DNA from: a virus | Taxonomy: Duplodnaviria > Caudoviricetes | IMG/VR virus record: IMGVR_UViG_3300043654_000004 | Coordinates: 1-55,445 of that record | Direction: 5' to 3' (one strand) | DNA length: 55,445 bases | Part shown: positions 1 to 55,445 of the stretch, one piece after another | Layout: every line of letters begins with the position of its first letter | How positions within the stretch are numbered: position 1 is the first letter of the stretch | Program-made: the position numbers and the translations under genes | Notes under the pieces: model-generated | What the model was told of the DNA's origin: nothing | Database searches by the model: none | The model's input: only the letters and a program-made list of their open reading frames with translations

Positions 1-448
1 TTGGAATAGTCGTTGGCGCGTAAGCAGAGTTAACCGGAATCTTAGGCGCTTCGACAAGCGTCTGACTATTACCGACATCAGAAACTGATCCGCCAGCGCT
101 TTGATTGTTATTTGTCGAACTCTGACTTTGATCTTGTTTCTGCTTCTGACCTTGATTCTGGTTAGAAGATGAAGTAGATGATGAATTAGAATTCGCGTTA
201 GCGCTTGAATTAGAACTTGAATTCGACGTTGACGAAGAAGTAACCGGAGACTTAGGATCAGCAGTCGGCAACGTCATACATTCAAACGTCAATCCGTTAT
301 CGACTACGACCTGTCCGGGGCCATCTCCAACACCATTGCCGACCGTACCTGTAGGAACTTGTACACGAACTTGTCCGCTTTGAGAACAATTCCAAGCAAA
401 AGCAGGAATACAGAACAGCATAAAAATTACTGCAATAACAATTTTCAC
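1..448 (-). CDS. Secreted Ser/Asn/Gln-rich protein, 3' end outside the window (absent from ORF track)
   Basis: GTG start at 448 after SD AGGAGG; translates MKIVIAVIFMLFCIPAFA-WNCSQSGQVRVQVP... (signal peptide ending A-F-A) followed by a low-complexity S/N/Q tract; frame open to the window edge. Confidence 0.8.
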   Translation of the reverse strand, partial: MKIVIAVIFMLFCIPAFAWNCSQSGQVRVQVPTGTVGNGVGDGPGQVVVDNGLTFECMTLPTADPKSPVTSSSTSNSSSNSSANANSNSSSTSSSNQNQGQKQKQDQSQSSTNNNQSAGGSVSDVGNSQTLVEAPKIPVNSAYAPTTIP

Positions 449-461
449 TTACCCTCCTAAA

Positions 462-788
462 ATTTGCCCCGATTCTGTTTCGAGGTTCGGGGCCAACCCA
501 AGCTACTTTGGTTTAGGCCGCAGCAGCAGCAAATGCGCGTGGCTTTTCAGTCATGGCATTTTTGATTATGTGTCAGATTAACGAGAGCCACATCGACTCG
601 AAACGTCCACTGCCTCTTTAATGCCCCTGTCGAATCTACGCATCCCCGCTCAAGGCTCTTAACCTTCAGCGAGGATGGTGGAGATGTCCGGGGGTCGCAC
701 CCGGAGTCCAGAAACAAAAGAAACAGCTTCATACGTTTATAACTTGGGCGACTTTCGCCGCCTCCACCAGTAAACTTAAAAAGCTTAC
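462..788 (-). ncRNA. ssrA: Circularly permuted (two-piece) tmRNA gene
   Basis: Minus strand order: acceptor piece ending GAC-TCCGGG-TGCGACC-CCCGGA-CATCTCC-ACCA (708-676), 28-nt intervening segment (675-648), then coding piece starting GGGGATG (647-641) that pairs with CATCTCC including G3.U70; GATTCGAC motif; long helix 2 complementarity; PK1 (CGAG/CTCG with ATGTG/CACAT); tag frame 557-513; terminal hairpin GCCCCGA/TCGGGGC. Outer ends approximate. Confidence 0.93.
513..557 (-). other. tmRNA tag reading frame, (A)AMTEKPRAFAAAAA*
   Basis: Resume codon GCC after A-rich AATCAAAAAT just downstream of PK1; ends in an Ala run and TAA as expected for ssrA tags. Confidence 0.85.
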
Positions 789-794
789 TTTTTA

Positions 795-823
795 ATATTA
801 CCATTCAACATATTCATTGTCAA
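795..823 (-). promoter_or_regulatory. Sigma70-type promoter for the tmRNA gene
   Basis: TTGACA (823-818), 17 nt, TAATAT (800-795), with TG of an extended -10. Confidence 0.75.
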
Positions 824-998
824 GCTTTATTTCTTCTTTTTCTAAAAATAAATGATAAAAAGTTGCGTTAAGGTGCCAACCAACAACACAACCTGTTAAT
901 ATCTTTCTCGTCTTTGATCGGCAATCAAAGGCTTCAATTAGTCCGACTAGCGCCAAAGCACCGTGAATCAAAGCCTTAAGATTCTTTTCCTTCATCAT
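798..998 (-). CDS. Small hypothetical protein with hydrophobic segments
   Basis: ATG overlapping the polymerase stop (ATGA); MMKEKNLKALIHGALALVGLIEAF...; 66 aa. Confidence 0.6.
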   Translation of the reverse strand: MMKEKNLKALIHGALALVGLIEAFDCRSKTRKILTGCVVGWHLNATFYHLFLEKEEIKLDNEYVEW

Positions 999-2950
999 GC
1001 CTTCTTGTACCTTTGACCTGCGTAACCTTCCACAGCCAACGGAATATCCAACCCCCACTTTGGTCGATTTGTCATACATTCTTCAAATTGCTTATACGTC
1101 AAATTCGATAGAAGTTTTACAAGAGCTACAAGCTCATCATGGACGTGTAGCACAATTTCAAACCCCGCTTCAGTCACGTTCATCATCCCGTTAACAAGAA
1201 TATCTCTAGCAATCGCCTGAACTACATTTTCTACAATTGCCGAACCTCGGGCTTCAATTACCCCCCAACCGCCGCCTTTCCCGCCCGGACCATTATAATT
1301 TAACACTTTATTGTTATATAAGTCAAGTCCTATTGTTGGATTGTCGTAATGAAGCGCCCGACCCGAAGGAAGAATAATATGCAACATTTTCGGGTCCCGG
1401 CCATCAATCCGAAGCGGGCCAAGTTGAAACTGTTCTTTTAACATGACCGCCCGAACGACTGTTAACCCCATTGATTTCCAATAAGATACGACTTCAGGGT
1501 AAGCCTCTCGCCATGCCCAAACTAACTCTTGAGCTTCTTCTAGGGTGATCTTCTGTCCCATCTGGAGCGCGTAGGCGACTAGCCGAGCAGCGCCCATCCC
1601 AAAGCCACAACCTAGGACCGGAGACTTACAAAAGTTTCGTTGTTCTTTAGTGATTAAGTCGTAAGCAATTTTAAACTTTAGAACAGCAAAGGACTTGTAT
1701 GGATCAAGACCATTCTTGAAGACTTCAAGCATTCCGGGACATTGGGCAAGCCAAGCAAGAACCCGATTCTCGATAGATGAATAATCAGCGACGAATAATT
1801 GACTTCCTTCTGGAGCGCAAACACTTCCTCGGAGAGTTCCCCCCACAGCTTCAACTGGATGAATATTCTCTGGAAAATCCAACCCTTCTAAAATCGCCTT
1901 TATAATCGCGTCATTATTTTCAGCTACTCGTTTAGTTGGTTTTAACAGATTATGAAATTGAACTCCTCGGCTTGCCCATCTTCCGGTATGGGCAGAGTGG
2001 TAGGTGAAAGCTTCGCAAAGCCGATTCTCTCGGGTTCTTTGCTGGATGACAGGTAACTTCTTAAACGCAATCCCGCCTAAAAGTTGTTTTAGTTCAAGAA
2101 CATCTCGAACTTTGAACGAATCAAGAGACGTTAATTTATTGTTTTCCAAAGCCGCAGAAATGTGACTTTTATCCAGAGATTCTAATGCATAACCTTGTTC
2201 GGCAAGCCAATTGCCTAACTGTTGAACTGAATTTGGATTCTTAACTCCGGTCAATTTCTTCATCTCATCTAAAATTATTGCCCGACTTTCTTCTACTCGG
2301 GCCAAAGCTTTGCCGACGAAGTTCAAGTCAATAGGAACTCCGCGCTGATTAATCTTCTGATCCAGAATCCACGTCTTTCTTTCGATTTCAGGGAAGGGGT
2401 GTTTCTTTTCGAGTTCGTGTAAATTTGCCCGTTCTGCTATGACATCCTGTTTACAATAATCCATGAACTTAGCCCATTCTTCAGGATTAGTTTCAGCATT
2501 CTTGAAATGGCTAGGAACTTTCTTTGTTCCCTTGGCCGGGGTGCAAAACGTCTTAATCAATTTCTTGCCTTCGGGATTTTTAAGATAGGCGACATCTAAT
2601 CCTAGCGCTTCGCCTGCGTCGTCCAACTTGCCCGGATATCCGAGATATCGGGCGTAGGCCATAGGGTCAAACCATTCTTCGATCTTAAGCATTATACCAA
2701 GTACAAAGGAAATAATTGCAAACTCGAAAGAAGCGTTCCAAGCGATCTTAGTAACGCTCGGGTCTGTCAAGGCCGATTTTACCTTAGCGGGCATTTCTTC
2801 CGAACCGGGCAAATACATTGAAACCGGGTCATCATTGAAGGCATAAGCGAGCATAAGTACTTTAGTATCAGGATGATGGGCATAGACATCCGTACCTACT
2901 TTCTTCAAGTTCGCAATTGCCGAAGTTTCTAGGTCTAGGTGCAATCTCAT
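995..2950 (-). CDS. Family A DNA polymerase, phage type, with 3'-5' exonuclease
   Basis: Exo motifs DLET, WNASFE, YCKQDV; polymerase motifs HTGRWAS, DYSSIENRV (A), RNFCKSPVLGCGFG (B), VHDE (C). Confidence 0.95.
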   Translation of the reverse strand: MRLHLDLETSAIANLKKVGTDVYAHHPDTKVLMLAYAFNDDPVSMYLPGSEEMPAKVKSALTDPSVTKIAWNASFEFAIISFVLGIMLKIEEWFDPMAYARYLGYPGKLDDAGEALGLDVAYLKNPEGKKLIKTFCTPAKGTKKVPSHFKNAETNPEEWAKFMDYCKQDVIAERANLHELEKKHPFPEIERKTWILDQKINQRGVPIDLNFVGKALARVEESRAIILDEMKKLTGVKNPNSVQQLGNWLAEQGYALESLDKSHISAALENNKLTSLDSFKVRDVLELKQLLGGIAFKKLPVIQQRTRENRLCEAFTYHSAHTGRWASRGVQFHNLLKPTKRVAENNDAIIKAILEGLDFPENIHPVEAVGGTLRGSVCAPEGSQLFVADYSSIENRVLAWLAQCPGMLEVFKNGLDPYKSFAVLKFKIAYDLITKEQRNFCKSPVLGCGFGMGAARLVAYALQMGQKITLEEAQELVWAWREAYPEVVSYWKSMGLTVVRAVMLKEQFQLGPLRIDGRDPKMLHIILPSGRALHYDNPTIGLDLYNNKVLNYNGPGGKGGGWGVIEARGSAIVENVVQAIARDILVNGMMNVTEAGFEIVLHVHDELVALVKLLSNLTYKQFEECMTNRPKWGLDIPLAVEGYAGQRYKKA

Positions 2951-3004
2951 AACTTCTTTGTTTTCAGTATTAGTCGCACACTGCGTATCAGTATTAAGTA
3001 TATA

Positions 3005-3069
3005 TATAGTTATTATAGTTATTATAGTTATTATAGTTATTATAGTTATTATAGTTATTATAGTTATTA
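3005..3069. repeat. Seven tandem copies of TATAGTTAT; candidate replication origin
   Basis: Perfect 9-bp repeat 3005-3067 between primase and polymerase genes; adjacent inverted repeat TGTCTCA-TTT-TGAGACA at 3083-3099. Confidence 0.85.
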
Positions 3070-3076
3070 ACGGAGA

Positions 3077-4498
3077 TCATTTTGTCTCATTTTGAGACAC
3101 ATTCGACATCGACTGAATAAATTTGAAACTATCTATTCTTCGTTTAGCCCGGAATACGGTTGATCGTGAAATTCCTAGTTCTGCCGCTCGGTTGACTAAA
3201 TTGTCAGAACTTTCGCGTAGCATTTGTGCTATTTTCTCGGTGTTTGACTTATTCGCATTTTCAATCACGATTGATTGCTTCGGAGGTTTAGGTCCACATA
3301 AATATTTTCCATTTAGGGTTATAGTTATTGTTTCCCAAATGAAAGGCTCTTTCCCAGATTGAGATTCTATGAACTTTTTAAATCCTTTCCAATTCTTAAG
3401 TTGTTGACAATGAGCATGATGGCAGAAGAATCCATATTGTCCAGATAGGCGCACTGATGCGATAGCCTCAAATTCACCGCCATTCATTGTATGCTCTGAG
3501 GCATTCGGACATGTACATGGTATAGTTATATATTCTTCTGATTGTCGAACCGAACCATAATCTACTTCGTAATAGTCTAAATATGCCTTTAATCGTTCAA
3601 CCTTATGTCTAAGTTCTTTATCATCAACAACTTCATCGTTAGGATTGAAATGCGTGAATTCGTCTTCTGCTGGTTTATATTCGTTAGCCACTGATTCTAA
3701 TAGACTTAGCGTAGCGATTTCTTTGCTGGCGAAATGAAGAACCTTACTTTGTCTATTAGGTCGATCAGGAGAGGGCGGGCCTTTGTAAACTATTGTACCT
3801 GCCGCCTTTGTAATCCGAGCGGCATTAAACATTCCTTCGTCAACCATCGCAGTTCCGAATTTTCTGGCGAACTTTGCGCTTATTGATTTTAGGAATTTCT
3901 TTACTAAGATCAATGATTCTAACGAGTTAGGAATGCCTACACGGAGATAAACATGATGGCCATTTCCTGAATTAGTTAGTCCAGTCTTAGGAAAGCCTTT
4001 CTTAGTTAGCCATTCTCGGATTGTCATAGCCATGTCAAGTGTATCGGCATGTTCTTGTTCAGAGCTATTCGTTCCGGCAGGCTGGCCCGCGTCTATGTCG
4101 ATTAGTACCCAATGTCGAGCTAAAATATCTTGATCTTCGGACATTCGCATGGAATAATGCGTTTTACCCGACTCCCAACTTACACTTTTCTTCATTCTTG
4201 GTTCTAGTGGAAGTCCTTTGTTTTGAAGCTCTTGGCGTAGAGTTGAACTGCCGACATAAGCTTGATTATTGACTTCCTGCCAAGACTGTTTGAGTGGATT
4301 GAGAGTTACATAAACCGTTTGCTGCTTCTGTGTATTTATATACTCAATAGCTTCAGCAAGTCGGTCAAGATCGTCAAAGAAGCCCGAAGTAGTAGAAGAA
4401 AATTCTACTTCATGCTTTCTAGGGACGCGCATCTCAACGACATCTCCTTGATTATAAAGGAGATCGAGGCCCTTACGAATTTCGAGTAATTTAGACAT
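3077..4498 (-). CDS. AEP-superfamily primase/replication protein with Zn-binding module and C-terminal HTH
   Basis: WVLIDID (DxD) and SGNGHHVY motifs; CPNASEH...FCHHAHC Zn module; AAELGISRSTVFR helix-turn-helix. Confidence 0.8.
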   Translation of the reverse strand: MSKLLEIRKGLDLLYNQGDVVEMRVPRKHEVEFSSTTSGFFDDLDRLAEAIEYINTQKQQTVYVTLNPLKQSWQEVNNQAYVGSSTLRQELQNKGLPLEPRMKKSVSWESGKTHYSMRMSEDQDILARHWVLIDIDAGQPAGTNSSEQEHADTLDMAMTIREWLTKKGFPKTGLTNSGNGHHVYLRVGIPNSLESLILVKKFLKSISAKFARKFGTAMVDEGMFNAARITKAAGTIVYKGPPSPDRPNRQSKVLHFASKEIATLSLLESVANEYKPAEDEFTHFNPNDEVVDDKELRHKVERLKAYLDYYEVDYGSVRQSEEYITIPCTCPNASEHTMNGGEFEAIASVRLSGQYGFFCHHAHCQQLKNWKGFKKFIESQSGKEPFIWETITITLNGKYLCGPKPPKQSIVIENANKSNTEKIAQMLRESSDNLVNRAAELGISRSTVFRAKRRIDSFKFIQSMSNVSQNETK

Positions 4499-4574
4499 AA
4501 AATGAATTGCGCGGTAACGATTCAGATGTTTCCGAATTTCACGGAGTCAAATCACAGGCTACCGCGCAAACTTG

Positions 4575-5009
4575 TTAGATTTCCTCTGCTAGTTGACGTT
4601 GACGACGCGGACGTGCAACCGAGTCGAGGTTAGCGTACTTGCGACCATTCTTGCTATCAGTGTGAATGATATTGACTGTTACCTCCATATTGACAAGATC
4701 GGCTAATTCAACTGGACGATCAGTAGCGATGCCAAGCCCGCGTAGACGTTTGCCTAGACGAGCCTTTTCACCCATAGATTGAGACATGCTTTCAAACACT
4801 TTCATGGGTTGTCCGGTTTTATCATTTTCGTCTGTAATAGTGTAAGTTAGACGAACTCGACGTTCTTCTTTTTGATAAACTTCGTTTTTGACCATACCTA
4901 GGTCGGTCACTTCTGAAATAACAGCAGTATGTAATCCCGGTTCTGGAAGTTCGTAAACGGTAGGTTCTACGATTACCGATCCTTGGACCTTCGTAGCAGT
5001 TTGTGTCAT
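4575..5009 (-). CDS. Putative phage ssDNA-binding protein (OB-fold type)
   Basis: YELPEPGLHTAVISEVTDLG...MGEKARL...YANL pattern; located in the replication operon. Confidence 0.6.
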   Translation of the reverse strand: MTQTATKVQGSVIVEPTVYELPEPGLHTAVISEVTDLGMVKNEVYQKEERRVRLTYTITDENDKTGQPMKVFESMSQSMGEKARLGKRLRGLGIATDRPVELADLVNMEVTVNIIHTDSKNGRKYANLDSVARPRRQRQLAEEI

Positions 5010-5061
5010 TGGTTTTCCTTTAGGTGTTACAAAGCGGGCGAATCCCGCGCCTTACTTAACT

Positions 5062-5090
5062 ACTATAAGGGACTTTTGGCTATTTGTCAA
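5062..5090 (-). promoter_or_regulatory. Leftward sigma70-type promoter (replication operon)
   Basis: TTGACA (5090-5085), 17 nt, TATAGT (5067-5062). Confidence 0.75.
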
Positions 5091-5104
5091 GAAGAAAATA
5101 ACAC

Positions 5105-5133
5105 TTGACAAAGAATTTTTATTAGGGTATCAT
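5105..5133 (+). promoter_or_regulatory. Rightward sigma70-type promoter
   Basis: TTGACA (5105-5110), 17 nt, TATCAT (5128-5133). Confidence 0.75.
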
Positions 5134-5177
5134 TAAGAAATAGTATAGTAGTTTTTCTAAATAGAAAGAGAGGTTAA

Positions 5178-5393
5178 GTGCCGCGTAAGTTTAAGAAAGT
5201 AAAGGATTTGAGAGGAGAAGACCCAGAATCACAAAGTTATTGGGATGAGATATTGAGGCGAAAGGGATTATCTATGTCAGCGGGGCGAAATGAAAAACTA
5301 TCTTACGTAGGCGATTCGTCTCATCTTGAGACAGTAAATGACATGCACACAACTGATACAGGACGAGTTGTACCTAAAGATGGCGCAGAATAA
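5178..5393 (+). CDS. Hypothetical protein
   Basis: GTG start after GAGG, directly downstream of the promoter. Confidence 0.65.
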   Translation: MPRKFKKVKDLRGEDPESQSYWDEILRRKGLSMSAGRNEKLSYVGDSSHLETVNDMHTTDTGRVVPKDGAE

Positions 5394-5690
5394 ATTTTAT
5401 TTTCATTGATTCTAAAGGACTTAGCATAAGAAACACCCCATAAAACCCTAAGTCAGCATGTATGTGTGAAGGGGAGGAGAACCACCTTTGGCCCGACGAG
5501 TGCCTTCCTATGAGGTATATCACGGAAGTGGACTCAACTTAGTAAAACTCGTCAAATTTTATACTGTACAATCTACACAGAAACGGCGGGACCTACCTCC
5601 TCCTAGATGGCAATCCCATCTATGGTTCCGCCGATATCGGGCTAGCGTAGAATCTGCCAAGGTTCCGCTAGCCCATTTCACAGGAGGAAC

Positions 5691-6086
5691 ATGTCAAATT
5701 TATATCAAAGTACTGACGGAACGCTTGAACAGATTGCCGAAGTAATTCATGTTCGGCCCGATATTCATGTCAATCAAAGGGCTAAACTCGCCCGAGAAGA
5801 ACAAGACAAACGGCAAGCTGAAGAGACTAAAGCGAAGATTGAACAGCGAGAGGCGCAGACGCGGTTTGAGACGATTCGTAATTTATTGACGGTTGTAAAT
5901 AATCCAACTTCCGACGAGGCAATTGTCATTCGGGCAAATCGAGAACTTGAAAAATTTCGCGGAGATAAAAACGTAGACGAGCATTTTCAGTTTCTTGAGG
6001 ACGAGAAGAAACGGGCTGCTTATAAAGCACAACGCGACGCATGGCATAAACGCGCACAAGCACTGAAAGAAAAGGCAATTAAATAG
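5691..6086 (+). CDS. Hypothetical coiled-coil protein
   Basis: SD AGGAGG; charged helical sequence. Confidence 0.75.
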   Translation: MSNLYQSTDGTLEQIAEVIHVRPDIHVNQRAKLAREEQDKRQAEETKAKIEQREAQTRFETIRNLLTVVNNPTSDEAIVIRANRELEKFRGDKNVDEHFQFLEDEKKRAAYKAQRDAWHKRAQALKEKAIK

Positions 6087-6094
6087 GGGGAGAA

Positions 6095-6418
6095 ATGCTA
6101 AGAGAGTATAAACCAACAAAGTTTGACGCAAATTATTATGGCGAACAAGTTCAGGGTAATCCAGCGGTTTTAGCGCAACCGAGCAAATCTTATAATCCAC
6201 CAGAGCAGTTGCCGCCATTCGCTTCAGCGTCGTCAAAGCCACTAGAAAATATTGCTAAACTGAACTTTGTTACTCAAGATGAATTAGAAGAACTGAAGAC
6301 TTCGATAAACGACTCGTTTTCCGAGGTTGTAAATCTTCATCTTGAGTTACGGCGCGATCTTGATTTAATCCTTGAACGGCTTGATAAACATAATGCGAGA
6401 AGCGGGCATAAAATCTAG
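6095..6418 (+). CDS. Hypothetical protein
   Basis: SD GGGGAG; operon spacing. Confidence 0.7.
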   Translation: MLREYKPTKFDANYYGEQVQGNPAVLAQPSKSYNPPEQLPPFASASSKPLENIAKLNFVTQDELEELKTSINDSFSEVVNLHLELRRDLDLILERLDKHNARSGHKI

Positions 6419-6427
6419 AGGAGATTT

Positions 6428-7177
6428 ATGACTGTCGGCCTTTCTGTATATAATCCTAAATTGTTAATTGGCGTTATTGCATGTCACCATAGAGCGCCCC
6501 ATCTTAACGCAATTAGAAATACTTGGCTTCCTGATACAAAGAATCGTTGTGACTATAGATTTTTCTTTGGACGTGGGCAACACGCGAACACACAACCTGA
6601 TGAAGTAATTATGGATTGTGATGATGCCTATCGTGGGCTTGCTTGCAAGGTCAAGGCAGCTTGTGAATGGGCACTTGAACATGGATATGAAGAATTTTAT
6701 AAGGTAGACGACGATACATATGTACGACCTGAACGAGTTGTTCGGGCTGGATTTGAGAAATATGATTACGTAGGAATGAAAAATGGCCCTACGGACAAAT
6801 ACCACGAATGTATTTATGCTCGCGGAGGAGCGGGATATTATCTTAGCAAACGAGCATTAGAAGCGCTTGCTGCCGCGCCAATTCCTAATCCTGATATTCC
6901 GAAAGATTACGCTGAAGATTCTTGGGTCGGTCGGATAACAGCCGAAGCAGGAATTGAATGTACGAATGACGACCGAGTTCGTTGCGCTGATTTCAGTGGG
7001 CCGAATCGTAGTCCTCGGCCAACGGGAAGTACAACTTGGAAACGAGATGTTCCAACACTTCATAATAAAATAATTTCAACATGCGAATTTCTCGGTTCTG
7101 AAATGTTGCAAGTTCATGATGAGTGGATAAAGTCTCAAGAACGGCATACGGCGTTAATGAGTAAGATTAAAATTTAA
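6428..7177 (+). CDS. GT31-like (beta-1,3-galactosyltransferase/Fringe-like) glycosyltransferase
   Basis: IRNTW, DAYRGLACKV, KVDDDTYV, GGAGYYLS, AEDSWVG motifs. Confidence 0.85.
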   Translation: MTVGLSVYNPKLLIGVIACHHRAPHLNAIRNTWLPDTKNRCDYRFFFGRGQHANTQPDEVIMDCDDAYRGLACKVKAACEWALEHGYEEFYKVDDDTYVRPERVVRAGFEKYDYVGMKNGPTDKYHECIYARGGAGYYLSKRALEALAAAPIPNPDIPKDYAEDSWVGRITAEAGIECTNDDRVRCADFSGPNRSPRPTGSTTWKRDVPTLHNKIISTCEFLGSEMLQVHDEWIKSQERHTALMSKIKI

Positions 7178-7211
7178 GTTTTAGATCGTTTCGATTCGCT
7201 ATCGGAGCGCG

Positions 7212-7249
7212 GGGGAGGTGCCTCAAACGCCTTCCCATCTTTTTTGAGG
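7212..7249 (+). promoter_or_regulatory. H-type pseudoknot that can sequester a Shine-Dalgarno sequence
   Basis: 9-bp stem 7212-7220/7228-7236; loop CCTCAAA exactly complementary to TTTGAGG (7243-7249) upstream of ATG 7255. Confidence 0.6.
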
Positions 7250-7254
7250 AAAGA

Positions 7255-7362
7255 ATGATTAATTTTTATTGCTATATTTGGTTGCGCTACAGTTAGGTAA
7301 AAAACATTCTGAAGAAACGAAACAAAAGATGAGAGAAGCACACGATAAACGTCGGAGGAAAA
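7255..7362 (+). pseudogene. Internally deleted GIY-YIG/NUMOD3 homing endonuclease remnant
   Basis: MINFYCYIWLR start joined out of frame to NUMOD3-like LGKKHSEETKQKMREAH. Confidence 0.6.
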
Positions 7363-7363
7363 A

Positions 7364-7879
7364 ATGCTTAGAAACCCAAATGATGTGATTTTGTCAGATG
7401 TACATCACGACGTTGATATGCACGCCGATTGGCTTTCATCCGTAGCAAAAGGAATTATTTTTGAGATAGGTGTACGAACAGGAATATCTACTGCATCTTT
7501 TCTTCGAGGGCTAGAAAAGAACGGCGGGCATCTTTATAGTTGCGAAATTAACCCTACATGTTCTGATATTTTTGCTGGACACCCACAATGGACTTTTATT
7601 CTTGGTGATAGTAGAAAGCCAGAAACGATTGTTACTAAGATTCCGAATAAGTTAGACATTTTGATGATTGATGGCGATCATACTTATGAAGGCGTGAAAG
7701 ATGATCTTAACAATTACACCCCATTAGTTAAATCTGGTGGTCGGATTATTCTTCATGACGTTTGTTCTGGGTACGATCCGGGAGTTCGACAAGCATTCGA
7801 TGAATTCATTGAACAGACAGAATGGGACGCAAATATTTATGAATCATGGGTGGGGCTTGGGGAGCTTTTAGTTCCATGA
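7364..7879 (+). CDS. Class I SAM-dependent methyltransferase (Methyltransf_24-like)
   Basis: EIGVRTGIST, IDGDHTYEGV, GGRIILHD motifs. Confidence 0.88.
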   Translation: MLRNPNDVILSDVHHDVDMHADWLSSVAKGIIFEIGVRTGISTASFLRGLEKNGGHLYSCEINPTCSDIFAGHPQWTFILGDSRKPETIVTKIPNKLDILMIDGDHTYEGVKDDLNNYTPLVKSGGRIILHDVCSGYDPGVRQAFDEFIEQTEWDANIYESWVGLGELLVP

Positions 7880-8715
7880 TTATCGACTGTTGTATGTTCT
7901 ATAATGAAGTGTCTATGCTCGATTTGAGACTTCATGAATTAAATTCTGTAGTAGATAAATTTGTCATTGTTGAAGCAGAAGAAACAATTGGTTCTGGTCA
8001 GAAGCGTAAAGCAGTTCTTCCCGATAATTGGGAAATCATTAAACCATTTGAAAATAAAGTTCATTATAAATTACTTCCGAAACTTGAACCGCCATTTACG
8101 GGATTACCGGGCGATCCTTGGGGCAGGGAACGATTTCAACGTAATCAACTTCTGACAGCGGCTTTAGAACTGAATCCGCAACAAGATGACACATTAATTA
8201 TTTCTGACGTAGATGAAATCCCCGATCCAAAAGTAATCATTGATAATATTTATCGGCTAGATAAAGGTATTTGTCGATTAGCGATGAAATTCTTTTACTA
8301 TAACGTCAACAATTTTTTAGGCACTTGGACACGCGGTTCAACGATGGGACAACTTTCACATTACGTGCAAGTTAGTCCTGAAGATTCACGATATAAAAAT
8401 CAAGATAACGAACACATTATTGAAAACGCCGGATGGCATTTTAGTTTCTTCGGCGGCGTAGACAATATCAAAGATAAAGTAACTCACTATTCTCATGCCT
8501 TAGATGGTATTTGTACAGATTTACGGGCAAGAGATGATAAAGAATTGATTAAAGATGTTCTTGCAGGTCAAGACTTATTTCGTAGAGAAGGCATGAATAA
8601 GTTTATCAAGACTTCGACTTTTGATCCGACTTTACCTAAATTTTACTTAAATAACCTTGGTCGTTATAAACAGTTTACAGAAGAATATTTTGTAGAGAAA
8701 CATAGACATTGCTAA
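7876..8715 (+). CDS. GT17-like (GlcNAc-transferase III/MGAT3-like) glycosyltransferase
   Basis: Start at ATGA overlap; IIDCCMFYNE, LDLRLHEL, FVIVEA, ERFQRN, SDVDEIP, GWHFSF motifs. Confidence 0.88.
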   Translation: MIIDCCMFYNEVSMLDLRLHELNSVVDKFVIVEAEETIGSGQKRKAVLPDNWEIIKPFENKVHYKLLPKLEPPFTGLPGDPWGRERFQRNQLLTAALELNPQQDDTLIISDVDEIPDPKVIIDNIYRLDKGICRLAMKFFYYNVNNFLGTWTRGSTMGQLSHYVQVSPEDSRYKNQDNEHIIENAGWHFSFFGGVDNIKDKVTHYSHALDGICTDLRARDDKELIKDVLAGQDLFRREGMNKFIKTSTFDPTLPKFYLNNLGRYKQFTEEYFVEKHRHC

Positions 8716-8727
8716 ATAGGAGGAGCG

Positions 8728-9534
8728 ATGGCCGTTTGCGCTGATTGTAAAGAAGAGACGAGATTAAGAAAAACAAAAGGCGTGGAATGGCATAAATGTT
8801 GTGGCTGCGGATACTTCGGAGATTTTGAACCGACAGAACGCGCAACAATTGTAATTCCGAGTCGCTATCCTGATATTTTCGGGCCTTGTAAAGACTCGTT
8901 AGATAAATTCGCGCCTCTTGAAAAGAAAATTCTTGTTAGAGATGGACATGATATTCCAGACGCAGCAGGAAATAATTGGGTAACAATTCAAGCGCCAGAA
9001 GGTTTTGTATATTCACGAAATATTAATCTTGGAATCGCACAAGCGAAAGGCGATGTTCTTCTTTGTAATGATGATGTAGTGTTTAAGCATAAACATACAC
9101 TTGAGATTCTTCAGAATATTGCGAGCAAACACCCTGAAGTCGGTATTCTTAGTCCATTGATTGAAGGTAAAGTAGGCGAGTACGTTCAAGGGCATTGCCA
9201 GAATAATCTCGAATATACAACTTGTCGTCTTTGTTTTGTTTGCGTTTTTATTCCTAAGCATATTATAGATGAACTCGGAGTACTTGAAGAGAGTATTGGA
9301 GCAGATGGTTCATACGGATGGGACGACGTAGATTTTTCCCGCCGTGTAACAGACGCGGGGTATAAGTTAGGTGTGACGGCTCGCGCAACTGTGCGTCATG
9401 GGCACATAGACGGTGATTGGAGTACGAGTTTCCGTCGAACTGGAAAAAGCATGGAAGCAATGGATAAGATTGCAGCCGCGCAATTTCGAGCAAAGCATGG
9501 ACATAATGATTTAGGTTGTTATGGACCAAAATAA
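8728..9534 (+). CDS. GT2-family glycosyltransferase with N-terminal Cys4 Zn ribbon
   Basis: CADC...CCGC; NINLGI, LLCNDD, YGWDDVDFSRR motifs. Confidence 0.82.
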   Translation: MAVCADCKEETRLRKTKGVEWHKCCGCGYFGDFEPTERATIVIPSRYPDIFGPCKDSLDKFAPLEKKILVRDGHDIPDAAGNNWVTIQAPEGFVYSRNINLGIAQAKGDVLLCNDDVVFKHKHTLEILQNIASKHPEVGILSPLIEGKVGEYVQGHCQNNLEYTTCRLCFVCVFIPKHIIDELGVLEESIGADGSYGWDDVDFSRRVTDAGYKLGVTARATVRHGHIDGDWSTSFRRTGKSMEAMDKIAAAQFRAKHGHNDLGCYGPK

Positions 9535-10231
9535 GTTACTGTTCGCAGTAATGACTTGTTGGCCAAAACCTTTAAGTCCAATTCAGATGCCAGAACGAGT
9601 TTGTGTAGATCATACAAAGAGACTTCCTTTTATTCGTGAAACATGGGCAAAAGGACTGACTGACTATAAATTCTTTTTTGGTAAAAGTCCGTGTCAAGTA
9701 GAAAGCGATGAAATTGTTCTCAATTGCGGCGATTCTTATTATGAAACCGCATTTAAAGTTCAAGCAATGTGTAAGTGGGCATTAGACAACAATTATAAGT
9801 CATTGTTTAAATGCGACGACGACACTTATTGCCGCCCAGAACGAGTATTTAATGCGGGTTTCTCCGATTATGACTTTGTAGGACGATTACTTCCACCAGA
9901 ACCGAACCATCCTGTTCCTTACCCAATGGGCGGGTGTGGATATTATCTTTCTGAACGAATGTTGACGTTGGCGGCCAATGATAAATTTCCAGTCAATAAC
10001 CCTGAAGGCGACCCACTTAATACTTACGAAGATGGTTGGATTGGTCGAGTAGCACTTGATGCAGGAATAGAATTGAAAGATGACTTTCGACTTCGTTGTC
10101 ATCGTTGTTCGTGGAATTTTACAAATGAATGGATTTTGAATTCGCCAAGACAAGATAATGACATAATTACTTGTTGTGAGTTTGCAGGCGAAGATATGTA
10201 TCTTGCGGAACAGAATTTTAGGAACTCGTAA
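9521..10231 (+). CDS. Second GT31-like glycosyltransferase
   Basis: IRETW, KCDDDTY, GGCGYYLS, YEDGWIG; paralog of 6428-7177. Confidence 0.85.
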   Translation: MDQNKLLFAVMTCWPKPLSPIQMPERVCVDHTKRLPFIRETWAKGLTDYKFFFGKSPCQVESDEIVLNCGDSYYETAFKVQAMCKWALDNNYKSLFKCDDDTYCRPERVFNAGFSDYDFVGRLLPPEPNHPVPYPMGGCGYYLSERMLTLAANDKFPVNNPEGDPLNTYEDGWIGRVALDAGIELKDDFRLRCHRCSWNFTNEWILNSPRQDNDIITCCEFAGEDMYLAEQNFRNS

Positions 10232-10962
10232 TGGCGCTCATAGCAAATGGCGGAACTATAGAAGAGTTTACGATTCATCCTGACGATGTTCCGGTTTACA
10301 TTTGTACATATAATAGATTTTCTTGCACAAAGAAGCTAATCGATTGGCTTTTAGACGCAGGAACAAAGCGAATAGTCATCGTTGATAATCAATCGACATA
10401 TCAGCCACTTCTTGAATATTTCAAAGTGCTTCCGACGAGCGTTGAATTACATTCTATGGAAATGAATGTAGGCCCTTGGAATAGTTGGGAATGGGCAAAT
10501 AAAGATTCAAAAACGCCGTTTATATTTACTGATTCAGACGTTGTTCCGGCAGATTGTTGTCCTAAAGATTTAATTGCTAAATGCTTAAAGACATTTAACG
10601 AAAATCCAAGTGGCGGAATTCCGCATTGTGGAAAAGTTGGTCCCGGACTTAGATTAGATAACGTACCCGAAGAAAATCTTTTAAAGCCAAATTATCATGG
10701 TGGAAATAACCTTAAAGATCATGAAGCGGGCTTTTGGCTATATCGGTTAAACGAATATTGTTTTAGTTCAATGATAGATACAACTTTTGCGCTATATGCC
10801 CCTAACTACGTATTTACACTTCATTGGGCGAATATTCGTTTAGATAAACCATATGTTGTAGAGCATAAGCCTTGGTATTCAAGATCGCCCTATTCCGAAG
10901 AAGAACTATATTATCGAAATCAAAAGCATTGTGCAGGTACGGCCCATTTTGAAAAATTATAG
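10231..10962 (+). CDS. GT2-like glycosyltransferase
   Basis: YICTYNR, IVDNQSTY, FTDSD, IDTTFALY motifs. Confidence 0.8.
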   Translation: MALIANGGTIEEFTIHPDDVPVYICTYNRFSCTKKLIDWLLDAGTKRIVIVDNQSTYQPLLEYFKVLPTSVELHSMEMNVGPWNSWEWANKDSKTPFIFTDSDVVPADCCPKDLIAKCLKTFNENPSGGIPHCGKVGPGLRLDNVPEENLLKPNYHGGNNLKDHEAGFWLYRLNEYCFSSMIDTTFALYAPNYVFTLHWANIRLDKPYVVEHKPWYSRSPYSEEELYYRNQKHCAGTAHFEKL

Positions 10963-11620
10963 GAAGGTCATTAAGAACGATCAAGAGATACTCGTTAAAG
11001 ATCAACCATTTTGGAATTTATTTGACTCGGGTTGGGAAGCTGATTCATTTGATGTTCTAGATCACTTTCTTACGAAAGATGTTATCTACATAGATGTAGG
11101 AGCGTGGATTGGTCCGCTTGTGTTATACGCTTCTCGAAAGTGTAAACAGGCTTATGCAATTGAAGCTGATTCGGTTGCCTATGAAGAACTTTGCAAGAAT
11201 ATTGAAGCAAATATTTTTCAAATTTTAACTTTTAAGCAAGCGATTTACAACTATGACGGCGAAATACAATTGAGCGGCAATGCGGGCGACAGCATGACTC
11301 GCGTAGGTGCGTATAAGACTGATTTTCACGTTCCTTGTCAGACGCTTAATACTTTTGTCATTCAGAATGACATTCAAAATCCTATGTTTATAAAAATGGA
11401 TATTGAGAATGCCGAAGAGTTTGTACTTGAGCAAATAGACTTCTTTGAAAAGTATAAACCAATTCTTTTTATAAGTCTTCATCCACAATGGTTTAAAGAT
11501 CAGGTTAAAGGAATGGAGACAATTAGAAAAGTTGGCCGACTTTATAGGCATCGTTGGAATACAAGCTTGGCTGAAACGAATATTGAAGAAGGTGCAGGTC
11601 CTTGGATATTTTTTGATTAG
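10931..11620 (+). CDS. FkbM-family methyltransferase
   Basis: IDVGAWIG, AIEAD, IKMDIENAE motifs; start uncertain. Confidence 0.88.
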   Translation: MQVRPILKNYRKVIKNDQEILVKDQPFWNLFDSGWEADSFDVLDHFLTKDVIYIDVGAWIGPLVLYASRKCKQAYAIEADSVAYEELCKNIEANIFQILTFKQAIYNYDGEIQLSGNAGDSMTRVGAYKTDFHVPCQTLNTFVIQNDIQNPMFIKMDIENAEEFVLEQIDFFEKYKPILFISLHPQWFKDQVKGMETIRKVGRLYRHRWNTSLAETNIEEGAGPWIFFD

Positions 11621-11628
11621 GAGGAGTT

Positions 11629-12513
11629 GTGAGAATCTTAGTGACGGGAGGCGCTGGATTCATCGGCAGTCATTTAGTCGAACGACTTTTATCTCAAAAG
11701 CACGAACCTGTCGTCGTTGATAATTTGAGTACTGGAAGTAAAGCAAATGTTCCTAAAGATGTAGAATTTCATCAAATAGATTGTAGAAATACAAAAGACC
11801 TAAGAAACGCAGCGTATGCTTGCGAATATGTTTATCATCTTGCTTCAACAGTCGGCGTAAAAAAAGTTCTTAGTAATCCTAAAGAATGTATTGAGAATAT
11901 TATTAAGTCAACTCAGTCTGTTCTGAGTCTCGGCATCCCCGGTATGGATTTTTCGACTTCTGAAGTTTATGGCAAGAACACTAATATACTCTCTGAGAAT
12001 TCTGATCTTATATACTCAAGCAAATCACGATGGTCTTATGCGACTGCAAAGTTAGTTGGCGAATGGTTAGTCGCTTCAGCAGGATGGAAAACGGTTCGGC
12101 TTTTTAATATTGTTGGCCCTCGGCAAATTCCCGGATATGTTTTCTCTAATTTTATAGATCAAGCAAAAACGGGCCGACATATTACAGTCTACGGAACTGG
12201 CGAACAGGTTAGAACGTTTATAGACGTTCGTGATACGGTTGAAATTCTTGATATTCTTCGAGACAAGAAATTTGATTTTGTTAATGTGGGTGCAGCGCAC
12301 ACTCTTTCGATGAAAGAATTGGCCAAGACAGTAAAACGAACGTTGAACTCTACATCTGAAATTGTTACGATTCCGTATGAGAATGTTTATCAAGACGGCT
12401 TTGAGGACTGTTTAAGTCGAATACCAGATTTGACTAAACTACATTCGATTATCGGAGAGTTTGATTATAGACCAATAACGAAGACGATTGTGGATACGGC
12501 CAATGCGCTATAG
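11629..12513 (+). CDS. NAD-dependent nucleotide-sugar epimerase/dehydratase (extended SDR)
   Basis: TGGAGFIGSH, STSEVYG, YATAK (YxxxK), FNIVGPRQ, GTGEQVRTF. Confidence 0.92.
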   Translation: MRILVTGGAGFIGSHLVERLLSQKHEPVVVDNLSTGSKANVPKDVEFHQIDCRNTKDLRNAAYACEYVYHLASTVGVKKVLSNPKECIENIIKSTQSVLSLGIPGMDFSTSEVYGKNTNILSENSDLIYSSKSRWSYATAKLVGEWLVASAGWKTVRLFNIVGPRQIPGYVFSNFIDQAKTGRHITVYGTGEQVRTFIDVRDTVEILDILRDKKFDFVNVGAAHTLSMKELAKTVKRTLNSTSEIVTIPYENVYQDGFEDCLSRIPDLTKLHSIIGEFDYRPITKTIVDTANAL

Positions 12514-13135
12514 TATATTGACGCCAACTCTTTGCCGACCGTCTTTATTGAAGACAGCAGAATCGATTCTTAATCAAACGAATGGTGATTTTGAATGGTG
12601 GATTGCTGTTGATGTTCCGTTGATTATTCATCCTGAGAAACGGAAGATAATCGATAGTCTCCCGAAAGACCCACGGATAAAGATTCATCGCTGTAATAAA
12701 AATCATCATGACTATGGCAATTCTTGTCGATATGCTTTACATGACAAAGCTGTTGGCGATTATATTTGCTACGTTGATGATGATGATATTTATGCCGATA
12801 ATCAAGTATTAGAAACGTTGAATCAGGTTACTATGCCTTGGGCGACGTTTCCGACGATGAGATGGGGAAGTTTTTATTCTGTAGACCCTCCGGGGTTTAA
12901 TAGAAGTGGTTCAGGGATGTTTATACATCGTAGAGAAATCGGGCGATATCCTTGTAAAGACCATTGTGAAGCTCACCAAGAGTTTATGAAGAAGGTTAAG
13001 AAAGAGTTTCCGCATCATGATTTACTTTATGCGGCTGACGGATTGCTTGCTCAATATTTATATGAGAATTATCCGTATCAACGGTTAGATTGTAGACCAT
13101 TGACGATATATCAAGTTTCAAATAAGGGAAAATAA
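12503..13135 (+). CDS. GT2-family glycosyltransferase
   Basis: YSILTPT, GDYICYVDDDD, YAADG motifs. Confidence 0.8.
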   Translation: MRYSILTPTLCRPSLLKTAESILNQTNGDFEWWIAVDVPLIIHPEKRKIIDSLPKDPRIKIHRCNKNHHDYGNSCRYALHDKAVGDYICYVDDDDIYADNQVLETLNQVTMPWATFPTMRWGSFYSVDPPGFNRSGSGMFIHRREIGRYPCKDHCEAHQEFMKKVKKEFPHHDLLYAADGLLAQYLYENYPYQRLDCRPLTIYQVSNKGK

Positions 13136-13137
13136 TT

Positions 13138-13689
13138 ATGGCTTCTGTACTTAAAGCAAATACTAATACAGCGGGTAGCGGCCTTACTAAAGGAGTTTCC
13201 GCAGATTCAGGTAATATTTCTGCTAATGCTAAGGCAGGCGTTGGCCCGCGCAGGCTGACTTATGGTGGGCAAAGTCAAGCTACGAATCCGTGTAACACAC
13301 CTACAGGAACAGTAGGCGGAGTGTTCTGTGATTCAACAGCGGGCGTTACTGGTAATTACATTTATGGGTCGCAGCCAGTACAGCAAGTAATTACTGCTAC
13401 TTTGACCAATAGCTCTGTTGCTACGAGCGGCAGTGTCAGTACAGGAACTTTTATTGCCACAAATACTTTTGTAGCGGGACAAACTGTTCTATTCAGGGGG
13501 CTAACCAATGCTACAGCACTTAATAATCTTTGCGGCGTTGTAACTTCGACCGGACTTTCTAGTTCAGGTTTTCAGGCTACTTTGACAGGTTTTACAGCAG
13601 GCACTGTAGGCTCTGCAACTGAAACGGGAACAGCAGCCGTTATTTATCAGGCACGTGGGGCACTTTTGAGTCAGAGCGCCAACGAATAG
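13138..13689 (+). CDS. Ser/Thr/Gly-rich putative virion protein
   Basis: Composition; contains the beta module (GQTVLFRGLTNATALN) shared with adaptor and nozzle proteins. Confidence 0.65.
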   Translation: MASVLKANTNTAGSGLTKGVSADSGNISANAKAGVGPRRLTYGGQSQATNPCNTPTGTVGGVFCDSTAGVTGNYIYGSQPVQQVITATLTNSSVATSGSVSTGTFIATNTFVAGQTVLFRGLTNATALNNLCGVVTSTGLSSSGFQATLTGFTAGTVGSATETGTAAVIYQARGALLSQSANE

Positions 13690-13752
13690 TCTTGGGGGTT
13701 CGTAATTGCGCCTTTGGCCACATGCACGGACCCTACGAGTTTGGAGGAACGT

Positions 13753-14124
13753 ATGAAATCAGACGCTTCTCTGAAGAGATGGTATAGATTAATTAATAAA
13801 CGTTTCTTTCATAACGAACTTCCAAATAATGTTTGTGTCAGATATGTTACGGATGAAGACGAAGACGAAGATGAAGGTTGCGAAGAACGCTATTATGGTT
13901 GGACGACTGATACATCGCCATTACATAAATACGTAATTATAATTAGTCGAATTAAGAATCCCGGTCCCGTTGCAAAACTGGCCACTCTCGCACATGAAAT
14001 GATACATGTAAAAACAGGTTTACGAGACGATCACGGTAAAATATTTTCTGATTGTCATGAGATGTTGACCGAACGTGGGCTATTTCGTAAAGGCGCGATA
14101 TTGAAAGGATTGACTTTGTTCTGA
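13753..14124 (+). CDS. SprT-like Zn metalloprotease
   Basis: NKRFFHNELP, TLAHEMIH...HGKIF; ATG after GGAGG. Confidence 0.8.
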   Translation: MKSDASLKRWYRLINKRFFHNELPNNVCVRYVTDEDEDEDEGCEERYYGWTTDTSPLHKYVIIISRIKNPGPVAKLATLAHEMIHVKTGLRDDHGKIFSDCHEMLTERGLFRKGAILKGLTLF

Positions 14125-14133
14125 GGAGGACAT

Positions 14134-14403
14134 ATGGCGAAAGAACGAAGACCAGTAAATCAATTAAAAAAGATTTATAGAAAGTTGGCTCATGATCCGA
14201 AGATTCCGGCCCATCTTAGAGTTATTTGTGCTCACTGTTTAGCTCGGTTAGATAATCTGATCGAAATAGAATTTTTTCAAGCAGTATTGACTAAGAAAGC
14301 GGGTAACTCAGCGGGACAATCGAAGAAACAAGAAGACGAGCCGGAAGAAATTGAAGCTCCGGTTGATATGGATGCTATTCTTAGCAATATGAGGGAGAAA
14401 TAA
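14134..14403 (+). CDS. Hypothetical protein
   Basis: SD GAGGAG; operon packing. Confidence 0.7.
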   Translation: MAKERRPVNQLKKIYRKLAHDPKIPAHLRVICAHCLARLDNLIEIEFFQAVLTKKAGNSAGQSKKQEDEPEEIEAPVDMDAILSNMREK

Positions 14404-14624
14404 TGCCGCCAGTCAATATTGCTAAATTAGAAATGGCTAAAGGTTTTGCTAAAGTTTGGACCTATAAAGGATTGGCTGTTCCTTTAGATGACGCACAACT
14501 TCAATTTGCTTGTGATTTTACAAATATGATCTTTACCAGTTTCTTTGAACAACAAGCGAAAGCAATGGTCGCGGCAAAACAAGCAGCCGAGCAAAAAGCA
14601 AAATCTGTTTTAGTCGTGGCATAA
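14403..14624 (+). CDS. Hypothetical protein
   Basis: TAATG overlap with the previous gene. Confidence 0.7.
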   Translation: MPPVNIAKLEMAKGFAKVWTYKGLAVPLDDAQLQFACDFTNMIFTSFFEQQAKAMVAAKQAAEQKAKSVLVVA

Positions 14625-14758
14625 TGGACACGAAAAAAGAAGAATTGGAAGAACAGATTGAACGTTTCCGAAGGATGAGAATTCATCTTGTTAAGAAGGC
14701 TGAAACTCCACTATTGAAGAAATTAGACGAAGAAATTTATTTTGGGAGGACAAAATGA
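14624..14758 (+). CDS. Small hypothetical protein (44 aa, not in ORF track)
   Basis: TAATG overlap; MDTKKEELEEQIERFRR... Confidence 0.55.
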   Translation: MDTKKEELEEQIERFRRMRIHLVKKAETPLLKKLDEEIYFGRTK

Positions 14759-14901
14759 ACGGTACTCAATATCATCAGAAGACATTTACATTGCCTGCCA
14801 GCGAGAAAACTTCTCAAGTAAAGTGGGATATGTGCTTCCTTTCATTGAAAGATTTTTTAGCCAAGTACGGCTATGAGAAGCCTGATGCAAGAAATAATTA
14901 A
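14755..14901 (+). CDS. Small hypothetical protein (48 aa, not in ORF track)
   Basis: SD GGAGG, ATGA overlap; MNGTQYHQKTFTLPASEK... Confidence 0.6.
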   Translation: MNGTQYHQKTFTLPASEKTSQVKWDMCFLSLKDFLAKYGYEKPDARNN

Positions 14902-15385
14902 TGGAATTTGGGTTGGTTCTGACAAAGATGTTTCCGAAGCTAAGCGTAGGGGGTATAGCAGACTTACGTGCGCTAAAGACGGACCTGACGGCCACAGAGA
15001 AATGCTCAGGTATACATCGCTCGGAGCACCTAAAGATGCAAACTATCTCTTTGTTCAAAAAGGTGAGCACGCAGCCCTGAATTGCATCGATGTTGACGAC
15101 CCTAACATGATTCCAGTCAAGATGTTGGATCAAGGGTTGAAATTCATTCACGAACAAAGATTAGCAGGACATAAGATATTAATACATTGTAATGCAGGGC
15201 GTAGTCGCGGGCCTAGCACAGCCCTTGCTTATTTGCGTACAATCGGTGAAATGCCGCATAGTTTGAAACACAGTGTACATATATACAAAACGCTTTATCC
15301 TCCCTTTGATCCGGGGAAGGGAATGAAAGCAAAGTTAGTAGAGAATTGGGATCGCTGGAAGGATATCTATGCCGGGAGTTCTTGA
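14885..15385 (+). CDS. Dual-specificity protein phosphatase
   Basis: EIINGIWVGS; catalytic loop ILIHCNAGRSRG (HCxxGxSR). Confidence 0.9.
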   Translation: MQEIINGIWVGSDKDVSEAKRRGYSRLTCAKDGPDGHREMLRYTSLGAPKDANYLFVQKGEHAALNCIDVDDPNMIPVKMLDQGLKFIHEQRLAGHKILIHCNAGRSRGPSTALAYLRTIGEMPHSLKHSVHIYKTLYPPFDPGKGMKAKLVENWDRWKDIYAGSS

Positions 15386-16007
15386 TAAAGTTATGGGCGC
15401 GTGGGGTTCGGTCGGTAGTAAGATCGCAACCGCGCCAAATAGTGAAGCTGAAGGAATTAAAGCGAGGCAGGAACAGGTTAAATCTTGGAATGATCTTCAA
15501 GGTGGAAAGCCAGAGCCGCCCAAGGCTGAAGCGCCAATGAATAACGCTGACAAGATTCATCCTAATTCTAAATATGGTGACCGACCCGGCGAGAAGCGGA
15601 TTGATGTTTCTTCATACGCCAAAGGTACGACTAAAGTTCCCAAAACGGGGCTAGCAGTAGTTCACAAAGGCGAGGCTATAATCCCCGCAAAGGAAAATCC
15701 AATGAATAAAGGCGGTATGGACGCAGTAATGGGGCTGGCAAAAGATAAAGCTCCGAAAAAAGAAATTAAGGAAATGGTGCATAGTAAGTCTCATAATGGA
15801 AAACATATTGTAGTTCATCGGCACCATTCGCCAGCGCATCATCCTGACGAAACCCATGTTATGAATAGCATGGATGAGTTACACTCTCACCTTGAAGACC
15901 ATGCTGGAACTCCAAATGAAGGCGAAGCCGCACCAGCCGCAGGAGCGGAACAACCCGCCCCACTGACAGCCGCGCCATCTCCCGCGCCAGCGCCCGCAGG
16001 TATGTAA
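15369..16007 (+). CDS. Hypothetical protein with His-rich C-terminal half
   Basis: YAKGTTKVPKTGLAVVHKGEAIIP motif; His-rich tract; possible internal start at 15702. Confidence 0.7.
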   Translation: MPGVLDKVMGAWGSVGSKIATAPNSEAEGIKARQEQVKSWNDLQGGKPEPPKAEAPMNNADKIHPNSKYGDRPGEKRIDVSSYAKGTTKVPKTGLAVVHKGEAIIPAKENPMNKGGMDAVMGLAKDKAPKKEIKEMVHSKSHNGKHIVVHRHHSPAHHPDETHVMNSMDELHSHLEDHAGTPNEGEAAPAAGAEQPAPLTAAPSPAPAPAGM

Positions 16008-16456
16008 TGCTGATAAATATTTCAGCGATTAAGGGCGAAGCCGGAACAGGCTATGAGGCTGAAAATGGCAAAGGTGAATTTGAATGTAAGAATTGCCATT
16101 TTTATAGACCCGAAAATAGTTCTTGTGGCCAAAAAGAAATGGTTGAGAAATCTAAACAGCCAAGAACTTCTGATGGAAGAGTAAAAGTAGACCCTGAAGG
16201 CTGCTGTGAATTCGTTGATCGGGTTGGTAAGGTTGAGAGTAGAGAGGAAAATATGGCAGAACATAATCCAGAGGAAAAGAAACATTTTGCCCGAGCGATG
16301 CATAAATTGCATGGCGGGGCATTGCATGAACATTTTGGAATTTCGGCTGATAAGCCTATTCCAATGGAGAAGAAAGAAGAAGCTGCCCGAAGCAGCAATA
16401 AGCATGTAGCGGCTATGGGCAGAATGGCCGTGGCAATGCATGGCTGGAAGCATTAA
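16007..16456 (+). CDS. HiPIP-like Cys-rich domain fused to a small basic domain
   Basis: CKNCHFY...C...VDPEGCCEF Cys spacing; internal SD plus ATG at 16253. Confidence 0.55.
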   Translation: MLINISAIKGEAGTGYEAENGKGEFECKNCHFYRPENSSCGQKEMVEKSKQPRTSDGRVKVDPEGCCEFVDRVGKVESREENMAEHNPEEKKHFARAMHKLHGGALHEHFGISADKPIPMEKKEEAARSSNKHVAAMGRMAVAMHGWKH

Positions 16457-16479
16457 GAAATAAGAAAAAGGAAAATATT

Positions 16480-16803
16480 ATGGCAAAACAAGAAACTTCA
16501 GCAGGCTGTTATCCCGGAGAAAGATTGATGGGACTTTCATTAAGACGGGCAGGCAATAGCGATATTGATACGCTAGGATGCCCCGCACCAGCAGGCGAAT
16601 CGCCAGTCAATCCACGTAAACCGGGCGGGTTTAACAGCGCTGGAACCAAACGGGCAGGAGATACAGCAGGAGCGAGTTATTCGCCATTTCCTCCTACCGC
16701 GCCAGCAGATTATAAGGGCGGTGTAGGAACGGGACAAGGTAAAGGAATGCACGGCGCAGCTAAGAATGCAGCCAAGCGCTCTTGTTCTGGAGACAATTGC
16801 TAA
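16480..16803 (+). CDS. Gly/Pro-rich hypothetical protein
   Basis: SD AAGGA; operon position. Confidence 0.7.
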   Translation: MAKQETSAGCYPGERLMGLSLRRAGNSDIDTLGCPAPAGESPVNPRKPGGFNSAGTKRAGDTAGASYSPFPPTAPADYKGGVGTGQGKGMHGAAKNAAKRSCSGDNC

Positions 16804-16813
16804 TCGGAGAACT

Positions 16814-18808
16814 ATGACGTTGGAGGGGTTAGTCGTTTGGTTTAATAAACATAGAAAAGATAAGAATTACCAACTACGAGATTGTTCTGACGAAGAATTT
16901 GAAAAGTCAGCTAAGAAAAGTTGGGCAAAACTTCCTGTTGAACATCAGAAGAAAGTTCTGACTACTTGTAAGAATGCAAAGTTATGGTCAGGTAAAGAAG
17001 ATCATACATTAGATTTTATAGTCAATGCACGATTTTTGGCGCAGACAAATTTGTTTGCATTATGTCATCTTCTTGAAAAATATAAAGATGTCTCAGAAAA
17101 AGAGTATACTTGGACAGACGGAACTGTTCATAATACTCATGAGGAAATCTGTAATTTTTTCTTTGTGGCTAAAGACCCGACTAAGAAGACGTTCAAAGAC
17201 TTTGCAAAAGATTATATCGACAAAAAAGAACGACTGCTTCTTGTTCCAAGAGGCGGTTTTAAGTCGTCAATTGACATGGCTGATACAGTACAGTATATAA
17301 TCTGTTGGCCGGAAGTAACAATTCTTATTCTTACGGGCGTTCTTGATCTTGCTAAAGATTTCGTAAAAGAAATTAAAGGCCATTTTGAACTAGATGAAGA
17401 CGGAGAGAAGTCGTTTAGACCTAAGAAATCAGCAGATGGTTCTGACAATTTATTTCAAGTCCTTTTCCCCGAGCATTGTATTCCGAAGGAAGAAGGAAAG
17501 TCTACTGAATATCAGAGCCCCGCTTCTCCAGTCGTAGAAAAAGAATGTACTGTATTTGCCGCATCTATTGACCAGAACTTATCAGGCTGGCACGTTTGTG
17601 TGCTCAAGTTGGATGATGTAGTAACTAACGAAAATAGCAGGACTGTTGACCGAATCAGAAATATCAATAAACAGGTTAGTATCAATAATGCCATGCTTCA
17701 CCCGTATGGGTTCTTTGATAAAATTGGAACTTGGTATAATAGTGAAGACACATACGGACAAACAATTAAATACGCCGCTAAATGTGAAAAAGACGGCGAA
17801 GAGATAAAAACGAAGATTTATATTCGTCCTGCTTGGTGGGCTAACGAAGCCGCTCGTAAAGCGGGCAAAGTTGAAGACGAGATGGTTGAATCAGATTATG
17901 ATTTCTGGTTTAACGAAGAGGGCCAACTTACTTATAAATTTCTTCGCGGTAAGAAACTTGAAGATGCTGAAGGCTTTGCGATTAAGTATCTGAATGATCC
18001 TACTCAAGCGCATAGAATTAAGTTTCCGAGAGAACTGTTGATACGGCGTACAATAGCATCGAATATGCTTCCTCAGCAGGGAATGATTGTAACAACTGTT
18101 GATACGGCGTATTCAACGAAGAGTTGGGCAGATTATACGGTCATATTGACCGCGTTAATTTATGGCGGTCGATTTTATATTATTGATATGAAACGCGGTC
18201 GATATAATGAATATGAACTGCCTCAGTTAATTGCTCAAAACGCCCTTCAATGGAAGCCAAAAAGAATCTGTATTGAAGATTCAGTAGGTGTAAAGTGGCT
18301 TGGCCGAGAAATTTATCGTGAAATGGATAGGTTGAAACTCCGCGTTCCGATTGAATTCGTTCCATTAGGCCAAGGAAGCGCAGTTAACGCTAAGAAAAAT
18401 ATGAAGGCAAAACCAGTTCTTCGATTGCTTGGCGACGAACGACTTTTATTCGCCAACCAATGTGTCGGACTTGAAGAACTTTATCAGGAACTTGAGAAGT
18501 TTGATACTGCTGCGGCAACACATGATGACATAGTTTCTGCGTTATCAATCCTTGTAGATCAATTTGCAAGTTATGCAGAGATGGAAGGTCGAATGTCTTC
18601 CGTCGCGCCAGATTTTATTTCTGATCCGAAGATGAAACAGCAATACGATCATATTTATGGCGCGGGCGTATTTGAAAAAATGGTCAATAACAAAGCATTT
18701 GAAGCAAGTCTTGAACATCAAGATATGTCTTTGTTAGATGCTATGAATGCTGAAAAAGAAGTCAGTGGGTATGATAAAGACCCACTCGTAGATGCAGGAT
18801 TGTGGTAA
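16814..18808 (+). CDS. terL: Terminase large subunit
   Basis: PRGGFKSS (Walker A-like), LDDVV (Walker B), IGTWY, nuclease motifs VDTAYS/ADYTV/HDDIVSAL; ATG 16814 after GGAGA. Confidence 0.92.
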   Translation: MTLEGLVVWFNKHRKDKNYQLRDCSDEEFEKSAKKSWAKLPVEHQKKVLTTCKNAKLWSGKEDHTLDFIVNARFLAQTNLFALCHLLEKYKDVSEKEYTWTDGTVHNTHEEICNFFFVAKDPTKKTFKDFAKDYIDKKERLLLVPRGGFKSSIDMADTVQYIICWPEVTILILTGVLDLAKDFVKEIKGHFELDEDGEKSFRPKKSADGSDNLFQVLFPEHCIPKEEGKSTEYQSPASPVVEKECTVFAASIDQNLSGWHVCVLKLDDVVTNENSRTVDRIRNINKQVSINNAMLHPYGFFDKIGTWYNSEDTYGQTIKYAAKCEKDGEEIKTKIYIRPAWWANEAARKAGKVEDEMVESDYDFWFNEEGQLTYKFLRGKKLEDAEGFAIKYLNDPTQAHRIKFPRELLIRRTIASNMLPQQGMIVTTVDTAYSTKSWADYTVILTALIYGGRFYIIDMKRGRYNEYELPQLIAQNALQWKPKRICIEDSVGVKWLGREIYREMDRLKLRVPIEFVPLGQGSAVNAKKNMKAKPVLRLLGDERLLFANQCVGLEELYQELEKFDTAAATHDDIVSALSILVDQFASYAEMEGRMSSVAPDFISDPKMKQQYDHIYGAGVFEKMVNNKAFEASLEHQDMSLLDAMNAEKEVSGYDKDPLVDAGLW

Positions 18809-18862
18809 ATTTTTAAACTTGCGGAAAATTAAATCGAGCTAAGAAGAAAGAAGAGGCAATGA

Positions 18863-21183
18863 ATGGAACAACAGGCTTATGAGCCTATGAATGCCGAAGA
18901 AGCTACAGGATTTATTAGTGACGGCAATCCAAATCGGCCTCTTGTAGCAGGCGATTTTAATCAAATTGGTGATGTAAAAACATTAAGTGGTGATCTTGCG
19001 CTTGTTGTAGGCAGTGCTCAAGCAGCACGCGGTTTCATGGAAAATAAACAATGGAACTTGCTTTTCCGCGATGCCGATCTTTTGTTTCAGTCGCCAAGAC
19101 CGATGAGCGTTTATGAGAATACCTCGATAGAGTGGGGCACCTTACTGCAAAGGTAAGAATGCGAATCTTCTTTAATCAAGCTGAACCCTGAAACGGGAAC
19201 AGACTGCAAGCAGCGAAAGCGGGCAGCAGTAGAGACTAAACAAGAAGACATCCTTATGGGATGATGCGATAGTCCGATCTTACAGAAAACAAACTGTAAG
19301 CTAACATAAATGATGTTCTCGAACCAAACGTCCAACGTTTTACCGTAGCGAAAATCGTTAATGCTGTCATCCCGCAACTTTACAAGGGTCTGTTTTACGA
19401 CGATCCGCCAATGTTAATGCGGCCAAGACCCGGCACTTCACAACAAATCGTTGACGCAAAACAGCAATTATTTTCTTATATTCTTGATGAATGTCAATTT
19501 AAACAACAAACAAAATGGGGTCTTGAAACGCTAGCTACTTTCGGGACAGGCATCTGGAAGTGGGGTATTGATTGGAAAGACGTAACGACGCATAAACGAA
19601 CTGCAAATGTCATTTCTATCAAAACTGGAACTGATATTGACGCAAAAGAAAACAAACTTCTTGGTACAGGCGCACCAATTATTACTACGACTACGAAATC
19701 GATGTTGCTTCCTTTTTTCGAGCAGCGGCCACTTGATAAAGTCCTTGTTGATCCGCATCTTGAAGTTTCTGATATTAGGCAAGCGGATTGGGTTGTAGAT
19801 GTTCATTACATGGATTTCTATCAACTTGATGAGATCAGACAAGCACTCGCGGATTCAACAGACACAAAAGCTAAGGCAGGTTGGAGCATTCCAGCCAATC
19901 TTAAATCTGTCTGGATTAAGACGACTCCGACAACTTCTAATCTTCAGACAGAACAGACAGTTTACGCTAAAGGCGCGGTTCATCATTCATTAGACATGAA
20001 TATTGAAGCAGGTCCCGATCCTTTACGTAAGAAACTTGAAGTTCTGGAATATTGGGATAAGAAGCGCAAGATTATCGTCATTGATAATTCGACTGTACTG
20101 TATACAGGAGATAATGAATTTGGCGCGGTCCCATTTCTTTCATCGAATTGGTGGAATCGGCCAAAATCATTCTTCGGTATGGGTTTAGGGTTGATTATCG
20201 GCCAAAATCAAAGAGTTGACCAAGGTACGATTAATGCAATTCTAAAGATTCTGTCTTTTGGCGTCAACCCGATTTATGTCCAACGACGTGAAGCTAATAC
20301 TGCGACACAAATGATTCGGACGAATATCGGTAAAGTCATGAAAGTAGATGGAGAGTCTGACAAGGCTTTCACTCTGCTCGAACAACCCCGCGTTCCTTCG
20401 GATATTTGGAGCGCGATTAAAGAATCCCAAGAAGCTTCTGAATCTGCTTCAGGCGCAGACCAGCAGCTTGTTCAAGGGAGTACAGCAGGGCCAAGAGCCG
20501 GGATGGGCCGAACTTCAGGCGGTGCAGCTATTCAAGCTTCAGCTTCTGCTACGCGATTAGATGGCCCGTTAGATAATTTTATTGAGCAAGTATTCAAACC
20601 ATTTCTCGGCATTCTTGATATGCTCGTTTTCAAGTATATGCACGATGAATGGATTGTACATATTCTTGGCAATGAAATGGGGACAAAGTTAACTCAAGAC
20701 TTTTCAATGCAAGCTTATTGGGATTCAAATGTTGAATTTGAAGTCCTTGCAGGCGCGAGTATGTCCGCTCGCAGAACAATGGCGCAATCGATGGTCATGC
20801 TTACCCAGATTCTACAGAATCCACAGATTCAACAGAGTTTGGCCGAAATTAATGAAGAGTATATTGACTTCAAACCAATTCTTGCTATGTGGATGGAAGC
20901 ATCTGAATGGAAGAACGGTAACGATATAATTAAGCCCATGACAGCAGCCATGAAGCAGAAGCAAGCGGCTAATTCTAAAACAGCCCAAATGCAGATGCAA
21001 ATGCAGGCGAAACAACAGGCAGATCAAACTAAATTTGCACAAAAGGAGCAACTTAATGCTCAAGACGCTCGTGATAGAATAGAAAGAGATTTAGTTGTTG
21101 CAGCAGCGAAGACGAGCTTTTCAGAAGGGACGGAGGGTGAGGCTTCTGCTGCTGGATTACAGGGAGAATTACCTAACGTTTAA
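18863..21183 (+). CDS. Portal protein, spliced (exons 18863-19124 and about 19313-21183; about 710 aa)
   Basis: Follows terL; joining restores ...SVYENT-YVLEPNVQRFTVAK...; portal-like FGTGIWK, FFGMGLG, RTSGGA motifs. Confidence 0.85.
19125..19312 (+). mobile_element. Small ORF-less group I intron in the portal gene (188 nt, or 191 nt if the terminal G is 19315)
   Basis: P7 GACTA (19234-38)/TAGTC (19270-74); P3 TCTTCTT/AAGAAGA; P8 CATCC/GGATG; P9 CTTACAG/CTGTAAG; exon ends in U and intron in G, restoring frame. Confidence 0.85.
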
Positions 21184-21237
21184 TGGAGTGGTATGAGGCT
21201 AGAACGTGAGTTACTAGAAGAATTAAGGAGACTGACT

Positions 21238-21414
21238 ATGGCAATTACACAACTCGATGCAGATATCGCTACTTTATCTACTAATGTAGGATTACTAATC
21301 GCGCAAGGCGCTAACTCTGTTCCACAGGCACAGGTTGATGCAGCAGATGCAGTCGTAAATGCTATTAATGCGACTGTAGTAGCTGCTTTAACTCCTGTAA
21401 CTAAGACAACATAA
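21238..21414 (+). CDS. Small Ala-rich helical protein
   Basis: SD AAGGAG before ATG 21238. Confidence 0.65.
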   Translation: MAITQLDADIATLSTNVGLLIAQGANSVPQAQVDAADAVVNAINATVVAALTPVTKTT

Positions 21415-21604
21415 CGAAGTCTTGCAAGCGCCGTGTTCGGGGCGAAAACACGAATGCTGCCCAAGTGTGCAGCCATCGAAGTCGCTTGGGGCGGCTAACA
21501 CTTTTTATTTAATTGGTTTTGTCAGTACCCTAACTGACCGAGGAGCCTTGGGCTTAAGGGCGGCTCGTACAAATACCGCCCAACATTTTCTGGAGGAGAC
21601 TATA

Positions 21605-21877
21605 ATGGGAAAAATGGAAGAGTGTCTTTATAATTGGACTGCCGCGATGATCGGCGCTAAAGTAGCGCGAGTTCCTATCTTGACTGATGGACAAGTATTA
21701 GACGTACCAGCAATTATTAAAATAGGGGAAGAATATTTTAGTTTATTATCTACCTATCCTTTGCGATATCAACCTTTACCTACTAAAGTTTGTAAAGCAA
21801 AGTGGGCAAAAATTGCAAAAGTAGATAGTTCTGCGTATAATCATCGTATTGTTAGGGAACATTATGCTACCAATTGA
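21605..21877 (+). CDS. Hypothetical protein
   Basis: SD GGAGGAG before ATG 21605. Confidence 0.65.
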   Translation: MGKMEECLYNWTAAMIGAKVARVPILTDGQVLDVPAIIKIGEEYFSLLSTYPLRYQPLPTKVCKAKWAKIAKVDSSAYNHRIVREHYATN

Positions 21878-22196
21878 TAATAGCATTAAAGGTATTGACA
21901 TAAGTATAACCCTTGATGATACAGAACGCGGGCTTTTAGCTTCTTATGTCAAGTCTCAAGCGTTTGATGTACTCCAACGAATTATGGAAGATGTAATTAG
22001 GGATTATAACGCTAAACTCTTGAGCACTGATCCGATTAAGAAAGATGACGTTCTTATCAACCATCTTTATGCGAATGCCGTTGGTGGATTTTATATCGCA
22101 TTGATGGCTAGATTAAAAGAAGAATTGAGCATTGAAGCACATAATAATCGATCAAGAGACCCGATTAACGATATGCAAATTGAAGACTTGAGATAG
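21864..22196 (+). CDS. Small helical head-module protein
   Basis: Located between portal and scaffold; helical sequence. Confidence 0.65.
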   Translation: MLPIDNSIKGIDISITLDDTERGLLASYVKSQAFDVLQRIMEDVIRDYNAKLLSTDPIKKDDVLINHLYANAVGGFYIALMARLKEELSIEAHNNRSRDPINDMQIEDLR

Positions 22197-22214
22197 ACAA
22201 TTTTGGAGGAGAAT

Positions 22215-23207
22215 ATGTCAGAAGAAGCAGTTATTGTACAAGATACAGGAGAAGTTACGCCTGTAGTAGAAGTTGTTGAGCCTATTGAGGTATTAATACC
22301 CCAAACACCAGAACAACCAGATTTGCGATACGAGTACCAACCAACAGATGAACACGGAAGGTCCATCGGAGGGCGACAGGTACTTATTTATAAGACACCT
22401 GACGATCTTGCCGAGAAGTTACGCGATCAAAATGTTCAACTTCTACGCAAGCTGAGACAGGTCACCCGTAATAACCGTCTTGGAATTGATGAAAGTCAAA
22501 TCCCTGAAGACGCAGAACGAGTAAATCGACTTCCGCAAGTTGAAAAGAAACCATTGACTCCTGAAGAACGGTTTCAATTGTCACAGGATTTGAACGACGC
22601 AGCAAAGTTTGAGAGCGCCCGAGATAGACTTTTGGAGTCTGCCGGGTATAATGAAATGATCGAAAGACAAAAGGCGCAAGATTTGAAACTTGCCCGACTT
22701 GAAGCGGTAAGTAACGCTCAAGTATTCCTGAACGGGCATTCTGAATTTTGGGCCTGTACAGAGAATTTACAAGTAATGACAGATTGGATGGTAAAGAATG
22801 AGCTACAACCATCTGTCAGCAATTTTGAAAGAGCTTATTCAATGATGCAAGAAGCCGGATTGCTTCTTGTACCTCCTATCGTGCGTGAGGAAGTTCCTGT
22901 GGTTGCGCCTAAGCCAGCCCCGGAAAATACGGAGTTAAATGCGACTCCAGTTGTACCTGTCACTCGGATTAGTGAACCTGTACAGCCGCAACAACCTAGC
23001 CCTGCAAGAGTTCCATCTGGCCTTAACTCCCGCGTTGCTTCTAACACTGGAATCGCGCCTAGTACTGCTACTCTTACATTGGCTGAACTTGAACGTATGT
23101 CTTCTAATGATTATAAGCAGAGACTTTTGTCAGATCGGACATTTGCTGAACAGGCAAATAAGATTTATGCAGAAGCCGAAGCGAAGAAAGTTCAGAGACA
23201 ACGTTAA
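22215..23207 (+). CDS. Putative capsid scaffolding protein
   Basis: SD GGAGGAG; acidic N-terminus, coiled coil, Pro-rich linker, helical C-terminus; directly upstream of the capsid gene. Confidence 0.7.
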   Translation: MSEEAVIVQDTGEVTPVVEVVEPIEVLIPQTPEQPDLRYEYQPTDEHGRSIGGRQVLIYKTPDDLAEKLRDQNVQLLRKLRQVTRNNRLGIDESQIPEDAERVNRLPQVEKKPLTPEERFQLSQDLNDAAKFESARDRLLESAGYNEMIERQKAQDLKLARLEAVSNAQVFLNGHSEFWACTENLQVMTDWMVKNELQPSVSNFERAYSMMQEAGLLLVPPIVREEVPVVAPKPAPENTELNATPVVPVTRISEPVQPQQPSPARVPSGLNSRVASNTGIAPSTATLTLAELERMSSNDYKQRLLSDRTFAEQANKIYAEAEAKKVQRQR

Positions 23208-23230
23208 AAGTTTAATACTGATAGGAAGCC

Positions 23231-25465
23231 ATGAGCTTTAGTCCAGCGGGCAATGCACTTAATAATTTGCCCCAATCAACCGTGAAGTTCTACGATAAAT
23301 AATCTTGTCGTAGTAAAACCCCCTCTAATTGACTTGAAAGCTGAAATGCCAACAAGGCGGAAATTACTTGACAAACAAGTAGTACCGTGAGAGACTAAAC
23401 GAGAGGGCACATTTATGAGAACAGTAGAAGAGATTAAAGAATATCAACGTAGATGGCGTGAAAATAACCGCGTTAAAATGCGGGAATATGCTAAAACGTA
23501 TCGTAAAAAGCACCGTGATGTTCCAGCACATCTTATGAGAAAATATGGAATTACTCCAGAAGATAAAATAAGGATGTGGAACGAACAGAATGGTCTTTGT
23601 GGCGTGTGCGGTGAAACAATGCTTTCGGTTTTTGACCGTAATTGTCAAGTTGAGCACGATCACAAAACAAAAAGGTGCGTAGTTTAGCTCATTGGTATTG
23701 TAATATTATCGTTGGCGTTATGGAAAAGCATCCAATAACTCTTGATAAAGTTGTGAAGTGTTTAAAATCTCATTGTGATGCGATAGTCCGAACTCATGGG
23801 AATTATAACCATGAGAGTACAGCAGAAATGCTTGTACCTTCTGAAATTTAGAAGTAACACTTATTGAAGAAATTCCGAGAGAATTTAAAGGCTCAAACGC
23901 CTTTCGTGGCGTGCGCTGAACGTCTCAATCTGCCCACTAATAGTGGTAATCAGTATGAAATGTTCATGTACGTTCCGCTAGCCGCTAGCACTAACCAAAC
24001 CACTGAGGGTACAGTTGGCAGTCCGCTATCCGTCTCCGTACTAACTACTACGGCTACGATAGGAGAATATGCGGACTACGCGAACTTTAGTTCGCTAAGT
24101 CTTGCGACTGCAATTGACAATACTGTAGAAAACGTAGCCAAGGAAATGTCGTATCGCCTTGGTGAGTCATTGTCCGCTCTTGTTCGTGCAACTTGCGACG
24201 GAGCGAACAGCATTGATTCTAGCGTGCTAACTCAGTTGGCCGCTACTAGCACTTCAAGCTTTACCGCACTTTCACTAAGCCAAATCCGAAACAGCGTTCA
24301 ATCGCTGGCGGGTCGGGCTGTGCGGCCCTTCGATGAAGCAAGTAAGAGCTTTGTCGGAGTCATCCATTTCGTGTTATAATGAGGGTGGATGTAAAATTTA
24401 ACTAAATCGGGGAACACCTTGTACGCTGTACAAGACAATCCCGAGGAAAGATTCCATATGATAACCACTGATAAAGTGGATTGGGCGTATCTGTCCGGGT
24501 TGTTTGATGGCGAAGGAACATTTAGTATTTACCACCATAAGGGGCAGAGTTCTAACGGCAATCCTTATGATTCAACTGCTATTCGTATTGAAATAACGAA
24601 TACGAAAATACAATTAATGGAATGGCTTGTTAAGCATTTCGGTGGTCAATACTATCATCATAGACGTGCAAGCGCGAAACATAACATTGCTTATGGTTGG
24701 CGACCGAAAGGTCGTAAAAATAGCGAGCAACTGTTGTTGAACATCTTACCGTATCTGGTAATTAAGAAAGAGCAAGCTAAGATCGCTCTTGAATATGTTC
24801 GACTTCCGCATAACACAGGATTTGATGATACTTTAGCAGCAAAGAGAAAAGAACTGCTGACTAAGATGCAACTTCTCAACAAACGTGGAACATCCGTAGA
24901 GACTAATACGTTAAACGGCGATAAGCCGATGATAGAGTCCGATCTCATAGGCGACTATGAGAGTGATGCTGTGGTGACACAGACATCCTAAACAATAATA
25001 CCTTTTGCTTTAGGGGATGTCCTTGCTGACAACAGCAATGACTCTCCTATCGATATCCTGAAACACACACCTGTGGGTCAGGCAAGAATGGACGAACTAG
25101 TTTCTGTTGATCTGACCGAAGTGATCGAACTTCCAAGTTCGGGCGTTCAGTTCTTTCAGACTAACCTAGTCACTCAGTCTAACAACTATAAATCAGTTGC
25201 TGGACTAGTTGGTCTTCGTACTTATATTTTCGGGCGAGATGGAGTTTTTGCCATCAATCTCGGAGCTAAGGGCGATACTGGCTACGGTGATGGTGAATGG
25301 CGCAATATTGAGTGCAACATTATGCAGAACGTTGCACCGACCGTTGCAGACCCCGAAGGTCTGATCCCCGGATGGACATCTTACAGAGTGCATTTTACTA
25401 CGTCACTCGGCCCTGATACTACCATCCGTCAACGTCAAATCGACGCTGCCTCAGCAATTAGTTAA
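23231..25465 (+). CDS. Major capsid protein, spliced (exons 23231-23296, 23867-24367, 25001-25465; 343 aa)
   Basis: Joined sequence MSFSPAGN...VKFYD|KKFRENLKAQTPF...FVGVIH|PFALGDV...; TEGT, EYADY and IHP are typical HK97-fold capsid motifs. Confidence 0.88.
23297..23866 (+). mobile_element. Group I intron 1 of the capsid gene (570 nt)
   Basis: P1 CTACGAU/GTCGTAG with U.G at the splice site; P10 TCTT/AAGA; P3 CCCTCT/AGAGGG; P7 GACTA (23393-97)/TAGTC (23784-88); terminal G 23866. Confidence 0.92.
23415..23851 (+). pseudogene. Intron-encoded endonuclease VII-type homing endonuclease with a frameshift
   Basis: KYGIT...QNGLCGVC...VEHDHKT; VRSLAHWYCN continues in the -1 frame after the A-run near 23669-23673. 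Confidence 0.78.
24368..25000 (+). mobile_element. Group I intron 2 of the capsid gene (633 nt), apparently ending in A
   Basis: P1 CATCCAU/GTGGATG; P10 GAGG/CCTT; P3 TTTAAC/GTTAAA; P7 GACTA (24901-05)/GAGTC (24935-39); P9 CTCATAG/CTATGAG. Confidence 0.88.
24458..24991 (+). CDS. Single-motif LAGLIDADG homing endonuclease (intron-encoded)
   Basis: WAYLSGLFDGEGTF; ITNT; ILPYLVIKKEQA. Confidence 0.92.
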   Translation: MITTDKVDWAYLSGLFDGEGTFSIYHHKGQSSNGNPYDSTAIRIEITNTKIQLMEWLVKHFGGQYYHHRRASAKHNIAYGWRPKGRKNSEQLLLNILPYLVIKKEQAKIALEYVRLPHNTGFDDTLAAKRKELLTKMQLLNKRGTSVETNTLNGDKPMIESDLIGDYESDAVVTQTS

Positions 25466-25634
25466 CTTGATAAATAAGTTGCTTTATGCTATGAGGGTAG
25501 AGTAAGAAAAAAAAATCTGATAGGGGTAGGGTGCCTTCATCACCTTGCCCCGACTCAGGTAACTCATGAGGAGCGAGAAAAGATTTAGTATAACTAGCCG
25601 AGGCTAAAGTACAGCTAGTAGAAAAGGAATAAAC

Positions 25635-26177
25635 ATGGCTATAAATATTGATCCGGCCCCTACAACTGGACTTTCAACTCCTGTATATATTACATTGGCC
25701 GGGACTGGACTTACGGTTACCCCTACTTCGGCAGTTACGACTCCGAATTCAGGGCCATATAACGTTACGCTTTCGGTGTCTGCCGCAGGTGGTAAGGCTT
25801 CGTCTGTCGTTGTGACTCCGACTCTCGTAGACGTTAGTAACGCAAGTCAGAGCGCGACTGTCGCTAACTGGACTTACCGTTCTTATAATGATCCTCAGAT
25901 TACCGAGGCTTCGATTTATACTGGCAGTCTTAATGGCGCGAATATCGCCCCTAAGCCGACTTCGACCGCGAAGATCGCTTCAGTTGGCGCTTCTGGCGCA
26001 TCAACTGTGACTGTTACGGCTCTTAACCCCGGACAAGCAATCGTAGAGATTAACTACCCTAGTTTTGGAAACTCTGGCGGAACGACTAGCCAAGGTAATC
26101 TTGGTGGGCCTTCTGCTGGAACTGCTGTTCCGACCAATGCGATTGGGACACAGCTAATTGTGACGGTGAACGCTTAA
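25635..26177 (+). CDS. Putative capsid decoration / Ig-like protein
   Basis: Beta-rich S/T/V composition; TVTALNPGQAIVEINY Ig-like end; follows the capsid gene. Confidence 0.65.
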   Translation: MAINIDPAPTTGLSTPVYITLAGTGLTVTPTSAVTTPNSGPYNVTLSVSAAGGKASSVVVTPTLVDVSNASQSATVANWTYRSYNDPQITEASIYTGSLNGANIAPKPTSTAKIASVGASGASTVTVTALNPGQAIVEINYPSFGNSGGTTSQGNLGGPSAGTAVPTNAIGTQLIVTVNA

Positions 26178-26200
26178 TTTCAACTTTTTGTTGAGAATCA

Positions 26201-26225
26201 AGGGACCTTTCGGGGTCCCTTTTTT
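26201..26225 (+). terminator. Intrinsic terminator
   Basis: AGGGACCT-TTCG-GGGTCCCT hairpin followed by a T-run. Confidence 0.85.
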
Positions 26226-26239
26226 ATTTAAGGAATATT

Positions 26240-26860
26240 ATGCCAGCTTTAGTACCTACATCCCAAAATTCGCTCAATTACACAACTGGAGCGGCCATTC
26301 CGTATAAGGTCGTATTGAGCGGCACAAGTGGGGGCGGAAACTCTGTGACCCAGAACGTCACTCAGAGTGTTGACGGAAATACATTTACCCAACAGTTTTT
26401 AAAGAACCCTGAATTTTATCTCGTCCTTGCTTCGACTTCGGATACTTGCCAGTTAACCGTCTCTATTCAAGATGTAAATGGAACGACTTCAACTGTCGAT
26501 TCGGGCAATACGGTGACCTATTCTATTACGCCTACGGGCAAGAACTCTACTGCGTCTGTGCCAGCGGGAACGGCAACTCCGACTCAGGTTGCAAAGGAAA
26601 TGCCTCTCGTAACGAGTATGAGTAACACAGGTAGTCCGACCGGAACTGAACTCGTCTCTTTTTCTGCCGCGACAATGAGTACAAATTGGCAGCCGAGCAC
26701 TTTGAAATGGACGACTCAGAATACGAGCGTATCAAGTACAGGATTAGTTTCTGCGATTGCAATCGGATATGATCAAATACAGGTCAGATATCCTTTAGCT
26801 TCTAACGATCCGGGAAATCCGCAGTTTATAGAAGCAGTTTTGAACGTTTTAGTGTTGTAG
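26240..26860 (+). CDS. Putative Ig-like virion protein, similar to 25635-26177
   Basis: SVSSTGLVSAIAIGYDQIQVRY Ig-like motif. Confidence 0.65.
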   Translation: MPALVPTSQNSLNYTTGAAIPYKVVLSGTSGGGNSVTQNVTQSVDGNTFTQQFLKNPEFYLVLASTSDTCQLTVSIQDVNGTTSTVDSGNTVTYSITPTGKNSTASVPAGTATPTQVAKEMPLVTSMSNTGSPTGTELVSFSAATMSTNWQPSTLKWTTQNTSVSSTGLVSAIAIGYDQIQVRYPLASNDPGNPQFIEAVLNVLVL

Positions 26861-26879
26861 ATTATAAATGGAGGAGAAC

Positions 26880-27230
26880 ATGAGTGAACAAATATTAGTA
26901 GTCCAAGCACTTGAAGAAGCTCTTGAATTGCTACAGGAAGAAAATGCAAGGTTACGGAATAATAACCGCATTCTTAGAATCGTTAATTCTGGGTTGAGAT
27001 CAAAGCTAGAAACGGCCCAAAAGAATGACGAAGAATTTAAGTCTTTGTGTCAATTAGAACCCGAGCCGGAAGTAGAATCAGGCACAAGTTGGGGGAGTTA
27101 CCCTACTTCTGTCGCTGACGCAACCGGAACATCTTACGAAGTCGAACAATTAGATCAAGAAGCCGATGTGCATGTAGGTTCTATCGATATTGAAGCACTT
27201 AATCAACTTCGTAAGAAATCATATTACTAA
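26880..27230 (+). CDS. Coiled-coil hypothetical protein
   Basis: SD GGAGGAG before ATG 26880. Confidence 0.7.
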   Translation: MSEQILVVQALEEALELLQEENARLRNNNRILRIVNSGLRSKLETAQKNDEEFKSLCQLEPEPEVESGTSWGSYPTSVADATGTSYEVEQLDQEADVHVGSIDIEALNQLRKKSYY

Positions 27231-27403
27231 TCGCAAACATGGCGCTAATAAGCTGGATTAGCGAGTTATCGCCTAGTCGGAGGTAAGGTCTAGAACTCAC
27301 CCGAGACGTTAGTAGTCGCTTTGCCTGATCCGCAGGGAAAGACGCTGATTTTGCTGTGCTGGCCCCCTTCCTAGGGAGCCTGAACTTAGGAGGGGAAAAG
27401 CAC

Positions 27404-28048
27404 ATGGGTCCGACCCAACAAGAAATAATGGCGTCCCAAGGGACGCGACTATCTGAAAAGAATCCTTGGGAAACATATGGACAAGAATTAGATATTCAAA
27501 TGACACCTGAACTTGCTGCTGAAGTCGCAGATTATGCGACTCGGTATCATGATAAAAAAAGTAGTTCTCAGAATGAAGAAGAATTAGCCCGTCAAAAAGA
27601 GTTGAGTTATGAGTCGATGGGCGAGTATAGATGGTGTTCTGAAGAAGAGTACGCTGATGTTCAGGCCCGAATCGGTCGGATTATGCATCACAGTGAACTA
27701 ATCAACCGACTTAGAAAGATCGGTGTTCGCTGTTGGTACCGTCAACATCCTCAATTGGACAAGATTACGCTACTTATTCAGCGTAATAAAGACGTAATGC
27801 AACCGCCCGAAGTTGGTTGTTGGGTAAAAAGTGGATACATGCCCGAATACTCGGTTATGGGCTTTGACGAACATGGAGTTCCGTTAGCTGAAAAGTATAG
27901 AGGTTGGCGAACTTGTCTTTTACAACTTATCCTAAAACAAGTATTGACAGAAGATCAGGCGCATAAAGAATTTGGTGTAGCAGAACGTTGTTGTGCTGGT
28001 AGATATAACAGCATACTTCATGGATTAAGAAATACTGTAGAAATTTAA
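27404..28048 (+). CDS. Hypothetical protein
   Basis: SD AGGAGG before ATG 27404. Confidence 0.75.
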   Translation: MGPTQQEIMASQGTRLSEKNPWETYGQELDIQMTPELAAEVADYATRYHDKKSSSQNEEELARQKELSYESMGEYRWCSEEEYADVQARIGRIMHHSELINRLRKIGVRCWYRQHPQLDKITLLIQRNKDVMQPPEVGCWVKSGYMPEYSVMGFDEHGVPLAEKYRGWRTCLLQLILKQVLTEDQAHKEFGVAERCCAGRYNSILHGLRNTVEI

Positions 28049-28061
28049 AATAAGGAGGAGT

Positions 28062-28727
28062 ATGTCAGAAGTAAAGGAAGTAAAAGAATTAGAACCAAAG
28101 AAAGAACTTACAGGTAAAGAGAAGTTAGAACAAATTGAATTACAGATTAAACAAGCCGAACTTGAAGAAGTTCAACTTCGTAGACAAGAACGCGAATACA
28201 GCGTAAAAGATTTGAAAGCCCGTCTTGCCGAACGTGACGTAAAGGAGCTTCAGAAGAAGGAAGATCGGGAGGCTCAGGGTCGGACCTTTGCTTCTCAGAA
28301 GGCAACAGATGAGGCTCGTTGGCGAGTTTGTACGCATAAGAAAGGCGGAGTTGTTCAACCGCGAGATATGCGCGTCCTTTCTACAGGCGGAAATGGTCAA
28401 CAATACGCAGTTATCAAGCATCAGATGATTAACGGCGATATTTGGGTTCGTTGTTTACGTTGTGGAAAGACTTGGAATCCACCTGTAAAAGATAAGTTTT
28501 ATTTTGATAAATCGGGCAAACAAGTTCCTGTTCTTATAGGAACATTTGATGCAGAACGGTTTAAGAAAGCTGTTCTTGAGTATCAAAGAGCGACTCAATT
28601 TGAGACTAATAATACTATGTCTGGATCAGTGCAAGTGCGCTTTTCCCGATTTGATGAAAAATCAGAACAATGGGTAGATGCAGCTTCAGATTACCGTGAA
28701 GCTATCGCAAATACAAATTTACGTTAA
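28062..28727 (+). CDS. Coiled-coil protein with a Cys/His Zn-binding motif
   Basis: CTHKKG...CLRCGK; SD AAGGAGG. Confidence 0.75.
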   Translation: MSEVKEVKELEPKKELTGKEKLEQIELQIKQAELEEVQLRRQEREYSVKDLKARLAERDVKELQKKEDREAQGRTFASQKATDEARWRVCTHKKGGVVQPRDMRVLSTGGNGQQYAVIKHQMINGDIWVRCLRCGKTWNPPVKDKFYFDKSGKQVPVLIGTFDAERFKKAVLEYQRATQFETNNTMSGSVQVRFSRFDEKSEQWVDAASDYREAIANTNLR

Positions 28728-28824
28728 ATTAACAAGGGCCGAGCTTCTTAACAATGCTGATCGGCCTTTATTATACACAATACAAAGGAGGCTAATATGC
28801 AATTCCGTTAGTAAAGGAGTTCAT

Positions 28825-29154
28825 ATGAGCAGAAGTTATAAGAAACAACCTTTCATGGCTATAACAGGTCGTGGAAGCGCCAAACAAGATAAGATTCTCG
28901 CCCATCGCGGCGAGCGCCAAGCCAATAAACACGCAATTAACCTAGCAATGAAGAACGACGATTTTGAGAATTTTCTTCCTTTAGACCGTCTTGAATGTCC
29001 GTGGAATGAAGTCTATTGTTGGTCTAGAGACGGTAATCAGATGTATCAAGAGTTAGATCATCGTGATTGGCAAAATTATTTAGAGTCAACGTCTGAAGAT
29101 AGTTATTTCGGACAATGGCCGCCGAGATGGTATGTAGAAATGAAAAGAAAGTAG
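28825..29154 (+). CDS. Basic hypothetical protein
   Basis: SD AAAGGAG; MSRSYKKQP...DKILAHRGER. Confidence 0.7.
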   Translation: MSRSYKKQPFMAITGRGSAKQDKILAHRGERQANKHAINLAMKNDDFENFLPLDRLECPWNEVYCWSRDGNQMYQELDHRDWQNYLESTSEDSYFGQWPPRWYVEMKRK

Positions 29155-29163
29155 GGTATTTAT

Positions 29164-30240
29164 ATCGGACAGTCAACTCAGACCCTTCAGGAATTGGTCG
29201 ATGATACAAAATCAATGGCTGATCTTGCCCCCGCTTTAGCTACGGGCGGATATTCTAATCTTCCTGCCCTTTCTATAGCCAATGACGTAATGCAGAATAT
29301 GGTTGCAGGCGGGCCAGAAGGACAGCCGTTTAATTGGAAATGGAATAGAATGGTTGAAACTCCATTCTTTCTTAACAGTTGGCAACAGGATTATTTTATT
29401 CCTAATCTTGTGACTTTAGGCTGGCTTGAAAGTTGTACTGCGTCTAATTTCTCAACAACTCAATTTCCTAAGCCTATCCGACCGATTGAAGTCAAACGTG
29501 ACCTTTTGATTGTTAGTACTCAAATGTCGCAAGTCGCCAAGATTTGTTGGATGCAAAATGATACGATGCTTTCAGGAACTTGGGGTCAGACAGAAGTACT
29601 TTCTGCTACAGGGTTAGCTAATCCCGGTCCCGGAGTTGTCATAACTAATCCTTCTGGGTTATCGGCTATGCCGTTGAATCCGACGACACAAGTAAAAGAT
29701 AGTTTCGGTAATCTTTGGGTAGTTACGACTTATGGAACTTGTGGAAACGTCAATCCGTTTTTAGCTAATCTTAACCCTACTTTTCCGACTCTTCAGAATC
29801 AGAGTATTGTTTCTACGACAGCGACAGACGGAACTGTAGTCTGGACAGCAGTCAACCCCAAAGGTCAAGGATTTAGAATTAACCCTATTCCCGGTCAAAC
29901 CGGGCCAGTCTGGTTAATTCAACCTGTCGGTCAAAACCGAGTTCAGAGATTAACATCTTACGCGCAATTTCTTGATCCAATTCCAGACGATTATTATACA
30001 TTTTTCAAGCAAGGATTTTTCGCCCAATGTTATCGAAGATCACCTGACCCTAAGACTCGGGCAAAGTTTCAGACGGAGTTCGAGTTATGGCAGAAAGCGC
30101 TTGTTAATGCAGTAAGACAAGGCGGACGTGAGTTAGACGATTGGGGTTTTTATCCAACTTCTAACGTTATGGACGGCGGAGGTTATGGCGGTTATGTAGG
30201 TGCAAATCCAGCCCAACCGTTCGGGCCTTGGACGTATTAG
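29164..30240 (+). CDS. Putative head-tail adaptor-type virion protein; start possibly ATC 29164 (track uses TTG 29194)
   Basis: PFNWKWNR...QQDY motif shared with 30733 (PFIFWWN...TQDY); position in the tail module. Confidence 0.65.
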   Translation: MGQSTQTLQELVDDTKSMADLAPALATGGYSNLPALSIANDVMQNMVAGGPEGQPFNWKWNRMVETPFFLNSWQQDYFIPNLVTLGWLESCTASNFSTTQFPKPIRPIEVKRDLLIVSTQMSQVAKICWMQNDTMLSGTWGQTEVLSATGLANPGPGVVITNPSGLSAMPLNPTTQVKDSFGNLWVVTTYGTCGNVNPFLANLNPTFPTLQNQSIVSTTATDGTVVWTAVNPKGQGFRINPIPGQTGPVWLIQPVGQNRVQRLTSYAQFLDPIPDDYYTFFKQGFFAQCYRRSPDPKTRAKFQTEFELWQKALVNAVRQGGRELDDWGFYPTSNVMDGGGYGGYVGANPAQPFGPWTY

Positions 30241-30262
30241 CCGCAGTCTAAAGGCCTTATAG

Positions 30263-30343
30263 TGCAATACAGCCCTTGGTCGATTAGAACCACATATTGA
30301 TAAAGTTATGGCGTATCTTGCCAAGTATAAGGAACAAACATGA
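30263..30343 (+). pseudogene. C-terminal fragment of an endonuclease VII-type homing endonuclease
   Basis: Translates CNTALGRLEPHIDKVMAYLAKYKEQT*, matching the C-terminus of 39252-39665; no start codon. Confidence 0.65.
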
Positions 30344-30723
30344 GCATCACACAAGTACCTATAGCAACACCTTCGGCAATCTTTGAATTCACAGATACAG
30401 CAATGGGGAATTCCGCCGATGCAATAAAAGGATCGTCTGCTGTCCTCTACTGGATTCTTGCAGATAATTCTGCTAACGCTGGCGCAGCTACTTACGTAAA
30501 GCTATATAACGTCGCTGCCGGGTCTGTGACTGTTGGAACGACCGTTCCAGATTATGTTCTATATGTTCCGGCATCGGGCAGAGTTACACAAGTATTATAT
30601 ACTAACAATTCTCCCGGATTAACATTTGGTACAGCCCTTAGCGCTTGCGCGGTTACAAGCGGCGGTACCGCTGGAACGACTTCACCTGTTTCGAGTGTGC
30701 CTGTCACACTTGTATATGTATAA
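30340..30723 (+). CDS. Small beta-rich virion protein
   Basis: YVKLYN...VTVGTTVPD...GLTFGTAL pattern. Confidence 0.7.
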   Translation: MSITQVPIATPSAIFEFTDTAMGNSADAIKGSSAVLYWILADNSANAGAATYVKLYNVAAGSVTVGTTVPDYVLYVPASGRVTQVLYTNNSPGLTFGTALSACAVTSGGTAGTTSPVSSVPVTLVYV

Positions 30724-30732
30724 AGGATTTAA

Positions 30733-31707
30733 ATGGCCGCAATTTCAACGATAAAGATTAACGACACAATTGAATTTTGTAAGCGGCTATCCTTTAACCG
30801 GAATTTCGGTATTGGTAATTCACTAGAGCCTGCTTTGACAGCCGCCAATATGACGATTCAGACAATTCTGAATCCTCCATTTATTTTCTGGTGGAACGCC
30901 CAAGAAATTTCTTTTACATGTTCTACTGCCCCCCCCACCTCAGCGATTACGAATGTCGCGTTGTCGGGCAATATTGTAACTCTTCAGACGTTGAATTCTT
31001 GGGCGGTTAACGACGTAATCCTTGTTTCGGGACTTACCGGGGCAGCATTTTTGAATGGCGCAGCTTTGACAGTCCTTCCCGGAGCGACAAGCACACAGGT
31101 GACAGCCTACTTTAATCGTAATGCAAGTTATGGGCCAACCGCAGACGCGGGCACTCTTACGAAGTCTACGACTCAAGATTATACGGTCAACATTCCTCAA
31201 TTTTCGCATATTGAACACGCTTCTGTTCTAGATGCCTTTTCTACTAATTCATCAACGGGGGCGCTTAATAGTAAATGGTATGAGTTAGAAGTCAAAGAAA
31301 CACTTTCTACCGACTCTATTCTAGGACGGCCACAGTTTATTACACCGCATTTTGAAGACCCAAATGGCAATGTTACGTTTCGTGTTATGCCAGCGCCAAG
31401 TAATAACTATCCTGTTTCTGTTCACTGTCAACTTGCTCCGCCTCTTATTACTAGCCTGAATCAGACTTGGGGACCTTTGCCCGATTTTATGCAACATGTG
31501 TATACATGGGGGTTTCTCAGTCTCATGTGGGCCTTTGCGGACGATCCGAGAGTAGGTTTTGCTACACAGAAATTTACATCTGGGTTACTTGCACGAGCGG
31601 AAGGAATTTCCGAAGAAGACCGTAACACATTTTTAAACAATTGGAATATGTTGACAGGACAACAGCAAGCAAAGTTTAACCAAGGGCAACAGGCGCGGGG
31701 TGTTTAG
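30733..31707 (+). CDS. Putative adaptor (tail tubular A-like) protein with inserted beta module
   Basis: GRPQF, FRVMPAPSNNYPV, PLPD motifs; position. Confidence 0.7.
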   Translation: MAAISTIKINDTIEFCKRLSFNRNFGIGNSLEPALTAANMTIQTILNPPFIFWWNAQEISFTCSTAPPTSAITNVALSGNIVTLQTLNSWAVNDVILVSGLTGAAFLNGAALTVLPGATSTQVTAYFNRNASYGPTADAGTLTKSTTQDYTVNIPQFSHIEHASVLDAFSTNSSTGALNSKWYELEVKETLSTDSILGRPQFITPHFEDPNGNVTFRVMPAPSNNYPVSVHCQLAPPLITSLNQTWGPLPDFMQHVYTWGFLSLMWAFADDPRVGFATQKFTSGLLARAEGISEEDRNTFLNNWNMLTGQQQAKFNQGQQARGV

Positions 31708-31985
31708 TGCCTCAACAATATTATTCTGTATCTTTTTTTCAAGCGAATGGCCAACCCTTAGCGAACGGATATATAACTATCCAACTTAATACAGATGCGA
31801 CTGTAACAAGTACAGGACCGCAAATTGTCGCTGGTAGAATTTTGAATATTCCACTTGATAATAACGGATATGCTAATTTTCTAATTTGGCCGAATTCGCA
31901 ATTAAGTCCGAGTAATACCGTTTATCTTCTCCGAGCGTACAGTCTACAAGGTGAATTAGCTTGGAGCGGGCAATTTAGTCTATAA
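31707..31985 (+). CDS. Stand-alone tail-fibre anchor-like domain
   Basis: FQANGQPLANGYITIQL...IWPNSQLSPSNTVY resembles the N-terminus of the next gene. Confidence 0.65.
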   Translation: MPQQYYSVSFFQANGQPLANGYITIQLNTDATVTSTGPQIVAGRILNIPLDNNGYANFLIWPNSQLSPSNTVYLLRAYSLQGELAWSGQFSL

Positions 31986-31993
31986 GGAATCCG

Positions 31994-33160
31994 ATGGCCG
32001 TTACACCTGTACAATTAATAGGAGGCGCATTTCAAGACTGTTCTGGGAATGTTTTAGTCAACGGTTATTTGACGATGTTTTTAAGTCAAGATGCCAACAT
32101 TGCAGGAGTTGGTGATATCTGTAGCGGCATTTCTGTACGAATACAATTGGATGCACACGGTAACGTTTCTGTAACGCCGCCACAGTATGTTTGGGGTAAC
32201 GACCAAATGTTACCTGTGAATACGTTCTATAGGGTGTTCGGATATACAGCAAACGGACAGTTAGCGTTTGGCCCGGACAATCAGCAAGTCTTCGGAAACG
32301 GCGGAACATTTAACGTAGGAACATGGATTCCTAATCAGGTCATTAGTTGGGTCCCCCCCTTACAACCGTTACTTTTAGAGACGAATGGAACTAAGAACGG
32401 TTCACAAAGTCTTCTTAATCTAGTCGCTGGAAATAATATGACCATTACAGACGATGGTCAAGGTGATATTACTTTCGCGGCAACAGGCGGCGGATTTCAG
32501 AATTGGATTGGATTTAACGCAGCCGGAACTATAGGCGAATCAGTCAATAGTTCTGGAGTAGGTTCAACTTGGCAGTTGACAGGAAGTTCGTCTACACCGT
32601 TAATTCCACCAACAGCAACACAGACGAAAGCAGTAAACCAAAACGCACAATCTGCGGGATTTTCTACAAGTTTCGGGCTATTAGATCAGAATTTGGACCT
32701 TTCTCCCGGAACAATACAAGATTGGTTAGCTAAGACAGCCCTTCTTGGAGCAACTTTTGCTCGGTATTGGATAGGGTTTTCAGATGTCGTTGTAGGCGGA
32801 ATTGGGGCCGCTTTCCCGACTAATACACCTTCTGCAAATTTCATCGGGTTTAGATTTTCAGCAGGTACAGATACTCATCTTGTTGCAGTCTGCCAAACAG
32901 ATTCAACGCATCAGACTATTGTTGATACAGGAATATCGCCAACATTGAGTGCGTCTCCTCAACTTTTTGAGGTTATTCCTACTAGCTCAGGGACTGTCAT
33001 TAACTTTTATATTAATAAGTCATTAGTTGCAACTATTTCCACAAATGTTCCAGCAGCAAGTACGCCTATGGGGTCGTTTATTGTATTCGACGGACAAGCA
33101 AATGTTACTAGTAATGCTTCTACGAATATTTTTTATCTGTATGCTTTATTAAATAGTTAG
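31994..33160 (+). CDS. Tail fibre/spike protein with beta-sandwich C-terminus
   Basis: Anchor-like N-terminus; IGFRF...VDTGI...FYINKSLVATISTN C-terminal domain. Confidence 0.7.
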   Translation: MAVTPVQLIGGAFQDCSGNVLVNGYLTMFLSQDANIAGVGDICSGISVRIQLDAHGNVSVTPPQYVWGNDQMLPVNTFYRVFGYTANGQLAFGPDNQQVFGNGGTFNVGTWIPNQVISWVPPLQPLLLETNGTKNGSQSLLNLVAGNNMTITDDGQGDITFAATGGGFQNWIGFNAAGTIGESVNSSGVGSTWQLTGSSSTPLIPPTATQTKAVNQNAQSAGFSTSFGLLDQNLDLSPGTIQDWLAKTALLGATFARYWIGFSDVVVGGIGAAFPTNTPSANFIGFRFSAGTDTHLVAVCQTDSTHQTIVDTGISPTLSASPQLFEVIPTSSGTVINFYINKSLVATISTNVPAASTPMGSFIVFDGQANVTSNASTNIFYLYALLNS

Positions 33161-33172
33161 AGAGAAAAGTGA

Positions 33173-36100
33173 ATGCCTAATCCATTACAAATAGCGGGGG
33201 CACAATCCGACAAGAATACTCGGTTCGCGGCTATTTATACCGGAAGATTTTTCAGCGGGCTTTGGACTAATCGTTCTCCGTTGCGAGATGCTGCTTCTTC
33301 TAGAACAGAAGAAAAATATTACGGACCACGCGGCGATGCAATGATCGCAGGTTCAAATGTTGAAATTACGAATAAACAAACTGTCTCCCGTCGTCCCGGT
33401 AATCCGATTTATAGTCAATTTAATAGTGCCGTAGGACCTACTACGCCTTGGAATAACATTCTTAGTTTTGATGAATTTCGTCTTAATAAAGGATTGAGTG
33501 ATGTATTCGGAACGGTGACCGAACAAATAGACGTAATGGTTGACACGAGCACTGCGCTTTATGCATTAAACGGAAGTTCGTCTCAACTCGTCTTTACCAA
33601 AACCGCTGGTGCTGGACAAGATTACATGAAGCAGGTTGGTAATGAACTGTACTTCGGCAATGGTATCAACGATAAAAAATGGCTTCAATCTCTTTTCGTA
33701 AGAACATCCGCTAGCAATAGTGCAACATTACAGTTGAATTCGTATCCGTTTATGGATACTTTTCTTATTGACCCTAATGGAAATATTCAACAGATAATTG
33801 GTGCAATTGTTCAAAGTGGTGCAGCTTCGTCTGTAAATAATATTACTGTAACGAATGTTGTTATTGCGAATAATGTAGCAACGTTTACTACGTCTGCTTC
33901 TCCGTTTGTAGATCAACCTATTGGAACACAATTTATGTTCTGGGGATTTACAAATCCTAATACTAAGTTCCTAAATGGATTTACGGTCACATTGACTTCC
34001 GATTGGAGTACGATTAGTACTAGTTTTACCGCTAATATCATTCATCCAAACGTAAGTCAAGCTGACACAGCGTTTATTCAGATTGAAAGTGGTGGAACTG
34101 ACTCTGTACATAATACACTAGTTCTTGGATCAAGTGTTCCAACTTGGGGTACGACCGTACCAAGTTCGTCTAATAATTTTTATGGAAGTTTGACGATTGA
34201 CGGGCAGGCCATTTGGATCAATCGTGGTAATCCGGTAGAAAATTGGGGCCTAGCTGCTCCAACTCAACCATTGACTGTAACCGCATCTGGAACAAGTCAA
34301 GGTTGGATGCCTAAGACATATTATTCTCCTGCAAGTATTTATATTGATAATAATGCAGGCTTTTTATGGCAAGTGACGACTGCCGGAACTACAGGAGCGG
34401 TACAACCATCTTGGCCCGGAAGTCCGACTCCTTCAGCAAAGACTGATATATTGAGCGTAAGTCTTACGAGTAACGTAGTTACATTTAAGACGGCCACTCA
34501 AGCTTATTCTGCTGGTAACATTGTTAATATAGCTGGATTGTTAGGCGCGACGTTTCTTAATGGCCAAGCATTGACGGTTATTTCTACAGGACTGAGCACA
34601 ACTCAATTTGAAGCTAATTTTACTCATGCTAATTATCCGACGACTGCTGATAATGGATATTCATCTTTACCCGGCACTACTCAAGCAGATAATACAGTAA
34701 CTTGGACTTGCATTCAAAGTCCTGCTTCATTGACTTGGGCAACACACAATCATTATTATACGAATGATTATTTAACAGCAATTGCGGGCGGCGTAAATTA
34801 TTTTTATCAGCTATCTAAGCGTACTCAACCTTTTATTAGCGGTTGGTCTAAACCAACAATTTCTCAGGCAGGCTTTGCGTCACCTAATAATGGCGTAAGC
34901 GCATATGCGTGGACTGGTAATCCAAGTACTGCCGGATCATTTGATAAGTTTTATGGAGAAGCAGGTTTAGGGGCCAGTAGTACGTTAATGACAACCCCCG
35001 GATCATTGTTTGCTATTAGTTCTCCGACGATTCCATCGAATACAGGCGTTCCAGCCACTACACAAGGAGCGGCAGGAGATGGATTATTTTTCTTTTCAGT
35101 TAATGGTGCTGGAGAACTGAATACAACAGGTTCGATCAACTCTTTTGGCGGGTTTCAGGAATGGGAAGCAGCATTTATCTGCAATATTTTTATTCCTACG
35201 CCCGGACCTTATTCTTTTTCGGCATCTCACGACGACGGAACTTTTTTCGCATTTGATAATTCTGCTGGAGTTACTAGAAATTCAGGAACAACTTTAGACG
35301 TTCCTGCCAATCCTCCAGCAGTTCCGCAGACCGCCGTTCTGGGAACAGGAACGGGGTATTTGAATCCAGTTGGACAAAATGCGTCTGGATTTTTTCCTAC
35401 AGATTCTGGGTCGTATTCATTTCCTACAGTCGGAAATTATGGCTTAGAGATAGATTGGAAGAATTGGGAAAATCAAAGTAAGATGGTTTTTACCTGTAAT
35501 GGTCAAAATCTTGCTATTTCTCCTGATGAAAGCGGAAGCAGCACTCCAGCATTTCCTCCGTTTACAACGACGGGAGCAACATATAATGCTACTCTTGGTT
35601 TAATTGTTTATGGGTCAGGTGATACCGTACAAGAAGCAGCTAATCAATATACTTGGAGTAATATTGGTCCTGTAAGTGATTTTACGTGGACAGCTAATAC
35701 TCCGTATACGTTACCCGCAACAGTAATCATCGATTCAAACAGCAATCAAGAAGGACCGATTCAGACAGGTATTTCAGGCACTACCGCCCCTGTTTGGCAA
35801 ACAGCGTTAAACGCGATTACGATTGATAATGCTGTTGATAATCTGAAATGGATTAATGAAGGTAATATTCCAACTCAGACTACGACAGGTAAGATTACCG
35901 CAACAAGCGCTCAAGGTTGGGAATATGCAATTGCTCTTGTCAATACGTTAGATAATACTGTTTCTAATATCGGACCCTTAAGTAAAGGAACTGGACCAGT
36001 TGTTAACGGTCAAGTTACTTTTGCTCCCGGAGCGGGGCTGACAACAGCGATTATTGATCCACAAGCTGATTATGTTGCTATTTTCCGAACTACTGATGGC

Positions 36101-37336
36101 TTGACGACGCTGTTATTGGACCCGAGTAATGGGAATACGAATTATACAGTTCCTCTCGTTACTTATCTTCAGTATGGGTTTGTTGATAATACTCCAGATA
36201 CAGGTTTAGATACGTTGATTACTGCTGCTGCTAATGGAGAAAATACTCCCCCCTTGCCCGGAGCAGTTAATCTTACTTATCATCTCAATCGAATTTGGTA
36301 CAGTATTGGAAATATTGTATATTATACAACAGGGCCGTTAGCAACAGTTGGTAATGGGATTAACGGAACTGCGCCGTTGAACTTTGACGTACAAGAAGCG
36401 ATGGTAACTCGGTTAGTTCCGACTGCAATCGGCCTTCTTGTATTTACTGTTTCGGACATACGGATTATTGCTAATAACGGAAATGGAACGATCTTACCGA
36501 GTCTTCCTTACGAACCCGGCATTGGTTTGAGCAATTATAACGCTCTTGACCAGTCAGGACCTATGGTTGGTTTCTTTACGACTGATAGACAGTTCCTTCT
36601 ATTTAACCCTAGTGCGGGCGTACAGGTAATGTCCAGCCCAATCGGAGATCAATTACGGAAGAATACTAATGTTGCACCTACAGCATTTAACCCTAAGACA
36701 GCTTATGTTGCTTGGTATGTCAACGGCGAAGACATGGGATGGTTTCTTGCAGATGGCGCTAACGGTTGGTTTAGACTGATTAATAATCCAGCCCCTGATT
36801 TTGGTATGTCTTGGAGTCCGTTTTCAACGATTGTTGGTGGGGTTAAAGCTATCAAATCTGTTGAAGTTGCTCCGGGAATTCATAATCTGTTAACCGGGCC
36901 TACAGGTTCAGGAAGTATTCTTTATAGAAATCTTGATGCGTCTACAGATGGCGGATTAGGGTTGGCAAGCGGAAATAACTATCCAGCTTTTATGGTCTTT
37001 GGTTCTTATGTTCTTGCTCAACCGGGCCAAGTCGCACAGATTATGTTTATTACGACAGACTCTGTGGCTGTAGGCTCGCCTTTGATTTTAGGACTTCTTA
37101 TTGATGAGGCTTTGCCTTATTTTACGGGAAGTTTTGAAATACTGAAAGACTGGACGAATGATCCTCCGGGATTACCGCCTAGTAAGTCAATTTATGGGCA
37201 AAGATTCTATCTTTCGGAGACTCAAGAACCCGCAGCTTGCAGACATGCTCAAATCATGGTGCAGTGGCCTCCCGAAAACGCTATTAATGAACTTCAGAGC
37301 TTCACAATTTACGGAAGTTTCGTCCAAGAAAGCTAA
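33173..37336 (+). CDS. Large tail nozzle-type protein with inserted carbohydrate-binding modules including PA14-like
   Basis: 1387 aa; FFSGLWTNRSPL...SRRPG N-terminus; LYFGNG; IFRTTDG; YHLNRIW; PA14-like SHDDG segment. Confidence 0.7.
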   Translation: MPNPLQIAGAQSDKNTRFAAIYTGRFFSGLWTNRSPLRDAASSRTEEKYYGPRGDAMIAGSNVEITNKQTVSRRPGNPIYSQFNSAVGPTTPWNNILSFDEFRLNKGLSDVFGTVTEQIDVMVDTSTALYALNGSSSQLVFTKTAGAGQDYMKQVGNELYFGNGINDKKWLQSLFVRTSASNSATLQLNSYPFMDTFLIDPNGNIQQIIGAIVQSGAASSVNNITVTNVVIANNVATFTTSASPFVDQPIGTQFMFWGFTNPNTKFLNGFTVTLTSDWSTISTSFTANIIHPNVSQADTAFIQIESGGTDSVHNTLVLGSSVPTWGTTVPSSSNNFYGSLTIDGQAIWINRGNPVENWGLAAPTQPLTVTASGTSQGWMPKTYYSPASIYIDNNAGFLWQVTTAGTTGAVQPSWPGSPTPSAKTDILSVSLTSNVVTFKTATQAYSAGNIVNIAGLLGATFLNGQALTVISTGLSTTQFEANFTHANYPTTADNGYSSLPGTTQADNTVTWTCIQSPASLTWATHNHYYTNDYLTAIAGGVNYFYQLSKRTQPFISGWSKPTISQAGFASPNNGVSAYAWTGNPSTAGSFDKFYGEAGLGASSTLMTTPGSLFAISSPTIPSNTGVPATTQGAAGDGLFFFSVNGAGELNTTGSINSFGGFQEWEAAFICNIFIPTPGPYSFSASHDDGTFFAFDNSAGVTRNSGTTLDVPANPPAVPQTAVLGTGTGYLNPVGQNASGFFPTDSGSYSFPTVGNYGLEIDWKNWENQSKMVFTCNGQNLAISPDESGSSTPAFPPFTTTGATYNATLGLIVYGSGDTVQEAANQYTWSNIGPVSDFTWTANTPYTLPATVIIDSNSNQEGPIQTGISGTTAPVWQTALNAITIDNAVDNLKWINEGNIPTQTTTGKITATSAQGWEYAIALVNTLDNTVSNIGPLSKGTGPVVNGQVTFAPGAGLTTAIIDPQADYVAIFRTTDGLTTLLLDPSNGNTNYTVPLVTYLQYGFVDNTPDTGLDTLITAAANGENTPPLPGAVNLTYHLNRIWYSIGNIVYYTTGPLATVGNGINGTAPLNFDVQEAMVTRLVPTAIGLLVFTVSDIRIIANNGNGTILPSLPYEPGIGLSNYNALDQSGPMVGFFTTDRQFLLFNPSAGVQVMSSPIGDQLRKNTNVAPTAFNPKTAYVAWYVNGEDMGWFLADGANGWFRLINNPAPDFGMSWSPFSTIVGGVKAIKSVEVAPGIHNLLTGPTGSGSILYRNLDASTDGGLGLASGNNYPAFMVFGSYVLAQPGQVAQIMFITTDSVAVGSPLILGLLIDEALPYFTGSFEILKDWTNDPPGLPPSKSIYGQRFYLSETQEPAACRHAQIMVQWPPENAINELQSFTIYGSFVQES

Positions 37337-37338
37337 TA

Positions 37339-38031
37339 ATGCCTTCGATAAACGACGCACAACAAGCGGATTTAACAGGATATAAACCTGTTGATCCGCT
37401 TCCTGTTTTACCTGCGCTAGTAAAGAATACGCCTAGTTCTGACGTATTCAATCGTTGTCCGCTTCCTCCGTTCAATATCGATCCAGACACATTGCGTCAA
37501 TTTGAAGTAACTGGAAGTGGCGTTCCGCAATTACGAGTTATCCCGCTTCCTATACAAACGGGCGGAACGAGTACAACAACTTTTGTAGGCAATTCTAGTT
37601 CTAGCTCTAGTTCTGGCGGTAGTTCAACTGTTGTTACACCGACAATTACTATTAAAAGCGCGATGTTTACGACAGGTGGAATTCCGGTCGGTAATTGGGT
37701 ATTAGGAACGATTACTCTTTCACGGTCATTTCAGTTAGCTACTATATCCGTTAATAATCCTTGTGAAGTAAGACTTTATGGGTCGAGTTTAACTCAGACG
37801 ATTGATTCATCTAGGCCAGTTGACGCCCCCGTCCCGGCAGAAATAACTCAAGGATTGATTGCAGATGTAATTTTTGATACTGCGCCGTTTACTTGGGGTT
37901 TTCAGAATACTGTTGGATGTAATCAGAGCGCCCCACAGACGACGACTGCTTTTATTACAGTTCTTAATTCAGGAAATACGGCACTTCCGGGCGTACAAGT
38001 CTCAGTTGCTTATGTACCGTTGGAAACTTAA
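37339..38031 (+). CDS. Tail-associated protein
   Basis: Position; beta-rich C-terminus with Ser/Gly linker. Confidence 0.65.
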   Translation: MPSINDAQQADLTGYKPVDPLPVLPALVKNTPSSDVFNRCPLPPFNIDPDTLRQFEVTGSGVPQLRVIPLPIQTGGTSTTTFVGNSSSSSSSGGSSTVVTPTITIKSAMFTTGGIPVGNWVLGTITLSRSFQLATISVNNPCEVRLYGSSLTQTIDSSRPVDAPVPAEITQGLIADVIFDTAPFTWGFQNTVGCNQSAPQTTTAFITVLNSGNTALPGVQVSVAYVPLET

Positions 38032-38369
38032 TGAATCGACAAGTCTACCCATCAAGTCTCTTTCCCCTTCGGGGAGACGTTAGCGCTGAAGCAGGCGCTA
38101 CAATAGTTGAAGTAATCGGAATTGAAGGGTTTCCGATAAGTGGCCCGCCAACTGGACCAGACACGTTAATATTTAACACAACAACGAATACTTGGAATCC
38201 AACCCAATTAAATGCTTGTGTATTATGTAATGGCGTTCCTGTCTCTGGAGACTATGCTTTTTTCTCTAGAGGTATAGATTTAGCGTTTTTGACAGGCTGG
38301 ACACACGGATTTGCCTATTTTGTATTTCAGAATGGCGTTGGTGTTCCCGGAACGGAGACAAGTAGATAA
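38031..38369 (+). CDS. Tail-associated hypothetical protein
   Basis: TAATG overlap; fibre-like LRGDV motif. Confidence 0.65.
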   Translation: MNRQVYPSSLFPLRGDVSAEAGATIVEVIGIEGFPISGPPTGPDTLIFNTTTNTWNPTQLNACVLCNGVPVSGDYAFFSRGIDLAFLTGWTHGFAYFVFQNGVGVPGTETSR

Positions 38370-38852
38370 ATGTCCATCAATTTTAGTACAACAAGTCCAG
38401 CGGCCCCGGCAGGAAACATCAATGTCACGCCACAAAACGATGGTGCGGGCAATCAATCATTTTACGTTCCTTCTAGCCCAACTATCAATACAGTTATAGA
38501 TTTGACTGCTCAGAATGCTAACATTGGCTCTACATTAATTGTTTCTGCGCCTGCAACTGGACGATATAGAGTTTCAGGGTACGCAATTGTTACGACAGTT
38601 GCTAGTACTGGAGCAGCCACTTCGACATTGCCGAGTATTGTCATCGGTTGGACTGATCCTGATAATTCAACTTCTCAGACACTGACTTTGACCCCGACGA
38701 ATTCTGGAAACGTTTTAACGACTTATCAGCAAGCAATTGGATTTATTAGCGCTAAGACAGCGACAAATATTAACTATTCGACTACAGGATATGCATCGAA
38801 TACAGCAAGTCAGATGCAATATGCGCTTCATATTGTATTAGAAGTGGCTTAA
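38370..38852 (+). CDS. Ser/Thr-rich tail-associated protein
   Basis: Composition and position. Confidence 0.65.
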   Translation: MSINFSTTSPAAPAGNINVTPQNDGAGNQSFYVPSSPTINTVIDLTAQNANIGSTLIVSAPATGRYRVSGYAIVTTVASTGAATSTLPSIVIGWTDPDNSTSQTLTLTPTNSGNVLTTYQQAIGFISAKTATNINYSTTGYASNTASQMQYALHIVLEVA

Positions 38853-38853
38853 T

Positions 38854-39243
38854 ATGATTACAAGTCGGCCCATCACCCCTGAAGATATAGAAATACTTCA
38901 GAAAGCATTAGATCAGAATGATTTTCATCCTGACCAGAAAACAGAATATTATACGAATGTCGGAGTAACAGACGTTTATGAAAATGAACAAGGGCCGATA
39001 GGTTTTCTACGATATACAAAAGCACTCCGACTTTGTACGGTTTGGACTAGTAATGCTGATCGGGAACGTAACGCGGCTTCGATTATTCAGGCTATTTTTG
39101 ACGCGGTTCAGAAGGCCAGAGCGAATGGGTATTCTGAGATAATTTTTGAAACTACGTCGCCTAAACTTAGTCAGTTTTGCGCTGATAGACTTGGATTTGA
39201 AAAAGCCACTGGCGATACAATGGTTTTGTATGTAAAAGGATAG
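38854..39243 (+). CDS. GNAT-fold-like protein preceding the ejection genes
   Basis: RPITPED N-terminus, ANGYSEIIFET...RLGFEK; position matches podovirus layouts. Confidence 0.6.
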   Translation: MITSRPITPEDIEILQKALDQNDFHPDQKTEYYTNVGVTDVYENEQGPIGFLRYTKALRLCTVWTSNADRERNAASIIQAIFDAVQKARANGYSEIIFETTSPKLSQFCADRLGFEKATGDTMVLYVKG

Positions 39244-39251
39244 GGTAATTA

Positions 39252-39665
39252 ATGCCACGTGAGAGAATCGAAAATAAGTGCCCTCAAGGGCATGAACTTA
39301 CAGAAGAAAATTCCTTTTTCAATAATCATGGAAATAAATGTTGTAAGATATGTCGAAGAGTAGCAGTAACTAAATACAGAAATTCTGGAAAGGGTGAAAC
39401 TGTATTTTTTAAAAGAGATTTAAAAAAATTAGGCTGGACTGTTGAATTGTTTGAAGCAACTAAGATTGCCCAAAATAATCTTTGTGCTATATGCAAACAA
39501 TCGCATCCTTCAAATAAGAAAAGATTATCCGTAGATCACGACCACGACACAAATATGCCTAGAGGTCTACTGTGTTCTAATTGTAATGCTGGGTTAGGAA
39601 TGTTTAAAGATAATTCCTACTTATTAGAATTAGCCGCGATATATTTAAGAAAGTATGGAAAGTAA
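39252..39665 (+). CDS. Free-standing endonuclease VII-type homing endonuclease (apparently intact)
   Basis: CPQGHE..CKIC; CAICK...LSVDHDH...RGLLCSNCNAGLGMFKD. Confidence 0.9.
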   Translation: MPRERIENKCPQGHELTEENSFFNNHGNKCCKICRRVAVTKYRNSGKGETVFFKRDLKKLGWTVELFEATKIAQNNLCAICKQSHPSNKKRLSVDHDHDTNMPRGLLCSNCNAGLGMFKDNSYLLELAAIYLRKYGK

Positions 39666-39668
39666 ATC

Positions 39669-40415
39669 ATGTTTGTAACTACAAAGATAGTCTTTTCATC
39701 GACGTATGAAGTGCTAGAGCATGAAGGATACGAATATGAAGGTCCAGTTGCACGGTGTTGTGACGCATCGAAGCAGCAAACTGGCGCGGCAGCAACACAA
39801 CAAAGTTTGATGAATCAAATGACAGGTCAAATGACTCAAGTCTTTGGCAACGATAATCAAGTATTTAATAATTTGATGGCGTCTGTTCAACAAACAGTGG
39901 CCGCTGGCCCCGGACAACAAGGGTTTAGTCAAGCTGAATTGAATGCTATGAATTCTCAGGCTATTACTAATAACGCCAATCAATATAAAAACGTCTCAGG
40001 CGCAGTTAAATCAGGAGAGGCAGCGCAAGGCGGCGGTAATAGTGTAAGTAATGCTGGAGCAACAATCGGATTGAATACGGGGATTGCGGAGCAAGCGGCT
40101 GCTAATACGGCGAATTCATTGAATCAGATTACGCAGGCGAATTATGCAACAGGCCGACAAAATTATCAAAATGCAGTAGCTACAGAACAAGGACTGACAA
40201 ATTCATTTAATAATCTTTCCAGTCTAGAAAATTCTGCCCAAGCTGGAACAGAAGCAAATTATAAAAATCAGGCTGCAATCGGTAGTCAAAATCAATGGTT
40301 GACTAAAGATATTTCAAGTCTTGCAATGTCAGGAGTTAGCGCTATGGCAAGCGGCGGAGTAGACTCGTTAGGAACTTTAGCTAGTCAACAAGGTAGCGGA
40401 AATATTGGATGGTAG
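39669..40415 (+). CDS. Putative ejection (internal virion) protein
   Basis: YEGPVARC N-terminus; Q/N/A/G-rich; position. Confidence 0.65.
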   Translation: MFVTTKIVFSSTYEVLEHEGYEYEGPVARCCDASKQQTGAAATQQSLMNQMTGQMTQVFGNDNQVFNNLMASVQQTVAAGPGQQGFSQAELNAMNSQAITNNANQYKNVSGAVKSGEAAQGGGNSVSNAGATIGLNTGIAEQAAANTANSLNQITQANYATGRQNYQNAVATEQGLTNSFNNLSSLENSAQAGTEANYKNQAAIGSQNQWLTKDISSLAMSGVSAMASGGVDSLGTLASQQGSGNIGW

Positions 40416-40442
40416 TGGAAATATTGGATTCTAAAGGCTATA

Positions 40443-42602
40443 ATGGCAGACTCACCAGATACAGTAAGTAACATCCCCGACCCTACTGCGGGACAAGCAG
40501 GACAGAACAGCGATCAAAGTGTAGGTCAACAAGCCCAACAAGCAGCTAATCAAGTCTCCCCTCAACAACCCCAAGCTGGGGGTTCTGGGCCTACAGGACT
40601 ACCAGCCGCTTCTGCGCCTCAAACGCCAGCGCCTCAGCAACAGCAACAGCAACAGCAACAACAGCCACAACAAGGTCAGCCGCCAAAGAAACAATCAGTC
40701 TTTAATAAAGTCCTTGAGATGGCTACAGGTGGGCCTGTTAGATATGACGAGCGCGTAAAAGATGCTAATGGTAATTATACTGGAGAAACAAAGCCTGTAG
40801 TTCAACATCGTTCATCTAAGGTCTTGGCAGCGGCCATCCTTGCGAATGCCGTTCAAGGATTTATTGCAGGCGCAGGTCAACAGGATTTTGCTAGCGCGAA
40901 CCGAGCAGGAGCGGCAGTCGGAGCGGCAAACGCTCAAAAACCAAGTCAACAGGCACAGCAGAGAGATGATGTAGCTTATTCTAATCAGATCAATACAACG
41001 AAGCATAATCTAGAAGTTCATAAACTGATGCTTGATCTTAATAAGCAGCAAACCGATCAAATGCAAAATGTTGTCGATGATAATAAGCCAATTCTTGATT
41101 CGCTTGAAATGGCTCAAAAAGAATCTCCAAAACCTTTAATTTTGAAACAGAATATTACTGAAGATGAACTGACAAAATTGTTGTCTGATGGAACGGCGCA
41201 TGTCACTCGGCAATCAGTATTTCCAGACGGAACTTCTGATGTTTATGACCAGTCGGGAAAACAAGTCTTTAATCCAGATGGAACGCCTAAGAAGACGTAT
41301 ACATATACAGTCTATGACCCTTCAGCGATGGTCGGTTTGACAGATGAATTGAAGCGGACAAATCCAGAATTAGTAAATGTTGCTTCCGGCCAACAGGTTC
41401 CGGTTCGAGTTTTAGCTAATCTTTGGCAGAAACGCGGACAAAGCATAGCCGCGCAAGGATATATTGACGACTTTCAAAAACGCCTTCAGACTATGACGGG
41501 CGATAAACAAGCGCCTATTAATTTCGTTGAAGCGACTAAGAAAGACCCTATTCTTAATGGAATGAAGCCCATTCTTGGAAAATACGCAGGTATGGACCCA
41601 GATAAAGCTTTAGACGCGATGAGAAAAGATAAAGTCGATCCTAACGTTATCGGAAGTTTCCAACGATTATTTAATATCAATGAAGGGGATTTAACCGAAT
41701 CTCGGGCAGAAATGGAAAGACAGACCCGTAAAGATCAAGATATTCAACAGAAAAAGTTAGAATCTAATCTTACGCTTGAACGAGAAAAGAAATTAGTTGA
41801 TTACAAGAAAAAAGCTGGTGTGGATGTAGATGATTCGGATACTCTGTCTAACGCTAAAAGTTTTCCGAATGAATGGGTAGACCCAAAGACGGGAATGCAT
41901 TACAATCTTTCTAATCCTGTCTATAATGTGGTTGAAGGCGGGGAAGACCCGAGCCAAATGTCTAAGCGGGCAACTAAAGGGTCTTCAGAATATAATCGAC
42001 TACTTCGCCAAGCAAATGACTATTCTTTTGCACGATATGGTAGACCTTTTGATGTGGCCCAAGCGAGCACTGATTATAAGTACGCGAATCAGAAGACTAC
42101 TCAAGATACGATTAAACTTCTTCGGTCACTTACTGGCGATGACAATAAGAATATTGGTGGAACATTTAAGCAACTTGATGATCGCTTTAACGCTCTTGGA
42201 AATACGCAAATTCCGAAGGTTAATAATGTATTTCAATGGCTTGAAACAAATGCAGGCCAACCGGGAGTTCCGGCTTTTAATGCAACCCTTCTTGGTGTTG
42301 CCGACGAATACGGCAAAATTCTTGGCGGCGGTGTAGCAACTGACTCTTCTAGAAATGAAGCTAAAGAGATCATTAATCGGGCATTTAGCGAACAGCAAGG
42401 TAAAGCGGCACTTCAGGCGATTCGTGGTACGCTCGCTAATCGTCAAAATGCTATGGTTGGCGACAATCGTTATCTTGTAAAACAATTTGGTAAGATGAGT
42501 CAACCACCTGTTGTCCCACAAGGAAAAATTGGAGTCTATAAAAACGGGCAACTCATCGGATTTTCTGATGACACTAAAGGGACTAACTATCACGCATTCT
42601 AA
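40443..42602 (+). CDS. Putative ejection protein with poly-Gln N-terminal tract
   Basis: 719 aa, helical; ILGGGVATDS motif; position. Confidence 0.65.
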   Translation: MADSPDTVSNIPDPTAGQAGQNSDQSVGQQAQQAANQVSPQQPQAGGSGPTGLPAASAPQTPAPQQQQQQQQQQPQQGQPPKKQSVFNKVLEMATGGPVRYDERVKDANGNYTGETKPVVQHRSSKVLAAAILANAVQGFIAGAGQQDFASANRAGAAVGAANAQKPSQQAQQRDDVAYSNQINTTKHNLEVHKLMLDLNKQQTDQMQNVVDDNKPILDSLEMAQKESPKPLILKQNITEDELTKLLSDGTAHVTRQSVFPDGTSDVYDQSGKQVFNPDGTPKKTYTYTVYDPSAMVGLTDELKRTNPELVNVASGQQVPVRVLANLWQKRGQSIAAQGYIDDFQKRLQTMTGDKQAPINFVEATKKDPILNGMKPILGKYAGMDPDKALDAMRKDKVDPNVIGSFQRLFNINEGDLTESRAEMERQTRKDQDIQQKKLESNLTLEREKKLVDYKKKAGVDVDDSDTLSNAKSFPNEWVDPKTGMHYNLSNPVYNVVEGGEDPSQMSKRATKGSSEYNRLLRQANDYSFARYGRPFDVAQASTDYKYANQKTTQDTIKLLRSLTGDDNKNIGGTFKQLDDRFNALGNTQIPKVNNVFQWLETNAGQPGVPAFNATLLGVADEYGKILGGGVATDSSRNEAKEIINRAFSEQQGKAALQAIRGTLANRQNAMVGDNRYLVKQFGKMSQPPVVPQGKIGVYKNGQLIGFSDDTKGTNYHAF

Positions 42603-42610
42603 GGAACATA

Positions 42611-44986
42611 ATGGCTGAACCACAAGGTAATTCAATTGCTCAAGCCCCTCCAGCACAAGCAACGCCATCTCAACTTCCTGAGGGTGTTACTTTTGGCGAT
42701 CCGGGGCAGAGTCAAGCGCCCAATAATACGCCCAATAATACCCAATCTTCGCCAATTCCTGAAGGTGTGACCTTTGGAGAACCCGGCCAAGAAAAGGGCG
42801 AGCAAAAAGATAATAATGACGTAAGTCATCATGGACTTCTTGCTCGGGCTTGGGATTGGGTTAATTCTCCGATAGCCGATAAAATTCTTCCTAAAGATAT
42901 GAAAACAGCGGACTTAATCAAGGCGGCTGCTTTTGAGAAACTTTATGGACAAGCGTATATTCCCGGAGTTAACGACTTTGATACAATGGCGCAAGTTCAT
43001 GAAAGTCAAGGTCCAGTTAAAAATTTCATTAGAACGTTAGTTGCTGGATCGGCCAAAGATGCGTCTAATATGGCCGCTGGTTTGACTTCTCCCGGCCAAT
43101 TAGCGCTGCTTGCTACAGGCGCGGGAGAAGCAGGAGCGTTAGGCAAGGCAGCAGTCCCGGTTGCAAAGACTGTAGGTGCGCTAGCTGGCCCTGTAATTGC
43201 TGCAACAGGGGCAAGTCAGACATATCAGGCGGTTAAAGACGCTATTAAGAACGGACTGACGCCAGAGAATGTCCAACAAGGGCTGTCTGGTGCCGCAGCC
43301 ATTGCTGGAGGCGCAGCAGGAGCCGCAAAGGGTTTACAAGGAGTAGGAGAAGCAGCTTTAAACAAACTTCGACCTACGACAGAAACGGTCGGTAATACTG
43401 AAGTTCCTGTACGTGGTGCAACGTTGACGAGTAAAGCAGCCCAAAGACTAGTTCCTGCTGAACGACTGGAAGCGTTGGCAAAAGAACAAACCGGACCAGC
43501 CGTAGCGAAAGGCATTGGCGAAACGGCTAAAGAAGCTGCTGGAACGCAAGCTGAAGTCACTCCAGATCAACATGACCGACTTGGCATCCGTGGTGTAGCT
43601 GATGAAGTAAAACAACGTTCTCAGAATACGTTTAAGAAATTAGATGAAGTCTCTGGGAATATGCTTTCTGAGGCTCAACAAATGGCTGAAGACTCTTCTG
43701 CTGACTATTCATCTGAAGGTCGGAAACAATATCGTCAGGCAATGGATTTACAAGATGCGATTTTCGACAATTATAAAGGTCATTCTGAACTTCAAGGAAT
43801 GGATTTAGATAAGGCAAAGACGGACTGGCGACAACAAGTTGCATTACGCGACATCAGTAAGAAATTGACTTCTGCTACAGAGTCGGCTGAAACTCCTAAT
43901 CAGGATTATCAGTTTAAGCAAGGAAAGCAATTGGCGGAATCTGTAGATTCCCTTGTCAAGAATGACAAAGACGTTCTTCAACGAGCCGGATTTACTGAAG
44001 ACCATATTGACCAACTTCAAAAGTTTGGCCGAATTGTTAGAGAACAAGCTAGTATCCCTAGATTCAATAACTTCACTAAAGGAGCGACTAGACTTCTTGC
44101 TTCTGGTTTAGGTTGGCACGAAGGCGGATTTGCTGGTATGCTAGGCGCAAATGTGGCCGAAGGAGCTATAGAACATGCCGGAAGTTGGATGTTTGATAAA
44201 TTGCTAGGAAAAGTCTTGACAACGCCAGCCGCTCTTGATACACTAAATACTGGTTTGACAAGCGGAATCGCGCCTAAACAATTGACTGAACAACTGAAGT
44301 CTAAGATTAACGAATCAGACCCAGATTGGGCCGGGAAGATGGGCGAAACTTTGTCTAATCTCTGGCACGATGAATCTGGAGAATTAACGATTCCACAAGC
44401 TGTGCCAAAAGGCCCACAAACAGCTTACGAATACGATCCTACGGGAGAGAAATTCGGGAATATGCAACACAGGATTACAACTACCGCGAACGGCGAAAAG
44501 ATCGGAGAACTTGCCGCTCAAGACACCGCTCCGGGAGTTGTGACTGTCCGGTCAAATCAGATTTATAATGAGGCTTTTAAAGGTAAGGGCTACGGTAAAT
44601 CCCATTTGATGCAGTTGTTTAAGAATGCATCTGAATCAGGGGCTAAGTCGGTTAATTCTGATATTTCTACGACAGGCGCGGCGCAAAATGTCTGGAATTC
44701 GTTAGAGAAACGGTTTCCAGATGCAGTGACAAAGAAAGTCTACGCTGACGGAAAACCACAATGGACGGTCAATCTTAAGACGTTGAAAGACCGACTTGAT
44801 TTCGAGGGTCTTGATTATACAAATTTAGAACGACGCGGGCAACAAAGAACGGCACCTTTGAATGCAACGGAGTTGGAATCTGCAATCAAATCTCGAAAAC
44901 CGTTCCAGAATCCATTCGATCAGACCCAAGGAGCGCAAGAGACAATTAATCGAGATAAAGCAATGCCTGCATATCCGGGCCGCTAA
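42611..44986 (+). CDS. Large ejection protein with C-terminal GNAT-like domain
   Basis: Ala/Gly-rich helices; EAFKGKGYGK (motif A-like) and SDISTTGAAQNVW. Confidence 0.65.
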   Translation: MAEPQGNSIAQAPPAQATPSQLPEGVTFGDPGQSQAPNNTPNNTQSSPIPEGVTFGEPGQEKGEQKDNNDVSHHGLLARAWDWVNSPIADKILPKDMKTADLIKAAAFEKLYGQAYIPGVNDFDTMAQVHESQGPVKNFIRTLVAGSAKDASNMAAGLTSPGQLALLATGAGEAGALGKAAVPVAKTVGALAGPVIAATGASQTYQAVKDAIKNGLTPENVQQGLSGAAAIAGGAAGAAKGLQGVGEAALNKLRPTTETVGNTEVPVRGATLTSKAAQRLVPAERLEALAKEQTGPAVAKGIGETAKEAAGTQAEVTPDQHDRLGIRGVADEVKQRSQNTFKKLDEVSGNMLSEAQQMAEDSSADYSSEGRKQYRQAMDLQDAIFDNYKGHSELQGMDLDKAKTDWRQQVALRDISKKLTSATESAETPNQDYQFKQGKQLAESVDSLVKNDKDVLQRAGFTEDHIDQLQKFGRIVREQASIPRFNNFTKGATRLLASGLGWHEGGFAGMLGANVAEGAIEHAGSWMFDKLLGKVLTTPAALDTLNTGLTSGIAPKQLTEQLKSKINESDPDWAGKMGETLSNLWHDESGELTIPQAVPKGPQTAYEYDPTGEKFGNMQHRITTTANGEKIGELAAQDTAPGVVTVRSNQIYNEAFKGKGYGKSHLMQLFKNASESGAKSVNSDISTTGAAQNVWNSLEKRFPDAVTKKVYADGKPQWTVNLKTLKDRLDFEGLDYTNLERRGQQRTAPLNATELESAIKSRKPFQNPFDQTQGAQETINRDKAMPAYPGR

Positions 44987-45014
44987 AGTATTGATTATAA
45001 AGCGTAAATGAGAC

Positions 45015-45043
45015 TTGACAAGAATTATAGTGTTTGTTAATAT
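45015..45043 (+). promoter_or_regulatory. Sigma70-type promoter
   Basis: TTGACA, 17 nt, TAATAT with TGn extended -10. Confidence 0.75.
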
Positions 45044-45164
45044 TAAAGATGAGAGATGAACCTATAAGATTGTAGCGCGTTGACTAGGAGTCCCGGCAGG
45101 GTATAAAGGTAACTTGAGAAGTTGCGTTCTCAGCCCTACAATCATATCTTTCTTTGGAGGAGAA

Positions 45165-45596
45165 TTGTTAACAACCGATCAATTCATTAAGGGCAAAATC
45201 GTTGAGATTTCTTGGCGTTTCGGAAGCTCTTATTCGGGCGGACATCTTGCGGGACAGATGGTAATGAATGTCCTAGCGAATCGATTTCGTTGTGGATGGG
45301 GGTCATATTTATCTATTTTAGAGAATGTTCCTAACTTTATGGCCGAGAATGAAATTCCGTCGTTTAAACTTACGTCTGCTTGGGAGCCGAGCTTTACTAA
45401 ACTTCTTCATGCCATTGAAGGTTGTTATGCCGGATCAACTCAGGATTTGACTAAAGGGGCGCTCTATTTTGGAGATTTGAATAACATCCAAAGAGCGTGG
45501 TTTAAGACAAAAATTATTGACGCAAATAATCCTGATACGGGATTGAGACAACACCCCATTGTCGCTAACATGAATTCGTTGTCGTTTTTTAAGTAG
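45165..45596 (+). CDS. SleB/cell-wall-hydrolase-like protein
   Basis: TTG after GGAGGAG; MVMNVLANR...DLTKGALYF; catalytic region looks divergent. Confidence 0.6.
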   Translation: MLTTDQFIKGKIVEISWRFGSSYSGGHLAGQMVMNVLANRFRCGWGSYLSILENVPNFMAENEIPSFKLTSAWEPSFTKLLHAIEGCYAGSTQDLTKGALYFGDLNNIQRAWFKTKIIDANNPDTGLRQHPIVANMNSLSFFK

Positions 45597-45604
45597 GAGG
45601 AATT

Positions 45605-45829
45605 TTGGCTCTAGATTTAGCAGCAATTGAAGAAAAAGCGCTATTCCGTAGACTTGACGAAATTGTCGAAATGCAAGATCGGGCCATTTCTGCGTTGAAG
45701 AATGCTTTAGAAGCGACTCAACAGGCATTAAACGTACTTGAACGTAATCGGATGGAACAGGGATATCAGCAGAAACTCGCGTGGCAGCAACAATATCAGC
45801 CTCTTATACAGAAGATGCCTTATTATTGA
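45605..45829 (+). CDS. Small coiled-coil protein
   Basis: SD AGGAGG, TTG start. Confidence 0.65.
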   Translation: MALDLAAIEEKALFRRLDEIVEMQDRAISALKNALEATQQALNVLERNRMEQGYQQKLAWQQQYQPLIQKMPYY

Positions 45830-45925
45830 GTCAGTCGTTTTCATCAGCGGCTGCTTATGGGGTATCGAATAATCTTTTAACTGACATACCTATTATGATA
45901 GATTGGAATATAAAGAAAGATTATA

Positions 45926-46240
45926 ATGCTGGCCAAACTGATAGCAGTATTTAAGCCATTAGGCGGACATTTTAAAGAAGCGCTATCAGAGAACGGACGC
46001 GGTTCTTTTTCTCGATATGCTTGCGCTTTCATTATTATCAATTCCGTAGCTTGGGTTTGGTATATGTTATTGAAAACGCATGGCTTACCTGATATGACGA
46101 GTATGTCTTATTTTGTTCCAGCAACTCTTGGTACATTGTATGGTGCTAACCAGATCAAAAACGTCGTTGGCGCTTGGAAAGGAAATCCAGATCAAGACGA
46201 CAAGGATAAGACAATTGTAAAAATTGAAAATAACGCTTGA
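45926..46240 (+). CDS. Putative holin-like membrane protein
   Basis: LSENGRGSFSR followed by two hydrophobic helices and a charged C-terminus. Confidence 0.55.
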   Translation: MLAKLIAVFKPLGGHFKEALSENGRGSFSRYACAFIIINSVAWVWYMLLKTHGLPDMTSMSYFVPATLGTLYGANQIKNVVGAWKGNPDQDDKDKTIVKIENNA

Positions 46241-46265
46241 CAGAAATAATAGCTTTTGTTAATAT
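46237..46265 (+). promoter_or_regulatory. Sigma70-type promoter
   Basis: TTGACA, 17 nt, TAATAT with TGn; same design as 45015. Confidence 0.75.
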
Positions 46266-46342
46266 AAGAATGTGCTGGATTTTCTATAAAAGCCGTACAA
46301 CACTACGGTTGAGCAGCACCAATATTTAAGAGAAGGAGCCTA

Positions 46343-47608
46343 ATGTCTGTTACGAAAGCCGAATTAATAGCAAATCTTCAAGACGCAGCAAAGAAGACCG
46401 AAGTAGTCACTAGAGACTTTTATCGTGGACTTTATGGGCCAGATAAGACTTGGCAAAAGCATTTTTCCACATTTGAAGATTTTTGTTCGGCTGCAAATGT
46501 TAATCAGCCTTCCCCTGTGAGTGAAATTAACGGTAGTTCTTGGAATGTTTTTATACCAAGTACAACATTATGTACGGCAGATGATGTAATCAAATATTGT
46601 AAGGTTGATCTTTCAGTTTGGGAACTTGACCGTTTTCGGGCAAAAGATGTTTCTAAAGATGGAGAACTGAAGTTCCAGATTTCAGCGTTCTTTCATAAGC
46701 GTAAAAATATTTTAGCGATTCAGAAAGAGATTCAAGCATTAAAGAATTTGGCTGAAAGTCAATCTATCGAACCTGATGAAGAATATGATTATTCGTCCAA
46801 CTCAAGCAACATGCTTGAGGTTAATATTCCTGATGTTCACTTCGGCAAGTTAGCTTGGCCAGATGAGACGGGATATGAGCCTTACGACATTAAGATTGCT
46901 TCAGCGATGTATCAGCGGGCCGTTCGAGCGCTTATTGACCGGACTAAAGGAACGAAGTACGAACAAGTTCTTTATGTCATAGGGAATGACATGCTAAACG
47001 CTGACGATCTTGAAGGGCGAACGACATCAGGAACGCAAGTTACAAACGACGCTCGATATCATAAAGTCTTTAGTGTAGTCAGAACTACGGTAATTTGGGC
47101 CATAGAAGAATTGAGAAAGATTGCTCCAGTTAAAGTCGTAGTCGTGAGTGGAAACCACGACGTTTTGAGCAGTTGGCACGTTGGTGACTCTATTCAGTGT
47201 TATTTCCATGCCTATAAGGATGTAATCGTTGATAATAGTCCTAGACAACGTAAATATCATGAATTCGGCAATGTCCTTCTGGGATTTACTCATGGCGACA
47301 AGGGAACATTAGATGACTACCCGCTTTTGATGGCGACGGAGCAGTCCGTTGCATTTGGTCGCACTAAATTCCGGGAAATGCATACAGGTCATTTGCACAA
47401 AACTAAGTTAGACGAAAAGCATGGAGTTCGGGTTAGAATATTGCCTGCTTTGACCCCCGCTGACGATTGGCACTCCGAAAACACTTATGTGGGCAACTTA
47501 CGTAATGCAGAAGCTTATACTTGGAATAAGCGCGAAGGTTTAACAAGCATAACTATTTTTAATGATAATTCTCAAAGCCCCTTAATTAGTGAGGTTGTAT
47601 TAAAGTGA
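46343..47608 (+). CDS. Calcineurin-like metallophosphoesterase
   Basis: PDVHFG, GND, SGNHD, THGD, GHLH motifs. Confidence 0.9.
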   Translation: MSVTKAELIANLQDAAKKTEVVTRDFYRGLYGPDKTWQKHFSTFEDFCSAANVNQPSPVSEINGSSWNVFIPSTTLCTADDVIKYCKVDLSVWELDRFRAKDVSKDGELKFQISAFFHKRKNILAIQKEIQALKNLAESQSIEPDEEYDYSSNSSNMLEVNIPDVHFGKLAWPDETGYEPYDIKIASAMYQRAVRALIDRTKGTKYEQVLYVIGNDMLNADDLEGRTTSGTQVTNDARYHKVFSVVRTTVIWAIEELRKIAPVKVVVVSGNHDVLSSWHVGDSIQCYFHAYKDVIVDNSPRQRKYHEFGNVLLGFTHGDKGTLDDYPLLMATEQSVAFGRTKFREMHTGHLHKTKLDEKHGVRVRILPALTPADDWHSENTYVGNLRNAEAYTWNKREGLTSITIFNDNSQSPLISEVVLK

Positions 47609-47988
47609 GAGTTTTTAAAACTCATTGTAATCGAGGGCATGAAAGAACACTTGACAATCTGTATGAAAATGGAACTTGTAAAAAATGTGCTTGTTTGCGA
47701 CAGCCAGAGAAAATTGCACGCATTCTAGCAAAACAAAAGGCAAATCCAGAAGCGCACGCTAAGCGAGTCAATGATTGGGCGAAAACAGAAAGTGGTCGGC
47801 GTAGTGTACGAAGTACACAGCTAAAGTATAAATATGGATTAACATTAGACGGATACGAGAAATTGCTAAATGGTCAGATGCGTCAATTGCTGTGTGTCGA
47901 TTGTAATTTCGGTCTTGGTCAGTTTAAGGATAGTATAGAGATTTTAAAGAAAGCGGTTGACTATTTAGCTAAACATCAATTACAATAA
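47605..47988 (+). pseudogene. Endonuclease VII-type homing endonuclease with in-frame deletion of the catalytic core
   Basis: HCNRGHE...KYGLT..LLNGQ joined directly to RQLLCVDCNFGLG; the CxxC and DHxH segments are missing. Confidence 0.7.
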
Positions 47989-48009
47989 ATTAATTTCTGA
48001 GGAGGAATT

Positions 48010-48246
48010 ATGAACGAGAACGACGAGAATCTACCAGAACATGCAATTAAACTCGACGGGACTATGGGAATCGGGGAAACATCCCTTTTGACCATAATTG
48101 TTAAGAATGAGCTTGAGGGCGGAAATACAGAAACAACTTATCAATTTCCGTTTGCTCTTGTTAACTTCAATTCGCTTAATGTCGCCTTGGCTTATAAATT
48201 TATTATGGGTTATAGGATTGAGCGCCAAGACAAGGTGTCTCAATGA
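48010..48246 (+). CDS. Hypothetical protein
   Basis: SD GAGGAGG. Confidence 0.7.
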   Translation: MNENDENLPEHAIKLDGTMGIGETSLLTIIVKNELEGGNTETTYQFPFALVNFNSLNVALAYKFIMGYRIERQDKVSQ

Positions 48247-48638
48247 AAGTCTATTTAGCGGCGAGTTTTAGTCGCAAGAATGAGATTGTCGATAAGTCAA
48301 AACAATTGTCAGATATCGGAATTGGTGTTACTTCAACTTGGCCTTGGGAAGAGGCTGCGCCGAATTCATCTTTAGCTGATGTTGGTGATGAATATCTTAT
48401 TTTTAATGGACTTAAAGATATCGCTGACATCGACGCAGCTGATGGAGTGATTTTATTTACACAGGACCCTACAACTTCATTCTTACGAGGCGGGCGAATG
48501 CATGAATTCGGGTATGCTCACGGTAAAGGTAAACGTCTAATTGTTTGCGGACCAAAAGAGAATATTTTTCATTATCTTCCATGTGTAGAGATGTTTTCTA
48601 CGTGGGAAGAATTGTTAGAGTATTTTGTTACACAATAA
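48243..48638 (+). CDS. Nucleoside 2-deoxyribosyltransferase-like N-glycosidase fold protein
   Basis: MKVYLAA, DIDAADGVI, GGRMHEFGYA, GPKENIFH. Confidence 0.8.
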   Translation: MKVYLAASFSRKNEIVDKSKQLSDIGIGVTSTWPWEEAAPNSSLADVGDEYLIFNGLKDIADIDAADGVILFTQDPTTSFLRGGRMHEFGYAHGKGKRLIVCGPKENIFHYLPCVEMFSTWEELLEYFVTQ

Positions 48639-48647
48639 TTAGGAGGA

Positions 48648-49007
48648 TTGGTGTCAGACCCGAAGCTTGGCATTGGCGGCGCTCCTACTCGTGCAACTAC
48701 GCTTCCCGAAGAAGCGAAAGAGCGGAAACAATATCCGGTCGCATCTGGCGTACTTGATTATTTCCCAGACGCGCTAGTTGCCATTTCTCATATTTCTTAT
48801 ATTGGCAATGAACAACACAATCCCGGCCAACCTTTACATTGGTCACGTGGAAAATCTTCTGATGAATCTGATACTATGTTACGCCATTTTTTACAACGCG
48901 GAACATTAGATACAGATGGTGTCCGTCATTCAGCAAAAATGGCTTGGCGAGCACTTGCACTGCTACAAAAAGAAATCGAAGCAGAATCTACAAAGATTTC
49001 GGGCTAG
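48648..49007 (+). CDS. DUF5664-type dATP/dGTP diphosphohydrolase-like protein
   Basis: YFPDALVAIS...GNEQH...W...RH...DTDGVRHSAKMAWRALALL. Confidence 0.75.
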   Translation: MVSDPKLGIGGAPTRATTLPEEAKERKQYPVASGVLDYFPDALVAISHISYIGNEQHNPGQPLHWSRGKSSDESDTMLRHFLQRGTLDTDGVRHSAKMAWRALALLQKEIEAESTKISG

Positions 49008-49108
49008 CCTAGGTCCGCCCGAAAGAGCGTCCGGCAGCGTGGATCATTCCGCTTGTTCCGCTCATATCCGAGTACAGGCCGGGACTACTCGGTTTACATT
49101 GGAGATAC

Positions 49109-49495
49109 ATGATTATTGCACTTGCTGGCACATATACACTATACGAGACGATTAAGTTTTGGTTGCCGTTAGTAACCGTAGGCGGCATTGTCATAAAAGC
49201 CTATCTTTCTGCCAAGAAAGGAATTGGCGAATGGGCGCATTCTTTACTTACAAATCACCTTTCACATATTGAACAAGCCACAGTAAGTACAAAAGAAGAG
49301 ACTGTACGCACGAATCAAATTCTGGCCGACTCGGGCAAACATTACGAAACAGTCGTAAATAAACTTGATACGGCGTTTGAGACGATTAACGCGCATCAAG
49401 AACGGCAAATGGCCGTTTGGGACGGAGTAACTAAGACGCTAGCCATTCTTGAAGATCGATCTAATCGGCCACGTATCCGGGCAAGGAAAGCATAA
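49109..49495 (+). CDS. Membrane-anchored coiled-coil protein
   Basis: N-terminal hydrophobic helix; NHLSHIE motif. Confidence 0.65.
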   Translation: MIIALAGTYTLYETIKFWLPLVTVGGIVIKAYLSAKKGIGEWAHSLLTNHLSHIEQATVSTKEETVRTNQILADSGKHYETVVNKLDTAFETINAHQERQMAVWDGVTKTLAILEDRSNRPRIRARKA

Positions 49496-49786
49496 ATGCA
49501 AAGATCAAAAGTAAAGATTGAATCGAATAACGATCAAGTTCATACTCAGCTTCAAGGAATGGCAACGAAGGAACACGATACGATTGTATCTCGTACAACG
49601 GGTCGGACGCATGAGATACAATTAGGCCCGCAAGGAGGCGGTAAGGTTCCAAAGAATCCATTTGCTTCGTTGGCCCAAGCTGGCTATATGCATAGCCATC
49701 CCGAGATTCTTGGAAAGGCAGGATTGAAAGAATGGGATGCCGCAACAAAGGGAAAGCATCTGCCTAAACATGTAAAGGGGAAGTAA
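49496..49786 (+). CDS. Small basic hypothetical protein
   Basis: PFASLAQAGYMH...KEWDAATKGKHLP. Confidence 0.65.
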   Translation: MQRSKVKIESNNDQVHTQLQGMATKEHDTIVSRTTGRTHEIQLGPQGGGKVPKNPFASLAQAGYMHSHPEILGKAGLKEWDAATKGKHLPKHVKGK

Positions 49787-50055
49787 TGGCCGACGACATT
49801 GTACTTGGGGCAAAACAATTCCCTAATCCAAACAACATAAAACCAAAGTGGGATACCGAGCCTAGATCGGTAGATGAACCCGTAGGCGCAAAGATGAGTA
49901 TTGAAAATGCGCCAGCTGACCCAGAAAAAGCTAATGGGCTTCTTCCGAAAGAACATCCCTTAGAGGAACATTTTAGAAAACCCTCTGGAGTGCGACATCC
50001 GCTCGGGCAAGGCGTTCCAAAGAATCATCCAGCAATAAAAATTTCAAACAATTAA
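49786..50055 (+). CDS. Hypothetical protein
   Basis: TAATG overlap with SD. Confidence 0.65.
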   Translation: MADDIVLGAKQFPNPNNIKPKWDTEPRSVDEPVGAKMSIENAPADPEKANGLLPKEHPLEEHFRKPSGVRHPLGQGVPKNHPAIKISNN

Positions 50056-50137
50056 GATTTTGTTTCACGCTGAACAGAGGGGCCTTCGGGCGCAGCGTCA
50101 GCTAGTAATGCTCTGGTCCGAGCTAGCTTGGAGTAGT

Positions 50138-50512
50138 ATGTTTAATTTTCTTCGTAGAACTTCGCTTTATATCGTTGCAATTCCTCTACTATTTACATTT
50201 TTAGGCGCTGCATCCAATCAATTAGTATTAATAGCTAATCATGATACGTTTCCTGTCATGGTTAATTCGACTAAACTTGCTGCATTTCAAGCAGGTAACT
50301 CGGGAGATGGGCCACTTCTTGCTCCGGGAATGCTTGACGACACACACTGTATCATGACTAAAGATACCCATCTTAACTTCCTTGCTGATATTTTTGATTT
50401 TGAAGACGGTGTTTATAGTATTGGCGACCTTAGTAGTGAATTAGGTGCAGCAATTTGGCCGTATTCAATTTTTATTTGGGCTTTTGCAGTAATTCGTAAA
50501 TTACAAGGATAA
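50138..50512 (+). CDS. DUF5317-like membrane protein
   Basis: GAASNQLVLIAN...PV, T.LNFLADIF, SIGD motifs; ATG after GGAG. Confidence 0.7.
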   Translation: MFNFLRRTSLYIVAIPLLFTFLGAASNQLVLIANHDTFPVMVNSTKLAAFQAGNSGDGPLLAPGMLDDTHCIMTKDTHLNFLADIFDFEDGVYSIGDLSSELGAAIWPYSIFIWAFAVIRKLQG

Positions 50513-50523
50513 ACAGGAGTAAT

Positions 50524-51300
50524 ATGTCATTAATTCAATTAGGTGCGGGTAATACACCTATACAAACATTTGTGAGTTGGAAAGACCCAGATGGTGATCC
50601 ACTTATCTCTATTAATAGAGATGGAACTGTTACGACTCAGGGTGTAACTTATGGTGATGGAACTAAACAGACGACAGCTTCGTCTGGCGGAGGCTCGCCT
50701 AATTTGACAGCGTTGGCAGGTTTCTGGACGCCTGTTGGAGATACGGGCATTCTTCCTTTATTTGGTTCGCCTTCGGCTGCTGCAACTATTACTTTAACCA
50801 CTATGGGCATTAGTACTGCGGGTACGGTTTATTGTTTTATGTTTGAAACTACTCAAAGTCGTACAATCGGTCATGTTGTTCTTGGAGTTGATAACTCTCA
50901 AGCCGCTACCCATATCAATGTAGGAATTGCTAATTCGTCTGGCACATTACTCTTCGACGCAGGGGCAATTTCTACAGCATCTCCAGTCGTTGTTAGTACA
51001 TCGTTGACTTCTTCTATCATTCTCCCTGCTGGAGTTTATTATTTACTATTATCGCCGGATACTAGTAGTGAAACAGTAAAATTGACTCAATCATTTTTTG
51101 GATTTTCTACACAAGGATTGACTATGCAGACTATGCTTAATACTAATGCAAATCGCATAGGAATTGCAGCTAACGTTTGTAGCGGTTCTGGAGCAACCCA
51201 AGCGCTACCTTCGACATTAGGGGTCATTACAGCAAACAATACGCTTGGCAATGCAGGAACTGGTACGGCGGCACTTCCAATGATATTTTTTGAGCCATAA
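50524..51300 (+). CDS. Tail-fibre-like protein
   Basis: GVTYGDGTKQTTA fibre motif; beta-sandwich C-terminus (LPAGVYYL). Confidence 0.65.
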   Translation: MSLIQLGAGNTPIQTFVSWKDPDGDPLISINRDGTVTTQGVTYGDGTKQTTASSGGGSPNLTALAGFWTPVGDTGILPLFGSPSAAATITLTTMGISTAGTVYCFMFETTQSRTIGHVVLGVDNSQAATHINVGIANSSGTLLFDAGAISTASPVVVSTSLTSSIILPAGVYYLLLSPDTSSETVKLTQSFFGFSTQGLTMQTMLNTNANRIGIAANVCSGSGATQALPSTLGVITANNTLGNAGTGTAALPMIFFEP

Positions 51301-51316
51301 TTGATTTAGGAGGAGT

Positions 51317-52027
51317 ATGTTACAAATTAGCAATTACATAAAATCGCATGAAAAGTTATTGATATTTATTCTCGCTTTTGTTCTTATCTATTTAGCAATT
51401 GGTCAAATTGAGGCTATAATCGCTAAACATGACAAGGCTAATTTGACGGCTCAACAAGCAGTTCTTCAGTCTCAAGTTGAGAAAAATAACGCGCTAGCCA
51501 TACAAGTACAGCAACAAACGGCCCTTTATCAAGCTCTTGCAGACAAAGTAAGTCAACAGAACACAGCCCTAGAACAAGCGAATATCGCTCTTGTCTCTGC
51601 TTTGACGAAACAACAGAAGACAGATTCGACAATGACGCCTTCGGAGTTGACCCAACGTTGGCGTGATCTTGTTCCGATGGCTAGCCCTTCGCTTACAGCG
51701 AATGGCGTAACGTTAGATGATGCAAGCGCGGTCGCAACAGTTCAGCAGCTTGAACTTATCCCGGTACAACAACAAGAAATTACATCTCTACAGACTGAAT
51801 TAAAGGGCGACCATGATGTAATTTCCGCAGCAAATGCGGAAATCAGCACACAAAAGTTGCGTATAGACGGGTTAAACTTACAGATTATAGATGAAACAAA
51901 AGTATGTTCTGCCCAAGTTGCTACAGTTAAAGCGGAAGCCGCCAAAAGTAAACGGCGTTGGTTTATAGCAGGTTTCACGGCGGGTTTTGTTGTCAAAGTC
52001 GCTTCAAAAATATTAGGAAAATTTTAA
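51317..52027 (+). CDS. Membrane-anchored coiled-coil protein, spanin-like
   Basis: N-terminal TM helix, long coiled coil, C-terminal KRRWFIAGF amphipathic end. Confidence 0.55.
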   Translation: MLQISNYIKSHEKLLIFILAFVLIYLAIGQIEAIIAKHDKANLTAQQAVLQSQVEKNNALAIQVQQQTALYQALADKVSQQNTALEQANIALVSALTKQQKTDSTMTPSELTQRWRDLVPMASPSLTANGVTLDDASAVATVQQLELIPVQQQEITSLQTELKGDHDVISAANAEISTQKLRIDGLNLQIIDETKVCSAQVATVKAEAAKSKRRWFIAGFTAGFVVKVASKILGKF

Positions 52028-52038
52028 AGGAGATTATT

Positions 52039-52515
52039 TTGCCCGAAGGACTCGTAAGAAGCGGGGACTATCGTTCTGGAACGCCCATCGTTATACCACA
52101 CCAATACGGTACTCCAGTCAATGTTCCTGAACCGCAAGGAAACGTCAATCCACAGTCGAATACGACACTGAATTCAAATCCTGTGACTTGGACACCCACC
52201 CCTTCACATTTCGGAGATGGTGTAGGATTTAGCCTTCAAGCAGTTCCGCCTATTATCATAGTTGCCCGAAGTACGACAGGTAATACAGCGATTAATGTAA
52301 CAGAGTTAGGCGGATTTTCTGGAAGTGTGACATTGACATATTCTGGTGCTCCAACAGGAACGACAGTCGCTTTTGCGCCGCCTTCTACAAGTACAACATC
52401 AACAGCTACGGCTACCGTAGGGGCGGGTACAGTTGTAGGTAAATATACGATTACAGTTACTGGAACTTCAGGAACAGAAGTTGAGAATACGAATATTCAT
52501 CTTGTTGTAATTTAG
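52039..52515 (+). CDS. Ig-like domain virion protein
   Basis: TTG after AAGGAG; GFSGSVTLT..GAPTG...GKYTITVTGTSG. Confidence 0.7.
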   Translation: MPEGLVRSGDYRSGTPIVIPHQYGTPVNVPEPQGNVNPQSNTTLNSNPVTWTPTPSHFGDGVGFSLQAVPPIIIVARSTTGNTAINVTELGGFSGSVTLTYSGAPTGTTVAFAPPSTSTTSTATATVGAGTVVGKYTITVTGTSGTEVENTNIHLVVI

Positions 52516-52523
52516 GAGGAGAT

Positions 52524-52910
52524 ATGTGGATTTTTGAAAGTTCAACTGGTAAATTATACGATCCATTAGGCAATATTGCCGGGAATGGATATGCAGGCGG
52601 AGATTGCGGTCTTCATCCTGAAGGAATTAATAATCCAAATTTACAAGATCAACATAATATAGGCCCAACTCCTGAAGGGTTGTATACAATAGGAACGCCC
52701 GTTGAAGGTACACATCTCGGCCCCTTTGCGATGCCATTGACTCCTGATGCTAATAATAACATGTTTGGACGGTCGGGCTTTTATATGCATGGAGATACTA
52801 ACCCAAGCGGCCATGCTTCAGACGGTTGTATTATTATGCCTAGAACAGTGCGTAATGCAGTTTGGGCAAGTTCAGATCATAGATTACAAGTTATTGCGGT
52901 CAAATCTTAG
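52524..52910 (+). CDS. Tlde1/DUF2778 L,D-transpeptidase-fold peptidoglycan enzyme; candidate endolysin
   Basis: GYAG, GPTPEGLYTIG, GRSGFYMHGD, ASDGCII motifs. Confidence 0.82.
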   Translation: MWIFESSTGKLYDPLGNIAGNGYAGGDCGLHPEGINNPNLQDQHNIGPTPEGLYTIGTPVEGTHLGPFAMPLTPDANNNMFGRSGFYMHGDTNPSGHASDGCIIMPRTVRNAVWASSDHRLQVIAVKS

Positions 52911-52917
52911 GAGGATT

Positions 52918-53193
52918 GTGTTAATTATATTGTGTACACTAGCGAATGTCATTTTATTGGCCGGATCAATACAAACTTATCGTGTTGTGCGAAATCAAGT
53001 AAAAACGGCTGAAGCTCACGCTAATAATTCAGCTAATGCCGCAGACGCTGCGAATAGTCATGCTTATTATGCTCAAGAACAAGCAGTTCAAGCCGAGGAG
53101 TACAGTAAAGAAACACAACACTTTGCTGGTGTTCGGTTAGTCGCGCCTACAAATTTTTCTGGCGAAGGAAGTAATATCGGAAAGAAGCGTTAA
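52918..53193 (+). CDS. Small membrane-anchored Ala-rich protein
   Basis: GTG after AGGAGG; N-terminal hydrophobic helix. Confidence 0.6.
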   Translation: MLIILCTLANVILLAGSIQTYRVVRNQVKTAEAHANNSANAADAANSHAYYAQEQAVQAEEYSKETQHFAGVRLVAPTNFSGEGSNIGKKR

Positions 53194-53510
53194 TGAATAC
53201 AAGCCCACGTCAACAATATCCCGGAAGTACCGAAGCAAGTTGGCATCCTGTGACACTAACAGCGGGTACGAACCTTGGCATATCCGGGCTACCGACTTAT
53301 CAGGTCAAAGTCTATGCCATCGTTCTTTCAGCCGCAGCCTCAGTAAATATCACACTCCTTGACGGCGCAAATCCGTTTACCGGAGCAATGCCAACGACCG
53401 CATTCGCTTTTGATACAGAAGACAAACCTTTCATCTGTTCGGTCGGCAATAATTTTAATATTCAATCTACAGGAAATGCAGCAGGGGCGATTTTTGCGAG
53501 CATTAATTAG
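53193..53510 (+). CDS. Small beta-rich virion protein
   Basis: TAATG overlap; composition. Confidence 0.65.
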   Translation: MNTSPRQQYPGSTEASWHPVTLTAGTNLGISGLPTYQVKVYAIVLSAAASVNITLLDGANPFTGAMPTTAFAFDTEDKPFICSVGNNFNIQSTGNAAGAIFASIN

Positions 53511-53519
53511 GGAGTCATT

Positions 53520-55445
53520 TTGAGTTATATTCAAAATAGCGTGAGTGGCAGCAGTGGAACGGTCACCAGTGTAACGTTTACAGGAGACGGAGTTGTTCTT
53601 TCTTCTACGCCTAGCGCTCCGGTTACTACTTCAGGAACGTTAACCGCGACTCTTAATACACAGACTGCCAATACCGTTCTTGCTGGACCTACTTCTGGCG
53701 GTGCAGTTACGCCTACCTTTCGCACTTTAGTAGCTGCTGATCTTCCCGTAGGAACCGGAACTGTTACATCGTTTAGCGCAGGTAACCTTTCTCCTTTATT
53801 TACTACATCTGTAGCTACTCCTACAACTACACCTGCTTTGAGTTTTGCACTAACTAACGCAGGAGGTGGAACTGTCTTTGGCAACAATACCGCCTCAGCA
53901 GGAGCGCCAAGCTACACAATTGCTCCCGTTCTAGGAATCCCCGGTACTTCTACAGGGTCTATCGCCATCGCTAGTTCTACTGCTTCGGGCAAGTTTACAT
54001 TAACCGCCCCGGCAAATGCCGCCACTCCAACTCTAACTCTACCAACAACGAGTAACGTCCTTGCAGGTCAATTTGCTGGAGACGGCACTGTTCTTAGTGC
54101 AACTCTTGCTGTAGCATCTGCCGCAGGTACAGTAACCGCCTCTCTTGCTAACGCAGGCGGAGGGACGGTCCTTGGAAATAATACTACTGGATCAACAACT
54201 CCGACTTATTCTATTGCGCCAGTCTTAGGAATTCCCGGAACGTCAACTGGAACAATTGCCCTTGCTAGTTCGACAGCCTCTGGTAAATTTACATTGACTG
54301 CGCCTGCTAGCGCAGCTACGCCTACTCTAACACTACCAACCACGACTAATGTTCTTGCAGGACAATTAGCAGGCGATGGAACAGTCTTCAGCGCATCTCT
54401 TGTAACCGCTTCCGCAGCAGGAACGATTACACTTCCAACTCCACAAAATCAGACGGCCAATACTTTCTTTGCAGGGCCTACTTCTGGAGGGGCCGCTGCA
54501 CCTACATTCCGGGCAATAGTAAATGCTGACATTCCGTCTGGAACGGTGTTGTGGAATCAAATCGGCTCAGCTACTGGAAATCTTAGTCTTTCTAATGCTG
54601 GAAATACGACGACATTTAATCAAACATCAGCCGTAGCATGGCTATGGTCGAATACAACAGCCGCAGTCTCTGGAACGGCTCAGTCTTCTCCCTTACTTGA
54701 ATTAGCAGGGCAAGTATTTTCAGGCATAGGTTCAAACACAAGCACTTGGACTGTGCAAAATGTATGTTCTAATAGCACAACAATTGAAGGCACTAGCGAA
54801 TTAGTTTTTTTACAAACAAATTCTGGTAGTTTGCAACAGTCGTGGGCTTTAGACGTACAACAAGTCGCCTTCGGAAATGGAAGTACTGGTGGCCCTTTTG
54901 TGGGCGGAGGTTTTGGTTTTAGTGGGACCAAAGCGACAGGTTCTAGTTACCCAGATATGATCGTTGGAGAAGGGTCTGGTAATTTTTCATTAGTACCGTC
55001 TTCTTCTACTTCTGTAAACGTCGGTTCTACCTTAAATTTTTATAGTAATGCAGCCACCACTACTAATTCTAAAACTTGGGTTATTACATCTGGCCAAAAT
55101 AATGCTACTGGAAACGTAAATTTCACCGTACAACCTTCTCAAAATATAAATGGTAATATAATAACGTTAGCTTGCGCAAATGGAACTTACAGCGCTAAAC
55201 CCGGAATTACTTTAGGAGGTAATGGCGGAGGCAATTCTAAGAATTTCGCCGCGACTAGCGGGGTTAATCAAATTGCTGTTTCAGTCGGAGGTATTTCAGG
55301 CGCAGGCGCAGTTACTTTTAATCCTGCTTCTGGTACAGCTACGTTTACAGCTTTTGCAGTTCAACCTGTCATTAATCAAACTAGTACAGCTTCAGGAAGT
55401 TATACAGGAATTCTTCTTTCTGTTACAGAAACTTCTCTTAAAGGG
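53520..55445 (+). CDS. Long Ser/Thr/Gly/Ala-rich tail fibre, 3' end outside the window (absent from ORF track)
   Basis: TTG after GGGAG; frame open for 642 codons; GTVTSV fibre motifs; 98-aa internal duplication. Confidence 0.85.
   Translation, partial: MSYIQNSVSGSSGTVTSVTFTGDGVVLSSTPSAPVTTSGTLTATLNTQTANTVLAGPTSGGAVTPTFRTLVAADLPVGTGTVTSFSAGNLSPLFTTSVATPTTTPALSFALTNAGGGTVFGNNTASAGAPSYTIAPVLGIPGTSTGSIAIASSTASGKFTLTAPANAATPTLTLPTTSNVLAGQFAGDGTVLSATLAVASAAGTVTASLANAGGGTVLGNNTTGSTTPTYSIAPVLGIPGTSTGTIALASSTASGKFTLTAPASAATPTLTLPTTTNVLAGQLAGDGTVFSASLVTASAAGTITLPTPQNQTANTFFAGPTSGGAAAPTFRAIVNADIPSGTVLWNQIGSATGNLSLSNAGNTTTFNQTSAVAWLWSNTTAAVSGTAQSSPLLELAGQVFSGIGSNTSTWTVQNVCSNSTTIEGTSELVFLQTNSGSLQQSWALDVQQVAFGNGSTGGPFVGGGFGFSGTKATGSSYPDMIVGEGSGNFSLVPSSSTSVNVGSTLNFYSNAATTTNSKTWVITSGQNNATGNVNFTVQPSQNINGNIITLACANGTYSAKPGITLGGNGGGNSKNFAATSGVNQIAVSVGGISGAGAVTFNPASGTATFTAFAVQPVINQTSTASGSYTGILLSVTETSLKG

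Follow-up and report, generated by a model that had tools for sequence, protein, structure and literature searches.

RNAs that read the free 3′ end of a tRNA are already known. The antiterminator bulge of the T-box pairs with the NCCA end of the tRNA and the GGU motif of RNase P RNA pairs with CCA; these contacts span 2-4 bases, act on tRNAs and lie within large conserved RNAs. Trans-acting antisense RNAs and engineered toehold strand-displacement switches carry a single-stranded nucleation site beside a hairpin that hides the remaining complement, and in toehold designs targets are told apart by mismatches close to the toehold. Phage tmRNA genes have been catalogued for years, and we know of no clear reason for their existence. 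Among them, two-piece tmRNAs are described in passages on the Methylophilales phage Melnitz and the pelagimyophages (PMC9004378), and an account of permuted tmRNA genes states that their intervening segment is processed out (PMC11915505). Mycobacteriophage DS6A encodes a tmRNA relative consisting of the tRNA-like domain only, which is said in two sources to inhibit the endogenous tmRNA, perhaps by titration of SmpB (PMC4131195, PMC11915505, citing Mao et al. 2009). Elements that integrate into ssrA are described as carrying the end of the tmRNA gene in their attP (PMC11915505, PMC9004378).

The window analysed here, that is, the whole stretch of 55,445 nucleotides, is a soil metagenome contig that is 58% complete and ends 500 bases past a tmRNA. 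The Rfam model RF04321 (gathering score 47) located, with 74.3 bits, a permuted (two-piece) tmRNA gene at minus-strand positions 738..513, and the match covered model positions 1-213 of 213, with the acceptor piece preceding the coding piece; ARAGORN did not detect a tmRNA gene at this site. In the acceptor stem, whose 5′ strand starts at 647 and whose 3′ strand stops at 680, the third pair is G.U, and the tail ACCA at 679..676 provides the discriminator A and the CCA end. The tag frame (557..516, minus strand), whose resume codon was set by analogy with other tmRNAs, reads AMTEKPRAFAAAAA, has an alanine-rich end and is followed by a stop at 515..513. By its sequence, 738..513 encodes a phage two-piece tmRNA, predicted to be processed into two RNAs and to be active in trans-translation, and the segment between the pieces is expected to be removed on maturation. 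The locus resembles the Melnitz and pelagimyophage tmRNAs in having an acceptor piece, an intervening segment and a coding piece with a tag frame. It differs in its leader: the passages on the Melnitz gene describe a glutamine riboswitch and no tail-complementary element (PMC9004378), whereas the leader in the window carries an antisense module. The GC-rich hairpin that possibly ends the tmRNA transcript was absent from the output of the terminator scan (Table 1).

Table 1. Features of the phage tmRNA locus and its leader (positions in the window)
Feature	Positions	Strand	Description
Sigma-70-type promoter-like site	795..823	-	-35 TTGACA 823..818, 17-nt spacer, TG, -10 TAATAT 800..795
Hairpin H1	770..789	-	From folds; adjoins the heptamer on its 5′ side
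Unpaired heptamer UGGUGGA	763..769	-	Watson-Crick complement of the tmRNA/tRNA-Ala 3′ tail UCCACCA
Hairpin H2	747..762	-	6 bp, GAAA loop, one G.U pair
Predicted helix, 5′ strand	739..746	-	Minimum-free-energy fold of 790..466; predicted partner near 506..497
Acceptor piece	676..738	-	Rfam model: P2 3′ strand, T arm, acceptor 3′ strand, CCA ending at 676
Intervening segment	648..675	-	Rfam model: follows the CCA and precedes the coding piece
Coding piece	513..647	-	5′ acceptor strand begins at 647 and forms G3.U70 with the acceptor piece
GC-rich hairpin followed by AAAUUUU	459..494	-	From folds; possible terminator of the tmRNA transcript

The segment of interest lies at 770..747 on the minus strand, in the 5′ leader of the permuted gene, and is antisense to a tmRNA end. 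An earlier note on this DNA had read it as UGGUGGA-GGCGGC-GAAA-GUCGCC, and this sequence is present as stated, the heptamer being followed directly by H2, whose 5′ strand carries the antisense match to standard tmRNA ends on to 13-14 nt. The note had also likened the complement on the plus strand to the end of a tmRNA. Indeed, the reverse complement of 770..747 matches the 3′ end of GGGGGCG-type tmRNAs, and in a hand alignment the plus-strand 23-mer shared 19 of its 23 positions with the end of a real Myxococcota tmRNA. The promoter-like site upstream matches 10 of the 12 consensus positions, has a TG preceding the -10 and reads towards the module and the tmRNA; four such sites were seen in the region when 0.9 were expected from shuffles. 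The segment is probably transcribed together with the phage tmRNA, with a start predicted near 788 from the promoter-like site. Beyond the module, the helix predicted at its 3′ side would bring together the acceptor piece, at its 5′ end, and the coding piece, immediately past the tag stop. The motif is single-copy in the window (nine one-mismatch matches against 6.35 expected). No Rfam family was found at the module in 440..860, neither at gathering scores nor at E values up to 10. The beta_tmRNA model extends to 783 only since it models a promoter region.

These features place the module near several known systems and set it apart from each of them. Like the T-box and RNase P RNA, it presents an unpaired, UGG-containing stretch between helices that would read a tRNA-like free 3′ end, so that only an uncharged end could pair. 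Unlike in them, its complementarity spans seven bases and can be extended to 14, and, unlike in the T-box, a Stem I/specifier element and a competing terminator were not found at the module. As with the DS6A RNA, we propose that a phage RNA disturbs host trans-translation; the DS6A RNA is a mimic that competes for a protein, while the module is antisense to the tmRNA 3′ end and lies on or beside a complete phage tmRNA. In contrast to known antisense and toehold RNAs, it would be directed at the acceptor end of an RNA that is stable and structured, instead of at an mRNA. A literature search of titles and abstract openings found no natural toehold-type antisense against tmRNA and no published description of the module.

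We then considered the pairing with foreign tmRNA ends. According to the earlier note, the segment could form 14 contiguous pairs with a standard end and only about nine with the phage's own end. For the 14-nt end that the note had named, RNAduplex returned 14 contiguous pairs at -32.3 kcal/mol, and for the own end eight Watson-Crick pairs plus one G.U at -15.6 kcal/mol, in agreement with both figures. Ends of the GGGGGCG type, which the note had given as known, are borne out in the sampled Myxococcota, alpha-type permuted and Pseudomonadota tmRNAs: a GGGGG(C/U)G start with a matching 3′ strand is present in 28 of 31 Myxococcota tmRNAs, a GGGGGCG start in 17 of 30 alpha-type permuted tmRNAs and the matching 3′ strand in 11 of 30 standard Pseudomonadota tmRNAs. 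The segment in the window makes 13-14 contiguous pairs with ends found in 10 of the 31 Myxococcota tmRNAs. Across loci, 13 of the 18 modules in which GG extends the heptamer (GG-extension modules) reach at least 11, and at most 14, contiguous Watson-Crick pairs with 44 of the 60 sampled bacterial ends, and among the 15 modules found without the motif as bait, five have an extension matching bacterial ends. Seven of 25 modules are heptamer-only and pair equally with any tmRNA, their own included. The extension did not match tRNA-Ala, as judged from four bacterial tRNA-Ala genes and that of Myxococcus phage Mx1. Cofolding of the window module with five Myxococcota tmRNAs gave -8 to -21 kcal/mol and 6-24 intermolecular pairs, in energy models that disregard the locking of both partners in their helices as well as the SmpB, EF-Tu or AlaRS bound to the acceptor stem in cells. 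The comparison with host ends that the note had proposed came out positive for Mx1 at the level of the phylum, the tmRNAs of its host phylum matching; for the window phage the bacterial-end matches refer to phylum samples. Altogether, the reading of the segment as antisense of a standard tmRNA 3′ end is supported by the sequence comparisons.

The module recurs across phages. Within 30-260 nt before the tRNA-like 3′ half, the heptamer was present on the tmRNA strand in 23 of the 193 phage tmRNA loci listed (12/103 and 11/90) and its reverse complement in the same zone in one of the 193 (1/103 and 0/90). By their folds, 16 of the 23 matches are modules, approximately one in twelve sampled phage tmRNA genes; the analysis as a whole covered 231 listed loci. 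The seven matches left out as not module-like were L280, which is a tRNA 5′ end, L282, L301, L349 and L363, which lie upstream of a promoter and apparently in ORFs, and L454 and L522. Three other entries were removed (L002, a close relative of L003; L367, with its own end unparsed; and L181, without a tmRNA), and the metagenome loci L224-L232 were left out of the counts. The module set consists of curated positions selected partly by eye, the automatic finder being too noisy (tmRNA genes read backwards). Among sampled bacterial tmRNAs the heptamer occurred in one of 92 (Myxococcota 1/32, alpha-type permuted 0/30, standard Pseudomonadota 0/30). A general trait of permuted tmRNA precursors was ruled out, as none of 30 bacterial genes carries the heptamer. 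The exact 24-mer occurs in at least seven unrelated viral or metagenomic contexts, each time on the strand of the neighbouring tmRNA or tRNA genes; the approximately 10 identical copies are not independent proof that the extension is conserved, because the search patterns required the 24-mer. In 185,579 species genomes (one per species), the 23-mer pattern gave three matches, all inside ORFs. The segment thus exceeds chance, and the conservation that the earlier note had wished to see checked holds in related and in unrelated phage tmRNA loci.

The common architecture is a hairpin, then the unpaired UGGUGGA, then a second hairpin, and it is found within one-piece tmRNAs, upstream of permuted ones or nearby. 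By Rfam placement, the module lies inside eight standard tmRNAs and upstream of permuted tmRNAs and would therefore be produced as RNA with the tmRNA, usually 62-129 nt ahead of the phage's own tRNA-like half. The sequences of both hairpins vary freely; H1 also varies in length, and in 14 of 20 modules, counted from folds, it ends exactly at position -1. The hairpins flanking the heptamer are more stable than those at 260 control heptamer sites (p = 3e-6 and 5e-8), and in 23 of 27 modules H2 is stabler on the tmRNA strand than on the opposite strand (mean -2.8 kcal/mol, Wilcoxon p = 2e-5). Some copies stand apart from the tmRNA body: L181 has no tmRNA within 13.9 kb and a promoter-like site 60 nt upstream, L183 also has a promoter-like site, and in Mx1 and L004 the module is positioned after the tmRNA. 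We dropped the view that L181 and L183 are complete small-RNA units, as the scan found no terminator-like site after the module in either; the promoter-like sites remain. Mx1 is the one cultured carrier and was found with a 36-nt query of the GenBank phages, among which window positions 400-1000 gave no match and the L003 version of the query no useful match.

The own ends of the carriers deviate from the foreign ends in the direction that reduces pairing. Own ends give seven or eight Watson-Crick pairs in 26 of 26 modules, and the tmRNA of the window phage deviates at positions 67-68, leaving eight Watson-Crick pairs, or nine with the wobble. C68-C69, whose background frequency is 38% among phage ends (n = 207) and 77% among bacterial ends (n = 60), occurs in the own end of none of the 18 GG-extension modules versus four of the seven others. 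Conversely, the own end has G69 in 12 of the 18 GG-extension modules versus none of the seven others (Fisher p = 0.005), against a background of 19% in phages, 0 of 60 parsed bacterial ends and none in 30 further bacterial ends. A permutation test gave a sum of 6 for the extension pairs formed with own ends, compared with a mean of 28.8 for random phage ends, and none of 20,000 draws was as low; for the unbiased subset the values were 3 versus 11.3 (p = 0.0034), and all p-values given here are optimistic because modules may share ancestry. Covariation with the phage's own end was not found beyond the universal heptamer, extension position 8 matching own position 69 in approximately one-third. 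The comparative data support modules able to discriminate foreign from own tmRNA ends. The block-and-replace scheme of the earlier note, in which one transcript neutralises the host tmRNA and supplies a resistant substitute, is therefore upheld in part: own-end avoidance, the match to foreign ends and conservation speak for it, and the seven of 25 modules that are heptamer-only cannot tell own from host.

In the reading that we propose, 789..747 holds a copy of a phage RNA module serving as receptor for the tmRNA 3′ acceptor tail, with a block of the host tmRNA as its most likely function; we put the probability of this reading at roughly 0.45. Transcription from the consensus-like promoter would yield the module as the 5′ leader, or 5′ end, of the acceptor piece belonging to the phage's two-piece tmRNA. 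The module would capture the uncharged 3′ end of the host tmRNA, with pairing nucleated at the free ACCA. Because the heptamer fills the gap between two abutting hairpins, the UCCACCA tail, once bound, would stack as a continuous helix. The 5′ strand of H2 would lengthen the complementarity to 13-14 bases with the commonest bacterial end (GGGGGCG type), and after nucleation both the module hairpin and the host acceptor stem would be opened, leaving a host tmRNA that could not be charged with alanine. The phage tmRNA, spared the extended pairing, would take over ribosome rescue with its own tag. We infer binding in vivo, inhibition of the host tmRNA and a benefit to the phage. It is possible, at somewhat less than even odds, that the modules as a whole form a widespread class of phage RNAs, so far undescribed, acting as sequence-specific traps of the host tmRNA tail in a natural toehold-and-hairpin design, whose carriers would have become immune by flipped or changed acceptor-stem pairs, notably C4-G69. 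Against such a trap stand the locking of the extension in H2 and of the target strand in an acceptor stem of 7 bp, as well as the regular spacing of 62-129 nt before the own tRNA-like half, which suits a role in cis equally well. Furthermore, the basic function may be docking of the tail and not inhibition of the host, because seven of 25 modules are heptamer-only.

If the blocking of host tmRNA holds true, the phage would directly take over ribosome rescue and protein tagging during infection by means of a natural RNA device that separates two near-identical tRNA-like ends by one or two base pairs, and the unusual fourth acceptor pair of many phage tmRNAs would be accounted for. Mx1 with its host, or alanylation in vitro, would offer a simple test system, and annotators could use the motif as a marker of phage tmRNA loci.

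The foremost alternative, which we consider unlikely though of real weight, is docking or masking in cis, a form of which the earlier note had also named: the heptamer would find its UCCACCA partner in the tmRNA of the phage itself, precursor or mature, and would hold or protect the 3′ end or delay its charging. In permuted genes this pairing would last until the later-transcribed 5′ acceptor strand displaced the heptamer, and the GC-rich start of H2 would serve stability only; a built-in mask of the CCA end would be a new regulatory feature of tmRNA. When the acceptor piece and its leader were folded alone, the heptamer region paired with the own tail, whereas the fold of the full precursor left the heptamer free and the tail paired elsewhere. 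The placement of the module at a regular distance before the own half in most loci, and inside eight one-piece tmRNAs, agrees with docking in cis, as do the seven or eight pairs that all own ends provide, and the heptamer-only modules (7/25) are best explained in this way. However, pairing with the own end never exceeds eight pairs in total and shows no covariation past the universal heptamer, while the extension matches foreign standard ends far above the chance level for GC-rich sequence (five of the 15 unbiased modules). Moreover, copies lie after the tmRNA (L004, Mx1) or without a tmRNA in view (L181), and several tmRNA genes lack an encoded CCA, so that only four pairs in cis would be possible in some precursors.

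It is improbable that the module is a structural stand-in for tmRNA pseudoknots, with the heptamer binding, for example, a protein or a ribosomal site and matching UCCACCA only incidentally. In favour, the module of reduced one-piece phage tmRNAs does stand where pseudoknots 2-4 would lie, and the H1 and H2 sequences vary freely. Nevertheless, a 7/7 complement of a sequence common to all tmRNAs is unlikely by coincidence, the extension carries the complement on in register in at least five independent variants, and stand-alone copies exist. No other conserved partner was found, a Shine-Dalgarno-like reading failing in variants without GG after the heptamer.

The earlier note had also offered an attP core for integration in host ssrA, which we regard as very improbable. 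Here the DNA would be an attP core or a recombination relic, and its plus strand would represent the host tmRNA 3′ end for a tyrosine recombinase. As in an ssrA attP, the final bases of a tmRNA gene recur on the phage genome; the 19/23 identity of the plus strand to a real end, and the hairpin and T run that come next on that strand, are compatible with this view. Unlike in an ssrA attP, the copy is opposite in strand to the neighbouring tmRNA or tRNA genes and is often inside the tmRNA gene, and junctions were not found. The module lies in sense orientation within eight tmRNA genes and on the same strand as the tmRNA or tRNA gene wherever one is nearby, and H2 contains G.U pairs and is stabler on that strand. 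One prophage junction would be expected to retain the 23-mer, yet none of the 185,579 species genomes carried it between genes. The alternative is thus largely excluded by the modules inside tmRNA genes and the lack of ssrA junctions in these genomes. The search for an integrase gave a divided answer: two relatives, G104 and G105, have a Phage_integrase-domain gene approximately 5 kb and 3.5 kb from the module, the G104 protein being a catalytic domain of only 174 aa, while Mx1 gave no integrase-domain match and no integrase or resolvase domain was found in the window, which is 58% complete and ends 500 bases past the tmRNA. Just as hard to sustain is a working plus strand that forms a tiny alanine-type microhelix, since, for all that this strand reads hairpin then UCCACCA tail, with a terminator-like hairpin and T run next in the window, its hairpin register leaves seven unpaired bases and no G3.U70 inside the helix, the G.U of H2 becomes an A.C mismatch, the element lies within tmRNA transcripts of the other strand and the promoter-like sites found point the other way.

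Several conventional signals were also considered at the module and rejected. No U run follows H2 on the minus strand, which argues against an intrinsic terminator, and a Shine-Dalgarno or ribosome-binding site was discarded on account of the unbiased variants that lack GG after the heptamer. A T-box leader was rejected, with no Rfam match at E values up to 10 over 440..860 and with the scan of L181 and L183 showing nothing like a terminator past the module. A small peptide was rejected as well: the base before the heptamer varies, nothing downstream is conserved, and the hairpin in L003 and that in the window are unequal in length by 11 nt, which is not a multiple of three. In other genomes, the frame through the motif (..VEAAK..) accounts for most of the pattern matches, as coding noise.

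The window is an entire IMG/VR virus record (55,445 bases, completeness estimate 58%); among its products are a family A DNA polymerase, a portal protein and a large terminase. Its sole Rfam RNA gene, at 738..513 (minus strand; 74.3 bits, gathering score 47), is a circularly permuted tmRNA with the tag frame AMTEKPRAFAAAAA followed by a stop, for which ARAGORN predicted no gene. This tmRNA gene itself is of a known type, the two-piece phage tmRNA; two-piece tmRNAs of phages and tmRNA gene forms are described in PMC9004378 and PMC11915505, respectively. A mechanical ORF listing gave an 85-aa ORF (547-804, minus) spanning the entire tmRNA gene, which is almost certainly not a gene; since ARAGORN misses the tmRNA, an annotator could call it. 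The genome also carries a run of glycosyltransferase and methyltransferase genes at 6428-9534 (Galactosyl_T/Fringe-like, Methyltransf_24, Glyco_transf_17 and GT2-like).

On the tmRNA strand, the segment flagged by the earlier note (746-770) sits just ahead of the acceptor piece, as part of a module in which two hairpins (H1 and H2) flank an unpaired heptamer. The stretch directly after H2 (739-746) is predicted to pair with ~497-506 on the minus strand, directly after the tag stop. This partner stretch aligns with a block that is conserved in the Rfam beta_tmRNA model, and the modelled helix possibly holds the two tmRNA pieces together.

Features of the leader module and tmRNA gene in the window
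Feature	Position	Strand	Remark
Promoter-like site (TTGACA, 17 nt, TG, TAATAT)	823..795	minus	reads into module
Hairpin H1	789..770	minus	RNA fold
Unpaired heptamer UGGUGGA	769..763	minus	RNA fold
Hairpin H2 (6 bp, GAAA loop)	762..747	minus	RNA fold
Acceptor piece of tmRNA	CCA end at 676	minus	
Intervening segment (28 nt)	between CCA end 676 and coding piece	minus	
Coding piece of tmRNA	start 647	minus	5′-most 7 nt paired to the acceptor 3′ strand, G3.U70 among the pairs

Since pattern searches built on the motif force its presence, phage tmRNA loci were sampled through the T arm instead, in two scans whose counts hold among the matches listed (103 and 90 distinct loci). Among these, the heptamer was found 30-260 nt before the tRNA-like 3′ half, on the tmRNA strand, in 12 of 103 and 11 of 90 loci, and its reverse complement at the same place in 1 and 0, with an estimated chance expectation for the heptamer of about 3 in 193. 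The H1-heptamer-H2 build was present in 16 of the 23 heptamer loci among the matches listed, 62-129 nt before the tRNA-like half. By fold counts, H1 ended exactly at the heptamer in 14 of 20 modules and H2 started exactly after it in 16 of 20. The module flanks, in modules chosen partly by eye, were more stable (p = 3e-6 and 5e-8) than those of 260 heptamer sites taken as controls. In 23 of 27 modules the tmRNA strand gave the more stable H2 (p = 2e-5); for H1, the strand comparison revealed no preference. By Rfam, eight standard one-piece tmRNAs contain the module, and permuted ones have it upstream. At the equivalent place in sampled bacterial tmRNA genes, the heptamer appeared in 1 of 32, 0 of 30 and 0 of 30, the single case being part of a pseudoknot without flanking hairpins. 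Because of the T-arm sampling, the strand and the Rfam and bacterial counts, we conclude that the module is a feature at the RNA level, present in a minority of phage tmRNAs and not general to tmRNA.

Two relatives, identified via the polymerase (71-72% identity), bore out the conservation in related phages that had been proposed as a check. In both, the heptamer and the first six H2 bases are retained, H2 is longer with compensating changes, and the module lies ~330 nt upstream of a permuted tmRNA, with an ORF in between. The exact 24-mer also recurs in unrelated contexts, always co-oriented with the tmRNA or tRNA genes; it is present in several metagenome contigs, and a 167-kb viral contig has one copy 37 nt downstream of a one-piece tmRNA. 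Myxococcus phage Mx1 (OR576727.2, L122:1376-2524) carries the 24-mer with one base changed in a tRNA cluster that contains an unannotated tmRNA (117.7 bits). There the module follows the tmRNA, with annotated Hef-like and HNH endonuclease genes between the two, and is annotated as a piece of a 42-aa hypothetical protein. Most other pattern matches were coding noise, and a 23-mer pattern run on 185,579 genomes of bacteria and archaea, one per species, gave three matches, all within ORFs. At L180:1047-1519, a tRNA-Pro gene 10 nt past H2 separates the module from the acceptor piece of a permuted tmRNA. L160:1080-1250, unlike other loci, holds a tandem pair of motif-like copies, then two short repeats with ACCACC or UCCACC. 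At L295:4853-5307 (minus), a ROOL RNA (294 bits, truncated at the edge of the locus) adjoins a module-bearing phage tmRNA and an array of ~20 tRNA genes.

The heptamer is perfectly complementary to UCCACCA, a tail common to tmRNAs and tRNA-Ala that derives from G1-G2-G3.U70, the discriminator A and CCA; no other partner was seen in the module loops or flanks. As the bases after the heptamer (the extension) decide the reading, each of 26 modules was set against the tmRNA end of its own phage, 207 phage tmRNA ends and 60 bacterial ones. Pairing with the own end covered 7 or 8 bases in every module (maximum 8). Among the 18 modules with H2 starting GG, 13 paired with 44 of the 60 bacterial ends over 11 or more contiguous bases (up to 14), and two further GG-type modules matched GGGGGUG-type ends. 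Such an extension was present in 5 of 15 modules found without motif bait, far above GC-rich chance (estimate below 1e-4). The standard C68-C69 occurred in the own tmRNA of none of the 18 GG-extension phages, compared with 38% (phage) and 77% (bacterial) of the ends at large, while own G69 accompanied 12 of 18 extension modules versus 0 of 7 without extension (p = 0.005), against a background of 19% among phage ends and zero among bacterial ones. The summed extension pairing was 6 with own ends versus 28.8 with random phage ends (0 of 20,000 draws as low), and 3 versus 11.3 in the unbaited subset (p = 0.0034). Pairing with tRNA-Ala would stop at 8 (four bacterial tRNA-Ala genes and that of Mx1). 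In cofolds of the window module and five Myxococcota tmRNAs, the predicted gain was 8-21 kcal/mol.

The 14 contiguous pairs with a named tmRNA end claimed in the earlier note were reproduced (-32.3 kcal/mol), and the roughly nine with the phage's own end correspond to 8 Watson-Crick pairs and one wobble (-15.6 kcal/mol). Its premise of a GGGGGCG-type tmRNA also held: 28 of 31 sampled Myxococcota tmRNAs had a GGGGG(C/U)G start and matching 3′ strand, 10 of them with the full 14-nt complement. GGGGGCG was the start of 17 of the 30 permuted tmRNAs of alpha type, and 11 of 30 standard Pseudomonadota tmRNAs had the matching 3′ strand.

Judged by complementarity, the extension is directed at tmRNA ends of the standard type, and the tmRNAs of its carriers escape it. 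Both are predictions of the proposed block-and-replace system, in which phage RNA would block the host tmRNA tail and the phage tmRNA would substitute; that proposal agrees with the data in these two respects. Capture of host tmRNA by the module is therefore the leading explanation, to which we give a probability of about 0.45, and it is a specific, directly testable claim. In a phylum-level comparison, the tmRNAs of the Mx1 host phylum are of the matching type. Against capture, the extension is concealed in H2 and the target strand in the acceptor stem, which is protein-covered in cells; 7 of 25 modules have only the heptamer, many of the extended copies share one sequence and came from motif-baited searches, and the statistics are inflated by shared ancestry of the modules.

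The main rival, docking of the phage's own tmRNA tail, is somewhat less likely: the acceptor piece folded alone is predicted to close via heptamer-tail pairing and the spacing between the module and the tRNA-like half of the phage's own tmRNA is regular, but the heptamer is free in the predicted full-precursor fold, no covariation with the own end was seen and some copies are unattached to any tmRNA. The attP site offered as an alternative in the earlier note is a weak candidate. Integrase-domain genes do lie 3.5-5 kb from the module in two relatives and the window ends 500 bases beyond the tmRNA, but the module sits inside tmRNA genes on a constant strand, H2 carries an RNA-strand signal, Mx1 gave no integrase match and the 23-mer scan of bacterial genomes turned up no junction copies. 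A plus-strand microhelix fits neither the register nor the G.U pair.

The T-box bulge and the CCA-binding loop of RNase P read free CCA ends. The module resembles both in this respect and would work like a toehold antisense RNA, but belongs to none of these classes. DS6A RNA, a tRNA-like domain only, is the nearest phage precedent for tmRNA interference (PMC4131195 and PMC11915505); it is a mimic, whereas the module is antisense. A full-text literature search at the level of listings and passages found no published description of such a module. What appears to be new is the anti-tail module borne by the phage tmRNA, the phage tmRNA itself being already known.

In G104, a 94-kb relative, a 174-aa protein that is barely more than a tyrosine-recombinase catalytic domain is encoded at L272:1456-1980, ~5 kb from the module. 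Finally, the flipped fourth acceptor pair, C4-G69, was found in 19% of the 207 phage ends (L274-L534) and 0 of 60 parsed bacterial ends, and G69 was also absent from 30 further bacterial ends (bacterial loci L236-L270, L390-L419 and L535-L564); on these sequences, it may be a general mark of phage tmRNAs.

What the first reader, a model, noticed from the sequence alone, without database searches (positions are those of the whole stretch)
24980..25016. Group I intron apparently ending in A rather than the conserved terminal G
Seen: P10 (GAGG/CCTT) and the capsid IHP motif place exon 3 at 25001, preceded by AATAATA. The nearest upstream in-frame G (24982) gives a stop codon, and the downstream one (25015) deletes PFALG. 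The P7 G-C pair of the G-binding site is retained, but P7 has an A-G mismatch (GACTA/GAGTC). Known: terminal G is nearly universal, with rare A exceptions in some mitochondrial introns. Inference: protein-assisted splicing, possibly by the LAGLIDADG acting as a maturase.
Basis: partly seen in the sequence, partly recalled or inferred. Interest (0 to 1): 0.7.

Follow-up and report, generated by a model that had tools for sequence, protein, structure and literature searches.

The report
Phage capsid intron ending in A
A self-splicing-type (group I) intron in the capsid gene of an uncultivated soil phage really ends in A instead of the almost universal G, and it belongs to a large mobile intron family in which that last base is G in some members and A in others.

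Summary
Observation confirmed. Base 25000 is A in the window and in contigs of three other sequencing studies. Protein homology allows only one junction, 24367|25001 (IH|PFALGD), so the 633-nt LAGLIDADG intron ends in A.

It is not a one-off. I mapped 45 distinct related introns in capsid genes of viral contigs by protein alone. Their last base is G in 25, A in 19 and C in 1. The A-ending ones sit at seven capsid sites in 37 contigs, counting the window.

The two bases before the last base pair with two bases after P7 (helix P9.0). This holds in 36 of 40 unambiguous introns and 14 of 14 A-ending ones, with four pair types. That fixes A at the true terminal position.

The guanosine-binding G-C pair of P7 is unchanged in 44 of 44.

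A-ending members have long P10 helices. Splicing itself was not observed, and the maturase idea stays untested.

The scan noted the same phenomenon on four other genomes. The published precedent I found is the hexacoral mitochondrial ND5-717 intron.

The parts
23231..23296 (+). Capsid exon 1 (22 codons, MSFSPAGNALNNLPQSTVKFYD)
   Evidence: protein-guided junction. The spliced CDS is 1032 nt, 343 codons plus stop.
23297..23866 (+). Intron 1 (570 nt), from a different intron family. U at -1 and G at the last position. It holds a frameshifted endonuclease VII-like ORF.
   Evidence: the option with -1=T and omega=G; PF02945, 28.8 bits, profile positions 3-48 of 82 only.
23867..24367 (+). Capsid exon 2, ending ..FVGVIH (CAT 24365-24367)
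24368..25000 (+). Intron 2: a 633-nt group I intron with a LAGLIDADG ORF. This is the subject of the finding.
24361..24367 (+). P1 5' strand (exon CAUCCAU). U24367 forms the wobble pair at the 5' splice site.
   Evidence: Read; one search gives P1 = 7 bp.
24381..24391 (+). Internal guide sequence. GAGG 24381-84 pairs with exon 3 (P10). G24385 is the wobble partner. UGGAUG 24386-91 completes P1.
   Evidence: P1 7 bp, P10 4 bp for L002, which is the window.
24397..24402 (+). P3 5' strand, UUUAAC
   Evidence: pairs with GUUAAA 24910-15. Across the family 257 of 258 cells pair, with covariation.
24407..24444 (+). P4 (UCGGGG 24407-12 with UCCCGA 24439-44) enclosing A-rich J4/5, the P5 hairpin 24418-24434 and J5/4
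   Evidence: Read. P4 varies in step with its partner in relatives (UCGGUG with ACCGA, UCGGGG with CCCGA; listing).
24450..24455 (+). P6 5' strand, GAUUCC. It pairs with GGAACAUC 24887-24894 (one bulge), and the ORF lies in the P6 loop.
   Evidence: Read. The ORF-less relatives L093 and L144 have a short hairpin here.
24458..24991 (+). LAGLIDADG homing endonuclease ORF (177 aa plus stop). It runs through P6', P7, P3', P8, P9 and P9.1. Its stop codon UAA lies inside the tail motif.
   Evidence: PF00961, 29.2 bits against a cut-off of 23.1; weak match to I-MsoI, E 0.005.
24899..24905 (+). P7 5' strand, G-A(bulge)-G-A-C-U-A. G24901 is the G of the guanosine-binding pair.
24910..24915 (+). P3 3' strand, GUUAAA
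24916..24928 (+). P8 hairpin, CGGC GAUAA GCCG
   Evidence: Read; aligned as P8 by Rfam.
24935..24940 (+). P7 3' strand, GAGUCC. Pairs: C24939-G24901 and C24940-G24899. G24935 faces A24905, the mismatch.
   Evidence: the G-binding pair is G-C in 44 of 44. The outer pair covaries (A-U in 32, G-C in 12). The A/G mismatch is in 39 of 44.
24942..24943 (+). J7/9 bases A and U: the 5' strand of P9.0
   Evidence: these pair with U24999 and A24998.
24944..24961 (+). P9 hairpin, CUCAUAG GCGA CUAUGAG (GNRA loop)
   Evidence: 315 of 315 cells pair in 45 introns, with covariation at 5 of 7 positions.
24965..24987 (+). P9.1 hairpin, GAUGCUGUG GUGA CACAG(A)CAUC
   Evidence: Read. Hairpins with GNRA loops stand here in relatives.
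24987..24994 (+). Conserved 3' tail motif CCUAAACA. The last base lies 6 nt after it.
24998..24999 (+). The two bases before the last intron base (A, U): the 3' strand of P9.0
25000..25000 (+). Last intron nucleotide (omega) = A
25001..25465 (+). Capsid exon 3 (PFALGD... to the stop). CCUU 25001-04 forms P10.

Best explanation
Bases 24368-25000 are a genuine mobile group I intron in the phage's major capsid gene, and its terminal (omega) nucleotide is A.

It belongs to a large family of LAGLIDADG-carrying or ORF-less introns that have spread to many sites of this capsid gene in soil and freshwater phages. In that family the terminal base has switched between G and A several times.

Shown here: the ribozyme core is intact, including an unchanged guanosine-binding G-C pair in P7. 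The A occupies the true omega position. That position is flanked upstream by a 2-bp P9.0 that covaries, and downstream by a P10 helix that pairs exon 3 with the guide sequence.

Inferred:
- The first step uses free guanosine in the normal pocket.
- In the second step the 3' splice site is held in place mainly by P9.0 plus a long P10. A terminal A, which binds the pocket poorly or in another way, is therefore tolerated.
- The capsid mRNA is correctly ligated in vivo, at a rate that may be lower or may depend on a helper protein.
For: 1. The junction is unique by protein homology. The spliced CDS is an intact 343-codon capsid. Against the capsid in L075 it shows dN/dS of about 0.03, with 97% amino-acid identity and dS of about 2.1, which is close to saturation, so this ratio is rough.

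2. A at 25000 stands in contigs of four runs, three of them from other studies.

3. Group I fold:
- P3 pairs in 257 of 258 cells.
- P9 pairs in 315 of 315 cells. The outer pair of P7 covaries, and the G-binding pair is G-C in 44 of 44.
- ORF-less relatives pass Rfam Intron_gpI: L093, which ends in A, scores 50.3 bits and L144, which ends in G, scores 55.0, against a cut-off of 50.

4. Family counts. Of 45 distinct family introns mapped by protein alone with U at -1, omega is G in 25, A in 19 and C in 1. The A-ending ones sit at 7 capsid sites in 37 distinct contigs including the window. Two other contigs have A-ending introns at the window's own site, L203 and L100.

5. P9.0 pairing:
- It is complementary in 36 of 40 unambiguous introns and in 14 of 14 A-ending ones. 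The A-ending pair types are AU/AU in 6, AC/GU in 5, AA/UU in 2 and AG/CU in 1.
- Shuffled controls average 16.2, with a maximum of 26 in 2000 shuffles. Slid registers give 0 to 11.
- On the endonuclease tree the window sits in a group of seven rows that all end in A; this branch has SH-aLRT 81, below the tool's 95 mark. Three P9.0 types occur in that group. If the group is real, compensatory changes happened while omega was A.

6. Contiguous P10 averages 5.8 bp in the 19 A-ending introns and 1.9 bp in the 25 G-ending ones.

7. Literature. P9.0 and P10 strongly raise binding of the terminal-G substrate (passage in PMC2588497). The hexacoral ND5-717 intron lacks the terminal G yet yields ligated exons in vivo (passages in PMC6545197 and PMC8146996).
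Against: - No RNA evidence for splicing of any family member was obtained.
- The guanosine pocket is unchanged. From recall, mutating the terminal G in the Tetrahymena intron blocks exon ligation unless the pocket pair is changed too, so an A with a G-C pocket is expected to be poor.
- The P10 contrast is partly inflated. My strict search mislocated the guide sequence in several G-ending introns at the EM|FM site (P1 scored only 3-4 bp); L009, checked by hand, has an offset 5-bp P10. With phylogenetic control only 5 independent pairs exist, giving a median p of 0.125.
- G-ending and A-ending variants occur at the same sites. This would also fit recurrent, mildly harmful G-to-A mutations.
- All relatives are metagenomic contigs. 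None is a cultured phage known to be viable.
Confidence: 0.75

Rival explanations
1. Protein-dependent second step. The terminal A makes exon ligation depend on a maturase. The maturase could be the intron's own LAGLIDADG protein, one from another intron, or a host factor. This would tie capsid synthesis to that protein. It refines the best explanation rather than excluding it.
For: - The pocket is unchanged, so an A should dock poorly.
- All 18 A-ending introns in the tree carry intact LAGLIDADG ORFs of 167-306 aa.
- The contigs holding the ORF-less A-ending intron carry a 303-aa LAGLIDADG ORF in another capsid intron.
- ND5-717 is thought to rely on host factors (recalled, not seen in the passages I read).
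Against: - The ORF-less 248-nt A-ending intron shows that no endonuclease in the same intron is needed.
- The window's enzyme is a single-motif, I-CreI/I-MsoI-like protein. From recall, that class has no known maturases.
- G-ending relatives carry the same kind of ORF, so the ORF does not track with the A ending.
Confidence: 0.25
2. Decaying intron. A G-to-A mutation at the last base has disabled exon ligation, and the contig represents a defective or short-lived phage lineage.
For: - The endonuclease VII-like ORF of intron 1 is frameshifted, so some decay of mobile elements is present in this gene.
- The terminal state changes at least 5-8 times on the endonuclease tree, as recurrent mutation would produce.
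- No RNA evidence was obtained.
Against: - 19 of 45 distinct family introns end in A, in 37 contigs, and one variant stands in 10 contigs.
- P9.0 stays complementary through three or four different pair types among the A-ending introns.
- The capsid exons are intact and under strong purifying selection.
- The same A stands in contigs of three other studies.
Confidence: 0.07
3. Mis-mapped junction. The intron really ends in a G, for example with the 5' site after U24374 and the 3' site after G25007, and the capsid has a locally different sequence (IHFVSLGD).
For: That alternative keeps the reading frame and the protein length, and it has U at -1 and G at omega (read).
Against: - HPF is present in 47 of 47 full-length capsids, and the motif runs uninterrupted in 68 of 80 loci.
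- CCT TTT GCT encoding PFA stands exactly after 25000.
- P1 with its U.G wobble, P10 and P9.0 all point to 24367|25001.
- The next-best junction scores 8 points lower.
- L203 and L100 at the same site, and L075 at another site, show the same architecture.
Confidence: 0.03
4. The terminal A is converted after transcription, for example by deamination to inosine, which can mimic G in the pocket. On this view the ribozyme still uses a G-like base.
For: It would reconcile the unchanged pocket with the A. From recall, inosine is accepted by the guanosine site of the Tetrahymena ribozyme, though less well than guanosine.
Against: - The sequence context around the A varies: UA|C, UA|G, UA|A and AA|U. 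There is therefore no common recognition motif.
- One relative ends in C (L203), which deamination of A cannot explain.
- I did not look for a deaminase gene.
Confidence: 0.03

Closest known systems
ND5-717 group I intron of hexacoral mitochondria (sea anemones, corals, mushroom corals)
   Same: A natural group I intron whose terminal nucleotide is A instead of G, in an essential protein gene. It yields correctly ligated exons in vivo (passages read in PMC8146996 section 3.2 and figure legends, and in PMC6545197 section 8).
   Different: ND5-717 is a single, strictly vertically inherited organellar intron with genes inserted in P8. The present case is a mobile phage family carrying homing endonuclease genes. 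Here G-ending, A-ending and one C-ending member coexist, sometimes at the same insertion site, so P9.0 and P10 can be compared between the states.
Engineered Tetrahymena ribozyme with the P7 pair changed from G-C to A-U plus a terminal A (Michel et al. 1989; Been and Perrotta 1991)
   Same: A group I intron that carries out exon ligation with a terminal A.
   Different: There the binding pair had to be changed to A-U. Here the pair is G-C in 44 of 44 family members, so no matching change in the pocket is seen. These papers are recalled. I saw Been and Perrotta only as an entry in the reference list of PMC2588497.
Canonical phage group I introns with homing endonuclease genes (T4 td, nrdB and sunY; capsid-gene introns of mycobacteriophages)
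   Same: A self-splicing-type intron with an endonuclease ORF in a peripheral loop, sitting in a conserved phage gene with U at -1, P1, P10 and a P3-P9 core.
   Different: Those end in G. The 2014 review of bacterial group I introns describes the terminal G as the second-step site (passage in PMC3984707). This family also has no P2, and its ORF runs through the 3' half of the core. For PMC3706429 (Cluster J mycobacteriophages) I saw only the search listing.

Membership tests
Group I intron | [quoted passage not shown] | tested here: met
   CAUCCAU 24361-67 pairs with GUGGAUG 24385-91, with U24367.G24385. Mean P1 is 7-8 bp across the 44 G- and A-ending family introns.
Group I intron | Conserved core with the P3/P7 pseudoknot, the P4-P6 domain, P8 and P9 | tested here: met
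   P3 pairs in 257 of 258 cells with covariation across the ORF. P9 pairs in 315 of 315 cells. The outer pair of P7 covaries, A-U in 32 and G-C in 12. P4, P5, P6 and P8 were read by hand in the window.
Group I intron | Guanosine-binding site: a G-C pair in P7 next to a bulged nucleotide | tested here: met
   G24901-C24939 with bulged A24900. The pair is G-C in 44 of 44 relatives. The layout matches the base-triple description in PMC10020454 (passages read).
Group I intron | Score above Rfam's gathering cut-off for Intron_gpI (RF00028, 50 bits) | tested here: inconclusive
   The window's intron scores 18.5 bits, E 0.11; the ORF splits the core. ORF-less family members pass: L144 55.0 and L093 50.3 bits. 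L171, scanned in the same call, also passes at 51.4 bits.
Group I intron | Terminal guanosine (omega G) at the 3' splice site | tested here: not met
   A at 25000. P9.0, P10 and the protein junction all place this A at the omega position. This feature is near-universal rather than strictly defining, since ND5-717 also lacks it.
Group I intron | P9.0 and P10 pairings flanking the 3' splice site | tested here: met
   P9.0: A24942-U24999 and U24943-A24998; 36 of 40 in the family. P10: GAGG with CCUU, 4 bp.
Group I intron | Guanosine-initiated self-splicing with exon ligation | not testable with these tools
   No RNA run was available. This needs cDNA or an in vitro assay.
LAGLIDADG homing endonuclease | LAGLIDADG domain above Pfam's cut-off | tested here: met
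   PF00961, 29.2 bits against 23.1, residues 12-89, a single motif. There is a weak match to I-MsoI. 43-46% identical ORFs stand in related introns.
LAGLIDADG homing endonuclease | Site-specific DNA cleavage and homing, or maturase activity | not testable with these tools
   Indirect only. Related ORFs sit in introns at many capsid sites. Intron-less alleles of this site occur in the same runs (loose ends).

The most novel reading that the evidence does not exclude
These phage ribozymes ligate exons as RNA alone with A (and in one member C) at the terminal position, although their guanosine pocket is unchanged. In this family the 3' splice site would be specified by P9.0 plus an extended P10, and the identity of the last base would be nearly neutral. 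That would make it a natural exception to the rule that one G-specific site serves both steps of group I splicing. The family supplies matched G-ending and A-ending versions of one small ribozyme (about 250 nt) on which to test this.
Probability: 0.35. Interest if true: 0.8.

Novelty: new variant of a known kind. Interest (0 to 1): 0.7.

Why it matters
The terminal G is treated as universal and catalytically essential in group I introns. It is built into annotation logic and into ribozyme and RNA-circularisation design.

Here a whole mobile family in phage capsid genes shows G, A and once C at that position with the same catalytic core. Covariation pins the A to the canonical position. This matters in three ways:
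- It gives natural matched pairs, including introns of about 250 nt without an ORF, for measuring how much P9.0 and P10 can replace recognition of the last base.
- It means that pipelines which demand a terminal G will mis-place splice sites, and so mis-call the major capsid protein, in many soil and peat phage genomes.
- It raises the question whether the most abundant virion protein of these phages depends on a non-standard, possibly regulated, splicing step.

In searches I found no paper describing A-ending group I introns in phages or bacteria. The omega sign itself cannot be searched, and supplements were closed, so this absence is not proof.

Tried and rejected
- Rfam on the whole window at gathering scores found only a permuted tmRNA. 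At relaxed E-values the intron scored 18.5 bits. This was not usable as a membership test for the window itself.
- A protein search for relatives of the LAGLIDADG ORF in viral contigs gave only 4 distant loci at 31-37% identity. The capsid-based search and the core-pattern scan were far more productive.
- Sequencing runs: no RNA holder listed, so expression and splicing could not be examined. Only contigs, not raw reads, were laid.
- A sequencing or assembly error at 25000 was rejected.
- Alternative junctions with a terminal G (24982; 25007 combined with U24368, U24374 or U24377; 25013-25016) were rejected. They give a stop codon, deletions or non-conserved residues.
- I looked for a change in the core that tracks the terminal A (P7 pairs, the bulged base, J6/7, J8/7). 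None was seen in the listing. Only the J7/9 bases that form P9.0 differ: they are something other than AA in 15 of 18 A-ending rows and 1 of 24 G-ending rows.
- The phylogenetically controlled tests of 'A ending goes with long P10' and 'A ending goes with non-AA J7/9' are underpowered: 5 independent pairs, median p 0.125.
- dN/dS against most relatives failed because synonymous sites are saturated. Only the comparison with L075 gave a value.
- The rule 'tail motif plus 6 nt' applied to all 92 distinct core hits was too crude, because tail lengths of 5 to 9 nt occur. I report only the protein-verified capsid introns.
- Introns at codon 3 of the capsid gene (L067/L163, L103, L195, and the first intron of L042) were mapped by hand only. 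The 5' exon was found in L067 and L103 but not in L042 or L195. They appear to end in A, with P9.0 types UG/CA and UA/UA, but they are not counted.
- Copy numbers per intron include loci fetched twice from one contig. I recounted distinct contigs by hand.
- Supplementary files of the papers were not available and might hold further examples of non-G endings.
Full report
WHAT IS THERE

The window is a 55,445-base linear viral record, estimated 58% complete. Its major capsid gene is split into three exons:
- exon 1: 23231-23296
- exon 2: 23867-24367
- exon 3: 25001-25465

Joined, the exons give an intact 343-codon ORF. The closest named relative is the uninterrupted major head protein of Tunturiibacter phage Tunturi_3, which is 81% identical over exon 2.

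Intron 1 (23297-23866) has U at -1 and ends in G. It carries a frameshifted endonuclease VII-like ORF.

Intron 2 (24368-25000, 633 nt) carries an intact 177-aa single-motif LAGLIDADG ORF. It scores 29.2 bits on Pfam PF00961 against a cut-off of 23.1.

CHECK OF THE OBSERVATION

CAT ends exon 2 at 24367. ATAATA precedes CCT TTT GCT TTA GGG GAT at 25001. A junction after G24982 gives a stop, and one after G25015 removes PFALG.

The homologue reads ..GVIHPFALGD... 68 of 80 related loci read G[VA][IV]HPF[AS][LV]GD without interruption, and 47 of 47 full-length capsids contain HPF. An exhaustive protein-guided scan of splice-site pairs returns one best junction, 24367|25001, with an 8-point margin.

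No sliding is possible, because the bases on either side of the two splice sites differ.

Contigs of four public runs cover base 25000 with no other letter listed: the possible source run plus three other studies. The differences they show in exon 3 (25012, 25015) are synonymous.

IS IT A GROUP I INTRON?

By hand the window's intron has the following helices:
- P1: 24361-67 with 24385-91, including the U.G wobble
- P3: 24397-402 with 24910-15
- P4 and P5: within 24407-24444
- P6: 24450-55 with 24887-94, enclosing the ORF
- P7: 24899-905 with 24935-40
- P8: 24916-28
- P9: 24944-61
- P9.1: 24965-87
- P10: 24381-84 with 25001-04

Rfam gives only 18.5 bits for it, because the ORF splits the core. 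Scanned loci that hold ORF-less introns pass the 50-bit cut-off: L144 55.0, L171 51.4 and L093 50.3.

Across 43-45 distinct relatives:
- P3 pairs in 257 of 258 cells, with covariation.
- P9 pairs in 315 of 315 cells.
- The outer pair of P7 covaries, A-U in 32 and G-C in 12.
- The guanosine-binding pair is G-C in 44 of 44.

It therefore has nothing to do with the A ending.

THE FAMILY

I mapped junctions by protein alone in all loci (132 junctions, 65 distinct introns). I then kept those with the family core and U at -1, which left 45 distinct introns. Their terminal base is G in 25, A in 19 and C in 1.

In 5 of the 19 A-ending introns, all at the GV|IH site, two options have U at -1. They give A or C as the terminal base, never G.

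The A-ending introns occupy seven sites: KA|QT, QY|EM, YA|DY, GV|IH, IH|PF, HT|PV and one near residue 57. They stand in 37 distinct contigs including the window, and one variant stands in 10 contigs.

- At the window's own site, L203 and L100 also end in A. A 241-nt intron of another family at that site ends in G.
- L075 has a capsid 97% identical to the window's. It carries a related intron 57 nt downstream (HT|PV) with the same 3' tail, also ending in A.

WHAT FIXES THE POSITION OF THE A

All members share a tail motif, CCUAAACA or a close variant, followed by about 6 nt and then the splice site.

The second and third bases after the P7 3' strand pair with the two bases before the terminal base. 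This is P9.0 as defined in the passages of PMC10020454, here with a one-base spacer.

With junctions defined by protein only, P9.0 is Watson-Crick in 36 of 40 unambiguous introns. In A-ending ones it is 14 of 14: AU/AU in 6, AC/GU in 5, AA/UU in 2 and AG/CU in 1. Shuffling the partners among introns gives a mean of 16.2 and a maximum of 26 in 2000 trials. Slid registers give 0 to 11.

In the window the pairs are A24942-U24999 and U24943-A24998.

A seven-member group of the endonuclease tree holds the window and contains only A-ending introns; its branch has SH-aLRT 81, below the tool's 95 mark. Three P9.0 types occur in it. If that group is real, both strands changed together while the terminal base was A. 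That is hard to reconcile with dead introns.

Downstream, a contiguous P10 averages 5.8 bp in A-ending introns and 1.9 bp in G-ending ones; 15 of the 25 G-ending introns have none. This contrast has two caveats:
- My strict search mislocated the guide sequence in several G-ending introns at the EM|FM site.
- The phylogenetically controlled test has only 5 pairs, with a median p of 0.125.

EVOLUTION

On a tree of 42 intron-encoded LAGLIDADG proteins the terminal state needs 8 changes, of which at least 5 are forced by well-supported branches. G-ending and A-ending variants also occur at the same sites. A loose end in run X4 shows a G-ending tail at the GV|IH site. The endonuclease tree may differ from the ribozyme's own history.

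The window's capsid and that of L075 differ mostly at synonymous sites, with dN/dS of about 0.03. Both intron-bearing genes are therefore under purifying selection.

MECHANISM

Shown: the core, the unchanged pocket, and the A at the true terminal position flanked by P9.0 and P10.

Inferred:
- The first step uses free guanosine.
- In the second step P9.0 and P10 hold the splice site. P9.0 and P10 are reported to raise binding of the terminal-G substrate strongly (passage in PMC2588497).
- The A itself contributes little, or binds differently. A protonated A presenting two donors to the G of the pocket is my own speculation.

Whether a protein helps is open.
- The 248-nt ORF-less A-ending intron (L093, also in L132 and L172) shows that an ORF in the same intron is not needed.
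- Those contigs have a 303-aa LAGLIDADG ORF in another capsid intron, so help in trans remains possible.

COMPARISON WITH WHAT IS KNOWN

The published precedent I found for a natural terminal A is the hexacoral mitochondrial ND5-717 intron, which still gives ligated exons in vivo (passages in PMC8146996 and PMC6545197).

Papers on bacterial and other group I introns describe the terminal G as typical or universally conserved. I read passages in PMC3984707, PMC9223047 and bioRxiv 10.1101/2020.01.27.920355.

The engineered Tetrahymena case needed a changed pocket pair (recalled). Here the pair is unchanged.

Searches found no report of A-ending group I introns in phages or bacteria.

Earlier notes of this scan describe the same phenomenon on four other genomes. 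These are not independent evidence, but they agree with what I tested here.

VERDICT

The A is a recurrent natural state of a large mobile intron family, not an isolated oddity. The maturase interpretation is untested. Splicing has not been observed, so the functional claim rests on comparative evidence.

Noticed in passing
L203:3771-3982 (+): A 212-nt ORF-less member of the same intron family in a capsid gene appears to end in C. It has U at -1, a complementary P9.0 (GA/UC) and a 6-bp P10. A relative at the same site (L140) ends in G.
   Followed up: partly
L036, L038, L047, L066, L031 (capsid sites YD|KK and QY|EM): Tiny insertions of 40-73 nt interrupt the capsid frame. They have U at -1 and G at the last position but are far too short for a ribozyme.
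   Followed up: no
window 23406-23848 (+): The endonuclease VII/HNH-like ORF in intron 1 is broken by a frameshift near a run of A at about 23674. Pfam matches only profile positions 3-48 of 82, and the rest continues in another frame.
   Followed up: partly
window 513-738 (-); L171:8740-9007 (+): A permuted tmRNA gene is encoded by the phage record (Rfam RF04321, 74.3 bits). A related viral contig has one too (65.8 bits).
   Followed up: no
window 24346 and 25007 (loose ends): Contigs in runs X1 and X3 read straight from ..GVIH into PF.. without the intron. Intron-less alleles of this capsid site therefore co-occur with the intron-bearing phage. These are what a homing endonuclease would target.
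   Followed up: no
window 24987-24994 and the same place in relatives: The 3' tail motif CCUAAACA is conserved in nearly all family members whatever the terminal base. I found no pairing partner for it. In the window the endonuclease's stop codon UAA lies inside it.
   Followed up: no
L113, L114, L104, L109, L089: Members of the same intron family outside the mapped capsid sites also seem to end in A when judged by the tail and P9.0 rule. One example is a tail ending ..UUA or ..GUA followed by CC[AU]AACGUGGUC. The host genes were not identified.
   Followed up: no
L067/L163, L103, L195, L042 (first intron): Family introns inserted at codon 3 of the capsid gene (MAF|SPAG) appear to end in A, with P9.0 types UG/CA and UA/UA. 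They were mapped by hand only, and the 5' exon was found only in L067 and L103.
   Followed up: partly
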